Assembly: GCF_963921235.1 (NCBI RefSeq)
Contig: NC_086108.1
Coordinates: 42,410,001-42,474,000 of the forward strand
DNA length: 64,000 nt
Reading direction: 5' to 3'
DNA from: Mobula hypostoma
Lineage: Eukaryota
Part shown: one piece after another, positions 1 to 64,000 of the stretch
How the letters are laid out: every line of letters starts with the position of its first letter
Position numbering within the stretch: the stretch's first letter is position 1
Notes under the pieces: generated by a model
What the model saw: only the letters and a program-made list of their open reading frames with translations
Databases searched by the model: none
What the model was told of the DNA's origin: nothing
Made by a program: the position numbers and the translations under genes

Positions 1-702
1 AACTCGTTTCACTGTGTACATGTGGTCAGTAAAAGACATGTCTTTTAATTCAATTTTGAAGGTAAAATAGTTCAAAATGTCTATAACTGTTATTTGTCTT
101 AAAATATTCATGTTTTAAAAGCTCAAGTATTGGCATGTATATTAAAAATATCTTCTAACAATATTTTATTTCTTATATTTCAAGAGTCTCAGTAGACAGA
201 ATTGTTGTATGTGTTTTGGACTATATATTAGGGTCTGAAATTTAGAACTTGCAAACCTTATTGCTTCTGTTGATTATCATCTGCAATCTGGCAGATAATG
301 CTTTACAGAAAAATAGATCACATTCAAAACTGTTCATAAATATTAATTTTTTGTCTGTAGCTGTTCTTAGGTACCCATTGGCTTGAAGATTAATGATCCA
401 GTACTTCTTACGGATTATGTTTTCTGATCTTCAATTACCTCTGAATTCTTAAGTAGAATGGAATTAGCAATGGTATTGAATGTGGTTTAAAAAATCTGAT
501 TTGTGTCATTTATACCCTGTGTGCATATGCCTTTAACAATAAACTTGAAAGCTACAAGATAAATTACTTGGCAGAATCACTGCACAGCTCAAAAATTTCA
601 CACGATTATACTGATTTGATTGAAATAGAAAACTAAATTTCAGTTAAAGCCAGGATTATAATAAATCCAAATATTTTCAGATATAATTTTGTTTAATCTT
701 AG

Positions 703-882
<180 letters not shown>

Positions 883-1005
883 TAAGTTACAACTCTGGAA
901 CAAACTTAAACAACAGGAATTCTGCAGATGCTGGAAATTCAAGCAGCACACATAAAAGTTGCTGGTGAACGCAGCAGGCCAGGCAGCATCTCTAGGAAGA
1001 GGTGC

Positions 1006-1041
1006 AGGCGACGTTTCAGGCCGAGACCCTTCGTCAGGACT
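1006..1041 (-). ncRNA. Minimal type I hammerhead ribozyme motif (PLE), one stem I mismatch
   Basis: Reverse complement: AGTC CTGACGA AGGGTCTCGGCCT GAAA CGTC GCCT. Confidence 0.7.
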
Positions 1042-2863
1042 AACTGAAGGAAGAGTGAGTAAGGGATTTGAAAGTTGGAGGGGGAGGGAGAGATCCAAAA
1101 TGATAGGAGAAGACAGGAGGGGGAGGGATGGAGCCAAGAGCTGGACAAGTGATAGGCAAAAGGGATACAAGAGGATCATGGGACAGGAGGTCCAGGAAGA
1201 AAGACAAGGGGGGGGGAAACCAGAGGATGGGCAAGGGGTATATTCAGAGGGAGAAAAAGGAGAGTGAGAGAAAGAATGTGTGTATAAAATTAAGTAACAG
1301 ATGGGGTACGAGGGGGAGGTGGGGCATTAGCGGAAGTTAGGGAAGTCGATGTTCATGCCATCAGGTTGGAGGCTACCCAGACGGAATATAAGGTGTTGTT
1401 CCTCCAACCTGAGTGTGGCTTCATCTTTACAGTAGAGGAGGCCGTGGATAGACATGTCAGGTGGAATTAAAATGTGTGGCCACTGGGAGATCCTGCTTTC
1501 TCTGGCGGACAGAGCGTAGGTGTTCAGCAAAGCGGTCTCCCAGTCTGCGTCGGGTCTCGCCATTATATAAAAGGCCACATCGGGAGTACCGGACGCAGTA
1601 TATCACCCCAGCCGACTCACAGGTGAAGTGTTGCCTCACCTGGAAGGACTGTTTGGGGCCCTGAATGGTGGTAAGGGAGGAAGTGTAAGGGCATGTGTAG
1701 CACTTGTTCCGCTTACACGGATAAGTGCTAGGAGGGAGATCAGTGGGGAGGGATGGGGGGGACGAATGGACAAGGGAGTCGCGTAGAGAGCGATCCCTGC
1801 GGAATGCAGAGGGGTGGGGGAGCGAAAGATGTGCTTAGTGGTGGGATCCCATTGGAGGTGGCGGAAGTTACGGAGAATAATATGTTGGACCCGGAGGCTG
1901 GTGGGGTGGTAGGTGAGGACCAGGGGAACCCTATTCCGAGTGGGGTGGCGGGAGGATGGAGTGAGAGCAGATGTACGTGAAATGGGGGAGATGCGTTTAA
2001 GAGCAGAGTCGATAGTGGAGGAAGGGAAGCCCCTTTCTTTAAAAAAGGAAGACATCTCCCTTGTCCTAGAATGACTTTATTAACTTTGCCTCCAACTTTC
2101 ACCCTGCCCTCAAGTTTACCTGGTCCATTTCTGACACCTCCCTCCCCTTTCTAGATCTTTCTGTCTCTGTTTCTGGAGACAGCTTATCCACTGATGTCTA
2201 CTATAAGCCTACTGACTGTCACAGCTATCTGGACTACTCCTCTTCTCACGCTGTCTCGGCTGTGAGTCGGCTGGGGTGATATACTGCGTCCGGTGCTCCC
2301 GATGTGGCCTTTTATATATTGGCGAGACCCGACGCAGAATGGGAGACCGCTTTGCTGAACACCTACGCTCTGTCCGCCAGAGAAAGCAGGATCTCCCAGT
2401 GGCCACATATTTTAATTCCACATCCCATTCCCATTCTGACATGTCTATCCACGGCCTCCTCTACTGTAAAGATGAAGCCACACTTAGGTTGGAGGAACAA
2501 CACCTTATATTCCATCTAGGTAGCCTCCAACCTGATGGCATGAACATCGACTTCTCTAACTTCCGCTAATGCCCCACCTCCCCCTCATACCCCATCTGTT
2601 ACTTATTTTTATACACACATTCTTTCTCTCACTCTCCTTTTTCTCCCTCTGTCCCTCTGAATATACCCCTTGCCCATCCTCTGGTCCCCCCCCGCCCCCG
2701 TCTTTCTTCCTGGACCTCCTGTCCCATGATCCTCTCGTATCCCTTTTGCCTATCACCTGTCCAGCTCTTGGCTCCATCCCTCCCCCTCCTGTCTTCTCCT
2801 ATCATTTTAGATCTCCCCCTCCCCCTCCAACTTTCAAATCCCTTACTCACTCTTCCTTCAGTT

Positions 2864-2899
2864 AGTCCTGACGAAGGGTCTCGGCCTGAAACGTCGACT
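2864..2899 (+). ncRNA. Minimal type I hammerhead ribozyme motif (PLE), intact
   Basis: AGTC CTGACGA AGGGTCTCGGCCT GAAA CGTC^GACT: stem I AGTC/GACT, cores CUGANGA and GAAA, palindromic ACGU in place of stem III, GUC cleavage triplet. Confidence 0.82.
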
Positions 2900-3159
2900 G
2901 CACCTCTTCCTACAGATGCTGCTTGGCCTGCTGCGTTCACCAGCAACTTTTATGAGTGTTGCTGGTACAAACTTATTTTTCTTACCCTCTTGAGAATAAT
3001 CAGTTTAAGCACACACAGGTATTTTGGTCTATTTGTTCCTGAGAATATCTTGTGAACATCTTTTTAAAGAAGAGCTATAAATGAGATTTAATAAATGTAT
3101 ATAATAGAGTTTTGCTTAGATTGCTGTATTATTTGGTGGTGTTAATGGCGTGATTTAAT

Positions 3160-3842
3160 TTATACTTTATTGTTGCCAAACAATTGATAGTAGAACGTAC
3201 AATCATCACAGCGATATTTGATTCTGCGCTTTCCGCTCCCTGGATTACAAATCGATAGTAAATATTAAAAATTTAAATTATAAATCATAAATAGAAAATA
3301 GAAAAATGGAAAGTAAGGTAGTGTAAAAAAACCGAGAGGCAGGTCCAGATATTTGGAGGGTACGGCCCAGATCCGGGTCAGGATCCGTTCAGCAGTCTTA
3401 TCACAGTTGGAAAGAAGCTGGTCCCAAATCTGGCCATATAAGTCTTCAAGCTCCTGAGCCTTCTCCCGGAGGGAAGAGGGACGAAAAGTGTGTTGGCTGG
3501 GTGGGTCATGTCCTTGATTATCCTGGCAGCACTGCTTCGACAGCGTGTGGTGTAAAGTCCAAGGACAGAAGATTGGTTTGTGTGATGTGCTGCGCCGTGT
3601 TCACGATCTTCTGCAGCTTCTTCCGGTCTTGGACAGGACAACTTCCATACCAGGTTGTGATGCACCCTAGAAGAACGCTTTCTACGGTACATCTACAAAA
3701 ATTTGTGAGGGTTTTAGGGGACAGGCCAAATTTCTTTAGTTTTCTCAGGAAGTAAAGGCGCTGGTGGCCTTCTTGGCAGTGGACTCTGTTTGGTTGGACC
3801 AAGTCAGGTCATTTGTGATATTGACCCCGAGGAACTTAAATT
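3160..3842 (-). mobile_element. Rex-Babar-type LINE 3' fragment
   Basis: QRLYFLRKLKKFGLSPKTLTNF.RCTVES (ALKBH8_N/DUF1891-like tail); near-identical in inverted orientation to the copy at ~56080-56365. Confidence 0.8.
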
Positions 3843-3858
3843 TGTTTTTTTTATTCAG

Positions 3859-4104
3859 ATCAATGCAAAAATTGGAAGAATTGAATCTAGGAATGGACAG
3901 CGTTAGCACAGAGGCACAGTCTCCTAATCAACAATGTAAAGGAAACCAGCCAAGTGCACAAAATGACTCTTCAGCTACCAATTCAGTAACACCTCTTGAA
4001 GTTCGTCAGCAAAGTTCAGGACTACCTAACAGCACAAGTACTCCAATTAAATCCAACACAGGAAATGCATTTCCTCATAACGAGGCATCTTCATTCTTTT
4101 CTAA
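3859..4104 (+). CDS. WDR47: WDR47 coding exon (Ser/Thr-rich linker)
   Basis: ttattcag| acceptor, AA|gtaaga donor; phase 2 in and out; SMQKLEELNLGMDSV...STSTPIK. Confidence 0.92.
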
Positions 4105-4374
4105 GTAAGATGTTTAGGTTGTTGCTGTGGAATAAATGTTGATTTTTAAACTGGCAATTGCTGAGAATGTAAAATGAGAGGATTTGTATCATCGCATATT
4201 GGATGTTAATATGTTCTTTCCCTATCATCTTGCCATAACTAGAAGAATAGTCACATTATTGATCTTAAAAGTGTTGGATTCATATGAACTAACTTAACTG
4301 CTATTCCAGCTGATTAACTCTTGTACATCACAATTGCCCCTTAATGTGCATGATAACATTATTTTTAAACTATA

Positions 4375-4594
4375 CAGGTGGACCCCCCACATTACAAGAA
4401 GGTTGCATTCCCAAAAGTAGGCTGTATTAGGGTTTTGCATAACACCTGCATTGTGTATTTATTTTTTCACCCCCTTCCCAATATAAATTTGGTACAAATG
4501 AATTTTATCCCACATCTCTAATTTTGGGTGATGATCTGTTAATCTGTAAGGACAAATGTCCGTTACCCGAACGTCCATAATGTGGGGTCACCTG
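4375..4594. mobile_element. Tigger/pogo-like MITE
   Basis: ta|CAGGTGGACCCCCCACATTA ... TAATGTGGGGTCACCTG inverted termini; right TA not preserved. Confidence 0.6.
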
Positions 4595-4955
4595 AATGTG
4601 ATCATATATACAAAAGAACTACAGAAGGATGGAGTGAAGGAGGAGGAATTCTCAGGAAAGTGTTCTCAGGGCTAATAATGTTCTCCATTCAATATCTTGC
4701 CGATTAGAAAATCAAACTTGAAATTGACACTGTTTCCTGGCTGTTTTCTAATTGTGTTGCTCATGCTAAACCACACTGAGCTAGTACAGGATGACACAAA
4801 ATGATTTCACTCAACTCAAACCAGAATCTTCTACCGAAACTTAGAAATGATATAAACCCAGTATATGTAGATATGCCCCATCAGGCTAATGCTATTATGT
4901 AGCCAGGCTCTAATGTAATTAACTAAAACATTTTGTTTGTTTTTTTTAAATATAG

Positions 4956-5040
4956 GACAGATTCTCCTGCTTCAACAGATCTTGCAGTAAGTCCACCGAT
5001 GGCAGAAAACGTTTCTGTCAGTGGAACAAAGAATGAAGAG
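4956..5040 (+). CDS. WDR47: WDR47 coding exon (short linker)
   Basis: poly-T then tatag| acceptor, GAG|gtgcag donor; bridges phase 2 to phase 0: (K)TDSPASTDLAVSPPMAENVSVSGTKNEE. Confidence 0.8.
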
Positions 5041-5290
5041 GTGCAGTTCATTTGTGTAGTTTGATTAATGGTAGAATTTGTTGGTTCCTGCTATGTATTA
5101 TAGGCTAACAAGATTCTCTCATTAGCAAATTGTTCACAGAAGCAATTACACATTTATAATCCAAACACTTCCCTAAACTTTTTTGTTTACTAATAGATTT
5201 TTGTAGCTTTAGAATTTATGGTAATCCTTCTGTTTCCCACTTTTCTCTGAGAACTGCTGCTTCTTATTGGGTTCTTTTGTTTCCAAGATA

Positions 5291-6001
5291 CCTTTTTTCT
5301 TTTTCAATATTTTTATTAATTACTTGTATAGACGAATACAAAATACATTATGGTATTATGGAAACAGAAACAAGATTGAATTTCCCCATAACTATGTATT
5401 GTAAATTAACCATAATATTGAAAAGGTACATATTATTCTAATCTAAAGCAAAATCAAAACCCCATAACAAAATAGAAAAAAAAAGAGAGAAGAAAACATT
5501 AAAAGAAAGCTGTTTGGTTAAAAGAAAAGGAAAAAAATCTCTGACATATAGTCATAAATTCAAACATATAATGGCCATCATCATTGCTGAACAAGTCGAA
5601 GATTGTGAAAGTAGTTCCAAAAAGGTCCCCATAATGTGAAAAAATCTTGTCTAGCTATAGAAATAGAACACCTAATCTTCTCTAGATTTAAACATGACAT
5701 AACATCAATCAACCAATGGGCATGAGTAGGTGGAGTGGCATCTTTCCATTTAAGCAACAAAACTCTTCTGGCTAGAAGAGAAATAAAAGCCAAAATATGC
5801 AAATAATTCAGCTTAAGAGTAAAATCATTTCCTCCAACAATGCCAAACAAAGCAGTCAGAGGGTTGGGTTTAAAGTTTACTTTAAAAAGCTCCGAGAAAG
5901 TTTGAAATATTTCTTTCCAAAATTTATCAAGCTGCGGGCAGGACCAAAACATATGAATTAGAGAAGCCTCTTCGACATTACACCTATTACAGTATGGAGA
6001 A
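5291..6001 (-). mobile_element. L1-clade LINE 3' fragment
   Basis: HMFWSCPQLDKFW...ARRVLLLKWK ORF2 C-terminus; T-rich tail at left; 12-bp TSD gtttcc(a/t)agata at 5279-5290 and 6002-6013. Confidence 0.85.
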
Positions 6002-7181
6002 GTTTCCTAGATAACAAAATTTAAGATTTCTTTCCCGAGACTTTTTTGAACTGTAAATGCCCTTATTTAGCCTTAAACATATTTCCTCTAAATTCATTGA
6101 ATTTTTTTCTTTTTACACTGACTGTTCTTTCATGCAAGGATATTGTTATTAATGCTGAAGAGTTACTGTTATGAGGTCAGACTTACCATGTCGTTTACTT
6201 TTTTTAGGTTAAAGGTTACTTGGGGTATATTTAATTGATGAAAATAAAATTAAGATAAATCTTTAAAGGCCTCTGTGGTTGTCTTTAGTAGAGTGGACTA
6301 TATAAAAGTATTAGAGGGGAAATTAAGAAAAAATTTAATGATGGTGGGGTTTGGAAACGGTTGCTTGAAAAGTTGGTGAAAATCTTTCTGTATTTATAAA
6401 ATACTTGGTTAAACACTTCAGGAGCCATAACCAACAAGGCTGTAGATCATTCCACACAACCTACAGTTACTTTAGATATTTACTGACACCTGTTTTACTG
6501 TTTCTTCCCATATCGGAATGACTTTGTCTTTAAAAGCCATTTAGGCAAAAGCTAAATTTATCTCTTTCCTCATTTTTTCCTAGGTTTCTCTTCTTTTTTG
6601 TCTATTTTCTGTACCACATTATTTAATATCTCTTTTCCTTTCAACTCTGTAGGCCAATTTACATTTTATCCATTTTGGCTTTAGAATTCTGTAAGCATCC
6701 GTTCTGTCCTGCAGCTCAGTTTTTAAAAAATTAAAGTCCACTCAATGTGGCTTCTCTTGACCAATTATCTCAGCTAATAGTTTTTTTTTTGAAGAATCAG
6801 GCTGTCTTGAGGAAGCCAGAGCTACTCATGTGACCTTGCAAACCTTTTGAAGCATTCTAGCAAGGAAGCAGTGGAGCACTTGCCATTGTTGTATGCCAAT
6901 AAATTGTTGTTTTGCTTATGAAACAGAGTCAGATCTCTGTTAATATTTCTTTACTCTCTACACCTTTGATCAATTTGTAATATCTAAGTTTAGAACTGAA
7001 ATCTCTTAATCCAAGATGCAGTTAAATTCTAATAAGCACTGTTAATTTTTTTACATGCATAAATTTTATATCAATTAATTTGGTACAAATCTGTTTTTGA
7101 TATTATGCATAAAAAAGTTTGCATAAATTGTGTTGATTTTGGAACCTTAATGTGCATTTGTGTTTTCTATTGCATTAATAG

Positions 7182-7340
<159 letters not shown>

Positions 7341-7713
7341 TAACAGCATGACTAATATATGAAAATACTAAGAACTTAAATTGTTAAAGTAATAAGTGAA
7401 ACAGATCCAGCGTGTTTCTATTAAATTACTGTTCAGCTGCTAACAATTTGAAGGAAAAGAGCACGTCATATCCTTTCAGAACTTTATTAACCAATAGCAA
7501 AACTATCTACATAGAAACACTATTTATGTATATTCTAATTTCCTTGGAGATTAATCTTTTTAAGTTGTTATCTTGACCAGGGATGTGACCTGTAAATCAT
7601 TATTATGATGATTACATATTTTATGTGAAATAATGAGTACATTTATCTTTACTTAGAATTTGTGGGAGGGCAGAATTGTAAAGATGGTATCTATCACTTA
7701 ATAATGTTTTTGA

Positions 7714-7947
<234 letters not shown>

Positions 7948-9049
7948 TGATTGTATGGTTCCTTTTTACTTTGGGATGGAAAATGCTGTTAACTTAGTAT
8001 ATTCTTACATGTTAGCAATGTTGAATTTAATGCTTGAGTTCATTTTTTTTCTAATTATGTTGAAAATTAAAAGCCAATATTTTAATGGTATAACACAATG
8101 AACAAAATATTCAAGATTCTGCAACAGAATTGAAGTAACAATATCTTGTATTTGATTTCTTTTTGCTTAGAAATCAAAATGAACCATAAGGGCTCTGGTT
8201 ATTTACAAAAGGCTGTGAAATCATCTGGGGAAGTTGCGGTTTTAGAATATGATTAAATGAAACAATGGGCAGAAGTCATAGAGCTGTTTTACTGCAATCT
8301 TAATATCAGCCGATACTTGTCCACAGCTAGGGCAGCATTGTGCTCATCAAGAAATGCTGCCAGTTAATCCATGCTATGTTTGTCTATTCCGGTAACAGGT
8401 CAATTAGATCAGTCTTTATGTCATACCATGTTAGCAGTTTTCTGCCTGAAAGTTGATTCCCATCTTACAGCCAACTGTAGATACCATGCAGGATGCTGGT
8501 GTGATCAGTCATGGCCTTTATCTAGGCAATATCCAAAAGACTGGAACAACCTTCCCTGTGATTTTATCAGGCACTTAGAGACATGCTGTTTGATAATGGA
8601 CTTCGAGGCTGTTACATAAGCTCTGTTGGTTAAAGGGATGGAAGAAGTCTAGGATGATAGTTAATACATAACAGCCTCTTAAGACCAAAAGGAATATTTT
8701 GTTTTCACAAAGACAAATGAGTGGCAAAAACAAATGTTGTGGAAAATGCATATTGAAATAGATTGCAAAATACACTTGGATACAGGCCAAATATGTCATA
8801 AGTTGACTATACAAAAATGTTTGGTTCTATTATCAAAAGGAGCTGAGCGAAGCCATAGTACTTAACTGCTTGTGAGCCATGACAAAAAATGCCCCATATC
8901 CTATTGCGTATTTTTGGTCTATGCCAGAAGACTATTAAAAACCCCACACAATATGTCACCAGCTAATGGACAGACTCTTGTAAAGCGTTCAGATTGACCA
9001 TCAGGAAAACTGTATTGGCTTAGAATGTGATCATTTCACTGTAATATAT

Positions 9050-10520
9050 ACTGAATCAGCAGATTTGCTGATGATACGAATATTGGGGGAATATTGGACA
9101 GAGAGGAAGTGTATCAAAGTTTGCATTGTGATCGAGACCAGCTGGAAAAATAGGCTAAAAAATGGCAGATAAAATTTAATGCAAACAGGTGTGAGGAGTT
9201 GTATTTTGGGAGAACAAACCATGGAAAGACTTGCACAGTGAATATTAGGGAACAGAGGTATGTAGAAGAAGAAAGGGACATGGGAATACAGATCTATAGT
9301 TCCTTGCAAGTGGCATCATGGGTAGATAAGGTCGTAAAAAGAGTTTTTGGTGCTTGACTTTCATAAATCAGAAGTTATAATGTTTTTTATGTTGAAGTTG
9401 TATGACACATTGTTGATACCAAATTTGGATTATTGTGTGTAGTTCTGGTCACGATCCCTATAGGGAAGATATCAATAAGCTTTAAAGAGTGCAGATGAAG
9501 TTTGTAAGGATGTTACCAGGACTTGTGGTCCTGAGTTATAGGCAAAGGTTGAATAGGTTATTTCTTTATTCCCTGAAGTACAGAAAAATGAGGGGAGATC
9601 TTATAAAAGTATACAAAATTATGTGGAATACAGATAGGGTGAATACATGCAGGCTTTTTCCCTTCAGGTTGGGTGAGACTAGAACATAGAACAGTACAGG
9701 CCGTTCGGCCCACAATGTTGTGCCGACCCTCAAACCCTGCCTCCCATATAACCCCCACCTTAAATTCCTTCATATACCTGTCCAGTAGTCTCTTAAATTT
9801 CACTAGTGTATCTGCCTCCACCACTGACTCAGGCAGTGCATTCCATGCACCAACCACTCTCTCAGTGAAAAACCTTACTCTAATATCCCCCTTGAACTTC
9901 CCACACCTTACCTTAAAGCCATGTCCTCTTGTATTGAACAGTGGTGCCCTGGGGAAGAGGCACTGTCTATCCACTCTATTTATTCCTCTTAATATCTTGT
10001 ATACCTCTGTTATGTCTCCTCTTATCCTCCTTCTCTCCAAAGAGTAAAGCCCTAGCTCCCTTAATCTCTGATCATAATTCATACTCTCTAAACCAGGCAG
10101 CATCCTGGTAAATATCCTCTGTACCCTTTCCAATGCTTCCACATCCTTCCTATAGTGAGGTGACCAGAACTGGACACATTACTCCAAATGTGGCCTAACC
10201 AGAGTTGTATAGAGCTGCATCATTACCTCGCAACTCTTAAACTCTATCCCTCGACTTATGAAAGTTAACACCCCATAAGCTTTCTTAACTACCCTATCTA
10301 CCTGTGAGGCAACTTTCAGGGATCTGTGGACATGTACCCCCAGATCCCTCTGCTCCTCCATACTACCAAGTATCCTGCCAATTACTTTGTACTCTGCCTT
10401 GGAATTTAGGATGAAAGGTGAAATATTTAAGAGAAATCTGAGGGGGAACTTCTTCACTCAGAGAGTGGTGTAAGTGTGAAACATGCTGCCAATGGAAGTG
10501 GTAGATGTGGGTTCAAATGT
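9050..10520. mobile_element. Old CR1 LINE (+) interrupted by younger CR1 (-, ~9683-10422)
   Basis: ALERVQRIFTRMLPGL...LYSLERRRIRGD...FFTERVVGAWNALP; catagaa tail; host resumes near 10423. Confidence 0.85.
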
Positions 10521-10818
10521 ACAAACTAATGTACATGGTAATTATGTAGGAAATCTGAGCAATAATTTGATCGTAACTCTCACAAATGGCAGTGCAATAT
10601 TAACCAGATGAGTTGTTTTTCAGTTTTAATTAAGAAATAATTATTTTTGAATTGGAGCCATTAGTAATTTGGCGCCAATTGAGTGAGCAATTTACATCTT
10701 GATTTATTATCACTTCTAAAAGATACATATTTTATGGCATTCTCTCTCTAATGTCCTGAACTGTCGGCATAGATCATGCTTGTGAGAACATGGGAAATAG
10801 AAGCAGGAATAAGACAGC

Positions 10819-11556
10819 TGGCCGCCTTCTATATCTTGGCGAGACCCGACGCAGGCTGGGAGACTGTTTCACTGAACACCTACGCTCTGTCCATCAGAGA
10901 AAGCAGGATCTCCCAGTGGCCACACATTTTAATTCCACGTCCCATTCCCATTCTGATATGTCTATCCACAGCCTCCTCTACTGTCAAGATGAAGCCACAC
11001 TCAGGTTGGAGGAACAACACCTTTTATTCCATCTGGGTAGCCTCCAACCTGATGACATGAACATTGACTTCTCTAACTTCTGTTAATGCCCCACCTCCCC
11101 TTTGTACCCCATCCTTTATTTATTTATTTATCTCCCTCTCCCTTTCCCTCCCCCCCCCTCTCTCTCTCCCCCTCTCCCCCCCTCTCCCTCTGTCCCCCTC
11201 ACTATAACTCCTTACCCATCCTCTGGGCTTCCCTCCCCCTTTCTTTCTCCCCAGGCCTCCCATCTCATGATCCTGTCCCTTCTCCAGCTTCATATCTTTT
11301 TTGCCAATCAACTTTCTAGCTCTTGGCTCCATCCCTCCCCCTCCTGTCATCTCCTAGCATTTCAGATCTCCCCCCTCCCCCTCCCACTTTCAAATCTCTT
11401 ACTATCTCTTCTTTCAGTTAGTCCCGACGAAGGGTCTCGGCCCAAAAAGTCGACTGTACCTCTTCCTATAGATGCTGCCTGGCCTGCTGCGTTCACCAGC
11501 ATTGTTTGTGTGTGTTGCTTGAATTTCCAGCATCTGCAGATTTCCTCGTGTTTGCG
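10819..11556 (+). mobile_element. Penelope-like element 3' fragment with inactivated hammerhead
   Basis: GIY-YIG remnant LYLGETRRRLGD.F.EH; pLTR core mutated (CCGACGA...CAAAAAGTC at 11420-11455). Confidence 0.85.
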
Positions 11557-11612
11557 TTTTTAAAAACAAAACCTTGTCCATTTTTTTCCCTTAACTAGTG
11601 TCATCTAATCCA

Positions 11613-11725
11613 GGCAACACACATCAAAGTTGCTGGTGAACGCAGCAGGCCAGGCAGCATCTCTCAGAAGAGGTACAGTCGACGTTTCGGGCCAAGACCT
11701 TTCGTCAGGACTCCTCTTGTTTGCA
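11613..11725 (-). mobile_element. Short PLE pLTR insertion with an intact hammerhead core (11677-11712, - strand)
   Basis: 12-bp TSD tcatctaatcca at 11601-11612 and 11726-11737; reverse complement AGTC CTGACGA AAGGTCTTGGCCC GAAA CGTC GACT. Confidence 0.8.
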
Positions 11726-12480
11726 TCATCTAATCCAAGCAGCTTCCTTGTAAATTTCTTCTGCATTCTCTTCAACACAATCACATACTTCCTATAGTTT
11801 GCCAATCAGAAGTGCACAGTATACTCCAAGTATGGCCAAACCAGTATTTTGTAAAATTGCAAAGTAACACCCTGACTCTAGCATTCTATGCCCTATCCTG
11901 TTAATGCAAGCATATCATGTACTTACCTTAATACTCCATCCACCTGTGTTGCCACTTTAAGAGAATTGTGGGCAGACCCCTAGGTGCCTCTGTTTGACCG
12001 CATTTCTTTGTGTCCTACTATTTACTGCAGATGTTCTACTTCTGTTTGACTTTTGGTTTTGTTTATTCAGAGAGCATAATTTTTGATTATAAAAAGAGCT
12101 CAGAAAACTTATTTCGATGAGACATTTGGAAAATCAAGTTATAATTAAAGTTCAGCACTTATGGTTCATTTTATTTCAGAAATTTGGGTGTGATATTCTT
12201 AATTGCCTTTATTCTGGTAATTGCAGAACTGTCATGTGTAATGAAGTGCCATCCATTTATATGATAAAATAAAAGATCTTAGGAACATGACATGGATATT
12301 GTCACAGGTTGCAGAATAGAGGTCGTAAATTTCTATCAGAAATTGCTGGAAATGCTCAGCAGGCTAGGCAGTGTTTATGAAGTGAAAGTCAATGTTTCAG
12401 ATCAAAGGCTTTCTATTATTTTAAAAAAATCACAACGTTATGATTTTATTGCAAAAGTTGGTTATAAATCTAAATGATAG

Positions 12481-12681
<201 letters not shown>

Positions 12682-12827
12682 TAGACTAAAAAGTTTTTAA
12701 GTTGATAACAGTTTTGTAACTGGCAAGAAACTGTACAGAGGATTAAGGGAAAAATAGCATTTCTCTAATGACAATTGATGACCTATTGCTTTGGGTGTGA
12801 ATTATTTAATACAACTGAAATGTAGTA

Positions 12828-14079
12828 CAGGTGTCCCCTGCTTTTCGAACGTTCGCTTTACGAAACCTCACTGTTACGAAAGACCTACATTAGTACCCTG
12901 TTCTTGCTTTCAGAAGGTGTTTTCACTGTTACGAAGAAAGGCAGCGCGCGATAAAAAATCCGCGCTATAAAAGGCAGCGCGCACCCCGAGCAGATGCTCT
13001 CCCCTGGATTCGGAACAGCATTGCTTAAACTATGAGCATTGAGCAGCCATTAGCAAGATGAGTTCTAAGGTGTTGGAAAAGCCTGAAAGAGCTCGTAAGG
13101 GTGTTACACTTAGCATAAAACTAGACATAATTAAGCGTTTCGATCGTGGTGAACGAAGCAAGGACAAAGTGAGTTTGGCTTGTGGAAGCTGACGAAGATG
13201 ATGTTGAAGAGGTTTTGGCGTCCCATGACCAAGAACTGATAGATGAAGAGCTGATGCAATTGGAAGAGGAAGGGATAACAATCGAAACCGTATGCAGTAG
13301 CGAAAGTGAAGTCATCCAGGAACTGAACGTGAAGCAACTGCGTGAGATTTTCGCTGCAATGATAAAGTACGACTTTAATTTTGAAAGGGTACGTAGGTTT
13401 AGGGGATATTTGCAGGATGGTTTGAGTGCTTACAAACAACTGTATGATAGAAAAATGCGCGAGGCTCAGCAGTCAAGCAAGCCTTCCACTTCAGCCACAG
13501 CAGAGGATGACCTCGATCTTCGACATCGAGGCAGGCAGTCATAGGAGAGGATGAGCTGCCTGCCCTGATCGACGATGAGATGACACCCCCGTGTCCCACC
13601 ACCCCAACCCCCGGGCCCTGGACAGATACTGTGCCGAATTGCGGAGAATGCAGCGGTAGCTTGGAGGCACACACCACATCTTTAAGAAAAAAGCCGAAAT
13701 AAACATGCTAATTAATTAGGTGTCGCCTAGCATGTAATTGTCGGCCCAGATCAGTGCAGCGCTTGCGTGAGATTCTCTGCCGAGAGCGCTTGCGTGAGAT
13801 TTTCGCTACGGAGATCTGTGCAGCCAATCGTTGTAGAGAAGTATTTCTACTTTATATAGGCTGTGTATTTATCATATCATTCCTGCTTTTACTATATATT
13901 ACTGTTATTTTAGGTTTTATGTGTTATTTGGCATGATTTGGTAGGTTATTTTTGGGTCTGCGAACGCTCACAAAGTTTTCCCATATAAATAAATGGTAAT
14001 TGCTTCTTCGCTTTACGACATTTCGGCTTACGAACTGTTTCATAGGAACGCTCTACCTTTGGATGTCAGGGGAAACCTG
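12828..14079 (+). mobile_element. Internally deleted Tigger/pogo DNA transposon
   Basis: TA flanks; TIRs CAGGTGTCCCC / GGGGAAACCTG; CENP-B-type HTH start (ATG 13058: RKGVTLSIKLDIIKRFDRGE) joined to acidic C-terminus (DVEEVLASHDQELIDEEL). Confidence 0.85.
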
Positions 14080-14109
14080 TAGGTTGAATAGATAATCTGT
14101 AATATTCCA

Positions 14110-14275
14110 GGGGTGGCACAGTACAACACAGCTGCTGCCTGACAGTTCTCATGACCACATTCAATCCTGACATTTTGGTGCCGTCCGTGTGGAATTCTCA
14201 ATGTGATCTCATGGATTTCCTACGAGTGCTACAATTTCCGCCTGCATCCCAAAGGTGTTCTGGTTATTAGGTTAA
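14110..14275 (+). mobile_element. Degenerate SINE (V-SINE-like)
   Basis: ggtggcacagt start; core gtccgtgtggaattc...ggatttcct..gagtgct...catcccaaag; a similar antisense core lies near 14950-15090. Confidence 0.5.
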
Positions 14276-15257
14276 AGACCATGAGACATGGGAGCAGAAG
14301 TAGGTTATTAGACCCATTGAGTGTGCTCTGCCATTTGATCGTGGCTGATCTATTTCTCCTTCAACCCCCTTGTTAAAATCAAGTCAAACTTTGATGTACT
14401 TGTTGGCATATTGCTGTAGATTTTCTTTGTTTAGATAACACTTCTATGACTTATGAATTCTTATTTTGACTTAACCTTTTGAGGTAGCTTGTCAAATAGT
14501 TTATAGAAGTCCAAGTATAATCTATCCACTGTCAACAAATCTTTCTCAAAAATATTAATAAAATTTTTCTGCCACTATTTTTCTTCATAAAATTGTGCTG
14601 ACTCTACTTGATTGGATTATGATTTTCCAAACGTACTACTTTTATTTGTTTATTCCAACCTTTTTTTCCAACAGTATATGTTATGACTAATCAGCTATAG
14701 TTCCTCCATTTTGGCTCCCTCCCATGTCGAATATTGGCTGTTTATCAATCCTCTGGTATTTCTCCAGAATCTGAATATGTTTGTAAGGCTATAATTAATG
14801 CATTCTGGTACCCAATTCTTTTCAGATCCTAGATTCCAAACAATCTGGGCTAAGCTGCTTATTAGTCTTTTGACCCATTAGCCTAAAGTGTAGTAAGTTT
14901 ATTTGTTTCTTTTTAATTTAGAGATGCAGCATGGTAACAGGCCCTTCTGGCCAAACCACCCAATTACACCCGTGTGACCAATTTACTTACTAACCCATAA
15001 TTGTTTGAAATGTGAGACGAAGCTGGAACTCCCAGAGAAACCCAGTGGTCACAGGGAGGAAGTGCAGATTTATTACACACACAGCAGAGTAGGAGCCTTC
15101 AAAGGGAATTTGGATATGTATTTCAAAAAATGAGTAAATGATGTATGAGATTACTGTTTGAAAGAGCTGTTGCAGACTCATAAGGCCAAATGGTAGCGTG
15201 CTGCATTATTTTATGATTTATGTGAAATAGTTCCAAAAACACTTGTAAACAGCATAG

Positions 15258-15446
<189 letters not shown>

Positions 15447-15722
15447 TGATTCAATTTGTTTCAGGAATTGTAACAGCTAAACAAACTTAAATCATTGCAG
15501 TCTAAGCTGTTGCTCAGCTTATAGTAGAGTAGAAAAGTCCATGTCGTACTTAAGCAAATTCAGCAAAAGGAATGTCGGCTTGTTTTATTATGAAGAAGTG
15601 AGTTACGTTATATGTATCCCTTTATTTCTAAAACAGGTTTTGAATCTCATTACATGAACACAGTTATTTCCTGTCAGGTTGGCTGCCATCACTACCACCT
15701 TTCCATTTATACTTGAGGAGTA

Positions 15723-17505
15723 CATTTCCAAGAAAAAGTTTGTGAACTCTTTACCTGGTTTTCTGCGTTAATTGCTCATAAAATGTGGTCTGATCTTCAT
15801 CTAAGTCACAATAGTAGACAAACGTAAACTGCCTAAACTAATAACACAGGAACAATTGTACTTCTCATCAATACTGAGTACACCATTTTAACTATTACAG
15901 TCAAGGTTCAAAAATGTGTGTGATCTTCTGGAGTAATGCCATCTACCAAAGCTACTGTATTTGGAGTCAGGTGTTTCATTCAATGAGATGAGATTAGAGG
16001 TGTGGGTTGTAAAGGTGCCCTCCCCTATTTAAAAAAAAGACACACAGAGTCAGGTTACTGACTGCCTGCTCTTCTCAAGAAAGATCTGTTTATGTGCATC
16101 ATGCCTTGATCAAAACAAATTTCAGAAAATCTTAAAAGAAGAATTGTAGGGATGCGTGAAGCTGGAAAAAGCTATAAAAGCATTTCTAAAGATCTGAGCA
16201 TTCATCAGTAAGAGAAATGTTCTACAAATGGAGGAAATTCAGTACTGTTGCTACTCTTCCTAGGAGTGGGCATCCTGCAAAGATCACACCAAGAGCATAA
16301 TGTGCAATGCTGAAGGAGGTGAAAAAGATCCCAAGGGTAACAGCAAAAGCTCTGCATTAGTCTCTAGTACTTGTAAAAGTCTCTTCCACTATAAGAAAAA
16401 CGGTGAACAAGTATGGTGTTCATGGAAGAACACCGTGGAGGAAGTTACTGCCCTCCAAAAAACAACATTGCTGCACATCTCAAGTTTGCGAAATGTGTTC
16501 CACAATTGTTCTGGGACAACGTTCTGTGGACAGATAACACAAAAGTTGAACTTTTTGGCAGAAATGCACACTGCTATGTTTGGAGGTAAAATGGCACCAA
16601 AACCTCATCTCAACTGTTAGCCATGGTGGAAGGAGCATCATGGTTTGGGGCTGCTTTGCTGCCTCAGTTTGTGGACAGCTTGTAATCGTTGCGGGAACAA
16701 AATTCAAAACTGTATCAAGACATTTTATAGGAGAATGTCAGGGTAGCGGTCCGTCACCTGAAGCTTAATAGAAGTTAGATGATGCAACAGGACAATAATC
16801 TGTAACACAAGAGTAAATCAACAGCAGAATGGTTTAAAAAGAACAAAATTTGTTATTTGGAATGGCCAAGTCAGAATCCAGACCTTAACCCAGTTGAAAT
16901 GCTGTGGCAGAGTGCTGTTCATGCAGGGCATCTCAGAAATATTGATGAACTGAAATAGGTTTGTATGGAGAAATGGTCTAAAATTCCTCCTCACTGTTGT
17001 GCAGGTCTGATCAGCAGCTGCAGGAAATATGCAGCAGGCCAGGCAGCATCTCTAGGAAGAGGTGCAGTCGACGTTTCAGGCCGAGACCCTTCGTCTGACG
17101 AAGGGTCTCGGCCTGAAACGTCGACTGCACCTCTTCCTGGAGATGCTGCCTGGCCTGCTGCGTTCACCAGCAACTTTTATGTGTGTCGCTTGAATTTCCA
17201 GCATCTGCAGAATTCCTGTTGTTTGAGCTACATGAAGTGTTTGATGGAGGTTATTGTTGCTAAAAGGAGGTTCTACCAGTTATTAAGTACAAGGGTTCAC
17301 ATTTTTTTTCCAGCCTGGACTGTGAATGATTGAACAATGTGTTCAATAAAGACATGAAAAGTATAATTGTTTGTGTGTTATTAGTTTAGACAGATTGTGT
17401 TTGTCTGTTATCGTGATTTAGATGAAGATCAGACCATATTTTATGAGTAACTAATGCAGAAAACCAGGCAATTGCATAGGGTTCATAAACGTTTTCTTGC
17501 AACTA
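15723..17505 (+). mobile_element. Degenerate Tc1 transposon (family B)
   Basis: TA flanks and long inverted ends; frameshifted transposase (VLWTD, GSIMVWGCF, QQDN, WPSQNPDLNPVEMLW); interrupted by a PLE palindrome. Confidence 0.85.
17030..17225. repeat. Palindromic PLE pLTR mini-insertion, 65-bp arms centred on 17096
   Basis: 17031-17095 is the reverse complement of 17097-17161 (1 mismatch); 3' tail to 17225; degenerate TSD at 17016-17028 and 17226-17238. Confidence 0.9.
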
Positions 17506-18218
17506 TACCTCATTGAGTGGAAATGCATTGGAATATTCTGAAAGTGCTATATAAAATCTGATAATTTTAGTGATAAGGTCAAAAGATGTAGATTTTGCTG
17601 TTTGGTGTTAATTTCTGGTTGCAGACTGGAAAGTTAATGAACAATCATGCAAATTGCAATCAATTTTGTAAGGGACAGAATGATCATGCCACTGATGATG
17701 GAATGATATGTAACAAAATCATAACCTACAATTCCTTGCTCAATGAATTCTTAATATTAAGTGTGTTCCAACAGTGAAGACAATCCTTCGCTAACGAGGA
17801 ATAAAATGGACCTTAAGTCACAATGGTTGAAATTGGTTTATTTTGACTTATTCTGCCCTAAATAAACAATGACAAACTACATGCTCTTTTTTTTTAACCA
17901 TTTTGATCACCTGTTAATTTAAATCGAAGTTCTGATTCAGATGAGTATTTCAAGAATACTTTTGGACATTTATTTATCATGAAAGGTTATTTACCTACAA
18001 GCATTTTTGGGAAAAAAAATAAAATAGCCCCTCAAACTGCTTTTTTATGAAGTTCTGATCTAGAAAACTTTTATTCCGCTATTCACCTTACCATTTTGCT
18101 AACAAATCCAATAACATTGAAGTTCATAGTATTGAACTCACTTGAAAAATAATTTTTCAATTTCTAATCTAAATTTCCGTTAGTCATATGATTAATAGCT
18201 AATGTATTGGTCAACAAA

Positions 18219-19233
18219 GGGTACGTCCACATTACGCTGGATAATTTTGAAAACGAAACTTTTTCTCTTCGTTTTGACCTTCTGTCCACACTGAAACGGC
18301 GTTTTCATCCCCCGAAAACGGAGATTTTCAGAAATGGTCTCCAGAGTGAATATATCTGAAAACGCCTAATATCCATTGTAGTGTGTACAGGGTAACCGGA
18401 GAGATTTAAAAACACTGTCATGACAACCCCAGAACAACAATGCTTTTTCTGCTTCTGCTTGGTACTGCACAAGCTGTTATAACGCGCAGTCGGTGTGAAC
18501 GGCGTGAGAGTTAAATTGTAAAGTGAGCTTTTTTGACTATTTAAAAACACTGTCATGACATGCCGGAACAGATGTTCATTGTTTTCTAGAATGCAACCAC
18601 CTAACAATTTCAGAACAGACGGCAACGAGTCTGAAGCCAGGAGAGTTAGAAATGTACTCACCAAATACCTTGACCCATAGCTTACTGAATAAATAAGTAT
18701 ACTCACTTTGCCCTGTTTTCTGTCCTTGCTTGTATGAAGGTGGTTTACCTATTTATGCAAGTACTTCTCTGACAACAGATGTGTAACAGCCTAATGTAAC
18801 ATTGTATGGAAATACAAGATAACACTGATGCAGACGTTTTATACATTTAACAAGGTGCTTTATTAATGCAACAGAGTTAGTCAGTTTTTCAATGTTCGTC
18901 GTCAGCTGGGTCATACTGTCCATGAACTCCCTGTTGGTTGCCTCCATACGCTCCAGTATTTGTTTTTTTTTAGTTTTAAGTCCTCCTGCACGAGAGCCAA
19001 GAGCAATTCCTTTTAAGTTTTTCTACTCTGTAACTGGACAAACTCGCACTAAGTATATCGTTTCCTCTTCGCTTGTTTTCTGTATGTCCTGCGCATGCCC
19101 AGTAGGAGGAGATTCGCCCAAATATCCGCCTAATGTGGATGGAGATATTTTGAAAAACGCTTAGTGTGGACGCCTGTCGTTTTTACTCGAAACTGGTGTT
19201 TTCAAAATTATCTGGCGTAGTGTGGACGTAGCC
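18219..19233. mobile_element. PIF/Harbinger-type non-autonomous DNA transposon
   Basis: TIRs GGGTACGTCCACATTACGCTGGATAATTTTGAAAAC / GTTTTCAAAATTATCTGGCGTAGTGTGGACGTAGCC; 3-bp AAA on both flanks. Confidence 0.8.
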
Positions 19234-19705
19234 AAAGTCTGTGGTTTCCAGAATGGGTATTCTCAAAAATGTTGGAAAATGGCAGTTTGGTTGATAAGAA
19301 GTTTGTTTTACCTGGAATGCATATGATTAGTAAAAGAAATTCTGTCTTACAAATAATAGAAAAAAATCTTAAGCCTTTAGCTGTAGAATTTCTATTGTAT
19401 TAAAAGGAAAACTGAGAAATGTAGCAGCAATAACTTAGAATTTTTATTCTGAAGTTGCTGTGTTGTCCCTGAAATGAAGGATTCTAATATTGTTTACTAG
19501 GTTTTTAGTAATAGTCACTCAAGTAAAATCAGAACAGCTTCAATAAACCCATGTTAATGATTGGAAAATAGCCTGTAGAGATCATTAAATCAGTTATTTT
19601 CTGACCCATATGCTCACTTTCATTTAGTGATTAAACAGTTCATGACTATTTTTTGATATGCTTCACATTGAATGTACTTGATAACATTATCACCAAGTCC
19701 ACTGA

Positions 19706-20002
<297 letters not shown>

Positions 20003-20571
20003 TAACTATATTTTGAAAATTTTGACCCTAACATTCCATTTATTTTTGTTTTTAGTAAAGTTCCATGGTTAGGAGTAAAAAGACATCCATTTAACCCTTG
20101 TTCCAACTGTGATGTTTAAGTTTTTAAGATTGTGAACCATTAAAGCCATGTTAAATTTGCATGCTTTCTTTGTATGCACGACTGTTCAATTTGAGTGTAC
20201 TATATGTTACTAGATAACAAGCTTCAATATCTTTGGTCTGACCAACATAGCTAAAACAAACTTCAAACTGATCTAGTATCTTCCTGGGTAGCATGGTGTG
20301 GTTGTCCACTAAACGGTTTGGCGGTGTAATAATTTATCACATATGCAGTGAAATTAATTTACTTAAGTTTTCCAAATAGTTTATACATTATTATCTCATT
20401 ACAGTGAAACTGAAACATTAACGTATCTATCTTGCAGTTTTATTGCACTTTACGGGAATTATCTAAGTAATAGGTTAGATGCTGGCATTTTGCAAATGGA
20501 TGTTTTTTAAAGCCATAATTTCATAGTGTTAAATATTTTCTAAATAAACTTGTGTAACCTTGCACTATTGA

Positions 20572-20724
<153 letters not shown>

Positions 20725-21877
20725 CTAGTTGATACCAATGCAGGCAAAGCACAATTGTAACTGTAATTTGAGAGAGAAAATGTTGGCAATCACAAATTGA
20801 TCATTATGTAACTGACCAGTCGAACATATAAAAGAACACAGATCAGTATGCGCTGCTGTTGAAACTATATGGAACTGTTGTCTGTGTTTGTATTATGCTG
20901 TGCTTAAGTCTTCCACATGTGATCATGCTGTCACTGGGGTCTGTTACCAAATGCACACAATGACTGAATCAAGTGAGACAAATATTCATTTAGTGTTTAT
21001 GATACATCTTGTTCATTGTGCCAGTGACTAATGTAAAATGCTGCCTGAGTATTATAGATCCAATTATTGGTTGTACAGTTTAATTTTACGTGAACTGACA
21101 ACTAACCATTTAAACACTAATTTGTTGCTCTGATGTAAGAGATATTAACATTCATCACATCTGATCATAACAAAGTGAACTTTTTATGCAGAACATTTTG
21201 GACATGATTACCATTTTATTGGCAGTAGCATGGCATTTTGCATTATATGTACGTTTACTTGTGTGGGTGTGCTTGCACACAGGAAAATAGTATTGTACAT
21301 GTCCATGAAAACTAATGCTTGCATTGCAGTTAGTATTAAATAAGTAAATTTTATTTTTCTGTTCATATATGTAATTCCTTATTATATTTTCTATTGTACA
21401 GTTTAATATAAATACTCAACATTGGTTTTATTAATATTTAACTTATGTATTTGCATTTTGGTTACAAGGAGCTAGATGTACCTGCAATAGTGTGCTGTTT
21501 TAAGTTACTGGACTTTTATTCAGAAGCCTGGACTTACTGATCTAGGAATATGAGTTTGGTTCCCACTAGAAATTTTAATTTACTTGATTTAAATCTGGAA
21601 TAAGATACTAGTGTCATTGAAGAGGCATGAAACTATTGGATTGTTGTACAAACTAATGTTGTCACTAATATCCTTCAGGGAAGGAAATCTGCCACTTTTA
21701 CCTGGTCTGGCTAAATACATGACTTCAGATCCACCAATGTAGTTGACTCTTAAATGCCTTCTCCGTTCACGGGCAATTGGAGATGAACCATGTCTGTGAG
21801 TGAATGTGAATTATCTCACTTTTTGTCCTAATTGAAATTATACTGAGAATTATGAAGTGTGATCGTGCAGTGTTCTC

Positions 21878-21883
21878 AATAAA
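21878..21883 (+). terminator. Candidate WDR47 polyadenylation signal
   Basis: AATAAA about 1.15 kb after the stop, followed by T/GT-rich sequence. Confidence 0.5.
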
Positions 21884-24359
21884 ATCATTTATTTGATGAA
21901 GAGCTTTAGCTTCCAGTTTTGGTATGCAACAGTTTAGCTTCATTTGACTTGTGTTTTATTGTGCAGTTACCCTGTAACTGTGTGGCAGCCTCCTAGCTAA
22001 CTTATTGATCTTCAACTTTCTCTACATTTCTCTACAAATGTCTCACTTGTCAGGTGCATCCCAGTAATACCACACTTCTTGGCAAGCCTTTGTAGAAGAG
22101 CAATCAACATTTTATTCTTGAATCTCCTTCCTCTGGGTAAATTTTGTGTCCTCTGACTATAATATTTGTTTTTCTTTGATGGAGTCCCATTCCATCATGT
22201 AAAAAAACCTTTAGAAATCAAAGTTAGTTTTTTGTCTAGCATATGAAATCTTGTATAGCCATATGTTTTGGGAAATAGTTTATTTTTCAAGCTGTAAGTG
22301 GCATGCCATTGTTACCATATGCAAACTGTTTTGAACAGAAGAACACGTTTCTTCACATCATTACTTTTCTAATTGAAATTTGTAACTTATCCAGGCTAAA
22401 ATGAGTTAAGTTTATCTCTCTTCATTGCAACTTTCTATGCATCTTTGCCTTCATTCTTTTCCCATTCTTGGAAATGGTGAGCCAGATCCCGTTGAACCCA
22501 ACTAGCTACCAGAGCTTGAACTTTTTCTGGGTCAGAGGGCTAGATAAATGATTTGGTAGGTATCCCATTAGGTAGAGCACCTCAGCTCCAAGTGATTAAA
22601 AAAAAAACCTCTGATACTATGTTTGGAAGCCTCACATTCAGAATATCTTGATACCTACTAGAGCATGATTTTATCTGCAGCAACATTACTAGATGAATAT
22701 ACAGATAGAAGCCATACATGCAGTTTAGCTGAATCACTTGAGTAACCTTCTTAAAGGTCAAGCAACATCTGTGAAGTGAGAAATGGGCAAAATATTGACT
22801 TGATAAGTTGCAGCCATTATTTTTGGAATGTTCTATAGTCAAGGTAAATTGTCTTGCGCTATCCAGTTCCAGTACAGTGACGACAATCAATCATGCAAAA
22901 TGAGTGACAATACATTAGTTGGACAATGATCTATAGCACCAGCATGCAAATAGTAAATTGGCATAAGCTTTCATTGCATGTTTTCACTATGTTTACTATT
23001 GTGATAAAAGGGCCACATCAGCATTAGTCTATGATCCAAGTACTGTACACTTACTGCATGCCTGGTACAAGTGGAGGAGGAGTTGTGTAAATAAGAAACT
23101 ACTGACGTTCCATCATACTGATTGGACAATTCTATTAGTGGTGATTCCTAGAGCAGACAGAATGAGATGCATTTACAGAGTTAAAGGTCATTCCAGCTGG
23201 AGATATCGATGATGTACAGGATTTGCTATGCCTTGCAATATAATTTTCCAAAACTGGATTCGGAATATTTCAGTAAGCCACACCTGTTTTATGCAGGAGT
23301 GAAATGTCTCAGGGGATCCCCAGACATCTAGGCGAACAAGATATTGTTCTCAGTTATGTACATATGCACAAAGCAGGAACAACAAAGCAGTATGATTAAA
23401 CGACTTATTGAATCAAGTTAGTAATGGTACAGACTGGGAAACTTAGTGTGGGAAATACGAACCGCCCCTGCTGAGATGGAAACACGCGCACTCAAAAGCC
23501 TACGCCAAAAGGGAGAGCCTTCTGTACGTAGGAGGCCCTATCAATTCACCGCACTATCAAACAGCCACATGAGTACCTGCCACATTCTCGCCCAATTGAA
23601 CTGATAGAGTACATTTCACCCCCCACCCCCACCCCATGGTTGGGAACCATCGTGGAAGGGAATAAGGTAAACTGCAAAAAATGCTGATATGTCTATACTG
23701 CCTGGGTCTGGTCAACTGGCCAGCACACTAGTGGATTGCCACGGGGGTGGGGGGGCAGCTTCTATTTCTGGGCCTGGTTCGCTGATGTCAAGGGCAGCAG
23801 GCTGTGAATCTCCTCTTGATGGTGTCCATTGGTTCATCTGCTGGGATGCTGGCTTCATTAGCAAAGGACACTTCTGTAGCTTCCCTGGGTTGCTGTCAGT
23901 TTGCAGCCATATATGATCCAAATACTTGACTGTGACAATGCTGGATAACAGCCAGTAGCTCATTTTCTTGATGCTGCTCACATGATCCACACCACCCGGT
24001 TCAGGAATAGTTATTACCCTTCAACCGACATGCTCTTGAACCAGGGGGTATAACTTCACTCACTTCTCTCACCTCAACATTGAACGCTTCCCACAACCTT
24101 TGGACCCATTTTCAAAGATACTTCATCTCATATTCTCTATTTATTTATTGTTTGCTTATTTATTTTTGCATTTGCACAATTTGTTGTCTTTTGCACATTA
24201 ATTGTACCTCCATCTTGTGTCCTGTCTATCATTGATTCTATTGCAACACCTACAAAATGCTGGAGGAACTCAGCAGGTCTGGCAGCATCTGTTGAAATGA
24301 ATAAACAGTCGACATTTTGGGCTGAGACCTTTCTTCAGGACTGGAAAGAAAAGGGAAGT

Positions 24360-24765
24360 ATTCTCTGGAGTTCAGGAGAATGAGGGGGGATCTCACGGAA
24401 ACATTCCAAATGTTAAACAGCCTGAACAGATTATATGTGGCAAAGTTATTTCCCGTGGTAGGGGAGTCTGAGACAAGAAGGCACGACTTCAGGATTGAAG
24501 GACGTCCATTTAGAACAGAGATGCGGAAAAATTACTTTAGTCAGAGGGTGGTAAATCTGTGGAATTTGTTGCCAAGAGCAGCTGTGGAGGCCAAGTCATT
24601 GGGTGTATTTAAGGCAGAGATAGATAGGTTCTTGATTAGCCAGGGCATCAAAGAGTATGGGGCAGCAGGGGTAGGGATGACTGGAAGAATTGGATCAGCC
24701 CATGATTGAATGGCAGAGCAGACTCAATGGGCTGAATCGCCTACTTCTCCCATATATTATGGTCT
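24360..24765 (+). mobile_element. CR1 LINE 3' fragment
   Basis: MRGDLTETFQML...YFSQRVVNLWNLLP...FKAEIDRFL. Confidence 0.85.
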
Positions 24766-24811
24766 AATGGAAAAATGCTAGAATAAAAAGATGGGGGGAG
24801 ATCAGAGATAC

Positions 24812-25750
24812 AGTATCCTCTTTCTTCAAAGAATGGGATTTTCCTTCCTCCACCATAGAAGCTACACTCTCCCACATCTCTTCAATCTCCCAGACATCTA
24901 CCCTTACCCCATCCTCCCACTGCCTTAACAGGGATAGACTTAGTCTTGTTCTCATCTACCACACCATGAGTCTCCGCATCCAATGCATCACTCTCTGTAA
25001 AATCCACCATCTTCAACAGGACCCTACCACCAAACACATCGTTACCTGTCCACTCACCCACTCTCTGCTTTCCACAGAGATCACTCCCTCTGTGATTCCC
25101 TTGTTCATTCGTCCCTTCCCACCAATCTCCCACCTGGCACTTGTCTCTGCAACCGGAAGAAGTACTACACCTGCCCATTCATCTCCCTCACCTCCATTCA
25201 GGTCCCCAAACAATCCTTCCAGATGAGGCAACACCTCACTTATGAATCTGTGAGTCGTCTATGTATCCGATTCTCCTGATGCATCCTCCTCTATATTGGT
25301 GAGACTCAACATAAATGTGGGTACCTCTTTGTCAAGCACCTTCGCTCCATCCACAAAAAGCTGTATTTCCTGGTGGCTGAACTTTTTAATTCCAATTTCT
25401 ATTCTGATTCCAACATGTCAGTTCATGGCTTCCTTTTCCGCCCTGATGAGGCCACTCTCAGGTTGGAGAAGCAACACCTTCTATTCTATCTAGATAGCCT
25501 CCAACCTGCTGGCCTGAACATCGATTTCTCCAACTTCTGGTAATTTTCCCCCTCCCCTTCCTCTCTATTCTCCACTGGCCCTCCTCTCACCTCTTCTCCT
25601 CACCTCCCCCAGGAGCCCCATATGGTCCACTCCCCTACCAGATTCCTTCTTTAGTCTTTTACCTATTCTACCTATCACCTCCCAGTTTCTTTCTTCATCC
25701 CACTTCCCACACACACCTTCTAGCTTGTACTCCTTCACCTCCCCCACCCT
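24812..25750 (+). mobile_element. Older degenerate Penelope-like fragment
   Basis: SSFFKEWDFPSS..., QDPTTKHI, GIY-YIG remnant and pyrimidine-rich 3' region homologous to the younger PLE. Confidence 0.75.
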
Positions 25751-25759
25751 TTTTAATTT

Positions 25760-26405
25760 TCAGAATCAGATTTAATATCACCAGCATATGTTGTGACATC
25801 TGTTAACTTTACAGCAGCAGTACAATGAAATACATAATAAATAAAGAGAAAAGAACTGAGTTGCATTAGGTATATATATCTATTAAATAGTTAAGTTAAG
25901 TAATGCAAAAAACAAATAAAAAGTATTCATGGGTTCAATGTCCATTTAGAAATTGCATTGCAGAGGGGAAGAAGCTGTTTCTCAATCATTGAGTGTGTGC
26001 AACCGTAATCGTGTGAAGTGGGATCCTTAATGGTGAACGCCACCTTGCTAAGGCACCACTCCTTGAAGCTGTCTTGGATACTACGGAGGCTAGTAACCGT
26101 CAGGGAGCTGACTAATTTTACAATTTTCTACAACTTATTTTGATCTTGTGCAGAAGCACCCCCCCCCCCCACATGCCAGATGGTGAGCCAATAAGAATGC
26201 TCTCCATGGTACATTTGTAGAAGTTTTCGAGTGTTTTAGTCGACAAACCACATTTCCTCAAACTACTAATGAAATAAAGCTGCTGTCTTGCCTTCTTTAT
26301 AGCTGCATCAATATGCTGCGTCCAGGTTAGGTCCTCAGAGATAATGACACCCAGGAACTTGAAATTGCTCACTCTCTCCACTTCTGATCCCTCTTATGAG
26401 GATTG
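25760..26405 (-). mobile_element. Rex-Babar LINE 3' fragment
   Basis: ERVSNFKFLGVIISEDLTWTQHIDAAIKKARQQLYF; tcagaatcaga tail. Confidence 0.8.
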
Positions 26406-26535
26406 AAACATAGAAACTTAGAAAACCCACAGCACAATACAGACCCTTCAGCCTACAAAACTGTGCCGAACATGTCCTTACCTGAGAAATTACCTAGGGT
26501 TACCCATAGCCCTCTATTTTTCTGAGCTCCATATA

Positions 26536-26757
26536 CAGTGGCAAGCAAAAGTTTGGGCACCCTTGGTCAAAATTTCTGTTACTGTGAATAGCTAAGCGAG
26601 TAAACGATGAACTGATTTCCAAAAGGCGTAAAGTTAAAGATGACATATTTCTTTAATATCTTAAGCAAGAAAACTTTTATTTCCATCTTTTACAGTTTCA
26701 AAATAAAAAAGGAAAAGGGCCCGAAACAAAAATTTGGGCACCCTGCATGGCAGTACT
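26536..26757. mobile_element. Solo terminal repeat of Tc1 family A
   Basis: ta|CAGTGGCAAGCAAAAGTTTGGGCACCC with internal direct repeat; matches the ends at 29366 and 61254. Confidence 0.75.
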
Positions 26758-27220
26758 TATCATAGTCACACACTCATCCACACAGGTTTTAATGAAGTTG
26801 GTGACAACTGTGGCGTACTCATCCAGACTCGAAGGTGACTCCCTGAACACAGTCCAGTCCACCAATTCAAAGCAGTCCTGTAAACGCTCCTGTGCCTCCC
26901 TGGTCCATACCTTCTTGGCCCTCACTACTGGTGCTGAATTTTAATATACTTCTCATTTTGAATTACGTTACTCAGTATTTTGTATGTTTTACACCTCGGA
27001 CCTAGAGGAACGCTTTCTTGTTCAGCCGTATCTATGTATGGTTGAATGATAATTAAAATTGATTTGATCTGATTGATTTGAAGAGGCAATGACCCACTAC
27101 CGATCAACCTCTAGGCACATTTCCCTGCACCCGCCCCAAATCGTCCTCCCTCACTATTATTTAGCAGTCCTTCCAGGTGAGGTAGCACTTCTTATATGAA
27201 TCCATCAGTGACATTTATTG

Positions 27221-28594
27221 CAGTGGTCCCCAACCACCGGGCTACGAGGAAACGATGTGATTTGGCGTTAGGAGTCAGCTGCACCTTTTCTCATTCCCTG
27301 TCACGCCCACTGTTGAGCCATTACGCATGCGAGGTCATGACCCACGCGTTATCCGTGTCAGCGTGGGAAGGAGATCAACTCCTCGAGCTTGCAAATGACA
27401 GCGGGCTGAAAAGTATATTTGACATAACATCAAACTCAAGGCTAAATATCCTGACGTAGCCACGAAAGCACTGACAATGTTGCTTCCATTTCCAACATTT
27501 TTCTGCGAAGCGGAGTTTTCTGCAATGAATGCAACGAAAACTAAATTGCGGAATAGACTGGACATAAGGAACCCCCTTCGAGTATCGCTGTCTCCCATCA
27601 CCCCTCGATGGCATCGACTTGTTGCAGGAAAATAAGCCCAGGGCTTTCACTGATACAGCGATATTGGTGTGTTGCAATGATTTTATATGTTCATACGAGA
27701 AAAATATGTGCTGTGTGTTTAATATCCAAACGTTACCTAAAATGTTATGATGCTATTGACTTACCTATATAACCATATAACAATTACAACACGGAAACAG
27801 GCCATCCGTGCCAAACGCTACTCTCACCTAGTCCCACTGACCTGCACTCAGCCCATAACCGTCCATTCCTTTCCTGTCCATATACATATCCAATTTTTCT
27901 TTAAGTGATAATATTGAACCTGCCTCAACCATTTCTACTGGATGTTCGTTCAATACTTACTTCAAGCTCCCCTGATAATTGACTTACCACTATATTCGTG
28001 CGAGGAAAATATGCGTTGTGTGTTTATTATTAAATTCGTTAGATAAACCCTTTTAGAAACGAAATTGAGTGTATTAGCTATTTATCACCTATATAACAGG
28101 AATTCTGCAGATGCTGGAAATTCAAGCAACACACATAAAAGTTGCTGGTGAACGCAGCAGGCCAGGCAGCATCTCTAGGAAGAAGTGCAGTCGACGTTTC
28201 AGGCCGAGACCCTTCGTCTGACGAAGGGTCTTGGCCTGAAACGTCGACTGCACCTCTTCCTAGAGATGCTGCCTGGCCTGCTGCGTTCACCAGCAACTTT
28301 TATGTATATCACCTATATTCTGGTCGTGATTAATTCCCTCCCCCCGAACAGAATTACCAAAAAGGATTTGCGGGGGGGCGGGGGGGAGAGGAATCGGCAG
28401 GTCACGACGCGCATGCGCACTGGTTCTCACGCAAGGCTTCATGGTCATTGTAGTCTATCTCTGGGTAAACACAACCTATTTGACTGCTAGTCTTGTCCGT
28501 TGGCAATCCTACCCCACGCCCTGGGTCGGCCGGTCCACAAGGATATTGTCAATTTTAAACCGGTCCGCAGTGCAGAAAAGGTTGGGGACCCCTG
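27221..28594 (+). mobile_element. hAT/Charlie-type non-autonomous transposon
   Basis: TIRs CAGTGGTCCCCAACC / GGTTGGGGACCCCTG; perfect 8-bp TSD atttattg; transposase C-terminus LLPFPT..CEAEFSAMNATKTKLRNRL. Confidence 0.9.
28095..28306. repeat. Palindromic PLE pLTR mini-insertion, 86-bp arms centred on 28219
   Basis: 28133-28218 versus 28220-28305 inverted (2 mismatches); perfect 12-bp TSD tatcacctatat at 28083-28094 and 28307-28318. Confidence 0.92.
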
Positions 28595-28739
28595 ATTTAT
28601 TGTATCCAGTGCTCCCGGTGTGGCCTCGGCCTTCCATTGCAGATAAACAGCCTTTTTAACATTTAATGTAGCATTTTCAACACTTTTTTTCTCTGTAACC
28701 CCGCGATTGTTTTATTGCTGCCTTTTTCTTAGCCATTGA

Positions 28740-29110
28740 AACATTACTTTCCCCGCAACTCCTCAGATTCAGAGGCTTCGTTCCGCATTTTCTACGTTAC
28801 GACGGACGTACTACGCAAGACAAGGACTGGCTGAACGCAACTGCGTCGATCATGCGTCTGACGAAGGCAATGAGCAGCCTAGTGGATGGTAACGTTCTGG
28901 TGAACTTGTACGGGTTTAACGGTAAAGTCTTATGTCGCTGTTTTTCGTATTTGGTCGCACCTTCTGTATTTCTTGGTCGTCGTAACCCAAGCTGCTGCGG
29001 TTTCTGATTTCCTGCTATTAACGAGCTTGTGAACTCAAGGCAGTACGAGTTTGAACCCATTGTGTTCCTCTCAGCCTCACCTTCAAACGCTATGTTGAGC
29101 GTTGACGTTG
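28740..29110 (+). promoter_or_regulatory. CpG-rich unique segment; putative CLCC1 promoter and non-coding exon 1
   Basis: Locally dense CpGs in non-TE sequence; candidate donors ggatg|gtaacg (~28888) and aacg|gtaaag (~28921); the CLCC1 ATG exon begins with an acceptor, so an upstream exon is needed. Confidence 0.5.
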
Positions 29111-30600
29111 TTAATGCAAAATTTCAAAAGGAGGGCATAGATTCAGAGTTCATTTTATTGAGAGAGCTTCACTCCACGGCATCCAGATTATAGAGTCCTA
29201 ACCCCGCAAGGCCTGCTTCTATCTCCTACCCAAAATCCATAAGCAGGACAGCCTAATAGGCCCATTGTTTCAGCTTGTTTTTGTCCCAACAAACTTACTG
29301 CTTTCTACTGAAACTTTGCCCTTTCTTGATCGGTGCATTTCCATCCCCGTTACATCCATGACATACAGTGGCATGAAAAAGTTTGGGCACCCCGGTCAAA
29401 ATTTCTGTTACTGTGAATAGCTAAGTGAGTAAAAGATGACATGATTTTAAAAAGAAATAAAGTTAAAGAGACACATTTCTTTAATATTTTAAGCAAGATT
29501 ACTTTTTCATTTCTACCTTTTACAGTTTCAAAATAACAAAAAAGGAAAAGGGCCCAAAGCAAAAGTTTGGCACCCTGCCTGGTCAGTACTTAGTAACACC
29601 CCCTCTGGCAAGTATCACAGCTTGTAAATGCTTTCTGTAGCCAGCTAAGAGTCTTTCAATTCTTGTTTGGGGGATTTTCACCCATTCTTCCTTGCAAAAG
29701 GCCTCTAGTTCTGTGAGATTCTTGGGCCATCTTGCATGCACTGCTCTTTTAAGGTCTATCCACAGATTTTCAATAATGTTTAGCTTGGGGGACTATGAGG
29801 GCCATGGCAAAACCTTCAGCTTGTGCCTCTTCAGGTAGTCCATTGTGGATTTTGAGGTGTGTTTAGGACCATTATACTGTTGTAGAAGACATCCTCTTTT
29901 CATCTTCAGCCTTTTTACAGACGGTATGATATTTGCTTCTAGAATTTGCTGGTAATTAATGGAATTCATTCTTTCCTCTACCAGTGAAATGTTCCCCGTG
30001 CCATTTGGAGGGGTAGGCCATTTAGAATGGAGTTGAGGAAAAGCTTTTTCACCCAGAGAGTTGTGGATCTGCAGAATGCTCTGCCTCAGAAGACAGTGGA
30101 GGCCAATTCTCTGGATGCTTTCAAGAGTTAGATAGAGCTCTTAAAGATAGCGGAGTCAAGGGATTTGGGGAGAAGGTAGGAACAGGGTATTGATTGTGGA
30201 TGATCAGCCATGATCACAGGTCCTGGCTCAAAGGGCCGAATGGCCTACTCCTGCACCTATTGTCTATTGTCAGTAGGACAGTGCACCACCACTCCACAGT
30301 TAGCTAAATCTTCCTGAAGGTCTTTTGCAGTCAAACGGGGGTTTTGATTTGCCTTTCTAGCAATCCTACGAGCAGTTCTCTCGGAAAGTTTCCTTGGTCT
30401 TCCAGACCTCAACTTGACCTCCACCGTTCCTGTTAACTGCCATTTCTTAATTACATTACAAACTGAGGAAACAGCTACTTGAAAATGCTTTGCTATCTTC
30501 TTATAGCCTTCTGCTTTGTGGGCATCATTTATTTTAATTTTCAGAGTACTAGGCAGCTGGTTAGAGGAGCCCATGGCTGTTGATTGTTTGGACAAGGTTT

Positions 30601-31518
30601 CTGTCTGTATCTTGTTTTACAGCGGTTGGCATCCAGCTTAATGGTGCATTACTGCCACCCTCTGCTCCAGAATGTGCACTAGACATACATTCTAAATCCC
30701 TTCACCCAATCGTGCGCACACACACACACATATATATATATACACACACACACACACATACAAACCTACACTTCACCCTCCCATCTTTGACCAACCTAGT
30801 ATCCTATTCCTGTTTATTCGTCATATTCTATAAAAAACCCCTGTACCCCTTAAAAACGCTAAAAATACCCGGACGTGCTCTCTCACCCATGCCCAGCAAC
30901 CCTTTTAGTGTGAATTCCTGCATCCCCAACTCCCTTAATTTATTTCTCATCATCTCTCTCTGTATCCCATACTTCCTGCAACTCAGAACTACATGTTCTA
31001 CTGACTCCTCTTCCTGACATTCCTCACACAATCCTGTCTGGTGTTTCCCTATCATTTTCAATGTTTTGTTTAATGCACAATGCCCCAGCCTTAACCTAGT
31101 CCACACAATTTCCTCTCTTCTGTTTCCATTACCTACCCTAGTACCTGCAACACTCTTTTGTATTTGATATAAATGCCTCCCTTTCCCCTCCCTGTCCCAT
31201 CTTTCTTGCCACATTCGGTTGACTTTTTCCCAGATTACACACTTAACCTCTGCTTTACTGATACTAATGTGCATTTCCACATTTTCTTTCTTTAACGCCC
31301 TCTTTGCCAACTCATCCACCCTCTCATTCCCCTTCACCCCTACATATGCTGGAACCCATAGAAATTTTACCTGACCTCCCTGATTTGCAATTCTTGTAAC
31401 TAACTGAAGGACTTCATAAAGTACATCTTGCCAACTGTTTGTGTGAAAAGACCTTAAACTTGCTAGAACTGAGGATGAATCTGAACATATCAATGCTTTG
31501 GCTTGTCTAGCTTTCTGC
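30601..31518 (-). mobile_element. I/Nimb-group LINE 3' fragment with RNase H and C-terminal zinc knuckle
   Basis: ICSDSSSVL, FLWVPAYVGVKGNERVDELAK, CEEC....ESVEHVVLSC; 13-bp TSD ttggacaaggttt at 30588-30600 and 31519-31531. Confidence 0.85.
30717..30760. repeat. Compound (CA)n(TA)n(CA)n microsatellite
   Basis: Visible directly, within the LINE 3' UTR. Confidence 0.9.
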
Positions 31519-33419
31519 TTGGACAAGGTTTGAGGAGTCAGGGTATTTATAAAGCTTTGAAATTTGCATCACCTGGCCTTTCCTAACGATGACTGTGAAC
31601 AAGTCATATCCCTAACAAGCTGATTAAGGTCTGAGACCTTGGTAAAAGTTATCTGAGAGCTCAAATCTCTTGGGGTGCCCAAACTTTTGAATGGTGCTCC
31701 TTTCCTTTTTTCACTCTTAAGATTGTACAAAACAAAAATAATACACTAATCTTGCCTAAAATGTTGAAAAGAATATTTCATCTTTAACTTCATGACTTTT
31801 GGAGATCAGTTCATTCTACTCACTTAACTATTCACAGTAACAGAAATTTTGACCAGGGGTTTCCAAACTTTTGCATGCCACTATATCTAATGCCTTTTGC
31901 CACTTTGACTGTTTCCAGTTCTTTGGTCTTAACAGGCTCATCTTTATAAATGGATATCCCATCTCTCACTCCTTTTTCCCACATCGGGATAACCTAAGGG
32001 CCCTCTGCTTCTTCCTGGAGCAAAAGCCCATGGAGTTCCCCTTCAACACCCATTCCTGTCACAGAACTTATCACATAAAACAAATTTCCTTCAACTGCTC
32101 TCACTTTCTCCAGATCAAAGAGGTAGCTATAGGCCCAAGATATGCTTGCCATGTTTTGAGATATGTGGAGCAGCCTTTGTCTCAGTCCTACCAAGGCTCA
32201 TTCCCTCAACACTTTCTCCAATACATCAGTGATTGCATTGGTGCTGCCTCCTGTGCTCATTGCAGAACTTGACAATGTGATTAATTCTGCTGCTGTTTTC
32301 CTTCCTACCTTAACCATTACTTGATTACAACAGCTGTGGCAGGGTTTGCATGCAATTACTTCCTCTGAGATGAACTTCCTGTTTCTTTCTTCTTTAATTC
32401 TCCACCCCACTCATACGCTGTACTGTACAGTCTGGTGGGATGGCACCTCATCTTCTGTCAGGGCATGTGGCAGCCTTTTAGCACTGAATTGTAATTTGAT
32501 TTCAGACTGTATCTTTCATCCACCAGCAATGTTAGTTCAGCTTGTTTGTGTTTCCCTTTTGTACTTTCTGGCCTGCGTGTTTTTCTATTCTGTATTCTTG
32601 TAATTCCTGCATTCCTTTATGCTCTTGCTCCCTTAATTCCTCCCATTCACTCATTGATTTACCTTGTTGTGGTTTAGCCAGTTGTCTTCTTCCTGGTTCT
32701 GAAAAAAGGTCTTCAGTCTGAATAATTATCTCTGTTTCTCTTCCTACCGCTGCAACTTGACCTGTTTTGTTTGGAGGGCAGTGTAGGGTTTGATGACCTT
32801 GTCTGGATAATTGAAGGAGGGAGTCTGGTTAGGAAATAGTCAACAAAATAAAGTTAGTTTGGCAAAGGTGTGGTTGAAGGTTTTAGAAGTAGATGAACTG
32901 GGGTAGTGGTGGTGTTGGGTGATGTTAAGGTTGTGAAATAGTCTTAAGAGAGGGCACAGAAATGTGTTGGAAGCTCACCTTGACATTAATTTTGTTCAAC
33001 AGTGGTTAGCTCATCAGATAAACAGATTGTTCAGTGCCTAGGTGTGAACCATTTGAATGGAGACCTGATTCTGGAACTCAGTTCTTTGGCTAGATATGTT
33101 TCTGATTGAATTGCTATGAGATTATTGGTATTTGTGGTTATATTTATATATAAATGCAACAGTAATGCAGGAAGAAGAACAAGTGCAGAGCTGAACTCAA
33201 GTTTTGGCACAATTGCAATGTGAAAATATCATCTCAATATATGGCTTATCATTGACTTGATTGAAATTGATGAAAGTGCCTATTTGATAAGAGTAGTTAC
33301 AAATTAAGCTAAGTTCACCCTGAAATGTCAGCTACCCTATCTTGTGTCATTTATCAACTGTGTACATTTATGATCTGTGTATTTAATTAACTTTGAATTT
33401 TCTCAACAAGTGCCATTGT

Positions 33420-33991
33420 CCACCAGAGAAAGCAGGATCTCCCAGTGGCCACACGTTTTAATTCCACATCCCATTCCCATTCTGACATGTCTATCCACGG
33501 CCTCCTCTACTGTAAAGATGAAGCTACACTCAGGTTGGAGGAACACCTTATATTCCATCTGGGTAGCCTCCAACCTGATGGCATGAACATCGACTTCTCT
33601 AACTTCTGCTAATGCCCCACCTCTCCCTCGTACCCCATCCGTTATTTATTTTTATACACACATTCTTTCCCTCACTCTCCTTTTTCTCCCTCCGTCCCTC
33701 TGACTATACACCTTGCCCATCCTCTGGGTTCCCCCCCCCCCGTTCTTGTCCCATGATCCTCTCATATCCCCTTTGCCAATCACCTGTCCAGCTCTTGGCT
33801 CCACCCCTCCCCCTCCTGTCTTCTCCTATCATTTTGGATCTCCCCCTCCCCCTCCCACTTTCAAATCTCTTACTAACTCTTCCTTCAGTTAGTCCTGACG
33901 AAGGGTCTTCGCCTGAAACGTCGACTGTACCTCTTCCTAGAGATGCTGCCTGGCCTGCTGCGTCCACCAGCAACTTTGATGTGTGTTGCTT
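33420..33991 (+). mobile_element. Penelope-like element 3' fragment
   Basis: Highly similar to ~2375-2962. Confidence 0.88.
33891..33926 (+). ncRNA. Minimal type I hammerhead ribozyme motif (PLE), intact core
   Basis: AGTC CTGACGA AGGGTCTTCGCCT GAAA CGTC^GACT. Confidence 0.78.
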
Positions 33992-34214
33992 TAGTTGTGA
34001 TATTCTTTTTTGAAGCAGTTGTCAGTTTTTTTAAAATATGCATTTGACATCGACAGTTCTTCAGGTGAATATAGGCCCTTAAGACCCAGAATAAGAGAGA
34101 AAGGATACTTCTGCTATTGTACGGCACAAACAAACATGAGGAACCGCTGGTCTGAGAAACAGATGAATTGGCTGTACTTTGAGTTGAACACAGTCAAACA
34201 CGTGAGCAGTCTCA

Positions 34215-34860
34215 TTGTCAACTTCACCAATGACATGACAGTGGTGGGGTTCATCACCATCCGGCAGAGAGGAGGTGAAAGAGTTCAAGGCCTGGTGCCA
34301 GGCAAATAACCTCTTCTTTAATGTCAACAAGACAAAGAAGATGGTTATTGACTTCAGAACTTGAACTACTCACACCTCTCTTTATACTGGCGGCATAGCA
34401 GTGGAAACTGCATGAAGTTTCAAACCCTGAGTGCACATCACACACAACCTCTCATGGTCCCAGAACACGCCCTACATAGTCATGGAAGCTCACCAACGTA
34501 CCTACTTTCTGAGGAGGCTGAAGAGACTTTGCTCATCTGTATTTGTGTCTTTCTACAAAGGGACGGTAGAGAGCATCCTGACAATATTTATCACTTCTTG
34601 GTACAGAAGCTGCATTGTGGCAGACAAAATGACCTAACGTATTTCTGGCACCAGGCTACCTGCCATCAAGGACATAAATACAGAAAGGTGCTGAAAGAGG
34701 CTCAATAGCATCATGAAGGATCCCACCCACCCTGCTCATGGACTGTTCATCCCACTCCCACCAGGGAGGAGACTACGTAACATCCATGCCAGGACCAGCA
34801 GACTCAAAAACAGTTACTTTCCCCAAGCAGTAAGGCTGATCAAAACACCCACCCACTAAC
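34215..34860 (+). mobile_element. Rex-Babar LINE fragment
   Basis: AHQRTYFLRRLKR...FYKGTVESILT; RLKNSYFPQAVRL. Confidence 0.75.
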
Positions 34861-34904
34861 TGTATATCAACAGTGCTGAAGTGAAGAGGGCTGAAATCTT
34901 CAAG

Positions 34905-36360
34905 TTCTTACTAGGTGATCATCAATAGCCTGGATAGAATAGACATAGAGATGATCTTTCCAGTGGTGGGAGAATATAGGATCAGAGGGCAGAACCTGAG
35001 AATGAAAGGATGCCCTTCTTTAAAAAAAACATAGGAAGAACTTCTGGCCACAAGAGTAGCACAGAAGATCAGAGGGTGACAATTATTATTCATTTGTCCA
35101 AGAAAGGCAATAAGGATAATTAGGAATTATATGCCAGTGAGTCATATGTTAGTGATGGGGAACCTATTGGAGAGATTGTTAGAGACAGGATTTCTGAGCA
35201 TTTGGAGAAGCATAAGGATAGTCTGCATGCCTTTGGAAGGGGCACACAAGCCTGATTAACTTCTTTAAGGAAGTGAGAAAACAATTTAATTGACGTAGAG
35301 CAGTGGATTTGGTGTGTATGGATTTTAGTACGGCATTTGATTAGATGCCCCATGGTAGGCTCATTCAGAAAGTCAAGAGGCATGGGATCTAGGGAAACTA
35401 GGCTGCAGGGATTCAGAATTGGCTTGCCCACAAAAGATGGTATTCTGCCTGGAGGTTGGTGCCCAGGGGTGTTCAACAGGGCGCTGTTCTGGGACCTCGA
35501 CTCGTTGTGATTTTTATAAGTGACTTGGACAAGGGGAGAGGAGGTCAGAAAGTTTGAAGATGACGTGAAGGTTGGTGGTGTGGAATGTGTAGAAGGTTCT
35601 TGTAGGTTGCAATGGGAAATTGATATGATACAGAACTGGGTGGAGAAGTGGCAGATGTAGTTCAATCCAGAAAAGTGTGAAGTGATTCACTTTGGAAGGT
35701 CAAACTAATAGGGAAGATGTAGAAGATTTAGAGAGGGTGCAGAGGAGATTTACCAGGATGCTTACTGGATTGGAGAACTCAGCTTATGAAGACAGCGTGA
35801 GCAAGCCAGGGCTTTTCTCTTTGGAGCGAAGGAGAATGAGAGGTGACTTGGAAGAGGTGTACAAGATCATAAAACGTATAGATCAAATGGATAGCCAGAG
35901 ACTTGTTACCAGGACAGAGATACCTAACACCACGGGGCATAATTTTAAGGTGATTGGAGGAAAGTATAGGGAGCGTGTCAGACCTAGCTTTCTTACACAG
36001 AGAATGGTGGGTGCATGGATACCACTGTCGGGTGGTAATAGAGGCGCATGCCATAGGGACATTTAAAAGACTCTTTTATAGGGGTGTGAATGAAAGAAAA
36101 ATGGAGGGCTATGTAAAAGGGAAGTGTTAGATTGATCTTGAATTAGGTCAAAAAGCACAATGTCGTGGCCAAAGGACCCGTAGAGTGCTGTATTCTATAT
36201 TCAATGAATTTCTAGCCAGAGGGGGTGAATCTGAGCGTTGCCACAGTATATTTTAAATAGTGTCAGAGATTAAAGGAAGAAGGCACGAGAAGAGGTTTGA
36301 CAAGAAAAAATATATCAGCCAGATTGAATGGCAGAGCAGATTCAATGGGCTGAACATCTT
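34905..36360 (+). mobile_element. Cluster of degenerate CR1 fragments
   Basis: DLVCMDFS.AFD, GVQQGAVLGP, LERVQRRFTRML, FSLERRRMRGDL. Confidence 0.8.
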
Positions 36361-36411
36361 ATTGTCTTCCAGTAAATTGACAGTGTTTGTTACTTTCCTT
36401 AGATTTTGATC

Positions 36412-36546
36412 ATGCCCATGCTATGGTTGATATTCGAAGTGATGCTAGTAGTGAATGGGTTACAAGATGACGACGATGAATGGATTGATCCAACAGACAT
36501 GGTGAACTATGATGCTGCAAGTGGTACAATGAGAAGACCATATCTG
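36412..36546 (+). CDS. CLCC1: CLCC1 (chloride channel CLIC-like 1 / MCLC) first coding exon
   Basis: Acceptor at 36401-36402, ATG 36412; signal-peptide-like [16 protein letters not shown] then the CLCC1 motif [22 protein letters not shown]; donor CTG|gtaatt. Confidence 0.93.
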
Positions 36547-38296
36547 GTAATTATCTGTAAAGGTTCAGTAGTTTTCAACATTTCTTCATTCCAGTGTAAG
36601 CTGCAACATTCAAAATTTGGAACTTGAAATGAGTTTATGGCTTTTGCTATTCAACTTGTTTGTCTTGCCCAACTCTATCCACATTGACTGCTGAAGCCCC
36701 TAGCTTCTAGTTCTGATTTCCCACAGTCCAAGCTTTTGCTGCAAACCCCCAACAACTGTCTGAAAAAAAGATCACTAATGTTTGTGGTACTAAAGATGTG
36801 CTGTATGCATATCTGTTTGGATATAGCCGAGTAAGTTAATGGGCCAGATCAGCAACGACGAAGAACACTGCGTCAATTCACCATCGTCTCATTTTGAGCT
36901 GACACTACAATTTTTGGAATATTATATGAAGTTGCATCATAAAGCATATAGTAAAATTAGGCATTTAAAAGCGATACACACGCACGGTTCAAAACTAATT
37001 CCCTCTGCAGTCAGCTGTGAGGCATGTAAGTATGTGTAGACAGTGTAATGTGGGCCACAATTCTGAAAATGTTGGTCTGTGTGAATACACTGGTGTTCGT
37101 TCACTTATACAGTACTTCCTCTGAGTTTGGAAGACTTTGTGGACACAGCATTGCAAACATCTTTCCAATGGCTTAAGATGTCTGATGTAGGAGTCCAAGG
37201 CACAGCAGTCAGAGAACTGTTGTATGCAGACATTGATGCCTGTTGGTGCCTGTGATGACACTGGTGCTGTGGACAGCTTTATGGCTTGTTGCTCAGATGA
37301 TGATACAAACTAATACATTCCATTCCATGGAGTGGGCGCCTTGTACTTGTCTCCCTGATAAAACAAGGTATTGGTTATTTCAAGACTGTGCTCCAAAAAT
37401 TTGTCAAAAGAAGGAGGCATTACAGTTAGACTTCCGCACTTCTTCTTTGCTAAGGATGACGCCTGATCCCAACATGGCAGTGAATTGCACAGGAAGATCA
37501 GTTTATCTCCCTGTGAACTTCAGACCAAGGTATGTTCTTGGCCTCATTTGTAGCTTCCAGTGTCGGGACCAATGTACAGTTGACAATAGTTGTTGGTTTT
37601 GTATTTGGATGATATAACATTCTCTAAATCTGTGAAAAGAGTCATTGAAATGGTGGGCAAGCTCTGTCGATCGCAAAGCTAAATGCATCTGAAGGGGTAA
37701 ATTGGAATGTCAGCTTCAGGAAGGTGTAGTCACCACATGGTTCCGTGGCTTTGTAAACTGGCCATCTCCTGATGTTGATGCCTGGGTACCTGAGTTAAGA
37801 GAGGAGTGTAGAATTCAGGACTATTGTAATGTGGAGGGTCCTGAGGACTGGAAGAACACCAAGGGTGATTCCTTGGAACTCGGTGTAGCCATTGGACATC
37901 AACTACCACTCAGACTTGACTGAGCCAGTGGCAATGAGCACCTCAACATCAGGAGACCAGATTGACTTGCATCAGTTTTAATGGTCATTGAAGTAGACAT
38001 AAAACTGGGCGCAGGTGCCGTATGGTAGGTACACACTCACTGTCTTGTACATGCACCCACATATGCACCTGGGTTAGGGCGTAGGAGATGATGCTTCCCT
38101 CTTGGCTCTGGCTGTAGATCATGTGAATGTTCCTGTCTCCTATCCCCATGCAGGTACCATTCCTGATTCCCAGCGGCACACCCAGCCATGACCCCGATTC
38201 CTGGAAACAGCCACCCAACCCACCCCCTCCACTTCCCCATTCCTGTACTAGCGTCATATTACATGGACTGTGTAATATAAAGTGTTCTGATAGGTG

Positions 38297-38426
38297 CTGA
38301 CGAAGGTCTCGGCCTGAAATGTCGACTGTACCTCTTCCTATAGATGCTGCCTGGCCTGCTGCGTTCACCAGCAACTTTGATGTATGTTGCTTGAATTTCC
38401 AGCATCTGCAGAATTCCTGTTGTTTG
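38297..38426 (+). mobile_element. PLE pLTR fragment 5'-truncated at the hammerhead core
   Basis: Homology starts at CTGACGA and runs to gaattcctgttgtttg. Confidence 0.85.
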
Positions 38427-39393
38427 CTGCTTAGCTAAATGCTTTGAGAGATAGGATTTTGTTTCATATGAACAATTGAATTTAAGTACATTTACGTATT
38501 GAATAAATTAATATTTTTGTTCATTTCCTGCATGCTGACAAGGTAAGGAGTTATTGCCCATGTATAATGTTTTTGAGGAAATGGTGGTGTCCTGGCTGCT
38601 AGAGCTATTTCAGTCAACAGTAGGAAATGTAAGAGTGAACTTGATCCCATCGCTTTAGCTTTGCAACACACTCCAACCTTTCTGTCTTCACCCTCCTGCA
38701 CTGTACTATCAAAGCTGAGTGTTGTTTTGAAGTATGACACTTCTAACAGCGCATTACAGCTTTCAGGATTCAATCGTTTCTGACCATTGTTTTTCTAATA
38801 TTGACTCTCATGTTTCTAGCTTTCAGTTTTTCTCTCCTGGTACTTCAGATTTCATTTGTCACCCATTAACACTTACCACAGACACATCCTTACTACTCTT
38901 TCAGCTGGCACAACCACTTGTGTCATTTACTCAGTCTTGGGCTCCACTTGATCGCAGTCTGTTCATCTTGTTCGATCTGCATCTCTCCATTTTCTTTGCA
39001 ACTTGAAATACTTGTGGCTTTCCTTAGTTCGGATTAAGGATTATTGACTGAAAATGTTAATGCTCTTTCTCCCACAGATGCTCCCTAACCTGCTGATTAT
39101 TTCCAACTTTTCTTGTTTTCATTTTGGATTTGCCGAATAAGCAGCATTTCAGACTGAGACCCTTCATCACGACTGGTGGACGATGAAAGATCTTTCCCCA
39201 TAATGTTAACTGTTTATTCCCCTCTATAGAGAGGGGAATATCTTGGCTTGCTGAGCTCCTCCACCATTTTGTGTGTGGGGCTTCAAATGTTGCTAGCAAT
39301 GTTCACGTGCCAGAAAAAGTTAACAAAAATAATTTGATGAATGAATCTTTATTTAATGTTTAATTAAATTCTTTACCACTCACTTCATTGAAG

Positions 39394-39513
39394 AACAGAG
39401 ATGAACAAGATGATACTGAAACTCATAAAGGCACCTCAGAAATTTATCAGGACCGAGCTACCTGTCCAGATTGTACAATTTGTGAGCGAACACGGGATAG
39501 TTTACAGAAGAAG
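39394..39513 (+). CDS. CLCC1: CLCC1 coding exon 2
   Basis: aag| acceptor, AAG|gttagt donor; 120 nt phase 0/0; NRDEQDD...TCPDCTICERTRDSLQKK. Confidence 0.8.
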
Positions 39514-40932
39514 GTTAGTAGCTTTTACTGCCAGTTCAATGTGAATTGTTATGTTGCAAAAGTGTCATGTCAATTTACAAAAAGCAGAAAAGGAATGGAA
39601 TATTTATAGCTCTTCAACCAGTTTGTAGAGAAAAATACTCTTGGTGTAATAAATGACAATTGTTTTATGTAACTAAAAGTTAATTCAAGAACATAATTTA
39701 TCACTTAATTCTGCAAAACTATCTAAAATTTTATATTTGGAAACAAAATGAAAATGATGGGGAGTTGGTCATCTGCTTGAACCATGACCTCTCATATGGT
39801 CCATTCCTGCAATGATATTATGTTGAGAATCAGGAGGTGTGAAGTTTGTGTGTCGTTTCAAAGAAAGCATTGTAAATATGGAATTGTCCTTTGATGTTTA
39901 GCACATCAAATATCGAACCCCACAATAGGCCAGTGAGACCTTTCCACCAAAGGCATCTGCATAAGATGCCTTTTGTACCTTGTTTTGTTGAATAAAGCAG
40001 CTGCTTTATATCTGCCAGTACTTTTCTCCTATGACACTTAATTGGGACAGAAGACTTGCTGAACAGTTTCTAACTAGCATCAGTCACACGCACTTGTGTG
40101 GCCGTTAGACACTACATCATGGTTAGAGTGTACAGTTTTTAAATAGTGTCAAGTTGTGTGAGCTTGTGTTAGCTTATCAATTTGGGTTGCTGGGTGCCAA
40201 TTCAAAGAGGAGTCTAGGAGGTACAGTTTCCCATTGATAGCTGGCAAGAAATAAGTCAATTCAGAACTGTTTTACTCACTGCAGTTTCAAGCATTCAGGC
40301 TTGAAGGTGCTAAAAACGGCCAGGAGTGAAAATGAAATTATTACTACTATAAAAGTTAGGAACTATGAAGAATTTGAAGGTATCTTGAATGTTACAATGG
40401 AAGTGCAAATTATCCATTTTCTGCACTAGGTGTTTGCATTGGTTTTGTTCATTTACATACAATCAAAAGAACAGGACAGCATGTTCTAGATGAATTTCTC
40501 CATTGATTATTTCATTAGGAACTAATACACAGTTTCATAGTACTGTAGTAGTATTGGTAGTGTTCTAATATGTTCTGTATTTTAATTAAATACCTAATTT
40601 GTTAATCAGTTAAACAGTAGTTTGGCCTTTTTTTAAAAACACCTTTTAACTATTTCCAAGAAACTTTGGCTATTTGGGGCAGCCTCTTAATTGGGCCAAA
40701 ATATACTGGTCCCAATTTGTCTCAATTAACCAGAATCTACTGTACTTTTATTATTAGTGCAAGATAAAATCAGGGTATTGAGTTGGTATGTAATGTGAAT
40801 TTTGATTCGTATTGCAGGATACCAATTGTTATTACCTCTTTTGGTGTGTGATTTTTGCTCCATTTGCATTTTATTGTTAAAGCAAGATTGCTGTGGAAAA
40901 TGTAATAGGTGAATGTCTTTTTATTTAAACAG

Positions 40933-41043
40933 TTGGAAGAAATTAACAACGTACAATCAGCTGAAGCATCAGGAATCAGTTGCAATCCTGTTTTTAAAAG
41001 ATATCTCAATAAACTGCTGCTAGAGATTGAAAGATTAAATTTG
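40933..41043 (+). CDS. CLCC1: CLCC1 coding exon 3
   Basis: LEEINNVQSAEASGISCNPVFKRYLNKLLLEIERLNL; aacag| and |gtaagt. Confidence 0.93.
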
Positions 41044-41454
41044 GTAAGTATTCCAATAACAAAATACTTGGAATCTGTTTTATTTCATCATTACAGTACA
41101 TTATTCCAAGTAAGGTTAATACTCATTTGTTGTTGATTCAATACTGAGAATTTCAGGATTTAGTTTGCATTTCCTAGATGACAGCTAAAAATTGGAGTAA
41201 CTTTACAGTTTTCATGTCTGAGCTCCTCATTTTAGTTATTTGGAAACAGTTTTTAGGATTATGCAGCTGTTGCAGGTAGAGCAGGTTCTCATTAATCATT
41301 ATGAATAGAGCCTGGAAGAATGTCAATCAAAAATGATTGCAAATACTTCAGCAAAATTTTTTAAAACACTTATTCCTTAACTGTAAATGTGTCGTGGCAA
41401 CTCTCTGCAGAACCTGCAGTGAACACACTCATCATTCAGTAGCACTCACATAAA

Positions 41455-42575
41455 AACATAAAGAAATAAGAGCAGGAGTAGGCCATCTGACCTGTTAAGC
41501 CTGCTCCACCATTCCATAAGATCATGGCTGATCTGACCATGGACTCATCCCCACCTACCTGCCTTTTCCCCATAACCCTTAATTCCCCTACTATGCAAAA
41601 ATCTATCCAACGTTGTCTTAAGTATACTTACTGAGGTAGCCTCAAAAGCAGTAACTCATCATTTCCATCCTAAATTTACTCCCTCAAATCTTGAGGCTAT
41701 GTCCCTTAGTACTAGTCTCACCTACCAGTGCAAACAACTTTCCTGCCTGCTCTGTCTGTTACATAATTTTATATGTTCCTATAAGATCTCCTCTCATCCT
41801 TTTGAATTTCAGCAAGTACAGTCCCAGATGACTCAATCTCTCCTCATAGTCTAACCCCATCATCTCTGGAATCAACCTGGTGAATCTCCTCTGCACTGCC
41901 TGTACTCCAGATGCGGCCTCACCAGTATCCTGTACAGTTGCAGCATAACTTCCCTGCTCTTAACTTCAACCCCTTTAGCAATGAAGGCCAACGTTCCATT
42001 TGCCTTCTTGATAGCCTGCTGCACCTGCAAACCAACTTTTTGCGATTAATGCACAAGCGCTCCCAAGTCCTTTTGCACAGCAGCATGCTGCAATCTTTTA
42101 CCATTTAAATAATAATCTGTTCTTCCATTTTTCCTTCCAAAGTGGATGACCTCACATTTACCAACACTGTACTCCCATCTGCCAGACCCTTGCCCACTCA
42201 CTTAACCTATCTATATCTCTCTGCAGACTCTCCGTATCCTCTGCGCAGTTTTTTTTTCTCTCAATTTAGTATCGTCAGCAAACTTCAGATACAGTACACT
42301 TGGTCCCTCTTCCAAATCGTTAATGTATATCATGAACAGTTGTGGGCCCAGCACCAACCCCTGTGGCACACAGCTCACCACTGATTGTCAACCATAGAAA
42401 TACCCATGTATTCCAACACTCTGCTTTCTATTGGTTAACCAATCCTCTATCCATGCTAATACATCACCCCCAATTCAATGCACCTTATCTCATGGATAAG
42501 TCTTTTATGTGGCACCTTAACGAATGCCTTCTGGAAAGCCAAGTAAATAACTTCCACCTCTTCTCCTCTATCCAG
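41455..42575 (-). mobile_element. CR1 LINE fragment
   Basis: RT and C-terminal remnants, acataaaaacataaag tail; related to 44455-45940. Confidence 0.85.
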
Positions 42576-43820
42576 TGATGCAGTGCTTTGAGAGGTTAGT
42601 TATGACTAGAATAAACTGCCTCAGCAAGGACCTGGTCCCACTGCATTTTGCTTATTGCCACAATAGGTTTACAGTCGATGCAATCTCATTGGCTCTCCAC
42701 ACAGCCTTGGAGCATCTGGATAATACCTATGTCATGATGCTGTTTATTGACTACAGCTCATCATTTAACACCATCATTCCTACAATTCTGTTCAAAAAGC
42801 TTCAACACCTGGGCCTCTGTACCTCTCTCTGCAACTGGGTCCTTGAATTCCTAACCGGAAGACCACAATCTGTACAGCTTGGAAATAACACAATGAACAC
42901 TGGCGCATCTCAGGAATGTGTGTGGTCTGCTCTCTCTATACCCATAATTGTGTGGCTAGGCACAGCTCAGATTCCATCTATAAGTTTGCTGGCAGAACCA
43001 TAGTTGACAGAATCTCAGATGGTGACAAGAGGACATACAGGAGTAAGATATTCCACCTAGTTGAGTGGTGTCGTAGCAACAACCTTGCACTCGGTACCAG
43101 TAAGACCAAAGAACTGATTGTGGACTTCAGAAAGGGTAAGATGAAGGAACACACACTAGTCCTCTTAGAGGGATCAGAAGTGGAGAGAGTGAGAAATTTT
43201 AAGTTCCTGGGTGTCAAGATCTTGGACGACTTCACCTGGACCCAACATATTGATGCAGCTATAAAGAAGGCAAGACAGTGGCTATTATTCATTAGGAGTT
43301 TGAGGAGGTTTGGTACATCACCAACAACACCACAAGTTTCTACAGGTGTATCGTAGGGAGTATTCAAACTGGCTGCATCACCATCTGGTATGGGGGTGGG
43401 CGAGGTTACTGTACAGGATTGCAGTGAGCCGCAGAGTTGTAAAATTAGTCAGCTTCATCATCAGCCCTAGCCTCTGTAGTATCCAGGACACCTTGTAGGA
43501 GCAGTGCCTCAGAAAAGTGGCATCCATCATAGGAACCCCACCACCCATAACGTACCCCCTTCTCATTGCTCGCAACAGGAAGGAGTACAGAAGCCTGAAG
43601 GCACTAGGTCAATGATTCAGGAACAGCTTCTTCCCCTCTGGACATTGAACTCATGAACACTACCTCGCGACTTTTTTATTTCCTACTTTTTGCACTACTT
43701 ACTTAACCATTATTTACTGTAATTCACAGATTTTTCTCTCTGTTGTCATGTATTGTACTGCTGCTGCAGAGCTGACAAATTTCACGACATACACCAGTAT
43801 TATTAAATCTGATTCTGATT
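42576..43820 (+). mobile_element. Rex-Babar LINE RT fragment
   Basis: MQCFERLV...[14 protein letters not shown]...KTKELIVDFRK; tctgattctgat tail. Confidence 0.85.
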
Positions 43821-44454
43821 GTAAGCTACATTCCTAAAGCATTGAGGACAATTCAGCTGACATGTGAGTCTAACCTCTACCTTATATGGGCAAGCTAATT
43901 CTCAGTCCAAATGGCCAAGTCATCATCAGTCACGTGCATTTCCATGAGGGTGCAAGTAAGATAGCTGTGAGGAAATGGGAGAAAGGATGGATTACAGGAT
44001 GGTGTGTGGAAGTACCATGTGTATGGGTATATATACAATGAAAATTGGAGTTTTACAATAAAATTTACAATGATAAGTACAAGTGCATCTTAAAAGGTTT
44101 TAGTCTAACAAACGGACCAAGCTGCTGTGAAGTGTTGAGGAATTACAATCAAAATGTTATTGAATGCAGCATGCCTCCTTGCGAGTGACTTTGTGGTTTG
44201 CTATTACTGTAATTCCTCAGGACTTCCCAGCAGCTTGATCCAACTGTTATTCTAAAGCCTTGTAAGATGCACTTATACTAATCATTGTAACTTTTGTTAT
44301 TCCTGTAGTCGTGATCCATTGCTGATACTTTAAACAGAGTCACTGCAAGCTAATTGTCATAATTTCTTTCCCTTTTTTTCCTCTTGGTTTTGGCTTTCAG
44401 AATTTACCTGCAGCAACATTGAAGTGCAATTTGGATAAGAACAGCAAATGTTAC

Positions 44455-45940
44455 ATAAGAACATAAGAAATAGGAGCAGGAGTAGGCCATCCGGCCCATG
44501 GAGCCTGCCCCGTCATTCAATATCATGGCTGATCTGTCCGTAAACTCAGCTCCATCTACCTGCCTTTTCCCCATAACCCTTAATTCCCTTACTATGTAAA
44601 AACCTATCTAACTGTTTCTTAAATATATTTAGTGGAGAAGCCTCGACTGCTTTCCTGGGCAGAGAATTCCACAGATTCACCACTCTCTGGGGGAAAAATA
44701 GTTTCTCCTCATCTCCATCCTAAATATTCTCCCCTGAATCTTGAGGCAATGTCCCCTAGTTCTAGTCTCACCTACCAATGGAAACAACTTTCCTACTTCT
44801 ATCTTATCTATCCCTTTCAAAATTTGGTACATTTCCATAAGATCCCCTCTCATTCTTCTGAACTCAAGAGAGTATAGTCCCAGGCGACTCAATCTCTCCT
44901 CATAGGTTAACCCCTTCATCCCTGGAATCAACCTGGTGAACCTCCTCTGCACTGCCTCCAAAGCCACTATATCCTTCCTCAAGTAAGGAGACCAGAACTG
45001 CACACAGTACTCCAGGTGCAGCCTCGCCAGTACCCTGTATAGTTGCAGCATGACCTCCCTGCTCTTGAATTCAATCCCTCTAGCAATGAAGGCCAACATT
45101 CCATTTGCCTTCTTAATAACCTGTTGTACCTGCAAGCCAATTTTTTGTGATTCATGCACAAGCACTCGCAAGTCCCTCTGCACAACAGCATCCTGCAATC
45201 CTTCACCATTTAAATAATAATCAGCTCTTCTATTATTCCTTCCAAAGTGTATGATCTTGCATTTATCAACATTGTATTCCATCTGCTAGACCTTGACTCA
45301 CTCACTTAACCTATCTGTATCCCTCTGCACAATTTGCTTTTCCACTCAGTTTAGTGTCATCAGCAAATTTTGCTACGCGACGCTCAGTCCCCTCTTCCAA
45401 ATCGTCAATGTAAATGGTAAACAGCTGCGGGCCCAGCACCGACCCTGCAGCACCCCACTCATCACTGACTGCCAACTGGAGAAACACCCATTTATACCAA
45501 CTCTCTGCCTTCTATCGGTTAACCAATCCACTGTCCGTGCCAATACACTTCCTCTGACTCCATACATCTGTATCTTATTTATAAGTTTCTTGTGCAGCAC
45601 CTTATCGAACGTCTTCTGGAAATCCAAGTATACGACATCCACCTGTTCCCCTCTATCCACTGCACTCATTATGTCCTCAAAGAACTCCAGTTAGTTTGTC
45701 AAACAGGACCTGCCCTTTCTGAATCCATGCTGCGTGTGTCTAATGGAACCACTCCTTTCTAAATGTTTCGCTACTTCTTCCTTAATGACATCTTCAAGCA
45801 TTTTCCCGACTACAGATGTTAAGCTAACTGGCCTATAGTTGCTCGTCTTTTGCCTACCTCCTTTTTTAAAAAGTGGCGTGACATTTGCTGTCTTCCAATC
45901 TGCTGGGATCTGCCCAGAGTCTAGAGAGTTTTGATAAATT
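44455..45940 (-). mobile_element. CR1 LINE fragment
   Basis: VDVVYLDFQKTFDKV; HLEYCVQFWSPY; LEAVQRRFTRLIPG; (cataagaa)n tail. Confidence 0.9.
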
Positions 45941-46403
45941 TGGCCTAGCGGATGTTTTACTGCATAGTAGTGGGAGGAAGGGACATAAAACGGGATTCAG
46001 CGTTCTGTATTATTCAAGGTATTTATCATGTTGTAAGTAACTTGCATATTGCATGTTGTGTAGAGGAAGAAATAATTTTGGATTAGGAATAATGAACTAA
46101 ATATTGAGCCAAGGAAAGTTTATGGAAGTAGGGAGAATGATGTCAAGGTAGAACTGATTAATGACTTCCTGAGATTAAATGGGGACCTTCTTTAATCTGT
46201 CATTCAATTTCTCTCTGGTAGAGCAGAGGGAAATTGTTTCCATAAATCCTGGATCAGATATATTTTCCTCCACAAATTAATAAATATATCAGTATATCTT
46301 TATAAATTGAGTCACATTTTCATGTGAATTTTTTTCCATGCTTTCTAATATTGCTACAATTAAAATTTTAAAAATCCTTACATTTTTCATGTTTTCCCTT
46401 TAG

Positions 46404-46622
46404 CCTGATGATGAAAACGAAGTTCATTATGATGCAGAGGTTTATGTTACAAAGAACGATGTGAATGAGATAAAGATGTTTCTCAATGGTAAACCATGGA
46501 AGTCTGGTCCTATGGATGATGCACTTAGTAAACTTCTGATTAATTTTAAGCATCATGATCCTGAAGTTTGGAAATGGAAGTTTGAGAACTATTTTGGAGT
46601 GGATCTCTCGACAGTACTTCAG
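46404..46622 (+). CDS. CLCC1: CLCC1 coding exon 4
   Basis: PDDENEVHYDAEVYVTKNDVNEIKMFLNGKPWKSGPMDDALSKLLINFKHHDPEVWKWKFENYFGVDLSTVLQ. Confidence 0.95.
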
Positions 46623-47964
46623 GTGAGAAACTTTTTTTATTCGTATTAAAAATAACTGTGTTGAAATTTATTAGTTTATGAACCAAAAATATTTCATGAT
46701 CATGTGTTTTGTTATGATTTTGTATGAATTATTCATGAGTTGAACAGTGTTGAACATTGTTTTGCAGTCATACAAATATCGAGCATGGTCTAGTTGGTAA
46801 CTTTCTCACCTGAAGAAGGTGTAGGTTTGGATCCCACTCTTAAGACTCAGTAGTTCAATTTAATATCAGGGAATGTATACAGTATACTACCTGCAATTTT
46901 TACTTTTTGCAAACATCCACGAAACAAAGAATGAATGACAGAAAACATTAGAACCTTAAAGCCCCCTGCCCCCATGCATAGGCAGCAGCAAAACATCAAC
47001 CCTACCCTCTCCCCTACCCCCACTTGCTCCAGCAAAACCATCAACCTCCCACCAGCCACCATGCAAGCAATAGCAAAGCCCCCAGAGATTATCATCTAGA
47101 GTCTATCAAAGACTATTGACCATCCCAACACTTTGACATCTCAGATGGGCTGTCTCTCTCACTAGTAAAGTAGAGAGAGATATTGCTCCTGCAACAGTGA
47201 ACGGGGAGACCAACAGCCCTCTGTTTTGATGTTACAATCTGCAGCGTCGTTTGTCCAGGTTCCCCAACTCTAGGGCCGACAGACTCTCACTCACCATCGA
47301 GAGAGGGGTCACTTGAGTGCATGGGCTTCCTTTCCACTACAGCACACACCAGTTGCTGTCCTAATGTTTCCATCTCCCGCAACACTTCAGTTGCTGACAT
47401 CGACGAGGAACCAGGTTGTCCATGGGGCTGGACCCCGAAGGTGCTCATCTTCCAGGCTGCACCTTGAAATATTGAAACCCCAGGCCACTCAGCAAGTCTG
47501 AAAGCAAGAATCCACTGCCTGTGGGGAAAAGACGGAGTTTAAGCTGGAGCTGTAGATCACGGACTCCAACATGACCCCAGCCACTTTGAAAAGAAAAAAG
47601 AGACATGAGAGAAAAGAAAAAAGACTTGAGCACAACATTTCAAGCTCAATGCTCCAGTGCAGCTTCGAGGGAGTGCTGGAATCAGAAATAGTATCCTGTG
47701 GATTAGATGTTTTAAGACATTTGCATCTGTCATCTTAGTGTAATAAATCATGCTGTACTATTTTAAACTGAGCTGGGAAGTTATCCCTGTATACAAGCCA
47801 ATGTTTATAATATCACTACGTGTTCTGCTCTCTAATGCTACAATGGGTTATTTCATACTAAGTATACCTGTCTGGCTTTCAGTTGTGCAGTGAGCGCTAC
47901 TAATATATAACTGACTCCTGCTGAGGGCAAATCTCTCCCCAAAACACAACAGTAATGTAATCAA

Positions 47965-49890
47965 ATATTCAGATGCACACGATCCACGGTGACTTGGTCG
48001 TTTGGGTTCCGAATCTGATGACCCATAGAAGGTAGAGGGTAGTGATTGATAGGTCTTAGCCTGGATCGAGGTACGTGACTAATGCTGTTCTTCGAGAATC
48101 TATTCTGGACTGTCGGCTGTTTGTGACGCATACAAATGACTTGGATGAAAATATGGGTTGACAGATTAGTAATTTTACAGATGATGCAAAGGTTGGTGAC
48201 ACTGTGAATATTGAAGAAGGTTGCCAAAGGATACAGCAGATATAGCTCAATTGCAGATTTGGACAGAGAAGTAGCAAAGTACACAGTTAATGGCAGGTCC
48301 CTGAACAGAACTGATGTACCAAGGAACCTTAGGGTCCAAGTACATGGTTTTCTGAAAGTAGCTACACAAATTGATGGGTTGGTAAACATGGCATATTCAA
48401 CTTTATTAGTCAAGGCATTCAGTTCAGGAGTCAGGAAGTTGCGTTGCAGCTTTGTAAAACTCTGGGTAGGCCATATCAAGAGTATTGCATTTATTTCTGG
48501 TCACCCTATTATATGGAAGCTATGGAGAGAGTTCAGAAGAGGTTTACCAGAATGTTGCTTGGAATAGAGGGTAATACCAAAGAAAGCATCTGGTCTCGAT
48601 GGACTTCCTGGCCGAGGACTTGTGCCGACCAGTTGGCTGGTGTGTTCACGGATATCTACAATCTCTCACTCCAGCAGTGTGTGCTACCCACCTGCTTCAA
48701 TTGTACCGGTGCCCAAGAAGAACGTGGTAACCTGTCTAAATGACTATCGGCCAGTGCCACTTACATCCACAGTCATGAAGTGTTTTGAGAGGCTGGTGTT
48801 GAAGCACATCAGCTCCTGTCTGAATGGTGTCTTGGATCTGCTCCAATTCGCCTACCAAAGCAACAGGTCTACAGCAGATGTGTGTCTCTTCATACAACCC
48901 TAGAATATCTGGACAGCAAAGATACATACATCAGGATGTTCTTTAGTGATTACAGCTTGGCAGTTAACACCATCATCCCCTCAAGACTAATCAATAAACT
49001 CCAAGACCTGTGCCTCAATAACCCCTTGTGCAGTTGGATACTGGATTTCCTCACATGCAGATCCCAGCCAGTTTGAATTGGCAAAAACATCTCCTCCACA
49101 ATCTCCATCGGCAAATGAGCACCGCAAGGATGTGTACTTAGCCCTTGCTCTTCTCGCTTTACACCTATGACCATGTGGCTAAGTACAGCTCCAAGTTTGC
49201 TGACGATACCACTTGTGGGCTGAATCAAAGCGGGTGATGAATCAGCATATAGGAGGGAGATTGAAAACTTGTCTGAGTAGTGTAATAACAACCACTCACT
49301 CAATGTTACTAAGACCAAGGAACTGAGTGTTGAGAGGTGAGAGAAACCAGAGACCCATGAGCCTGTAATCATCAGAGGAGGAGAGGGTCAGTAACTTTAA
49401 ATTCCTCAGTGTCACTATCTCAGAGGATCTGTCCTGGACCCATCATATAAATATTATTGTGAGAAAGCACCACAACACCTCTACTTCCTCAGGACTCTGC
49501 GGAGGTTCAGAATGTCTTTGAAAACCTTGGCAAACTTCTACAGATGTGTGGTGGAAAATGTGCTGACTGGCTGCATTACAGCCCGGTATGGGAACACCAA
49601 TGCCTTTTGAGCAGAAGATCGTACAAAAGGTAGTTGCTTTGGCCCAGTACATCTGGATAAAACGCTCCCAACCATTGAGCACATCTATGTGAAAACGTTG
49701 CATAGAAAAACAGCATCCAAGATCAAAGATCCTCACGCCCCCAGGCCATGCTATTTATTTACATCTTCATTTGCACAGTTTGTTTACAGTAACTGTTCTA
49801 CAGATTTGCTAATGTATGACCACACAAAAAGAATTTCTGCATTGTATGTGGTGACACATATGTACTTTGATAATAAATTTTACTTTGAAC
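47965..49890 (+). mobile_element. CR1 remnant followed by Rex-Babar RT fragment (~48590-49890)
   Basis: IVPVPKK...[33 protein letters not shown]. Confidence 0.8.
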
Positions 49891-50089
49891 TACTCGGGAG
49901 AATGTATTTAGGGTGAGAAGAGGAAGGTTCAAAGATGTGTTGGGGGTAGTTCTTTTATACAAAGAGTGGTGAGTGCCTGAAAGGCTCTGGCAGAAGTGGT
50001 GGTGGAGGCAGATGTGATAGAAGTATCTATGAGGCTCCTGGATAGGCACAGAAATGTACAGAAAATGGAAGGATATGGAGTGGTCATAT

Positions 50090-52200
50090 CACAGCCTGCT
50101 ATGGAAACTTTGACGCTCAGGAATGGAAGACACTGTACTTGCTGTTTGGGCTGAAAAATGCATTGCAGACTTTCCAATGACTGATGGACTGTATATTAAA
50201 AGACTTAAGATTTTCTTTTTGTTTACCTGGATGACATACTCATCGCCAGTGCATCCAAGTCTGAACACCTATCTCATCTCTGCACACTGTTCAAGCGGTT
50301 AAGTCGACAAGAGTTAATTATTAACCCTGCTAAATGCCAGTTTGGGTTGTCGACCATTGACCTTCTCGGCCATCGCATCTCCACAGAAGGTGCGAAACCA
50401 CTCCCATCAAAAGTATCCATTATTATGGATTTCCCACCACCCCGCACTACAAAGACAAACGCAGCGGTTTTTCGTTACGGTGAATTTCTATCACCGCTTC
50501 ATTCTGCGAGCTGCTGAACTTTTAGTGCCCTGAAAGGCAATATCCCTATCAACTGCTTGACTGGTCAGCAGACGTGACCAGGGCATTTGATGATTCCAAA
50601 TGAGCTCTTTCTAATGTGACCCTACTGGGGCACCCACTCCCCACCACACCTATAGCCATCACTACTGATATCTCAGACTGTGCTGTGGGTACTGTGCACG
50701 AACAATTGGTCAGAGATGTGTGGCAGCTGCTCGCCTTCTTCAGCCACCAGCTTCAACCCCCCGAAAACAAGTACAGCCCGTTTGACCGTGAGCTTCGCAG
50801 TCTCCATCTGGCTGTCTGCTGTTTTTGTTTTCTTCTAGAAGATCACCAGTTCACAGCGTTCATTGACCACAAACCCCTCGTGCACACGATGACCAAAATA
50901 TCAGACCCTTGGTCCGCACAGCCGTAATGCCACCTGGCCTAAATATCTGAGTTCACAATGTAGCTAGGGGAAAAATACTGCTGTGGCTGATCAGCTGTCA
51001 CGGCCAGCCGTTGAGGTCATACACATAGGGGTTGACTGTGCCAACATGGCAGCTGACCAATCTGCTGACCCAGAGGTCCACGCTTATTAAACAGCAGTCA
51101 CGGGCCTGTAGTTGCCTGACATTAAGTTCAGGGTAGTTGGGGTTTCTCTCCTGTGCGATGTCTCAACCAGTTGCCCTCACCCCATCGTGTCTTCAGACTG
51201 GAGGTGGACTGTTTTTGATTCCGTACATGGTCTCTTACAGTTTCACAGAAACTGGTTGCACTAAAGTTTGCATGGCACGGCCTTTGAAAGGATATGCGTG
51301 ATTGAACTGTAGCCTGTGTGGAGTGCCAGTGGGCAAAAATTAACCATCATGTCCTGGCACCATTGGCAACTTTTAGGGTCCCTGTGCGATGGCTTGACCA
51401 TGTCATTGTGGACCTTCTTGGTCCTCTCCCACCACCCCCCCCTTACCATGGTGGACCATACCACTAGGTGGCCAGAGGTTATCCCCCCAACATTGACAAC
51501 GGCCGCAGACGTGGCTCTGGTGTTCATCAACACCTGGATTGCTCTGTTTGGCACCCCATCTGGTATTTCCTCTGACCACAGTCCCCAATTCATGTCAGAC
51601 CTTTGGGCTGTAATGGCCCAGAACTCGGCGTTGCTACATCATACCATGGTACATCACTAGCTGTTCCAATGGCTTATGTGAGCAGTTTCATCGCTCCTTA
51701 AAAGTTGCTCTGAGGGCTTCCCAGACCGATGAGTGTTGGCATGATAATCTCCCAAGTCCAAAAGAGGACCTACAGTCATCTGTGGCTGAGTGGATATGCA
51801 GACAGTCGTTACAAGTGCCGGGTGATTTCACTCCTGACACCACGACTGCTTGGGCAGCCTCTCAACAGCATTCCACACTCCTCTGTCAATTCAATTCCTT
51901 TTTGCCTATTCCTACCACCCATCATGGTGTAAAGCACTCCTGGGTTCCCGTTGACCTACATTCTGCGTCGTTTTGTTTTCATCTGCCATGATGCACAGAA
52001 ACATTCCCTTATAATGGCCCAATCCACATTTTGGTACAGGGAGAAGAGTCACCATAGATAAGAGGGGGTAAACCTGAACAAATTTTGGCAGTTTGCCTTA
52101 AACTGCCACTGAGATTTGGAGGATTCTGCTACCGTCCCCCAGCGATGCAACATGACCATGAGTGTGTCAACACACCTCTGGACGAGCCAGAGGCACCTGC
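50090..52200 (+). mobile_element. Degenerate Gypsy/Ty3 pol remnant (RT, RNase H, integrase)
   Basis: FGLKNA.QTFQ, FVYLDDILIAS, TTDISDCAVG..YSPFDREL..DHKPLV, TMVDHTTRWPEV..WIALFGTP..ISSD; stops and frameshifts; no LTRs recognised. Confidence 0.85.
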
Positions 52201-52854
52201 TGATCCTCCACCTGTGGAATGGGCTGCCAGCAACTGTGGAGGAGGCGGATACGATAGGGTCTTTTAAGAGACTTTTGGTTAGGTACATGGAGCTTAGAAA
52301 AATAGAGGGCTATGGGGAAGTCTAGTAATCTCTAAGGTAGGGACATGTTTGGCATAATTTTGTGGGCCGAAGGGGCTGTATTGTGCTGTAGGTTTTCTAT
52401 GTTTCTAAATTAATACCTCTAAGAAACCAATAACCTGTGTCTGTCTTGGTGTACTATCTCATCTGATGGATTACCATCAATAATGCAGTGTATTCTTCAT
52501 AGAATTGTTAGTTATTGTGATTGTGCAAAGGGATTTTTTTTTATCAATGATCTTACTGAACTAAGCTGGAAATCAAGGTTATGCACAAACTAGCACAAGC
52601 CACTGTAATGACAGCACAGCCATGAGTTGCATAGCTTCAAAGCAACGCTCATTTAATCTGCTTTTGCACCTCTTTCTAGTTCCATTTCATCCTGATTTCC
52701 ATGCTTTCTATGATCCATGTTGTTAAGTGAATGAAGTCACCAGAGAGAAGTACAGATAGATACGAAGCAGTCTCTTTATTCAACAAAATATCACAAATAA
52801 GCTGACAGCCTTTGGAGTCACGAGAGAAAGAGGAGACTCTGCTTGACCCAACAC

Positions 52855-53240
52855 TAAAGACCAAAGACTAATTCAGGATAATTCCAACAAGTCCATATTT
52901 CCTTTGAACTACATGTCATAGGAAGTCATTCCTGCCTGTGGCCATCAAACTTTACAACTCCTTTCTTGGAGGCTCAGACACCCTGAGCCAATAGGCTGGT
53001 CCTGGACTTATTTCCTGGTATAATTTACATATTACTATTTAACTATTTATGGTTTTATTACTATTTATTATTTATGGTGCAACCATAACGGAAACCAATT
53101 TCCCCCGGGATCAATAAAGTATGACTATGACTAATTATTTATGGTTTTATATTGCTATATTTATACTCTATTCTTGGTTGGGGCAACTGTAATGAAAATC
53201 AATTTCCCTCAGGATCAATAAAGTATGACTATGACTATGT
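52855..53240 (+). mobile_element. Two tandem Rex-Babar-like 3' ends
   Basis: caatttccc..ggatcaataaagtatgactatgact occurs twice (~53095-53132 and ~53200-53239). Confidence 0.65.
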
Positions 53241-53672
53241 AACAGTTTCAAATGCCTGGTTCTTCCCACCAGCACGCCTCCCCCTTTGCACCAACACACC
53301 TCCCTCTTTGCACCTATGTTACACACATCCAAATACACACAAGTAATGAATTTAAATCAGCATGCCTGTTCTGCCAATTAACTTGGTTCATGGTTCTTAG
53401 GAGCCCCTTGTTCAGAGCTGCATTTTAAATTTAATCCATAATTCATATTTGAGTCTGAAGGCTAGTAGGTGAAGTCAGCTGAAGTTATTTGCTACGTGTG
53501 TTAATCTGAAAAATTGCTCTATCAATTGAGTGTCATCAAAGGATAGGAAATATCCTTGTAATCTCTCAGTTAAATGTGTTATTATTAAGTGAAAGTGAAG
53601 TTAAATGTGCTGTACATTAACTGGAATTACTGGTTTTGATTGTGAGTGACCTTTTTTGCCTTTTCTTTCCAG

Positions 53673-53801
53673 CTCCTGATCTGCATACTTGGTATTATTG
53701 CAATTGTTCATCTGGCATGGGCATCTTTGAAACGACCCTGTCATTTCATATTATTCTGCTTTTTGATTAGTTTTGGGTGGAACTGGGTGTTTTTGTATAA
53801 G
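53673..53801 (+). CDS. CLCC1: CLCC1 coding exon 5 (transmembrane segments)
   Basis: Long pyrimidine tract + ccag|; LLICILGIIAIVHLAWASLKRPCHFILFCFLISFGWNWVFLYK; AAG|gtatgg. Confidence 0.92.
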
Positions 53802-54711
53802 GTATGGAAGGCTATGATTTAGCTTCTTTAAACTTCCGATAAAATTTTGCTTAGTTTTTGATTTTAAATATTTGTGTAAAGTACAGCATCATGCAACATA
53901 GAATCAGGCTCTTGGCCCAACAAGTCCAAGCTAACCAACAGTGCCTATTTGCATTAATTTCATTCTACTCACAGTCCCATTGATTGCACCTGAGGTCAGA
54001 ATTGAACTTGTTGCTGGAACTGTGATGGAGCCACTGTCCTTGTCCTTGTTGTATCACTGTGCAGCCAGCCAGTATTCCCTTTTATACTGGGACTTAGCAT
54101 TTATTTATAAACTGATTTGTAATTATTAGTTTGACTCATGAGGCTTCTTCATAAAATGCTATTGGTTTACGTGTATCTTTATGTACTTACCAAGGGAATG
54201 ATTAGCTTGCAGGTTATTGTCTATTAGGCTTCATACCTGGCTACAGGATTTCAGGGACTTTAACCTATAATGCCTTTGCTAATCATCATTTTAGTCACAG
54301 AAGAAGGATTACTTCATTTGGGTTTAAACAAATTTTGGTGGTAGCACAAAATTTCTGTTGATTTGGCACTGTATTAGCGTACTCAAAGTTGGGTTAGTAG
54401 GACTGGTATGCAAGAGGAAATATAAATTAGTGGCTGAGATTATATTGAAGACAACTTTTTGAGACAGTATGGATACTGACTTATACCATCTGTCCCTGGA
54501 GCGATATGAGATGATCTTTTGAATTAAATATCAGAAAAAGATGATGCTTCATGTTGTCCTTGTTAAAATAAGGAAATATTTATTTGCAAAAAAAGTGGAT
54601 ATTTAAAAATGCTGGCACATGTATCGGTGTTTCTTTCTTCTATTGGTTGTGTGATGAAAAGTTGCATATCGTACAATCTTATGATGAATACAATGTGCTT
54701 TATTTTTGTAG

Positions 54712-54811
54712 ACAGCCTTTGCAAAGCGCCAAGCTAACGTAGCCAAGTGGGAATATGATAAACCTATATGTGCAGGGGTTGAGAAAATGAATTGGAAAGG
54801 CAGTCTGGTTG
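54712..54811 (+). CDS. CLCC1: CLCC1 coding exon 6
   Basis: TAFAKRQANVAKWEYDKPICAGVEKMNWKGSLV(E); G|gtgagt, phase 1. Confidence 0.93.
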
Positions 54812-57532
54812 GTGAGTACTTTGTAATGAAGAAGTTTTTAGTCATAGAGTTTCCCATTGTTATGCAATATCTCTAATGATTTTACTTTTGTAAGAGTGAC
54901 AGTATTACAGAATGTAATATGGTGGTGTCATGTTATTCATGAAGCATACACATCTGCAGTGACAACAAAAAAATCTTTTCATTATTTCACAGAATTAACA
55001 TTTGAGGCTGTAATACTTATGAATATTTGGTTATAATGGTGCACTAGTGGCTATCTAAGTAGCAGACCAAGTATAAACTGGTTCTCAGATAATTTTGTTG
55101 GAATTAAATGAAACGAAGTTAGCAGTGAAGTTACTTGAGTGGAAAAATAACAATTCATTAAGCACTTACAAAATTTTTGCAAGGCTAGACCAGGAGGGTG
55201 CAGGGAAGATGCTTGACTGACTGAAGAACTTAGAACCAGGGTTCATTGACTCAAAGTAAAGGGTAGACCACTTGGGCTGAGATCAAAATCAGAATCTAGT
55301 TTATTATCAAATATTCAAAATACATTTATTATCAAAGTATGTATGCAGTATTCAACCCTGACATTTGTCTTCCCACAGGGAACCACAAAACAAAGAAACA
55401 CCTTGGCCCCCGTTCAAAAAAAACATCAAACATCTGATAAGCAAAAAATAGAACAAATCACACTAACAGCAAAAATGAGTGAAGAACACACAGAATATTA
55501 AACATCAAACTACAGAATCCTTGAAATAGTCTAGGAATGTTCATTATACAGTAGTTCAGTTCAATTTAACGCTATATTGTTTGTTGATTGCAGGCCATAG
55601 AGCCAGATCGTGTCAAAGTGCCTCGATCAAAATTGCGCAAAAGAGCAATAAAAAAAAGGAGTAACCAGAAACACATATAACATGAACTGCAGAGCCCTCT
55701 AAAGACAAGTCCAATCCACAGACATGCCGATTAAACCTTGCCCAGGACTGAAGACAGCTGCTACTTTATCCGGCAGCAGCGTCACAGAGGGAGAGGGAGA
55801 CTGGACAAACGCAGGCAGACAGCACTGAACACCCGCTCACGTTCTGCTCTTGTCCTCGTTGATTTAAATCTTGCTCGACACTTTAATCAGCGAGTTTGCC
55901 ATTCAATGGAGCCAGTTGTGGTTCCACCCTTCGCCATTAGGCCACATACTCCGTTCCCAACTTTGCCCTCAACCATACCAAACTCCCTCAGACAGTAAAA
56001 GCACCAGGTTCATTCAGTCAGCCCAAGAACACATCATCAAAAATGTAAATTACAGGCCCCAATCGCACACAGATTAGTAGTATGGCCAGATTTGGGAACA
56101 GCTTCTTTCCAACTGTGATAAGACTGCTGAACGGATCCTGACCCGTATCTGGGCCGTACCCTCCAAATATCCGGACCTGCCTCTCGGTTTTTTGCACTAC
56201 CTTACTTTCCATTTTTCTATTTTCTATTTATGATTTATAATGTAAATTTTTAATACTTACTATCGATTTGTAATCCAGGGAGCGGGAAGCGCAGAATCAA
56301 ATATCGCTATGATGGTTATGCATTCTAGTATCAATTGTTTGGCGACAATAAAGTATAAAGTATAAGTATGTTTAAAATAAGTAGTAGTTTTGTGAACTGT
56401 CTGCAGGACATTGCCGTTCGTCACGTTGGTGGCTGGTGCCATCTTCGACAAAGAGCGGGGGGACGTGAAGTTTTGCAGTGGCAGTACAGTGCAATACATT
56501 AAAAAACAAGAAATAAGTTATGCAAAAAGTCAAAATGTTCATGTTCCATTTAGAAACCTGATGGTGGAGGGGTAGGGATAGAAGCTGTCCCTAGAACACT
56601 GAGTGTATGACTTCAGGCTCGTTTACCTTCTCCCTAATGTCAGCAATGAGAAGAGGGCATGAACTGGCTGGTCCTTAATGATGGATGCTGTCTTTTGAGG
56701 CATCACCTATTGAAGATGTCATTGATGATTGAATGAATGAATAGATGAAGATCCATTTCTTCAATTTGAACATAAGAGCAGGAGTTGGCCATTTGGCCTT
56801 TCAAGCCTGTTCCACCCCATATCAATATCATGAATACTTTTCTACCTCAGCACTATTTTCTAGCATTATCACTGTGTGCCTTGATTCCCTAATGCTCAGA
56901 ATAATCCACTGTGCTTTGTTTCCTAATGAAAACAGCAGAGTTTCCACAGTTGTCCAGTGTAGAGAATTCCAAATGTTCAGATCCTCTGAATGAAAAGAAG
57001 TTTCTCCTGATCTCAATCTGAAACAACCTATCCTTCATCTCAAACTTTGCCTTCAATCCTGACTCCTCAGTTAAGGGAAGCGTCTTCCCTGCCCATCACC
57101 TGTCAATCCTTACTCTCACTCTTCTAAACTCTAAAGAATAACTCAGCATGCACATCATACTGTAGGTAATAACACAAATGGATAGTGTATACTTGTTTTT
57201 TCATCACCTTTCTAGTTTAATGAGGTTAAATTATTACATTTGTTTCCTACATTTTATCTTTTAAATATTTACAAAGCAGCAGAAGTATCAGACAACATGA
57301 AACATTACTGTGAACTTTGTGAATATAAGTTGTGTAACTTTCAGAAGAGCTACATATTTTCTGGCCTCCCCTAGCTGTTCTTCTTTGGTTGTTAAACTGA
57401 GTTTTCCAGCAAGATTTGGCAATAGCTAATTGATATCTTGAATGTTTACATTTTGCCAGAATTTTGTGATGATTAAGAATGATCCTAAATTTGAAACTTG
57501 GAATATTAATTTTTAAATCTTTCCCCAAACAG

Positions 57533-57630
57533 AGTGGTTCAGGCGAACATGGACTCTGCAGGATGACCCATGTGAAGAATACTATAACGACCTGTTGGTA
57601 GATCCAGTTTGGGAAGTTCCACCAAGCAAG
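57533..57630 (+). CDS. CLCC1: CLCC1 coding exon 7
   Basis: [35 protein letters not shown]|gtaaaa. Confidence 0.95.
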
Positions 57631-57703
57631 GTAAAAATAATAAAAATAATAGTCAGTGCATAGAATTTAAGTTTCCAGTGATGTAACCTGTGTACTTTTT
57701 CAG

Positions 57704-57850
57704 GCCCTGATGCTGACTTTAACAACACTGTTCACTGAACCCTTGAATCATATCGGGAAACCCATCAGTCAGTTTTTTCGAGACGTTCTTAAAGAACTTC
57801 CATGGCTATTGCAGTTTTACGTGGCCTGCTTGATAGTTCTGTCCTTTATT
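57704..57850 (+). CDS. CLCC1: CLCC1 coding exon 8 (third TM)
   Basis: ALMLTLTTLFTEPLNHIGKPISQFFRDVLKELPWLLQFYVACLIVLSFI; ttcag| and |gtgagt. Confidence 0.95.
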
Positions 57851-58033
57851 GTGAGTATTGGTTTTCATAAAAAAATTATATAATGTTCTTTATAATAAAA
57901 TTACATGTTATAATGCTCATTTATTGATTAGATCCTGCTGATGTTATATTAAGTTTTAGTGTAATATTAATTTTTGGAGTTGAAGGAGTTGGTATAATCA
58001 TATTTATCTTTCTTTGCTGTTTTTGTTTTGCAG

Positions 58034-58807
58034 GCAATTTGCTATTTCTGTATTCATGCAGTTTTTCGATATGGTTTACCTAGATTCCATCCAGATGATC
58101 ATTTACGGCCTCCAATTGCGCACCATAGTGTGCCATATATAGCGCAAAACTCCGTTCATGATACCTTTTATCAAAGGGAAAGATGTGTGGATTATCAGGC
58201 AGGGGGGGATGCTCGATACGTTCCTGATGCCAGAAAAGATACCAAAAACGAACAGTCTCAGTCTGCAGTTACAGGTCCTGATAGACAAAATAATATGAAT
58301 CAACAGGGTGTTGAAGATGTAATGAATTGGGAGAGAACTAGGGTGTCTGAAAATGGGAGTGGTGACAATCAGCTACGTAGAAGAGTAGTACCAGGCCATC
58401 ATTTTTCTAGGCACTCTTCTGAAAATCAGCAGCCAGTCAGTGGCACCGTTTTGTCTACTGAACCACAGCCACTTGGAGAAAATCTACAAAATGATACAAA
58501 ATTTGTCATGGAACATAATGTTGCTCATCAGGCTGGAGGGGTTGTTGGACAGAATGAACTTGGTGTTTTGCAAAGTAAGAATACAAATGGCCTCCCTTCT
58601 AGCAACTCTAATAAGATAAGAGCGAGGGAGAAGGGTGTGCAGAAAAATGGACAAACTCTCGAGGACCCCTGGATAGCTGACAAGTCTATCAATGCATTTC
58701 CACAGCATCCATCAGACAATGCCACAGACATGGAACCTATTGATAAAAAGAATCTCCAAGAAAAACTTGAAAATGAGGAATCCTTCGTAGAAACTGTGGG
58801 AACAGAG
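58034..58807 (+). CDS. CLCC1: CLCC1 large coding exon 9 (hydrophilic C-terminal tail); reads through to TAA at 58847-58849 if unspliced
   Basis: ttgcag| acceptor, in frame with exon 8, open for more than 250 codons; donor GAG|gtaaat at 58807/58808. Confidence 0.85.
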
Positions 58808-59001
58808 GTAAATTGCCATAAAGTCTTAATTCAGGGCATCCCTGGGTAATAGTCCTTAGATTAATTTTTAAATTAATTAATTTTAAGTTGGAAAATACAC
58901 ACAAATGGCTTGATATCATTACATTATCTTGGAAAGAACAGTTCCTAAAAGTGAAGAGAAAAAAAATCTGATACTGGCTTTTGTAGGAACGAACGTATGT
59001 A

Positions 59002-60546
59002 CAGTGGTGCTAGAAAGTTTGTGGACCCTGTAGAATTTTCGCTATTTCTTCATGAATATGAACTAAAATGTGATCAGATCTTCATGCAAGTCCTAAAACT
59101 GGATAAGGAGGACCCAATTAAATAAATAACACAAAAAAACATTATGTTTGTTCATTTATTTATTATTACATGCTTTTGTTGAGAAAAAGTATGTGAACCT
59201 TTGCTTTCAGTAACTTGTACAATAACTTAAACCAAACATTTCCGGTAACTGTTGATCAGTTCCACATATTGGCTTAGAGGAATTTTGGGCCATTCCTCCC
59301 TACAAAACTGCTTCAACTCTGGGATGTTGGTGGGCTTCCTTGCACGACCTGCTTTTTTCAGGTCCTTCCACAACATTTCTATAGGATTAGGGTTTGGATT
59401 TCAACTCAGCCATTCCAAAGCACTTTTTTTTTTTCTTTTTAAACCATTCCATTGTTGATTTACTCTTGTCTCTCGGATTTTTGTCTTGTTGCATTGTCCG
59501 ACTTCTATTAAGCTTCAGGTGACGGACTGCTACCCTGACATTCTCCTGTAAAATGTTTTGATACCATTTTGAATTCATTTTTCCCCTCGATAATTGCAAG
59601 CTGTGCAGGTCCTGAGGCAGCAAAGCAGCCCCAAACCATGATGCTTCTTCCACAATGCTTCACAGTTGGGATGAGGTTTTGTTGTTGATGTGCAGTGTTC
59701 TTTTTCCTCCAAACAGAGCAATGTGTATTTCTGCCAAATAGTTCAATTTTTGTCTACCTGTCCACAAGACATTGTCCCAGAAGCGTTGTAGAATATCCAG
59801 GTGGGCTTTTGCAAACTTGAGATATGCAGCAATATTTTTTTTTGGAGACAAGTGGTTTCCTCTGTGGTGTTCTTCCATGAACACCATTCTTGTTCAGTGA
59901 TTTTCTAATAGTGGACACATGAACAGAGACTTTAGCAAGTTCTAGAGATTCTGCAGGTCTTTTGCTGTTACTCTTGGGTCCTTTTTCACCTCCTTATGCA
60001 TTGCACATTGTGCTTTTGGTGAGATCTTTGCAGGATGCCCACTACTAGGGAGAGTAGCAACAGTACTGAGTTTCTTCCATTTGTAAACAGTTTCTCCTAC
60101 TGTGGACTGATGAACACTCAGGTCCTTAGAAATGCTTTTGAAGCCTTTTCCAGCTTCATGCATCTCTACAATTCTTCTTCTAAGGTCCTCTGAAAATTGT
60201 TTTGATCAAGGCATGGTGCACATAAATAGATCTTTCTGGAGAAGAGGAGGCTCTGTCGGTAACCTGACTTTGTGTGTTTTTTAAAGGGCAGGGCACCTCT
60301 ACAACCCACATCTCCAATCCCATCTCATTCATTGGAAGAGCTGACTCCAAATTGCTTTTGTGGAAGGCAATACCCCAAGGCTCCCATACTTTTTCCAACA
60401 AATACATGTAATATTGGATAATTTTTCTCAGCAAATAATGAGGTATAATGCTTTTTGTGTTTTTATCTCATTTTAGGACTTGAGTGAAGATCTGATCACA
60501 TTTTAGGTCATATTTACGCAGAAGTAGAGAAAATTCTATTCTAAGG
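59002..60546 (-). mobile_element. Degenerate Tc1 transposon (family B-like)
   Basis: ta|CAGTGGTGCTAGAAAGTTTG terminus; MHEAGKGFKSISKDL, FWDNVLWT, QQDKNP on the - strand; right end incomplete. Confidence 0.85.
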
Positions 60547-61166
60547 GTGAACATAGGTTGGGTATTTGTAACCCAAGGGTTGCCTATACTTCTCTGACAG
60601 AAGTCCTCAGCAAACTATTTCTCAGCAGGCCTTCAACTGATTCATTATAACCTCTGAATTAAATGGGAAAACCAAATGCCTTTTGTTTTAAAGTATTCCA
60701 GAAAAAGGTAAAAGAAGCAGGATTTATCATTGAAGATTGCTGTCTTAAGCTGACATTTCAGCTATCATATTAAGGAAGTCAAGAGGGATAGAATAAAGTG
60801 GCACTGAGGTGACAGATCAGGCTGTATATTATTGAATGGTAGAGCAGGCATAAGAGTAGGAGGCAATGTTTCTAATTCTAAAAGCTGAAAGCAATGATGT
60901 GATTCAGTTTGTGTCTTTGAATTATTACCACGAGACTAAATTTACAATATCATCTGTAGTAGAAACTATATTGTGAATGTATGAATGTAAACAGTACTGT
61001 GAAGTACAAAACTGAACTTCATCAAAAAGTGATGTTCCTTCTTGTGTGGATTCTGCCTGTTGATGTTAACCTGATGTAAATTATAGTTGTGTTAGATTGT
61101 CGGACTTTTGAGTGTAGTATAGTATTTGAAATAAAGCTTAAATATTTTCTGGAAAATAATTTAACC

Positions 61167-61226
61167 CAGGGGTTCCCAATCAATTTTTATGCCATGGACC
61201 AATACCATTAAGCAAGGGAACCCTTG
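61167..61226. mobile_element. 60-bp hAT-type micro-MITE
   Basis: CAGGGGTTCCC...GGGAACCCTTG; 8-bp TSD a(t/c)ttaacc. Confidence 0.7.
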
Positions 61227-61253
61227 ACTTAACCTATGAAATTCTAGCACATA

Positions 61254-62834
61254 CAGTGACATGCAGAAGTTTGGGCACCCCGGTCAAAATTTCTGTTGCT
61301 GTGAATAGCTAAGCGAGTAAAAGATTAACTTTATGCCTTTTGAAAATCAGTTCAAGATGACACATTTCTTTAATATTTTAAGCAAGAAAACTTTTTTATT
61401 TCCATCTTTTACAGTTTCAAAATAACAGAAAAGGAAAAGGGCCCGAAGCAAAAGTTTGGGCACCCTGCATGGCAGTACTTAGTAACACCCCCTTTGGCAA
61501 GTTTTCAATTCTTGTTTGGGGGATTTTCGCCCATTCTTCCTTGCAAAAGGCTTCTAGTTCTGTGAGATTCTTGGGCCGTCTTGCATGCACTGCTCTTTTG
61601 AGGTCTATCCACAGATTCTCGATGATGTTTAGGTCAGGGACTGTGAGGGCCATGGCAAAACCTTCAGCTTGCGCCTCTTGAGGTAGTCCATTGTGGATTT
61701 TGAGGTGTGTTTAGGATCACTATCCTGTGTAAAAGCCATCCTCTTTTCATCTTCGGCTTTTTTACAGACGGTGTGATGTTTGCTTCCAGAATTTGCTGGT
61801 ATTTAATTGAATTCATTCTTCCCTCTACCAGTGCAATGTTCCCCGTGCCACTGGCTGCAACATAAGCCCAAAGCATGATTGATCCACCCCTGTGCTTAAC
61901 AGTTGGAGAGGGGTTCTTTTCATGAAATTCTGCACCCTTTTTTCTCCAAACATACCTTTGCTCATTGTGGCCAAAAAGTTCTATTCAAAAGGTTCAAAGG
62001 AATATCAAAACAAGCCTGATGCATTTTGGAAACAAGTCCTATGGACTGATGAAGTTAAAATAGAAATTTTTGGCCACACTGAGCAAAGGTATGTTTGGAG
62101 AAAAACAGGTGCAAAATTTCATGAAAAGAAACCCTCTCCAACTGTTAAGCACGGGGCTGGATCGATCATGCTTTGGACTTGTGTTGCAGCCAGTGGCACG
62201 GGGAACATTTACTGGTAGAGGGAAGAATTAATTCAATTAAATACCAGCAAATTCTGGAAGCAAACATCACACCATCTGTAAAAAAAAAAGCCGAAGATGG
62301 AAAGAGGATGACTTCTACAACAGGATAATGATCCTAAACACACCTCAACATCCACAATGGACTACCTCAAGAGGCGCAAGCTCAAGGTTTTGCCATGGCC
62401 CTCACAGTCCCCTGACCTAAACATCATCGAGAATCTGTGGATAGACCTCAAAAGAGCAGTGCCTGCAAGACGGCCCAAGAATCTCACAGAACTAGAAGCC
62501 TTTTGTAAGGAAGACTGGGCAAAAATCCCCCAAACAAGAATTGAGAGACTTAACTGGCTACAGAAAGCGTTTACAAGCTGTGATACTTGCGAAAGCAGGT
62601 GTTACTAAGTACTGCCATGCAGAGTGCCTAAACTTTTGCTTTGGGCCCTTTTCCTTTTTTATTATTTTGAAACTGTAAAAGACGGAAATAAAAAAGTTTT
62701 CTTGCTTAAAATATTAAAGAAATGTGTCATCTTTAACTTTATGCCTTTTGGAAATCAGGTCATCTTTTACTTGCTTAGCTATTCACAGTAACAGAAATTT
62801 TGACCAGGGGTGCCCAAACTTTTGCATGCCACTG
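61254..62834. mobile_element. Fold-back Tc1 (family A): two transposase 3' halves in inverted orientation
   Basis: TA at both flanks; PDLNIIENLWIDLKRAV on both strands; junction ~61985-62058. Confidence 0.9.
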
Positions 62835-62909
62835 TAGGTCAATTAAGATTTAGCATCTTTAGTGCTATTATGTGAATAGATTAGTAATTAATCTGGGGGG
62901 GGGAGGGGG

Positions 62910-63302
62910 TGGGTGCTGCGGATCTCTTGGAAACCTACCGAATGTTGAAAGGACTAGATAGGGCGGATGTGGAGAGTATGCTTCCTATGGTGCGGGTATC
63001 CAGAACTAGAGGCCACAGTCTCAAAACTGAGGGGAAACATTTTAGAACAGAGCTAAGGAGGAATTTTTATTTAAGCTAGTGAGTAGTGAATCTGTGGACT
63101 GCTCTCCCTGAGACTGCAATGGAGGCAAAGTCCATGGGTATATTTAAAGCAGAAGTTGATAGTTTCCTGATCAGTCAGGGCATCGAAGGATATGGCGAGA
63201 AGCATATGGGTTGAGTGAGAGCTGGGATCAGCCATAATGGAATAGCGGAGCAGACTCAATGGGCTGAATGACCTAATTCTACTCCTGTGTCTTATGGTCT
63301 TA
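62910..63302 (+). mobile_element. CR1 LINE 3' fragment
   Basis: Same 3' region and UTR as 24380-24765. Confidence 0.8.
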
Positions 63303-63375
63303 TTAAACCTAATTATCTGTTCACTTTTCATAAATTTTCAGGCTTTGTGTAGAATAATGCTTGTCTTTTCTACAG

Positions 63376-63417
63376 GATTTCAACAATCTAGAATCTGGAG
63401 AGAATCAAAGAACATGA
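63376..63417 (+). CDS. CLCC1: Putative CLCC1 terminal coding exon DFNNLESGENQRT*
   Basis: ttgtcttttctacag|G acceptor in unique sequence, phase 0 matching the 58807 donor, TGA at 63415-63417. Confidence 0.6.
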   Translation, partial: DFNNLESGENQRT

Positions 63418-63639
63418 AGACATGTTGAAATCATGTTAAAGCAGATAACATAATTTGTGACAATTGATTGCTGGAAATTTAAGATAACTGAAAGATGAAA
63501 TAATTGAAGATAAAGCATGTCTTAATACAACAGCAATAACAAGAATTTACACTGTATATATACATCTCTGAAATTTTGGGAGTGAAAAAATACTAAGTTT
63601 TCTAGTAGTGCTTGCGTATCACTGCACAAATTACATTCA

Positions 63640-63920
63640 GAAACATGAGAAATTCTGCAGATGCTGGAAATCCAAAGCAACAAACACAAAATGCTGGAGG
63701 AACTCAGCAGGTCAGGCAGCATCTCAATAAACAGCCAACGTTTCAGGCCGAGGTCCTCCTTCTGGACTGGAAAGGAAGGGGGAAGACACCATAACAAAAA
63801 GGTGGGGTAAGGGAAGCAGGATAGCTTGAAGTTGATAGGTGGGTAGGAAAGGTAAAGGACTGGAGAGGAAGGAATCTGATAAGAGGAGTGACAGGGGGAG
63901 GTGCTAGGCAGGTGAGAAAA
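63640..63920 (-). mobile_element. Old PLE pLTR/3' fragment with decayed hammerhead
   Basis: aattctgcagatgctggaaatcc...gctggaggaactcagcaggtcaggcagcatc...aacgtttcaggccgag. Confidence 0.7.
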
Positions 63921-64000
63921 GGATATTTTCCAATAGTGATCAACATTAAAACAAAATCTGTTGTGGCGTCATTACTCATCCACAGGTGTAACATAGATCT

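Follow-up and report, generated by a model that had tools for sequence, protein, structure and literature searches.

A palindromic insertion at 17031-17225 of the 64-kb window analysed here (the whole stretch of 64,000 nucleotides) raises the question of whether a hairpin folded on a hammerhead ribozyme core belongs to a mobile family of its own or was left behind by the integration of a Penelope-like element (PLE). The first-pass annotation had offered both alternatives, a non-autonomous hairpin family mobilised by PLE enzymes and a reproducible fold-back step in PLE integration; the evidence below fits the second and does not support the first. In itself the insert is an ordinary by-product, save for one unusual trait: a second, separate insertion turns at the very same base, where the ribozyme motif has its edge.

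Two palindromic insertions with one junction

The features of the insertion (copy 1) and of the transposon in which it lies are listed below, with offsets counted from the C of CUGA.

15720-17508, plus strand: decayed Tc1-type DNA transposon hosting copy 1 (TIRs 15720-15868 and 17354-17508, 81% alike)
17016-17028, plus strand: left copy of a degenerate 13-bp TSD, 10/13 identical to 17226-17238
17029-17030: filler of 2 nt after the left TSD
17031-17095, minus strand: tail-less short arm, covering +2 to +67 of the PLE end in antisense
17095-17225, plus strand: long arm, sense PLE end with the C of CUGA, stem II, GAAA, the GUC cleavage triplet and the 3' tail
17226-17238, plus strand: right copy of the degenerate TSD

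In the assembled sequence, the arms at 17031-17095 and 17097-17161 paired at 64 of 65 positions around T17096, the palindrome centre, in agreement with the annotated inverted arms of 65 bp around one central T. Copy 1 was asymmetric, with a right arm that continued for 64 nt beyond the palindrome to the end of the element tail at 17225. Its outer ends were located at +131 (tailed) and +67 (short arm), and the short arm stopped about 25 nt before the usual 3'-end site. No differences from the majority of young arms were found in the short arm and two private differences in 130 nt in the long arm; the TSD had diverged at 3 of 13 positions, more than the arms of copy 1 themselves.

The annotated position of copy 1 inside a Tc1 element was supported by the TIRs, by transposase-like frames in the host, and by public contigs (four runs from four organisms were examined) of other Tc1 copies without the insert, which join 17028 to 17263. 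A further Tc1 of the window, when aligned to the host, was too diverged to define an empty site. Another Tc1-like family with long TIRs was present in several copies (61248-62836, 26530-26760 and 29360-30003), and the arms of the copy at 61248-62836 were only 73 nt apart at the centre.

The 23-nt junction motif occurred exactly twice in the window, at 17085-17107 and 28208-28230, and none of 100 shuffles gave a match with up to three mismatches tolerated. This exact match substantiated the claim that the junction of copy 1 recurs at 28219, where a second insertion (copy 2) was resolved into the following parts.

28083-28094, plus strand: left TSD of copy 2, 12 bp, identical to 28307-28318 (12/12)
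28095-28218, minus strand: tailed long arm, covering +2 to +126 of the PLE end in antisense
28218-28305, plus strand: tail-less short arm, in which the PLE end reads in sense from CUGA as far as about +88, with the centre at T28219

The two copies, 11 kb apart, share their junction and subtype and are of the same young age. Around T28219, 84 of 86 positions paired, and the arms were longer than those of copy 1. The tailed long arm was on the left in copy 2 and on the right in copy 1, and the centre polarity was opposite, the central T belonging to the tailed arm of copy 1 but to the tail-less arm of copy 2. In the comparison of arm lengths, TSDs and shared variants proposed in the annotation, the lengths differed, both copies had a TSD (12/12 and 10/13), and no derived variant was common to the two, the four arms carrying four private differences in all; a comparison of two such young copies has little power. 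Judging by frame resemblance, the surroundings of copy 2 (27300-28590) presumably represent the 3'-terminal part of a decayed hAT-type transposon.

The parent element and its hammerhead

Copy 1 had been described as lacking coding sequence, and it indeed consisted of only two truncated PLE ends with no ORF. Further PLE copies in the window are relevant to its origin.

905-2965, unstranded: long head-to-head insertion of the parent PLE, with GIY-YIG end, 3' UTR and hammerhead, and a tail on the left arm only
11607-11726, unstranded: third short fold-back, in which an antisense arm from -4 (AGTC) is joined to the last 12 nt of the tail in sense, with an 11-bp TSD
38297-38426, plus strand: solo PLE end, tailed, beginning at CUGA (0 to -3)
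39142-39286, unstranded: older fold-back of a diverged subfamily, turning at the hammerhead core; arms from about -4/-6 and about +2, spacer about 13 nt

The arms of copies 1 and 2 were 95-98% identical to the ends 905-1037 and 2868-2963 of the long insertion. This insertion has a 14-bp TSD with one mismatch and a non-palindromic junction near 2070, and contains a GIY-YIG frame at 2261-2566 (Pfam E 5.9e-05, 23.7 bits vs a cut-off of 22.6) as well as a pyrimidine-rich 3' region; judged from its sequence, the layout appears to be that of endonuclease-containing PLEs. A 63-aa fragment at 2070-2258, which we take to resemble RT C-terminal motifs, matched no Pfam family. The right arm had its RT-like fragment (2070-2260) fused to the GIY-YIG part via an internal deletion, and the left arm exhibited a separate small deletion near 1460. 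At the fold-back 11607-11737, the arm began exactly at the stem-I 5' strand AGTC, and another PLE end was located 50 nt away.

In X1 and X5, the contig depth summed over the PLE exceeded that of unique flank by a factor of about 1e5-1e6, a value that reflects great abundance only and gives no copy number. By the variant sites 17128 and 17178, the young family fell into subtypes, each making up about half of it in both X1 and X5; run X15 (organism F) contained a subfamily further removed, whose sequence behind 17127 was different. An X5 contig joining 17127 to 17095 connected a hammerhead end to the start of the next hammerhead (AGTC), in tandem and about 35 nt apart, which is possibly a natural dimer arrangement. 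The PLE end was also read into two predicted ray proteins, P0002 and P0003 (one a STARD3NL isoform, the other a model of CoA synthase), which may be prediction artefacts or exonised repeats. Both are labelled Mobula at their source, an indication that the host of the PLE is a batoid. With an open frame across the junction used as a proxy, matches were obtained for neither of two candidates and for two of 199 longer candidates; both of the latter were ray gene models containing an ordinary sense PLE end and no junction. Elsewhere in the window, a 283-aa stop-free frame at 57998-58849 matched no Pfam family and is possibly a long host exon.

The parent contains a minimal type-I hammerhead composed of stem I (AGUC/GACU), the core CUGACGA, stem II and GAAA, with a cleavage triplet ending at +27. 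Set against this structure, the central T corresponded to the U of the CUGA core, as the annotation had it. Both palindromes turn at +1, and the stem-I 5' strand is therefore lost; in copy 1, TCGT stands in place of AGTC. The core CUGANGA, stem II, GAAA and the cleavage triplet were retained on the plus strand of both copies and were absent from the minus strand. A single hairpin of -154.7 kcal/mol was predicted for the copy 1 RNA (z -19.5; 0/200 shuffles equally stable), and the best predicted fold retaining stem II was -118.3 kcal/mol, 36 kcal/mol above the hairpin. The TCGT replacement and the fold energies thus supported the earlier statement that stem I has been removed and that the RNA is a long hairpin and no ribozyme.

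Several other assignments were examined and set aside. An active ribozyme was rejected because stem I cannot form and the hairpin is more stable by that same difference, and a turn at the ribozyme cleavage site was rejected because that site is at +28 and the turn at +1. Rfam gave no matches in the 64-kb window at the gathering score, and the hammerhead segment found 0 loci in viral and 0 loci in prokaryote genomes. In a metagenome scan with variable spacer, none of the 50 loci was similar to the element beyond about 30 nt, which identifies them as chance microbial hairpins. Two microbial contigs contained short hairpins near-identical to the junction by chance (L002:599-626 and L024:527-551), with overlapping palindromes in L024.

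Just upstream of the hammerhead, at 2850-2870, a pyrimidine tract ends in CAG followed by TTAG, and in the older copies at 24338 and 63752 CAG occurs immediately before TCC. These stretches resemble a splice acceptor placed at stem I, an arrangement described for Drosophila Penelope; in Drosophila virilis, the intron ends at helix I (PMC4209133). The 2850-2870 stretch was also predicted to form a hairpin with the hammerhead core.

Arm ends and competing explanations

The 3' ends of the family fell into two classes, at about +88 to +98 and about +126 to +131. Loose ends of contigs in X1 and X5 clustered correspondingly at 17186 and at 17224/17225, 39 nt apart (317 vs 274 contigs, the latter 95+179, in X1; 300 vs 253 in X5). 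One end of each class was found in 905-2965, in 11607-11726 and in copy 2, and copy 1 combined a tailed end with its short +67 arm.

At the other side of the arms, a profile trained on eight window copies gave 17 matches in the window, 11 of which started between -15 and +5, five reached the upstream edge of the profile and one started at -26; none of the 17 started downstream of +5. In a detection control with four real copies, three of which had been among the training copies, starts from +10 to +50 were recovered in 20/20 cases, at +60 in 3/4 and at +70 in 2/4. The 11 core-proximal matches included four focal arms and five old copies with uncertain 5' limits, in which the core-proximal start may arise because the upstream part fails to align. 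The clean young cases were 11607-11712 (-4) and 38297-38426 (0), and ends at the core edge were also seen without the focal copies (11607, 38297 and 39142).

Junctions were further collected from contig joints, as a well-supported subset comprising the best 15 of 298 (table 5) and the best 12 of 221 (table 5c). After removal of three Tc1 empty-site rows, three duplicates and three same-strand rows, 18 distinct antisense-to-sense joints were retained. These listed joints turned at many places, and five of them were common to organisms A and B and one to A and F. An arm end within -4 to +4 was observed in 7/18, compared with a uniform expectation of 10-14% (p 0.002-0.008), and in the remaining 11/18 neither end was within 4 nt of the core. 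The excess at the core is suggestive only, because the subset was chosen by support and the reference was centred on the core. The hammerhead 5' edge appears to be a preferred, non-exclusive end for arms, which makes repeated junctions plausible without a master. The same-base turn in two insertions hints at a preferred stop in copying, rather than a new self-copying element. It is possible, though less likely than not, that in vivo the PLE template always ends at the hammerhead 5' edge, with the junctions recording the meeting of two cDNAs.

We consider each palindrome to be a one-off integration product of an autonomous GIY-YIG PLE, with no hairpin master, at a probability of about 0.7. Exact recurrence needs a strong hotspot or a family, and the hotspot was favoured over a family, over coincidence or conversion, and over an assembly artefact. 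Two identical junctions per 64 kb are likely only with thousands of copies genome-wide, for which a genome of 3.5 Gb was assumed here and in the pair probabilities below; the need for thousands of exact-junction copies counts against the one-off hotspot, since a family would give them too. Such a family would have one or a few symmetric masters: read-through would transcribe them, and the PLE enzyme, acting in trans, would start in the 3' arm and copy through the turn. It would account for identical junctions that arise by chance in only about 1 in 1,250-8,450 cases (uniform independent ends) and for two copies equally young and of one subtype, and non-autonomous PLE derivatives do exist (PMC8557442; preprint 10.64898/2026.07.22.740005). 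We nevertheless regard it as unlikely. An independent 5'-end hotspot already makes repeat junctions likely, the public contigs show many other junctions, the outer ends of copy 2 fit the two start classes as those of 905-2965 do, and the reverse transcriptase would have to pass through a hairpin of -155 kcal/mol. The absence of common derived variants, the opposite centre polarity and the difference in arm lengths between the copies all argue against the annotated family, in what is, with two copies, a weak test. One asymmetric master cannot yield both placements of the central T; a symmetric two-tailed master could. Likewise doubtful, and slightly more so, is the idea of a hairpin retroelement that propagates itself at high copy number as the exact CUGA-centred palindrome, a symmetric PLE end with a disabled ribozyme for which the parent enzyme would act in trans; if true, thousands of perfect dsRNA hairpins would have been seeded in ray genomes.

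An accidental match among thousands of rare junction types, or a conversion across 11 kb, would be compatible with a window picked for its oddities and with the low contig depth of the other listed junctions (at most 153, vs about 5-15 for single-copy contigs). These depths set no ceiling, because junctions of high copy number are masked in short unitigs; the probability of a pair within a single 64-kb window is 1e-7 to 1e-5 if a genome has 30-300 copies, and the core excess persists outside the focal copies, which makes coincidence or local transfer improbable. Least probable is an assembly artefact, either a longer spacer that was collapsed or a fold-back chimera that was assembled. None of the 32 pieces listed (of more than 115,000) reached 31 nt past the centre in both directions, which counts neither way. 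The palindrome ends inside the element and not in unique flank, the Tc1 is collinear on both sides, the arms have independent substitutions, and the copies differ in arm lengths, each with its own TSD.

Two known classes of element were also rejected as candidates: a MITE, because the ends are unequal, variable and retroelement-derived, and a non-LTR retrozyme, because the inserts are single and head to head, with no tandem intact hammerheads.

Proposed integration model and described PLE insertions

Both copies exhibited head-to-head inversion, a tail of 30-40 nt at one end only, a TSD and a GIY-YIG-bearing parent, and their arms were near-consensus PLE ends lying head to head between TSDs. 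They are very young, extremely 5'-truncated head-to-head insertions of an abundant PLE from a cartilaginous fish. The head-to-head pattern is already known for PLEs, and copies 1 and 2 are its shortest form. The reproducible fold-back in PLE integration suggested by the annotation fits the one-sided tail, the TSDs, the mixed junctions, the core-edge excess and the turn in the older subfamily.

In the integration model that we propose, the PLE enzyme would cut both target strands and prime one cDNA from each, as lizard Poseidon does in vitro. The two cDNAs would begin at two internal start sites, giving an end with and an end without tail, and both would tend to stop after 90-130 nt at the hammerhead 5' edge, a place at which the template may start, undergo processing or be obstructed. 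As candidate causes of the stop, transcripts may start in the pLTR, a splice acceptor may lie there, or RNA that is folded or bound by protein may block copying. The 3' ends of the cDNAs would then meet and, with 1-3 nt complementary to each other, be joined. Two cDNAs ending at the C of CUGA would read ...GTCAG-3' and could pair as C-G / A.A / G-C, and extension would yield the observed junction; the A.A mismatch, if resolved either way, would leave the two copies with opposite centre polarities. Equivalently, one cDNA might self-prime at the quasi-palindrome GTC-CT-GAC (-3 to +4) and lose one base. The product would be inert DNA, and its transcript a long hairpin with no ribozyme. The unmodified 3-bp match of GTC-CT-GAC predicts a 2-nt spacer, compared with the observed 1 nt, and the perfect palindrome GTCGAC (+25 to +30) was unused as a turn in copies 1 and 2. 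By DNA dimer energies, the observed junction was not specially stable (-3.2 kcal/mol at offset 0, -5.2 at -3/-2 and -7.0 at +5).

Much of this structure has precedents. Rotifer Penelope elements exhibit inverted pLTRs, one-sided tails, TSDs and palindromes at the inverted junction, for which self-priming was proposed (PMC3846280). The same traits are treated as general PLE features in PMC8557442, where the origin of the inverted repeats is still described as undefined. Endonuclease-positive (EN+) PLE inverted insertions (PMC3846280, PMC8557442) and the present ones have in common a 5'-truncated inverted plus direct copy, a one-sided tail of 30-40 nt and a palindrome. They differ in the TSD, which is 8-10 bp in PMC3846280 and 11-14 bp here, and in the junction palindrome, 18 and 38 bp in that source and 131-173 bp with a 1-nt centre here. 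Unlike the insertions in that source, copies 1 and 2 contain only the two truncated ends and no ORF, and their junction recurs at the hammerhead CUGA; the self-priming described there is on an antisense template, and its accessible text does not place the turn relative to the ribozyme.

For Poseidon of Anolis carolinensis, cutting and extension of both target strands were described in vitro, with two internal RT starts about 110-170 nt downstream of the hammerhead that define the tail, and with products that shorten as the template is 5'-truncated (accessible part of PMC11167929). Poseidon and the window PLE are alike in a hammerhead at the pLTR edge and, under the proposed model, in tail-defining starts and in the cutting and extension of both strands; head-to-head products, in contrast, are not reported in that part of the source. 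The minimal type-I hammerheads of metazoan PLEs (PMC4209133) resemble the parent in their minimal core, 4-bp stem I and a stem III that is palindromic and near-absent. The same source describes solo motifs as well as pairs on opposite strands at distances of 100-700 bp; copies 1 and 2 differ from such pairs in being fused at the core, with stem I lost. The non-LTR retrozymes of 10.64898/2026.07.22.740005 are like copies 1 and 2 non-coding, hammerhead-bearing, PLE-derived and about 200 nt long. They form head-to-tail tandem units with intact hammerheads, whereas each insert here is single and head to head, with a disabled hammerhead. The remark in the annotation that no description of the structure was known accordingly holds for the exact junction and fails for palindromes at PLE inverted junctions, which PMC3846280 describes. 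The recurrent CUGA-centred junction was not found in the literature searched, whose scope left out most subscription papers and Repbase/Dfam.

The inserts would supply perfect hairpin RNA to editing or small-RNA pathways. If the template end is fixed at the hammerhead, the junctions would form a genome-scale read-out of how PLE inverted repeats arise. If the turn truly piles up at one base by the hammerhead, thousands of natural junctions would be available in a very abundant family; these could separate twin cDNA joining from self-priming by genome sequence alone, and could locate the 5' end of the PLE template in vivo.

Follow-up and report, generated by a model that had tools for sequence, protein, structure and literature searches.

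At the locus under study a short palindromic insertion lies within a DNA transposon, and both sit in a window (the whole 64-kb stretch of DNA that was analysed) rich in related repeats. The features are these, with TSD denoting target-site duplication, TIR terminal inverted repeat and PLE Penelope-like element.

27221–28594, no strand assigned: host non-autonomous hAT with 15-nt TIRs (14/15 complementary) and an exact 8-bp TSD at 27213–27220 and 28595–28602
28083–28094, plus strand: left TSD copy of the insert, an exact match to 28307–28318, 9/12 bases A/T
28095–28132, minus strand: PLE 'tail' of 38 nt, at this end only, between two modal family 3' ends (offsets 128 and 89)
28095–28218, minus strand: tailed arm, a 5'-truncated PLE 3' end covering offsets +1 to +124 from U4, 97.6% identical to the native copy at 908–1036
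28219, plus strand: central unpaired T, which is U4 of the untailed arm's hammerhead core by comparison with the native copy at 2869
28218–28306, plus strand: untailed arm, a PLE 3' end from C3 to offset +86, by sequence comparison
28307–28318, plus strand: right TSD copy, 12 bp

The two arms of the insert (28133–28218 and 28220–28305) are 86 nt each and differ at two positions, 28184 and 28206, both transitions; they flank the single unpaired T at 28219, and the left arm is longer by 38 nt, reaching 28095. Read as PLE 3' ends, the arms overlap by a 1-nt microhomology, the C at 28218. Folded as DNA, the palindrome reaches −117 kcal/mol (z −26.6), a stability equalled by 0/200 shuffles. The 12-bp TSD, a short duplication at an AT-rich site, has a chance probability of about 6e-7 when five offsets are allowed, and the hAT sequence is continuous across the insertion site. 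The 86-nt arms, the exact 12-bp TSD and the location inside a hAT, all given in the initial annotation, were thus borne out. As a microRNA precursor the hairpin was rejected, its best Rfam score being 46.5 bits where the gathering score is 88, with generic hairpin matches.

The 1.37-kb host element is presumably a hAT, a name that we take from its TIRs, its 8-bp TSD and the features of the family. Its ORF at 27375–27752 had no Pfam match, and no second copy of the element, which might have offered an empty site, was found in the 64-kb window. The 8-bp TSD of the hAT reads as coding PLE sequence on both sides and the GIY-YIG reading continues across it, so that the locus is a three-level nest in which an old PLE GIY-YIG fragment (27099–27220 and 28595–28630) contains the hAT and the hAT contains the young PLE palindrome. 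The same hAT carries a second insertion of about 200 nt at 27755–27994, between similar 17-nt words at 27755 and 27978, which resembles a CR1 LINE 3' end. Outside the hAT, 640 nt downstream of the palindrome, 28848–28867 holds a 13-nt match to the palindrome centre that lacks the second hammerhead box and is probably due to chance.

At a score of at least 14 and a loop of at most 11 nt, only one other local palindrome occurs in the 64-kb window.

17031–17225, no strand assigned: sister palindrome, 65-nt arms at 17031–17095 and 17097–17161, 1 mismatch

Here the tailed arm lies on the plus strand (17095–17225), places the long arm on the right and owns the central T (17096), and the untailed arm on the minus strand stops early, at offset +65. 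The TSD is degenerate (13 nt with 3 mismatches, 17016–17028 and 17226–17238) and more mismatched than the arms (3/13 versus 1/65; Fisher P 0.014), possibly reflecting an error-prone junction. In both palindromes one arm is native as far upstream as C3, the other reaches only G5 and a single base is common to them; the native U4 is kept by the tailed arm at 17096 and by the untailed arm at 28219. The initial annotation had already recognised the shared centre, the unequal arm lengths (86 versus 65), the tails on opposite sides and a centre that reads T at 17096 and A at 28219 along the long arm, and we agree on each point.

It had also favoured separate insertions over simple duplication, with shared flanks as the contrary sign, and the different hosts, the unrelated flanks and the separate TSDs confirm this view. 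Between the 2-kb flanks of one palindrome and those of the other there are no more than chance matches of 14–31 nt, so the pair is not a segmental duplication. Identical centres are what such a duplication, or an assembly or read fold-back artefact, would produce, yet we consider any explanation of this kind very improbable because the flanks are unrelated, the host elements differ, the TSDs are separate, the tails fall on opposite sides of the centre, the arm mismatches are private and the hAT runs on across the site. A read fold-back artefact in particular would seem hard to reconcile with a hAT that continues past the site, a TSD, mismatches between the arms and a tail at one end only. A comparison of arm likeness within and between copies, proposed at the same time, does not separate the readings (over offsets 1–65, 1 and 2 differences within copies and 1, 1, 2 and 2 between them). 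What the earlier description, right on the geometry, did not include is the identity of the arms as PLE 3' ends, the tail as a published PLE feature and the position of the centre in a hammerhead core.

Each palindrome consists of two copies, head to head, of the 3' end of a GIY-YIG PLE from a ray-type genome. This non-coding sequence is assigned through its arms, which share 97–98% identity with the 3' UTR downstream of a GIY-YIG ORF in the window. Twelve arms at nine loci in the window carry the 90–130-nt PLE 3'-end unit, and the family makes up about 8% of the 64 kb. Pfam recognises GIY-YIG on 2216–2566 (23.1 bits against a cut-off of 22.6), and 11 longer proteins match the PLE ORF fragment, including ray proteins at 93% (Mobula) and 79–85% (Hypanus). 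The best of them, P0001 (93% identity), spans an RT motif through GIY-YIG in a single ORF and is colinear with the window copies; this match and the GIY-YIG domain above the Pfam cut-off mark the family as an EN+ PLE. A C-x4-C-x2-C linker in the ORF at 1457–1834 and in P0001 agrees with the CX2-5CxxC motif of the Neptune RT-EN linker. On this Cys linker we provisionally class the family as a Neptune-type EN+ PLE, noting that Nematis is also described as having a Neptune-type linker motif (PMC8557442). Three of the matched proteins (P0004, P0010 and P0011) are PLE ORF fragments inside a predicted ray DIPK1C isoform, neuromedin-U receptor 1 and an ABHD14A isoform, probably through contamination of these gene models by a very common repeat.

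The family is very high-copy: in four public runs from three organisms the native copy was matched by 189,276, 154,602, 47,009 and 13,277 contigs, and given this abundance the initial suggestion that many such palindromes exist genome-wide is plausible. Patterns of the arm or of the centre had 0 matches in viral contigs, metagenome contigs and prokaryote genomes, as expected for a vertebrate repeat. When contigs were aligned against the native copy at 870–1450, two modal ends with unrelated flanks stood out among the best 24 of 2281 rows, one at 908 (452 contigs in run X1, 374 in X8 and 71 in X5) and one at 947 (347 in X1 and 275 in X8). Measured downstream from the palindrome centre they lie at 128 and 89 nt, 39 nt apart. 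A minor end point is possible at 967–968 (offsets 68–69; 2 of the 12 junction rows listed). PLE tail length has been described as the distance between two RT start sites (PMC11167929), and the 39-nt interval between the modal contig ends is this tail. The insert at 28095–28306 ends 4 and 3 nt inside the modal ends (offsets 124 and 86 versus 128 and 89), which places one of its ends at each RT start. Standard PLE insertions are described as inverted 5'-truncated copies with a one-sided 30–40-bp tail and a short TSD (PMC8557442; PMC3846280; PMC2377424; PMC8969392), and the insert likewise consists of adjacent inverted 5'-truncated copies with a tail, here of 38 nt, at one end. That it is an inverted PLE insertion we regard as practically certain. 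We rejected a MITE or foldback DNA transposon, the ends being asymmetric (a 38-nt one-sided extension) and matching retroelement RT start sites.

Strand-change joints at U4 were absent from the best 15 of 201 contig joints listed, among which 902/1383 was the only opposite-strand joint. Joints at 1041 (offset −5) recur; these, and likewise a drop in contig depth upstream of the hammerhead, were left out as evidence of truncation, other subfamilies diverging upstream. In run X8, joints 1041–931 and 1041–968 are multi-copy tandem junctions at offset −5 with the same extra base (G on the RNA strand). This extra G, at offset −6, weakly suggests that a capped RNA 5' end lies there; an in-window example of it is explained by an inverted tail.

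The centre of the palindrome coincides with U4 of the family's minimal type I hammerhead (native core 2868–2895). The core pattern has 6 exact matches in the window where 0 are expected by chance, and over 8 copies helices I and II are 93.8% and 90.6% paired, against 11–48% in slid registers, so that the pLTR of the family carries a minimal hammerhead motif. No covariation or compensatory pairs were found in helices I and II over the 8 copies, an Rfam search returned no hammerhead match and the isolated motif folds no better than shuffles. The predicted cut site lies 26 nt downstream of the centre, which implies that the template was uncleaved RNA; a centre at the cut site itself is ruled out by the same distance. 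In the untailed arm of the insert the catalytic boxes are intact (28218–28245), but sequence of the other arm stands where the 5' strand of helix I would be. In the tailed arm the core pattern is unmatched and the core broken, because A stands in place of U4. Helix I together with an intact CUGANGA box, as an active hammerhead would have, is not present in the insert, and judged by the loss of helix I in both palindromes, neither ribozyme should cleave. With no coding capacity, a disabled ribozyme and no evident function, the insert is an ordinary dead repeat.

In 4/7 same-family loci (11607, 17096, 28219 and 38294), counted in one window chosen for its palindromes, the 5' boundary falls within offsets −5 to +1, a clustering with P ≤ 5e-5 under exponential truncation with means of 100–800 nt; if both palindromes are counted as one, it is 3/6 with P ≤ 8e-4. 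The count leaves out two diverged loci whose boundary is at −5, as their upstream sequence differs and the boundary may mark subfamily divergence only. Two of the counted loci are non-palindromic and begin at −4/−5. The boundary near U4 may be set by an RNA 5' end, by splicing or by a stall. Upstream of the hammerhead (2845–2867, 33872–33894 and 1038–1060 on the minus strand) we observed a branch-point-like word, a pyrimidine tract and two close AG, a 3'-splice-like arrangement resembling the end of the Drosophila virilis Penelope intron, described at helix I (PMC4209133).

Other loci in the window show how the family integrates.

908–2963, no strand assigned: longer head-to-head insertion of the same subfamily, our native reference, with RT thumb, Cys linker and GIY-YIG fragments
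11607–11725, no strand assigned: third head-to-head insertion, its untailed arm starting at offset −5 (the 5' edge of helix I)

The insertion at 908–2963 has a tail on the left only and a 13–14-nt TSD with 1 mismatch. Its plus arm encodes P0001 residues 33–95 and 268 onward, with an internal jump at about 2261; its minus arm begins at residue 118, and the arms overlap by about 3 nt at 2072–2074. Residues 33–95 are missing from the minus arm, which means that the arms are separate cDNAs and not the product of fold-back. At 11607–11725 the tailed arm amounts to just 13 nt of inverted tail end, attached to the untailed arm within an exact 12-bp TSD (11601–11612 and 11726–11737). Altogether, 4/9 hammerhead-bearing loci in the window are head-to-head within one TSD, and exactly one end is tailed in all four. 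A TSD search found none at 4/8 loci (10824, 24246, 33417 and 38294), 63641 being left out. Elsewhere in the window, 61349–62738 consists of nested long inverted repeats (135–154-nt blocks, 93–97% identical) related to Tc1-like ends at 26534 and 29370, and is probably a long-TIR Tc1-type element with an internal deletion.

We consider it somewhat probable that the insert at 28095–28306 was made anew from two cDNAs, primed on both target strands and joined at a preferred stop. The order of events would be as follows. The PLE protein would cut both strands 12 nt apart at an AT-rich site in the older hAT, and each free 3' end would prime reverse transcription on element RNA. One cDNA would start at the outer RT start, which gives the tail, and the other at the inner start about 39 nt upstream, which gives none; both would halt at a preferred point, the 5' edge of the hammerhead core. 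One cDNA would then cross the other's 3' end through the 1-nt microhomology, leaving U4 in one arm and not in the other, and fill-in would create the palindrome and the TSD. Since either cDNA might be the bridging one, both the 17096 type (U4 kept by the tailed arm) and the 28219 type (U4 kept by the untailed arm) could arise. This reading draws support from the neighbour at 908–2963, which used two templates. Against it, obtaining the same 1-nt centre from two independent joins needs a very reproducible stop, and the U4 site is not the best predicted point of annealing or snap-back. Over the last 500 nt, near-U4 stops (−3 to −5 kcal/mol) are beaten by the hammerhead cut site (+24, −8.2 kcal/mol) and by +52, so that a centre placed at the strongest hairpin or self-annealing site is unsupported by the predicted energies. 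At U4 the native sequence contains a 3-bp inverted match around a 2-nt centre, a register used by neither palindrome, and the two-cDNA route would have bypassed it. The short arm at 17096 also ends at +65 and not at the modal +89, with a TSD worse than its arms; in these two respects the 17096 event was resolved differently from the one at 28219.

Self-priming has been proposed for PLE junction palindromes (PMC3846280), and in the present case a cDNA would fold back where the native sequence has its small inverted match, at the 5' edge of the hammerhead, the tip being trimmed or mutated afterwards. We judge this distinctly unlikely for the insert at 28095–28306, even though it explains perfect symmetry about one base and the native site, with 5/6 pairs, ranks in the top 4 of the 19 small quasi-palindromes in 543 nt. 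The predicted snap-back is unstable with the 3' end at U4 or C3 (+2.9 and +1.0 kcal/mol), and the native match predicts a 2-nt centre. A fold-back copy is never longer than its template, so the tailed strand must have been made first and should carry the native base at the turn. It does so at 17096, where fold-back fits without extra steps, the arm end there being non-modal as well. At 28219 the turn base of the tailed strand is non-native and would need a transversion or an untemplated base. Nor does fold-back predict that the short arm should end where it does, 3 nt from the second RT start. The +65 end and the poor TSD of the 17096 copy suit fold-back or truncation. The initial idea of independent fold-back at one nucleotide is thus upheld as to separate events, and taken literally fits 17096 and not 28219.

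Alternatively, the palindromes could descend from a founder whose 1-nt centre arose once and which became a non-autonomous master. Priming of its hairpin RNA would take place on the sense arm, at each of the two start sites, and a cDNA running through the centre would anneal to the other by their long self-complementarity; since either could cross, both centre types would result. A single origin would account for the identical non-native centre, which the U4 site, not being thermodynamically favoured for de novo joins, makes attractive; the early end (+65) of the 17096 short arm would be ordinary 5' truncation, and both palindromes belong to the same young PLE subfamily (diagnostic sites at offsets 18, 32 and 82). 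Even so, we regard such descent as doubtful. Relative to the long coding copies no variant common to both palindromes was found, every variant being private, and the short arm at 17096 is the majority sequence of those copies; the lack of a shared derived variant would also be expected from an exact-copy founder. A long hairpin RNA template is expected to show heavy A-to-G editing. With only 1 A-to-G change for about 25 + 39 adenosines per strand in the duplexes, no sign of such editing is seen. Moreover, the two non-palindromic loci with boundaries at −4/−5 point to a stop near U4 that requires no palindromic master. Two cDNAs joined at this stop are the reading that we prefer, in a comparison of U4 centres that covers two palindromes.

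An inverted, one-side-tailed, TSD-flanked PLE insertion is of a published kind. A U4-fixed centre or reciprocal ownership of the central base was not found in the open literature, a scope that leaves aside most subscription journals and Repbase. Tentatively, and with the balance against it, the U4-centred palindromes could be either a self-propagating, hairpin-shaped non-autonomous PLE derivative or a record of two-ended integration with a fixed stop. If the former is true, they would be the retro-equivalent of a MITE, with two-ended priming from one hairpin RNA and either strand owning the central base. If the latter is true, they would decide between antisense self-priming and twin priming and would show a stop fixed at the 5' edge of the hammerhead. 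These mini-palindromes bear on how PLEs complete integration, from second-strand synthesis and the source of the head-to-head junction to the part played by the hammerhead, and leave an insertion with just three points to read, its outer ends and its centre. Should the pattern of two copies hold over thousands in ray genomes, a tally of where the centre lies, which arm owns it and where the short arm ends would tell self-priming from two-ended priming, and a functional boundary would be mapped at the 5' edge of the hammerhead. From two copies, the U4 centre with its reciprocal ownership gives a small but usable clue to the integration step.

In L1 twin priming a second cDNA starts from the second target strand and joins the first at microhomology, and an inversion results within one TSD. 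The route proposed here resembles it in the second-strand-primed cDNA, the microhomology joint and the single TSD. The L1 cDNAs copy different parts of one RNA, whereas the arms of the palindrome copy the same 3' end from starts 39 nt apart.

Among PLEs, EN+ insertions of the Pen2a_Av type likewise have a head-to-head 5'-truncated copy, a tail at one end and a palindrome at the inverted junction (PMC3846280). They differ in that at 28095–28306 the whole insert is palindromic (212 bp, no ORF), with the turn at U4 in two loci, and the 28219 locus misfits the self-priming model proposed for them (PMC3846280). TSDs of 8–10 bp are described for Adineta PLEs (PMC3846280; PMC8557442; PMC2377424), against 12 bp here. 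The protein of PAc (Poseidon of Anolis) cuts and extends both strands of an AT-rich target in vitro, with two internal RT starts bounding the tail and an uncleaved hammerhead RNA as template, and is modelled as a dimer (PMC11167929). The ray family agrees with PAc in its one-sided tail between two RT starts, its AT-rich site and its uncleaved template; it differs in that PAc belongs to the Poseidon clade and the ray family has the Cys linker of Neptune/Nematis, and the PAc account, as far as the accessible text goes, includes neither a cDNA joining step nor a palindromic product (PMC11167929).

Minimal type I hammerheads have been described in the pLTRs of metazoan PLEs, as dual motifs 100–700 bp apart, on opposite strands, with many solo (PMC4209133). 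The ray hammerhead is like these in its catalytic boxes, its 4–5-bp helix I, the extra base before helix II and the lack of a helix III beyond the palindromic core, and differs in that helix II is only 4 bp and in that the palindromes lose helix I, one core also lacking U4 (PMC4209133). Non-LTR retrozymes, as reported, are likewise non-coding, hammerhead-bearing derivatives of PLE pLTRs (10.64898/2026.07.22.740005). We rejected a retrozyme as the identity of the insert, which has no direct tandem units with a complete hammerhead: retrozymes are direct tandem repeats with intact ribozymes, whereas 28095–28306 is an inverted pair with disabled ones (10.64898/2026.07.22.740005).
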